DNA of 7,929 nt from Candidatus Micrarchaeaceae archaeon (lineage in GTDB: Archaea; Micrarchaeota; Micrarchaeia; Micrarchaeales; CABMGC01), in the NCBI GenBank assembly GCA_038873795.1, contig JAVZDR010000025.1, positions 1 to 7,929 on the forward strand, in the 5' to 3' direction. Positions 1 to 7,929 of the stretch are shown one piece after another (within the stretch, counting starts at the first letter, position 1; each line of letters opens with the position of its first letter). A model generated the notes under the pieces. The model saw nothing but the letters and a program-made list of their open reading frames with translations. It was not told the DNA's origin and made no database searches. The translations under genes were made by a program, and so were the position numbers.

Positions 1-101
1 TGCAGGGGGAGAGATTTGAACTCTCGAAGGCCTAAGCCACAGGATCTTAAGTCCTGCGCATTTTTCTGTGGCTGAACCAGACCAGACTCTGCCACCCCTG
101 C
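1..101 (-). tRNA. tRNA-Leu (anticodon TAA) with an intron in the D-loop
   Basis: Reverse complement gives acceptor stem GCAGGGG/CCCCTGC plus discriminator A, anticodon arm CAGGA-CTTAAGA-TCCTG (anticodon 47-49), long variable arm (GGC-TTAG-GCC) and T arm GAGAG-TTCAAAT-CTCTC. The D-loop is oversized by an insertion. The window edge hides whether CCA is encoded. Confidence 0.95.
63..80 (-). other. 18-nt non-canonical tRNA intron (about position 20/21) with a bulge-helix-bulge motif
   Basis: TCTG-[GT^C]-TGG-TTCAG-CCA-CAGA-[AA^A]: 4-bp helix TCTG/CAGA with 3-nt bulges and an inner TGG/CCA stem. Removal restores a normal D arm, GCAGAGTCTGGTAATGC. Confidence 0.8.
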
Positions 102-109
102 GCTAAAAG

Positions 110-844
110 TCAAACATACGCAGATGGCCCTGCCGCATCTATGGCGGTGTTGTAGGTCTCATGCGACTCCTTCGCTCTCTTAAGTATCTCCTTTGTCTTT
201 GCCTGTATCATCTTAGACTCCCTTTCAAGTTCGCTGAGGTCTATCTCTAGCTTTATCAGCTTCTCAAGGTTTGCTATTATCCTTTCAGCATATTTAGGGT
301 CCATGATTGAAGGATTCACTTGCACGAGTATGTCTATTATAGGTATGTTGTACTGCGGCGCATTTGAGAGCAGTATTGCGCTAACGCCAGCTATCACACC
401 TTCGTCTATTGGGTTGATTCCCACTGATACAGCCTTCTCAAGAAGCTCACGCGATGATGCTATGGCATAGACCTTATCGTTGGGCTTATCGGCCACAATG
501 CCCCCGACAGATATAACCTGCGATATGCCATACTTTCTCACAAAATTCAGAAGTTCATAGCTGAGCTGGTATATTATGTTTGGCGGTATTGTGAATTCAG
601 CAACTATTGCTATTATTTTGAACTTGTCATCCTTGTAGAGCCTTACAGGGAAGAGAGGTGCTGAACCATGTATGGTGGCTATCGGCGGAAATAAGTCGCT
701 CTCTATATGCCCTATATACTTCATTTTCAGCTTTTCGACTATGTAGCTGTTCACCATAGGCCCGACAAGGCCCGCACTTGGAAAGCCCTCAAGCAGAATG
801 TAACCATCGAGCTTGTATTCGTCTTCAAGTTTTATCTCGATCAT
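110..844 (-). CDS. PAC2-family proteasome assembly chaperone homolog (PbaA/PbaB-like), 244 aa
   Basis: Family motifs EGFPSAGLVG, HIESDLFPP, PVRLY, ISVGG, G.IAGVS, DPKYA and a C-terminal Y-X (..SAYV). The start was moved from 916 to ATG 844, where the family N-terminus begins and a TATA box lies about 27-35 nt upstream. Confidence 0.88.
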   Translation of the reverse strand: MIEIKLEDEYKLDGYILLEGFPSAGLVGPMVNSYIVEKLKMKYIGHIESDLFPPIATIHGSAPLFPVRLYKDDKFKIIAIVAEFTIPPNIIYQLSYELLNFVRKYGISQVISVGGIVADKPNDKVYAIASSRELLEKAVSVGINPIDEGVIAGVSAILLSNAPQYNIPIIDILVQVNPSIMDPKYAERIIANLEKLIKLEIDLSELERESKMIQAKTKEILKRAKESHETYNTAIDAAGPSAYV

Positions 845-870
845 TGAATCAATAAAGATTATACTACAAA

Positions 871-880
871 ATTTATAAAT
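871..880 (-). promoter_or_regulatory. Putative TATA box of the PAC2 (+tRNA-Leu) transcript, leaderless or short leader
   Basis: ATTTATAAAT lies 27-36 nt upstream of ATG 844, and no SD-like motif precedes the ATG. Confidence 0.5.
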
Positions 881-963
881 ATGTGGCAAATATGTAGGCC
901 TCTTCGCAAACACCAAAGAGTGAGTTTTTGTCTTTTATTTTACTGACGATTTCTCGACGATAG

Positions 964-999
964 ATATATAAACTTATCATGGACAGATACTATCGGTGA
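964..999 (+). promoter_or_regulatory. Putative TATA box (ATATATAAA, 964-972) and SD (GGTGA, 995-999) of the small basic protein gene
   Basis: Archaeal TATA consensus, then GGTGA followed by 4 nt and ATG 1004. Confidence 0.5.
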
Positions 1000-1003
1000 A
1001 TAA

Positions 1004-1243
1004 ATGGCCGAAAGAATAGGAAAGGAAAGAATAGATAGAGAAGATGGTTATCTATATTTCCTAGGCAAGGACGGCTACGTATGGCGCACACCAATGAAGG
1101 CAAACACCCGCGGAAAGAAAGCGCGAGTAGGAAACGAGAAGATATCCAGGGAAGAAGGATACCTCTACTTCATAGACAAGAACGGATACGTAGCAAGATC
1201 TAAGATGAACAGAAGGGGAAGATTGGCAAGGCGAAGGAGATAG
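1004..1243 (+). CDS. Small basic two-repeat protein, Cc1-like putative chromatin/nucleic-acid-binding protein, 79 aa
   Basis: Internal repeat ERIGKERIDREDGYLYFLGKDGYVWRTPM / ARVGNEKISREEGYLYFIDKNGYVARSKM, Arg-rich tail, own TATA, SD and T-rich terminator. The Cc1 assignment comes from recalled similarity of the YLYF.DK.G motif, not a search. Confidence 0.7.
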   Translation: MAERIGKERIDREDGYLYFLGKDGYVWRTPMKANTRGKKARVGNEKISREEGYLYFIDKNGYVARSKMNRRGRLARRRR

Positions 1244-1250
1244 CCAATTA

Positions 1251-1270
1251 GTTTTATTTTATTTTATTTT
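1251..1270 (+). terminator. Oligo-T archaeal terminator (TTTTA repeats)
   Basis: TTTTATTTTATTTTATTTT begins about 8 nt after the stop codon at 1243. Confidence 0.6.
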
Positions 1271-1409
1271 CGCTTTATTCTTCAGTAGAGTTTCTGTTGC
1301 CTGCGATGCGTGGAAGCAGGCAAAAAGTCTATGTCAATTCGGGCACCAAGAAATGATTTTGAGCTCAGCACGCATCTTCTCGATTTTCCGTAAAGATAAT
1401 CAAGTGAAT

Positions 1410-1484
1410 CGGGCATGGCGGGATTTGAACCCGCAACCAACAGCTCCGCAAGCTGCCGTGCTATCCAAGTTACACCACATGCCC
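1410..1484 (-). tRNA. tRNA-Arg (anticodon GCG), intronless, CCA not encoded
   Basis: Reverse complement GGGCATG-TG-GTGT-AACTTGGATA-GCAC-G-GCAGC-TTGCGGA-GCTGT-TGGTT-GCGGG-TTCAAAT-CCCGC-CATGCCC-G folds as a full cloverleaf; anticodon at 1447-1449. Confidence 0.96.
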
Positions 1485-1543
1485 ACGCATATCTTTATAT
1501 ATTTTGACAAATAAACTTATATCTTCGCTATTAGGGTGATTAT

Positions 1544-1711
1544 ATAGCATCACTTCCGGGTAAGGTATGCAGCTCATGTGGCAAGCTTACAGACGAATAT
1601 GTTGAATTCTTGTGCCCAAAGTGCGGCAAGGCAAAGATCGTGCGGTGCAACCACTGCAGGGAAACATACGCGATATATAGATGCCCCGAATGCGGATTTG
1701 AGGGACCCTGA
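1544..1711 (+). CDS. Zinc-finger microprotein (HVO_2753/DUF1610-like, four CxxC motifs), 55 aa, probable ATA start; absent from the ORF track
   Basis: Translates as (I/M)ASLPGKVCSSCGKLTDEYVEFLCPKCGKAKIVRCNHCRETYAIYRCPECGFEGP*, with the family's C-terminal CPECGFEGP. It occupies the conserved position directly upstream of aEF-1beta (TGATG overlap at 1709-1713). SD GGTGA at 1535-1539. Confidence 0.92.
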   Translation: MASLPGKVCSSCGKLTDEYVEFLCPKCGKAKIVRCNHCRETYAIYRCPECGFEGP

Positions 1712-1956
1712 TGGCCAAAGTGGGCATTATATTCAAGGTTTACCCAGAAGCTGGAAAAGAGGAGGAGCTTAGCAAGCTCATCTCTGAGAGGATGAAGCCG
1801 CAGGGCATACAGATAAGTGACGTCGCATTTGGAATAAAGATAATAAAGGTGCTCTTTGTAAGGGAGGACGAAGAAGGCAGCAGCAAGCTTGAGGAGGAGC
1901 TCAAGAAACTGCCTAACGTAAGCGAGGTAGAGGTTGAGGAGGAGAGCCTTCTATAG
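1711..1956 (+). CDS. ef1b: Archaeal translation elongation factor 1-beta, 81 aa
   Basis: MAKV..IFKVYPE N-terminus, DVAFGIKII motif, acidic C-terminal VSEVEV, typical size and synteny with the zinc-finger gene. Confidence 0.92.
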   Translation: MAKVGIIFKVYPEAGKEEELSKLISERMKPQGIQISDVAFGIKIIKVLFVREDEEGSSKLEEELKKLPNVSEVEVEEESLL

Positions 1957-2422
1957 CGCGCATTATCCTTCTAACGCGCCTGAACCTTCTTTCTATAGCA
2001 TCCCAGTGCGTGCCATGCCAGTATATCCTGCCGCATTTTGTGCATGTATAGAATTTTCTATGCATCTTGTACGCTCTTTCAGGTACCTTTGAACGCACAT
2101 ATCCTTTGCTTACACTACGCAGCTTTATATTGCATACTGGGCAGATCATCGATGGTATTGTAGATATCTTCAGGCCAAGGCTCTTCATTACAAATGCAAT
2201 CTGGCTGTCTAAGTCTTTTTGGCTTACCAGAAGCACCCTGAAGCGCCGCCTGCCAGCACGCTCAGCCAGTCTCCTGTCTGCGGTTATAAGCAGCGCATGC
2301 CTGTGCTTCACAAAGCGTATCACTGCACTGTCGTCAGAGCCCTGCGCATCTTGGATTGGAATGCCAGCTAGCCTGAGCCACCTTGCAAGCTTAGCCATCA
2401 TTACGTCAGCAACAAGCCTCAT
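1913..2422 (-). CDS. Mut7-C RNase domain protein (PIN fold plus Zn ribbon), 169 aa
   Basis: MRLVADVMMAKLARWLRLAG, DD, LITADRRL, CPVCN...CTKCGRIYWHGTHW. The start was moved to ATG 2422, where the family begins. Confidence 0.9.
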   Translation of the reverse strand: MRLVADVMMAKLARWLRLAGIPIQDAQGSDDSAVIRFVKHRHALLITADRRLAERAGRRRFRVLLVSQKDLDSQIAFVMKSLGLKISTIPSMICPVCNIKLRSVSKGYVRSKVPERAYKMHRKFYTCTKCGRIYWHGTHWDAIERRFRRVRRIMRAIEGSPPQPLPRLR

Positions 2423-2487
2423 GATAACCTTACAGCAATAAGCTATAAAAACATAAGAAGGCATATTCTAATGCTAATTGTGAGCGG
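2423..2487. promoter_or_regulatory. Divergent promoter region between Mut7-C and the Rad50-like gene
   Basis: 65-nt AT-rich spacer with TATAAAAA at 2444-2451 (TTTTTATA on minus) and GTGA-N4-ATG before 2488. Confidence 0.45.
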
Positions 2488-4794
2488 ATGATAAGAAGCA
2501 TACACCTCTCAAACTGGAAGACGCACAGCGATACAACCCTTCATTTCACCAGGGGCACAAACATACTCATAGGCATGATGGGCGCTGGAAAGAGCTCTGT
2601 GCTTGATGCGATATCATTTGCGCTCTTTGGCACATATCCGGCCCTGCAGCACAAACGCACAAGTATTGAAAACATAATAACAAACAGGCCCGCTCAGAAG
2701 GAAAGCGCAAGCGTGAGGCTTGAATTCACAATTGATGGCAAAGAGTATGCGGTGGAAAGGACCATATCAAGGAATGGTATGACGCAGGCAACCCTCACCA
2801 GAGATGGAGCATACCTTCAGTCACAGCCAAAGCGCGTAACAGAGGAAATAAGCAAAATACTACATGTAGACTATGACCTCTTCTCAAGGGTTGTCTACTC
2901 CGAGCAGAACAGGCTCGATTACTTTCTTGAACTTTCAGCTTCACAAAGGAAGGAGCAGATAGACGAGCTTCTGGGCATCGACAGATTCAGCATAGCTTCA
3001 GAGAACATAACAACTCTGATAAACAGGATAAAGGATATGATTTCTGATCAGGAAAAGGTTCTTGCAAATCTAGACATAGGCAAGGTCGAGGCTCAGCTCA
3101 AGGCGCTTGAAGACGAAAAATCCAAACTTCTTAATGAGCAACGCAGGATAGAGGCAGCACTGGAAAGTGCAAGCGCAAAGGCGGCAGCTGCAGAGAAGAT
3201 GCTCAGCGAAGGAATGGCCTCATACAGGGCCAAGCAGGCTATTGAGAGCGAGATAGCAGCAATAAATAGCAGGCTCGAATTCGCCAAAAAGGAGATAGAG
3301 AAAATAGATGCAAAGAAGCTTGGGAGCAAGGAAGAACTTGAGAAGCAGCTCAGTATAATTGAGCGGAGCGTCGATGCTCTCAAAAAGAGCGAAAGAGACC
3401 TAGCCGAGGCAGAGCGCACAAGCCAGGGAAAGCTTTCACGGCTCGAAGCGAGTATAGATGAGCTAAAGAAAAAAGCGTCAGAAAGGAATAAGCTACTCGA
3501 AGAAATGCGTGGCAAAAGCCTTGAGCAGCTGCAGGCTGAAGCCGAGGCTGCGCTCAAGTCACAGCAGGATCTTGAGGAGAAAATTGCATACCACAAAATG
3601 CAGAAGAGTGATGCTGAGAAGTGGGCATCAGAGCTTGAGAAGCATATAAGCAAATGCCCTCTCTGCGAGCGGGACCTGACAGATGATGCAAGGATAAGAC
3701 TGCTCAGGGGCAAGGAGCAGCTCATCAAGCTCTCAAACGAGATGCTTGCAAAGCTCTCATCAGATCTAAAAACTGCTAAGGAGAAAGTTGCGGCGCTCAA
3801 CGAGGAAATGGGAAGGCTGAAACTCAGCGCGCTCAGGCTCAACGACTACAAGGGCATTGACGAAGAGCTCTCAAGCATGGAAGAATCGCTTAAGCTGCTC
3901 TCAAAGGAGCATGAGGCAATTAAAAAAGAGCACGACGAAAAAAGTGCAGAGCTGAACGAGATAAATGGAAAGATGCTCAGCTTGAAGAATTCAATAGATA
4001 CGCTTTCCAGGAAAAGCTCCTATGAGAGGGAAATTTCTGAGGGCCAGAAGAGGCTAAAAGAGAGAATTGAGGAAAGGGAGATGATAAAGGTGGATGCGGC
4101 GGCAATCGATGCTCTGCAGAAAGCATTTGCATCAGAAAAGTCCGCCTATGAGAAGGCAAAATCAGAGAAAGAATCCTATGAAAAGCTGCTCAAGGAAAAG
4201 GAGGCTCAGATAGAGGATAGAAAAGGGCAGATAAATACGATAAACAAGATAAATGCAGAGGTAGCCAGCAAGAAGAAGGCTCTTGAAAACCTTATAAAAT
4301 TCAAGAATTCGCTCGGTGAGGCGCAGGTATCGCTCAGGACTAAGCTAATAGACGCGATAAATGGCGTAATGGCTGAAGTATGGCCCGAAATATACCCTTA
4401 TGGCGACTACAGCAGCCTTGCGCTTGATGCTACTGGTAACGACTACGAGCTTAAGTTGAAGTTCAAGACCGAGAGTGGTGAACGCTGGGAAAGTGTCGAG
4501 ACCGTAGCAAGTGGCGGGGAGCGCAGCATTGCATGCCTTGCGATGCGTGTAGCATTTGCGCTTGTGCTTGTGCCCAACCTGAGGTGGATCATACTAGATG
4601 AGCCTACTCACAATATCGACCAGAAAGGCCTCAGCAGGTTCATTCACATCTTCAACGAAACCCTACCTAAGATAGTCGACCAAATCTTCATAATAACCCA
4701 CGACGAAATACTCAAGCAGGTGAGCAATGCAAATATATACCTGCTGGAAAGGAACAAGGAAGAGAACGAGCCCACATCTGTAGAGCAGCTTTAA
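2488..4794 (+). CDS. rad50: Rad50/SbcC-like SMC-family ATPase with zinc hook, 768 aa
   Basis: Walker A GMMGAGKSS, Q-loop YSEQ, long coiled coils, central CPLC hook (aa 390-393, nt 3655-3666), signature ASGGE, Walker B/D-loop ILDEPTHNID, H-loop ITHD. Confidence 0.88.
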   Translation: MIRSIHLSNWKTHSDTTLHFTRGTNILIGMMGAGKSSVLDAISFALFGTYPALQHKRTSIENIITNRPAQKESASVRLEFTIDGKEYAVERTISRNGMTQATLTRDGAYLQSQPKRVTEEISKILHVDYDLFSRVVYSEQNRLDYFLELSASQRKEQIDELLGIDRFSIASENITTLINRIKDMISDQEKVLANLDIGKVEAQLKALEDEKSKLLNEQRRIEAALESASAKAAAAEKMLSEGMASYRAKQAIESEIAAINSRLEFAKKEIEKIDAKKLGSKEELEKQLSIIERSVDALKKSERDLAEAERTSQGKLSRLEASIDELKKKASERNKLLEEMRGKSLEQLQAEAEAALKSQQDLEEKIAYHKMQKSDAEKWASELEKHISKCPLCERDLTDDARIRLLRGKEQLIKLSNEMLAKLSSDLKTAKEKVAALNEEMGRLKLSALRLNDYKGIDEELSSMEESLKLLSKEHEAIKKEHDEKSAELNEINGKMLSLKNSIDTLSRKSSYEREISEGQKRLKERIEEREMIKVDAAAIDALQKAFASEKSAYEKAKSEKESYEKLLKEKEAQIEDRKGQINTINKINAEVASKKKALENLIKFKNSLGEAQVSLRTKLIDAINGVMAEVWPEIYPYGDYSSLALDATGNDYELKLKFKTESGERWESVETVASGGERSIACLAMRVAFALVLVPNLRWIILDEPTHNIDQKGLSRFIHIFNETLPKIVDQIFIITHDEILKQVSNANIYLLERNKEENEPTSVEQL

Positions 4795-5444
4795 GCCTTC
4801 TTTGCGGCTTCAAGCACATACTCGAGAAACTGGGGCTCTGGTAGCGCGCCCTCAAATGAAACATCATCGTTTATGACAACCTTTGGCACAGCCATTACTG
4901 CATACTTTTCGGCATATTCAGGGAATTCCATAGATTCTATCATACTGCTCCTTATGTTGCTGTTCTCCATCGCGAATTGGTGCGCAGTCCTGACAGCCCT
5001 TGGGCACCATGGGCACGTGGGCGTGACAAAGACCTTTATGTCAAGCTTGCCTTTTATCCCCTTTAGCGCGCTTTTAGTGCTCTCAGCAAGTCTTGTCCTG
5101 TTGTTAGACGCATCCATTATATCTTCGAGCAGTGCACTGAATTCATGGCCTGCTGGTATGCCAAAATAAAATACGTTGTATATTTTGGCGCCGCCTATTA
5201 CTATTGCTGGGGTCCTCTCAATGCCAAGGAATGCAGCCTCCCTCTTGTTGATATTAACATCATATACGGTCAGCTTTATCTTATCGCTGAGCTTTGAGAC
5301 TTCTGTAAGTAATTCGAGAGTTTCTTTGCAGTACTGGCACTTGTCTTGGGTATCGGTGAAGAGCATTATATTAACATTGCCCGTCAGATTCTTGTCAAAT
5401 ATCTCCTTTATTTCTTTTCTATCCTTGTCTTTTAGAAACTCTAT
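4791..5444 (-). CDS. Protein disulfide oxidoreductase (two thioredoxin folds, PDO/AhpF-NTD-like), 217 aa, probable ATA start
   Basis: Active sites CQYC and CPWC, GIPAGHEF, AVPK, FEGALPE. The frame stays open 26 codons upstream of the ORF-track ATG (5366), giving (I/M)EFLKDKDRKEIKEIFDKNLTGNVNIMLF, which resembles the PDO N-terminal helix. SD GGTGA at 5449-5453; in-frame TAG at 5454-5456. Confidence 0.9.
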   Translation of the reverse strand: MEFLKDKDRKEIKEIFDKNLTGNVNIMLFTDTQDKCQYCKETLELLTEVSKLSDKIKLTVYDVNINKREAAFLGIERTPAIVIGGAKIYNVFYFGIPAGHEFSALLEDIMDASNNRTRLAESTKSALKGIKGKLDIKVFVTPTCPWCPRAVRTAHQFAMENSNIRSSMIESMEFPEYAEKYAVMAVPKVVINDDVSFEGALPEPQFLEYVLEAAKKA

Positions 5445-5472
5445 GTTCTCACCCTAAAATATAACAACATTT

Positions 5473-5520
5473 GGGCAACTTTGCTGCAAAAATATGCCAA
5501 TGACACATACAGCACTGCCC
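5473..5520 (-). promoter_or_regulatory. Putative structured RNA hairpin in the PDO leader / ftsZ-PDO spacer
   Basis: GGGCAG-TGCTGTA-TGTGTC-ATT-GGCATA-TTTT-TGCAGCA-AAG-TTGCCC: 19 possible pairs, 4 of them G-U, folded by eye. Confidence 0.5.
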
Positions 5521-5546
5521 GTAAGGATATAATTACTTGGTTTAGC

Positions 5547-5554
5547 TATATAAA
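5547..5554 (-). promoter_or_regulatory. Putative TATA box (TTTATATA) for PDO
   Basis: Strong archaeal TATA consensus on minus, which would place a TSS near 5520-5525. Confidence 0.45.
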
Positions 5555-5610
5555 GCTTGCGCAGAAGTCTGACCACATAACTACATTTTCTGCACAAGCT
5601 TGGAAATGCA

Positions 5611-6651
5611 TTATATATAGTCTATCTTAGCCGCGCCGCCTTCCTCCCTTTCCTCACCAGCAGGCTTGCCAAAAAGTGATGATCCAGAAACCCCCGCAAA
5701 TATTGCCATCACTTCTATCTTCGATTCATACGTGCTGTCTATCCTTGCACCCCAAGTCACATATGCATCTGGCGATACATGTTCTGTGAGCTTTGAGCCA
5801 ATTTCATTTGCCTCACCAAGAGTCATGTCAGGCCCGCCCAGTATGAATATAAGTACGCCCTTTGCGTTTGTATAGTCCACATCAAGCAGCTTGTTCTTCA
5901 GAGTCGATTCTACAACAGCATCGACCCTGTCGTGTCCAGATGCAGAGCCTACGCTTATCATGGCGAGGCCTCCTGCTGCCATAACAGTCCTTACATCAGC
6001 AAAATCGAGGTTGATAAGGCTCGGTTGCGTTATTGCTTCTGTTATGCCCTTCACAGCCTTGGCTGTTATCTCATCTGCAAGCATGAACGCCTTTTCTATC
6101 TGCATGTTCGGATACAGCGTGAAGAGCCTCTGGTTGTCTATGACTATAAGAGTATCAACATTCCTTTTCAGCTTCTCTATGCCGCTTTTTGCCACATTCA
6201 GCCTTACTCTCTCCAAGGCGAATGGCATCGTGACTATGCCTATGACTATTGCACCGTTTCTCTTCGCTATATCTGCTATTACAGGCGAAGCGCCAGTTCC
6301 AGTGCCCCCACCCATGCCAGCGGTGAGGAAAGCGAGGTTTATGTCCTTAAGCATTATTTCTATCTCATTCCTTGAAAGCTCTCCCGCCTTCTCGCCTATC
6401 TCAGGGAATCCACCAGCGCCGAGGCCCCTTGTTATGCTCTCGCCAAGCACAAGCTTTTTTATAGATGGATTTACCATGCTTAGGTGTTTTGCATCGGTAT
6501 TGAATGCAAAGAGTTCTGCCCCATGTATGTCGAGCTTGCTTATCCTATGCACAGTATTTGTTCCGGCCCCGCCAACGCCTATAACTGCTATTCTTGGGGT
6601 AAACAGCTCGCTGTGTGAAACAGCTTCTGAAGATTCAGCAAAAGTTTCCAT
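5611..6651 (-). CDS. ftsZ: Cell division protein FtsZ, FtsZ2-type, 346 aa
   Basis: GVGGAG, NTD, GLGAGG.PE.G, tubulin signature GGGTGTG, T7 loop PSLINLDFADV and C-terminal IDYI. PF..ER.R and QPSLINLD resemble archaeal FtsZ2. The start was moved to ATG 6651 because the longer ORF overlaps the divergent AKR gene. Confidence 0.95.
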   Translation of the reverse strand: METFAESSEAVSHSELFTPRIAVIGVGGAGTNTVHRISKLDIHGAELFAFNTDAKHLSMVNPSIKKLVLGESITRGLGAGGFPEIGEKAGELSRNEIEIMLKDINLAFLTAGMGGGTGTGASPVIADIAKRNGAIVIGIVTMPFALERVRLNVAKSGIEKLKRNVDTLIVIDNQRLFTLYPNMQIEKAFMLADEITAKAVKGITEAITQPSLINLDFADVRTVMAAGGLAMISVGSASGHDRVDAVVESTLKNKLLDVDYTNAKGVLIFILGGPDMTLGEANEIGSKLTEHVSPDAYVTWGARIDSTYESKIEVMAIFAGVSGSSLFGKPAGEEREEGGAAKIDYI

Positions 6652-6722
6652 ATTACCACGATTAACTATACTATAAATAGAATGAAATATTTTTCTGTTT
6701 TTCAATATAAGGTCGTGGGTCA
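6652..6722. promoter_or_regulatory. Divergent promoter region between ftsZ and the AKR gene
   Basis: 71-nt AT-rich spacer containing TATAAAT at about 6672-6678 and G-rich SD-like stretches before both ATGs. Confidence 0.4.
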
Positions 6723-7664
6723 ATGATTTATAAGGAGCTTGGCAGGACGGGCGAGAAAATATCGGCATTGGGCATGGGTACCTGGAAGATACCGAATGAC
6801 TCACAAGGCGGCATAGACGCAATAAGATATGGCATAGAAAACGGCATTAACTTCATAGACACGGCAGAAATGTACGGCAACGAGGAGCTTGTGGGCAAGG
6901 CAATAAAAGGAATAGACAGCGCCTTCATCGCGACTAAGGTGTCGCCGTCACACTTCAGCTATGACGATGTAATACGCGCATGTGAAAACAGCCTCCACAG
7001 ACTCGGCAGAAAGAGTATAGACCTCTACCAGCTGCATTGGCCAAATAGTAGAATACCTATATCGGAAACAATGCGCGCCATGGAAAAGCTGCATGATGAA
7101 GGCAAAATAAGGCATATCGGTGTGAGCAATTTTTCAATAAACGAGATGATAGAAGCCCAGGAAGCACTCAGCCATACAGAAATAGTCTCAAATCAGGTCG
7201 AATACAGTATAGTGATGAGAGAGCCGGAGGAAGGCTTGCTGCAATTCTGCAACAGAGAATCAGTAACGCTTATCGCATACAGCCCACTTGCCAGGGGCGC
7301 AATCACAAGAAATCAGCAACTAATGAAAGTTCTCAAAGAAATTGGTGACAAATACAAGAAGACGCCAGTGCAAGTCGCATTAAACTACCTTATCAGCAGT
7401 GGCAATGTCATCCCAATACCAAAGGCATCAACAAAGGAGCATATAGAAGAAAACATAGGCGCTGTGCCTTGGAGGCTCTCGGAAGACGATCTGAGCAGAC
7501 TCAAGAGCATGGATAACTTCAAGCGGCCGCCGCTCGCCGGCAAGATGCTCAAAGCATTCCTAAAGAATACTACTATATGGTCTAGGGTGATGGAGCGCAT
7601 CGAAAAAATGCGTTCGGGCAGAAAAGGAAAAAACAGCACTGCAGAGCAGCAAGAGAATTCTTGA
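6723..7664 (+). CDS. Aldo/keto reductase, 313 aa
   Basis: LGMGTW, catalytic tetrad in DTAEMY / ATKV / LYQLHWP, IGVSNF, SNQVEYS, AYSPLARG and IPKAS motifs. Confidence 0.95.
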   Translation: MIYKELGRTGEKISALGMGTWKIPNDSQGGIDAIRYGIENGINFIDTAEMYGNEELVGKAIKGIDSAFIATKVSPSHFSYDDVIRACENSLHRLGRKSIDLYQLHWPNSRIPISETMRAMEKLHDEGKIRHIGVSNFSINEMIEAQEALSHTEIVSNQVEYSIVMREPEEGLLQFCNRESVTLIAYSPLARGAITRNQQLMKVLKEIGDKYKKTPVQVALNYLISSGNVIPIPKASTKEHIEENIGAVPWRLSEDDLSRLKSMDNFKRPPLAGKMLKAFLKNTTIWSRVMERIEKMRSGRKGKNSTAEQQENS

Positions 7665-7692
7665 ATATGTATACGAATGCACTTGGTCCCTC

Positions 7693-7929
7693 TCAGCCCT
7701 TCGCTTTTATTATGGTGCTAACGACAGGCTTGCCCATCAGCGCGTCCCTCAACCTTCCAGGAACAGTCGCATTTACTATCTGGCATGTTGATCCATACTT
7801 TCTTGAAATATTGTAAAGAAACTGGAGCTTGCTGTGCATACCGCCCGTAACATCAATCTTGAGGGATGCCCCCGCGCCATTCAATGCTTCTCTTATGTTC
7901 TTTTTGTTGATTTTCCTTATGAGTTTTGC
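7693..7929 (-). CDS. Isopentenyl phosphate kinase (amino-acid kinase family), 3' part; the gene starts beyond the window
   Basis: The frame is open to the window edge: AKLIRKINKKNIREALNGAGASLKIDVTGGMHSKL...IVNATVPGRLRDALMGKPVVSTII. DVTGGM..K and the C-terminal pattern are typical of archaeal IPK. Confidence 0.78.
   Translation of the reverse strand, partial: AKLIRKINKKNIREALNGAGASLKIDVTGGMHSKLQFLYNISRKYGSTCQIVNATVPGRLRDALMGKPVVSTIIKAKG

Follow-up and report, generated by a model that had tools for sequence, protein, structure and literature searches.

Probable ATA start codons at the Shine–Dalgarno-defined position in two genes of a Micrarchaeota archaeon

In Escherichia coli, infC (IF3) and pcnB start at AUU, and the weak start codon of infC lets this fidelity factor regulate its own gene. 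Mitochondria (genetic code tables 2, 3 and 5) use AUA starts, and there AUA means methionine genome-wide. For eukaryotes, the available portion of PMC4705826 describes near-cognate initiation (CUG, ACG) under the control of eIF1. Neither AUA nor CUG occurs in the available portion of a review of archaeal initiation, and our literature searches turned up no report of AUA initiation in archaea or Micrarchaeota. We analyzed a 7,929-nt stretch of a Candidatus Micrarchaeaceae genome (contig JAVZDR010000025.1, positions 1–7,929; hereafter the window), in which two genes had been predicted to initiate at AUA behind a shared Shine–Dalgarno (SD)-like motif. We consider it probable, from comparison of frames, orthologs and upstream motifs, that both ATA triplets are genuine start codons and belong to a lineage-wide habit of Micrarchaeota-type archaea, in which about 1% of genes would carry a non-canonical codon at the SD-defined position.

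Two reading frames that open on ATA

The shared motif described in the original prediction is present at both sites: TTAGGGTGA-ttat-ATA-G at 1531–1547 (plus strand), ahead of a zinc-ribbon gene, and TTAGGGTGA-gaac-ATA-G at 5457–5441 (minus strand), ahead of a gene for a protein disulfide oxidoreductase (PDO). The two ATG genes cited for the same spacing also read as described. The features are as follows.

995–1006, plus strand: GGTGA-ataa-ATG opening a 79-aa open reading frame, a canonical start used for comparison
1535–1539, plus strand: SD core GGTGA of the zinc-ribbon gene, within TTAGGGTGA at 1531–1539
1544–1546, plus strand: putative ATA start codon of the zinc-ribbon gene, placed by frame, orthologs and public contigs
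1544–1711, plus strand: predicted coding sequence of a zinc-ribbon micro-protein, 55 aa, HVO_2753 family, stop TGA at 1709–1711
1711–1956, plus strand: coding sequence of aEF-1 beta (PF00736 EF1_GNE match)
2480–2490, plus strand: GTGA-gcgg-ATG opening a Rad50-like gene, a canonical start used for comparison
4791–5444, minus strand: predicted coding sequence of PDO, 217 aa, two thioredoxin-like halves (CQYC and CPWC)
5364–5366, minus strand: first in-frame ATG of the PDO frame, residue 27
5442–5444, minus strand: putative ATA start codon of PDO, placed by ortholog alignment and public contigs
5449–5453, minus strand: SD core GGTGA of PDO, within TTAGGGTGA at 5457–5449

The window contains GGTGA-N4-ATA twice where 0.10 occurrences are expected, a count reached in 0/200 shuffles, and the 17-nt pattern TTAGGGTGA-N4-ATA-G twice where 0.00 are expected. 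The sister genome has TATAGGTGAGAGC-ATA and CAAGGTGATTAT-ATA in place of TTAGGGTGA-N4-ATA, so conservation is limited to GGTGA-N4-ATA and does not extend to the shared 9-mer or the trailing G. The upstream in-frame stop of both genes is a TAG within the motif itself (1532–1534, plus strand; 5456–5454, minus strand). The frames read TAG GGT GAT TAT ATA GCA... for the zinc ribbon and TAG GGT GAG AAC ATA GAG... for PDO, and neither contains ATG, GTG or TTG between that stop and the homology-defined N-terminus. Pfam domains of both proteins begin upstream of the first canonical codon.

The first canonical codon in the zinc-ribbon frame is a TTG downstream of the first CxxC. PF07754 matches the protein at 54.2 bits (cut-off 33.2), with residues 9–51 covering profile positions 1–46 of 46; this match, four CxxC motifs (CSSC, CPKC, CNHC and CPEC) and a gene position upstream of aEF-1 beta identify it as a member of the HVO_2753 family. 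A Haloferax volcanii mutant deleted for a gene of this family has a swarming defect, according to the available portion of PMC10716476. Translation of aEF-1 beta is probably coupled to the ATA-started gene, since its ATG overlaps the zinc-ribbon stop by one base (TGATG).

Thioredoxin_3 matches PDO in two stretches, giving two thioredoxin-like units each with a CxxC. The thioredoxin-family matches start at residue 13 and so precede the first ATG, which lies 26 codons on at 5366, and relatives' sequences match from residues 1–4 onward. A gene caller restricted to ATG, GTG and TTG would place the start at 5366 and lose 26 conserved residues. The name PDO is taken from work on Pyrococcus.

Start switching, SD geometry and other non-canonical starts

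Alignment places ATA on the start codon of the orthologs in both genes, as the original prediction implied. The aligned PDO codon (n = 20) is ATA in 3 genomes and ATG, GTG or TTG in 15, with an ATG one codon away in the other 2; among 30 zinc-ribbon orthologs it is ATA in 14, ATC in 1 and ATG or TTG in 15. In a named genome collection (80 zinc-ribbon loci), ATA at SD+4 was found only in the two nearest relatives; one of them lacks a canonical start ahead of the first Cys, and the other also has a TTG five codons before it. The remaining 78 loci are canonical. Nearby canonical alternatives exist in some orthologs, such as a TTG five codons before the Cys (G014) and a GTG inside the SD (G033).

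SD strength tracks the codon. Full GGTGA precedes 13/15 ATA or ATC zinc-ribbon orthologs vs 1/15 of those with ATG or TTG. On a 25-genome tree the start type switched at least 7 times, and among six independent pairs the SD was stronger with ATA in 4–5; it was weaker with ATA in 0.0 pairs on average over 200 random pairings (one pair in 4 of them). The independent-pairs test reaches p = 0.0625 at best, and all our tests are post hoc comparisons of related genomes. The proposed link between AUA and a stronger SD is upheld by the counts, and the tree pairs agree with it.

Both ATA genes have exactly the preferred spacing of the genome. With an SD of ≥5 nt before first canonical starts and spacers of 0–12, spacer 4 accounts for 58/91 cases (56/90 in another count), making GGTGA-N4 a sharp optimum. 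GGTGA is complementary to the 16S 3′ tail ...GATCACCTC, read in four relatives, the 16S 3′ end of this genome being unassembled. At the GGTGA-N4 site, 58/81 codons are canonical and 23 are not; with the site ahead of the first canonical start, the most frequent of these 23 are CTG (4) and ATA (2), against a background of 5.7% (p = 0.0015). Taken together, the seven one-mismatch codons show no enrichment at the site (6/23 vs 15.8%, p = 0.14). A context-free tally of GGTGA-N4 found ATA 13 times vs 8–15 at other in-frame spacings and hence no excess. A G at +4 follows 8/9 odd starts in this genome vs a 40% baseline; among zinc-ribbon orthologs it follows ATG or TTG in 10/15 and ATA or ATC in 11/15. 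The G after ATA is not specific.

Non-canonical starts were assigned to ~9 of ~560 called genes in this genome (~1.5%: three ATA, five CTG and one GCG), the gene set coming from a self-trained codon model rather than a validated caller and missing the zinc ribbon itself. A third gene (C39:1820) has ATA here and ATG in the sister genome, and a CoA-binding protein has CTG here and ATG there. The ribosomal protein uS17 has CTG here and TTG in 13/30 relatives, with TTG and GTG alternatives upstream in G001; an ABC ATPase has CTG, and its only ortholog ATG one codon away; CTG also opens the genes of a coiled-coil protein and of one resembling GT87. Each of these further cases was compared with its counterparts in relatives. 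Seven odd-start genes, PDO included, head the list of a three-genome blastp census. Two complete relatives hold fewer odd starts than this genome. In one (G018), eS6 starts at ATA (GAGGTG-N5-ATA); in the other (G039), UppS begins at ATA and runs 142 codons without a canonical one. The GCG stands at the start position of Spt5, where 27/30 relatives have ATG, GTG or TTG. This codon is two mismatches from AUG and fits a near-cognate model poorly.

These results narrow the suggestion that the lineage may routinely initiate at AUA: AUA starts do recur in the lineage, but at ~9/~560 genes of all odd types they are not routine here. Nor is the habit specific to AUA: CTG outnumbers ATA among the odd starts here, and Spt5 has GCG. 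The affected genes are functionally mixed and include the core genes uS17, eS6, Spt5 and UppS, so nothing points to a regulatory class of AUA genes.

Proposed mechanism and rival explanations

The altered initiation machinery that had been proposed was not borne out for the initiator tRNA or aIF1. With its CAU anticodon, A1:U72 and the GGG/CCC stem, the initiator tRNA is ordinary. The factor aIF1 is present and looks ordinary: it matches the solved Methanocaldococcus jannaschii factor at 3e-27 and is a conserved protein, zinc knuckle and basic loop (KRKFMK) included. Its gene starts at ATG in 29/30 loci shown and, in the 30th, has an ATG two codons before the aligned position; it does not carry the weak codon of the infC type. 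Most likely, near-cognate codons can serve as starts for the normal initiator tRNA when a strong SD lies at exactly the right distance. GGUGA(U) would pair with the 16S 3′ tail (AUCACC) and bring the codon that follows 4 nt later into the P site, where ordinary initiator Met-tRNA (CAU) would meet AUA with a third-base mismatch or CUG with a first-base mismatch. Initiation would be less efficient at the weak codon, and this loss would be offset by a full-length SD at the optimal distance, so that ATA with a strong SD and ATG with a weaker SD would be roughly interchangeable and lineages could flip between them. Initiation at ATA and the other odd codons, insertion of methionine and compensation of expression by the SD are what we infer from these patterns.

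An alternative that we regard as unlikely, though worth weighing, is that SD pairing dominates initiation and proofreading is relaxed in Micrarchaeales, such that almost any codon at GGTGA-N4, GCG included, can start. The Spt5 gene speaks for it: its GCG lies exactly at the relatives' canonical position, occurs in two separate clades (this genome with G001, and G018) and, in G018, is not preceded by any one-mismatch codon after the upstream stop, and the Spt5-NGN profile begins at residue 2 of the GCG-started protein. The odd starts also cover both first-base (CTG) and third-base (ATA, ATC, ATT) variants, and ~9 of ~67 strong-SD starts in this genome are non-canonical. Against it stand the conserved aIF1, the 58/81 canonical codons at the GGTGA-N4 site, and second-base variants (ACG, AAG, AGG), none of which was seen at that site; other non-canonical codons there (TAT, CCT and the like) resemble chance SD matches in upstream frames, and a GTG four codons downstream could serve G018 Spt5. 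Were it true, start-codon stringency would be an evolvable, lineage-specific archaeal trait, altered at the level of the lineage rather than by tolerance of a few weak codons, and DPANN proteomes would be systematically mis-annotated at their N-termini.

The other readings fare worse. Editing of the mRNA to a canonical codon, A-to-I reading AUA as AUG and C-to-U turning CUG into UUG and GCG into GUG, is very improbable; a single C-to-U activity might make both CUG and GCG canonical, but two distinct chemistries would be required in all, and strengthening of the SD alongside ATA would be superfluous if the codon were restored. We know of no editing of start codons in archaea. Just as improbable is a start at the next canonical codon, with the upstream frame a decaying remnant of truncated or dying genes. 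Small symbiont genomes do decay, and a downstream ATG (PDO) and TTG (zinc ribbon) are available, but starting at the TTG, beyond the first of the four CxxC, would cost the zinc site. The 26 upstream PDO residues are kept across 20 genomes as part of the thioredoxin fold, the same start states persist with intact frames over an order-level radiation, and core genes are among those affected. Reassignment of AUA to methionine, or a special UAU-anticodon tRNA reading starts as in mitochondria, has a negligible chance of being right and was rejected. This genome, G018 and G039 each encode a UAU tRNA, and the complete G039 shows no third tRNA with a CAU anticodon; yet the UAU tRNA has G1:C72, has the same acceptor and T arms as tRNA-Ile(GAU) and lacks the A1:U72 and GGG/CCC marks of the CAU initiator, as befits a tRNA-Ile(UAU). 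Internal ATA (40 codons) aligns with L, V or I in 77% and with M in only 6%, the Ile-like behavior that the original prediction expected, and CTG and GCG starts would be left unexplained. Assembly or sequencing error, with G as the true base, has an equally negligible chance. At 1544–1546 and 5442–5444, contigs of three runs from three studies (one of the runs may be the source sample) read ATA and no other letter, disposing of the G at the third position that had been raised as a possible objection; among the runs found to contain the region, none is an RNA run. The same ATA is present in separately assembled genomes of other genera, some near-complete, and no support for an error at the two sites was found.

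Comparison with known systems

The near-cognate reading behind a strong SD most resembles infC and pcnB. There, as proposed here, a conserved start codon that departs from AUG at its third base lies behind an SD and is read by the normal initiator tRNA, initiation is reduced or tunable, and gene callers miss the start. Our case differs in that the fidelity factor aIF1 keeps ATG, the affected genes are mutually unrelated, the codons are AUA and CUG, and the host is an archaeon with aIF1/aIF1A/aIF2-type initiation. It would extend the bacterial near-cognate-start trick to archaea in a new form. Because such genes would start at ATA or CTG instead of ATG, GTG or TTG, standard gene finders likely shorten or miss them. 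The alternative starts of NCBI table 11 likewise comprise ATA, ATT or CTG; what sets the present case apart from those of bacteria and phages is a DPANN order in which one gene flips between ATA and ATG at least 7 times while SD strength tracks the codon.

Archaeal SD-led initiation shares the local positioning of the start codon, and CTG starts have some precedent, whereas here conserved genes of known families are affected, not new small open reading frames. Mitochondria also combine AUA gene starts with very small genomes; in our lineage, however, AUA inside genes behaves as an Ile codon, for which a dedicated tRNA-Ile(UAU) is present. With eukaryotic near-cognate initiation, judged from the available portion of PMC4705826, the lineage shares the homologous e/aIF1, e/aIF1A and e/aIF2 core and the principle that good context offsets a weak codon, but here the context would be an SD duplex rather than a Kozak sequence, with no scanning and an unspecific +4 G.

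Two genes with probable ATA starts

Sequence comparison gives good support for the use of AUA as a start codon in this lineage. The source genome (600 kb, 55 contigs, 94% complete by marker genes), in which the window is one entire contig, carries two such genes here:

1531-1549, + strand: start of a zinc ribbon, TTAGGGTGA-ttat-ATA-GCA
5457-5439, - strand: start of a protein disulfide oxidoreductase (PDO), TTAGGGTGA-gaac-ATA-GAG

The zinc ribbon (55 residues, four CxxC motifs) matched the HVO_2753 zinc-finger family across the full profile in a Pfam profile search, and the PDO (217 residues) is a disulfide oxidoreductase with two thioredoxin folds (Pfam). Both frames are closed upstream by an in-frame TAG within the motif TTAGGGTGA. 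No ATG, GTG or TTG lies between this TAG and the end of the first CxxC in the zinc-ribbon frame, or from the TAG until 26 codons into the PDO frame. The shared motif noticed in the original prediction is real: GGTGA-N4-ATA (N4, a 4-nt spacer) occurs twice in the window against a chance expectation of 0.10. Contigs from three public runs of three studies, one of which may be the source sample itself, cover both ATA triplets with zero other letters, and separately assembled genomes from other genera carry the same ATA. At window 1709-1713, the zinc-ribbon TGA and the ATG of aEF-1 beta share one base (TGATG); because of this overlap, translation of aEF-1 beta may require initiation at the zinc-ribbon ATA.

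Orthologs place both triplets at the N-terminus. PDO proteins of same-order relatives align from residues 1-4 onward. At the position of the ATA, 3/20 orthologs (the source genome, its sister G001 and G014) carry ATA and 15/20 carry ATG, GTG or TTG; the remaining two have ATG one codon away. Among 30 zinc-ribbon orthologs, the aligned start codon is ATA in 14, ATG in 14, and ATC and TTG in one each. In the comparison originally proposed, ATA aligns with a canonical start codon in many orthologs (PDO 15/20, zinc ribbon 15/30), and internal ATA behaves as isoleucine: at 40 internal ATA codons in four genes, ortholog residues were L/V/I in 77% and M in 6%. A named genome collection (Iain-, Woese-, Nano- and Aenigmatarchaeota, methanogens and others) supplied a wider set of 80 zinc-ribbon loci. 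Here ATA at SD+4 was found only in the two closest relatives, one without a canonical start before the first Cys and the other with TTG five codons before it. As the remaining 78/80 loci have a canonical start, mostly ATG, the ATA start is specific to this archaeal order.

Probable non-canonical starts across the order

SD geometry was measured before the first canonical starts of ~560 self-called genes in the source genome. GGTGA-N4 formed a sharp peak, with 58 of 91 spacer hits (first count 56/90) for an SD of at least 5 nt and spacers of 0-12. The 16S 3' end reads ...GATCACCTC, complementary to GAGGTGATC, in the four relatives from which the anti-SD was taken; the source genome's own 16S runs off contig C50, its 3' tail unassembled. 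Codons at GGTGA-N4, at or upstream of the first canonical start, were ATG (37), TTG (12) and GTG (9), followed by CTG (4), ATA (2), GCG (2), TAT (2) and singles. CTG and ATA together account for 6 of the 23 non-canonical codons, where the background is 5.7% (p=0.0015); one-mismatch codons as a class were not enriched at this site (p=0.14). A tally of triplets after GGTGA that ignored context gave no ATA excess and is uninformative, because GGT GAx is frequent within genes.

Every further candidate for a non-canonical (odd) start in the source genome was compared with relatives.

Further odd-start candidates in the source genome (contig:position, product, SD and start, remark)
C39:1820, membrane protein, TAGGTG-N5-ATA, ATG in G001
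C2:13264, CoA-binding protein, GGTGG-N4-CTG, ATG in G001
C13:13259, uS17, ggtgatTTAG-CTG, stop immediately upstream
C6:3006, ABC ATPase (886 aa), AGGGTG-N5-CTG, Walker A precedes first canonical codon
C11:9445, coiled-coil protein, GGCGAT-TCA-CTG
C2:35215, GT87-like protein, CTG, less certain
C2:5902, Spt5, GGT GAT TTT GCG

The Pfam domain of the CoA-binding protein starts 30 residues ahead of the first canonical codon. In uS17 (n = 30) the codon is TTG in 13, ATG or GTG in 3 and CTG in 3, and the others start a few codons upstream. GGCGAT-T(C/T)A-CTG of the coiled-coil gene is retained in G001, G017 and G022; G018 has CTG behind a weaker SD. For the ABC ATPase, the single usable ortholog has ATG one codon on, and matches in relatives are mostly paralogs. 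This gene (C6:3006-5666) fuses two ABC ATPase domains to a phosphoribosyltransferase (Pfam Pribosyltran, residues 595-730), a fusion for which an ortholog was seen in G031 only. The SD-defined start codon of Spt5 (n = 30) is ATG in 12, GTG in 11, TTG in 4 and GCG in 3, the last shared by the source genome, G001 and the complete genome G018, which fall in two separate clades. In the GCG-started protein the match to the NGN profile starts at residue 2, and in the source genome no canonical codon follows for 33 further codons. The divergent intergenic region of Spt5 spans only 39 nt.

Two complete genomes, G018 and G039, were examined as tiles. In G018, eS6 has GAGGTG-N5-ATA (TTG in the source genome, ATG in G039), Spt5 starts at GCG, the coiled-coil protein at CTG, and a Nudix-like gene is a candidate for an ATC start. 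In G039, UppS starts at an ATA that directly follows a stop, and no canonical codon occurs over 142 codons. Also in G039, AAGTGATC precedes ATT or ATA in the ortholog of the C39 membrane protein, and ATA is a possible start of a LemA-like gene. G018_85 has CTG opposite ATG in the source genome, and its upstream conservation could stem from an overlapping gene. Candidate G018_631/C4:30875 was rejected, its pre-ATG conservation being probably a tRNA-like RNA element instead. Such a conserved element (28 bits against the Rfam tRNA model, under the cut-off) immediately precedes a small conserved gene in the source genome (C4:30912-30970) and G018 (~C1:245012, - strand), and imitates a conserved N-terminal extension in stop-to-stop comparison.

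In a census by three-way blastp of stop-to-stop frames (source genome, G018, G039), seven of these odd-start genes, PDO included, topped the source-genome list. Odd starts comprise ~9 of ~560 genes and ~9 of ~67 strong-SD starts in the source genome, a frequency that does not bear out routine AUA initiation as first proposed. The habit is order-wide, at roughly 0.4-1.6% of genes.

Initiation and decoding machinery

An altered initiator tRNA or altered aIF1 had been suggested as a possible cause; neither was borne out. The only CAU tRNA found in the source genome is, by its A1:U72 pair, GGG/CCC anticodon stem and normal loop, evidently an ordinary initiator. Its aIF1 is present and retains the zinc knuckle; the basic loop reads KRKFMK, and that of the solved M. 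jannaschii factor KRRFGK. Among the loci listed, aIF1 starts at ATG in 29/30, and in the 30th an ATG precedes the aligned codon by two codons, so loss of aIF1 or a weak aIF1 start was rejected. The aIF1 leader is unusual and conserved in the source genome (C8:16606-16640) and 29 relatives (L364-L393), reading (G/A)AGAGGTG(C/T)-N6-(C/G)TA-ATG. In most of the 30 genomes its SD lies ~10 nt from ATG rather than the usual 5 after GGTG, and the leader could serve to regulate the gene that encodes this fidelity factor.

The usual archaeal route for AUA decoding is agmatidine (TiaS). A tRNA(UAU), whose acceptor and T arms in the source genome are common to tRNA-Ile(GAU), is encoded in three genomes:

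source genome C3:38854-38929: tRNA-Ile(UAU)
G018 C1:306468-306545: tRNA-Ile(UAU)
G039 C1:251946-252021: tRNA-Ile(UAU)

AUA is decoded by this tRNA-Ile, whose UAU anticodon is genomic. CAU tRNAs in the complete G039 are limited to the initiator and the elongator Met; as a third one is absent, the TiaS route is apparently unused in the order. ARAGORN, with introns allowed, also reported an intron-bearing tRNA labelled Phe GAA at window 1-101 (- strand), reaching the contig edge.

Loss of t6A, a nearly universal tRNA modification, was considered as the cause. Sua5 (PF01300; Sua5/YrdC, t6A synthesis) was found in only 20/41 genomes; the 41-genome PF01300 search did not find it in the source genome, G001, G014, the one-contig G018 or the three-contig G030 and G035, several of the genomes that lack it being near-complete. 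Kae1 is only partly assembled in the source genome. The modification may have been lost repeatedly in the order. As a necessary cause its loss was rejected, since the ATA/ATC and the ATG/TTG zinc-ribbon groups each split into 7 with and 8 without Sua5, and Sua5-positive G039 has clear ATA starts.

In three genomes the 16S gene exceeds both the model and the 16S genes of G018 and G003 by ~500 nt:

source genome C50:27-1887, - strand
G001 C6:7140-9136
G039 C1:160069-162075

The additional stretch in the source genome falls between model positions 830 and 1343. The extra length suggests an rRNA intron or insertion.

SD strength and proposed near-cognate initiation

Full GGTGA precedes 13/15 ATA/ATC starts of zinc-ribbon orthologs vs 1/15 ATG/TTG starts, where the SD is mostly AGTGA or weaker (Fisher p=2e-5, the genomes not being independent). 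On a tree built with nine proteins and covering 25 genomes (leaving out G037, G026, G027 and G040 for insufficient data and the unpublished G038), the zinc-ribbon start type changed at least seven times; the PDO ATA forms one clade, (G014,(G000,G001)), G000 being the source genome. Across six independent pairs, ATA went with the stronger SD in 4-5 and hardly ever with the weaker one (mean 0.0 over 200 random pairings; one such pair in 4 of these pairings). A sign test gave p=0.0625, the best attainable with so few pairs.

The best-supported mechanism is SD-positioned initiation with normal Met-tRNAi on near-cognate codons. The SD would set the start, Met-tRNAi would read AUA, AUC or AUU through a third-base mismatch and CUG through a first-base mismatch, and SD strength would offset the weak codon. 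The GCG of Spt5 is hard to reconcile with this mechanism. So many flips suggest that two states, ATA behind a strong SD and ATG behind a weak one, are nearly equivalent. This would fit small populations where mutations of the start codon become fixed and compensation follows. It is also possible that ATA starts reflect selection for low expression. A regulatory class of AUA genes, another early suggestion, finds no footing, the affected genes being functionally mixed.

In the excerpts available, a 2020 review lists three start codons for archaea, AUG, GUG and UUG, with zero mentions of AUA or CUG (PMC7531240), a study of aIF1 describes SD pre-positioning, local scanning and aIF1 proofreading (PMC6237735), and Ribo-seq of M. 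mazei assigns CTG starts to 5% of new small ORFs (PMC11456600). Our literature search found nothing on AUA/ATA starts in archaea, Micrarchaeota start codons or non-canonical archaeal starts. Across this DPANN order, conserved, mostly housekeeping genes (uS17, eS6, Spt5, UppS, the zinc ribbon coupled to aEF-1 beta and the disulfide oxidoreductase) appear to start at AUA, CUG, AUC or possibly GCG. Callers restricted to ATG, GTG and TTG are predicted to shorten or lose ~1% of genes in these genomes, including phylogeny and completeness markers. Repeated ATA/ATG flips with matched SD changes offer a natural experiment on the trade-off between SD and start-codon strength, readable in a eukaryote-like initiation system.
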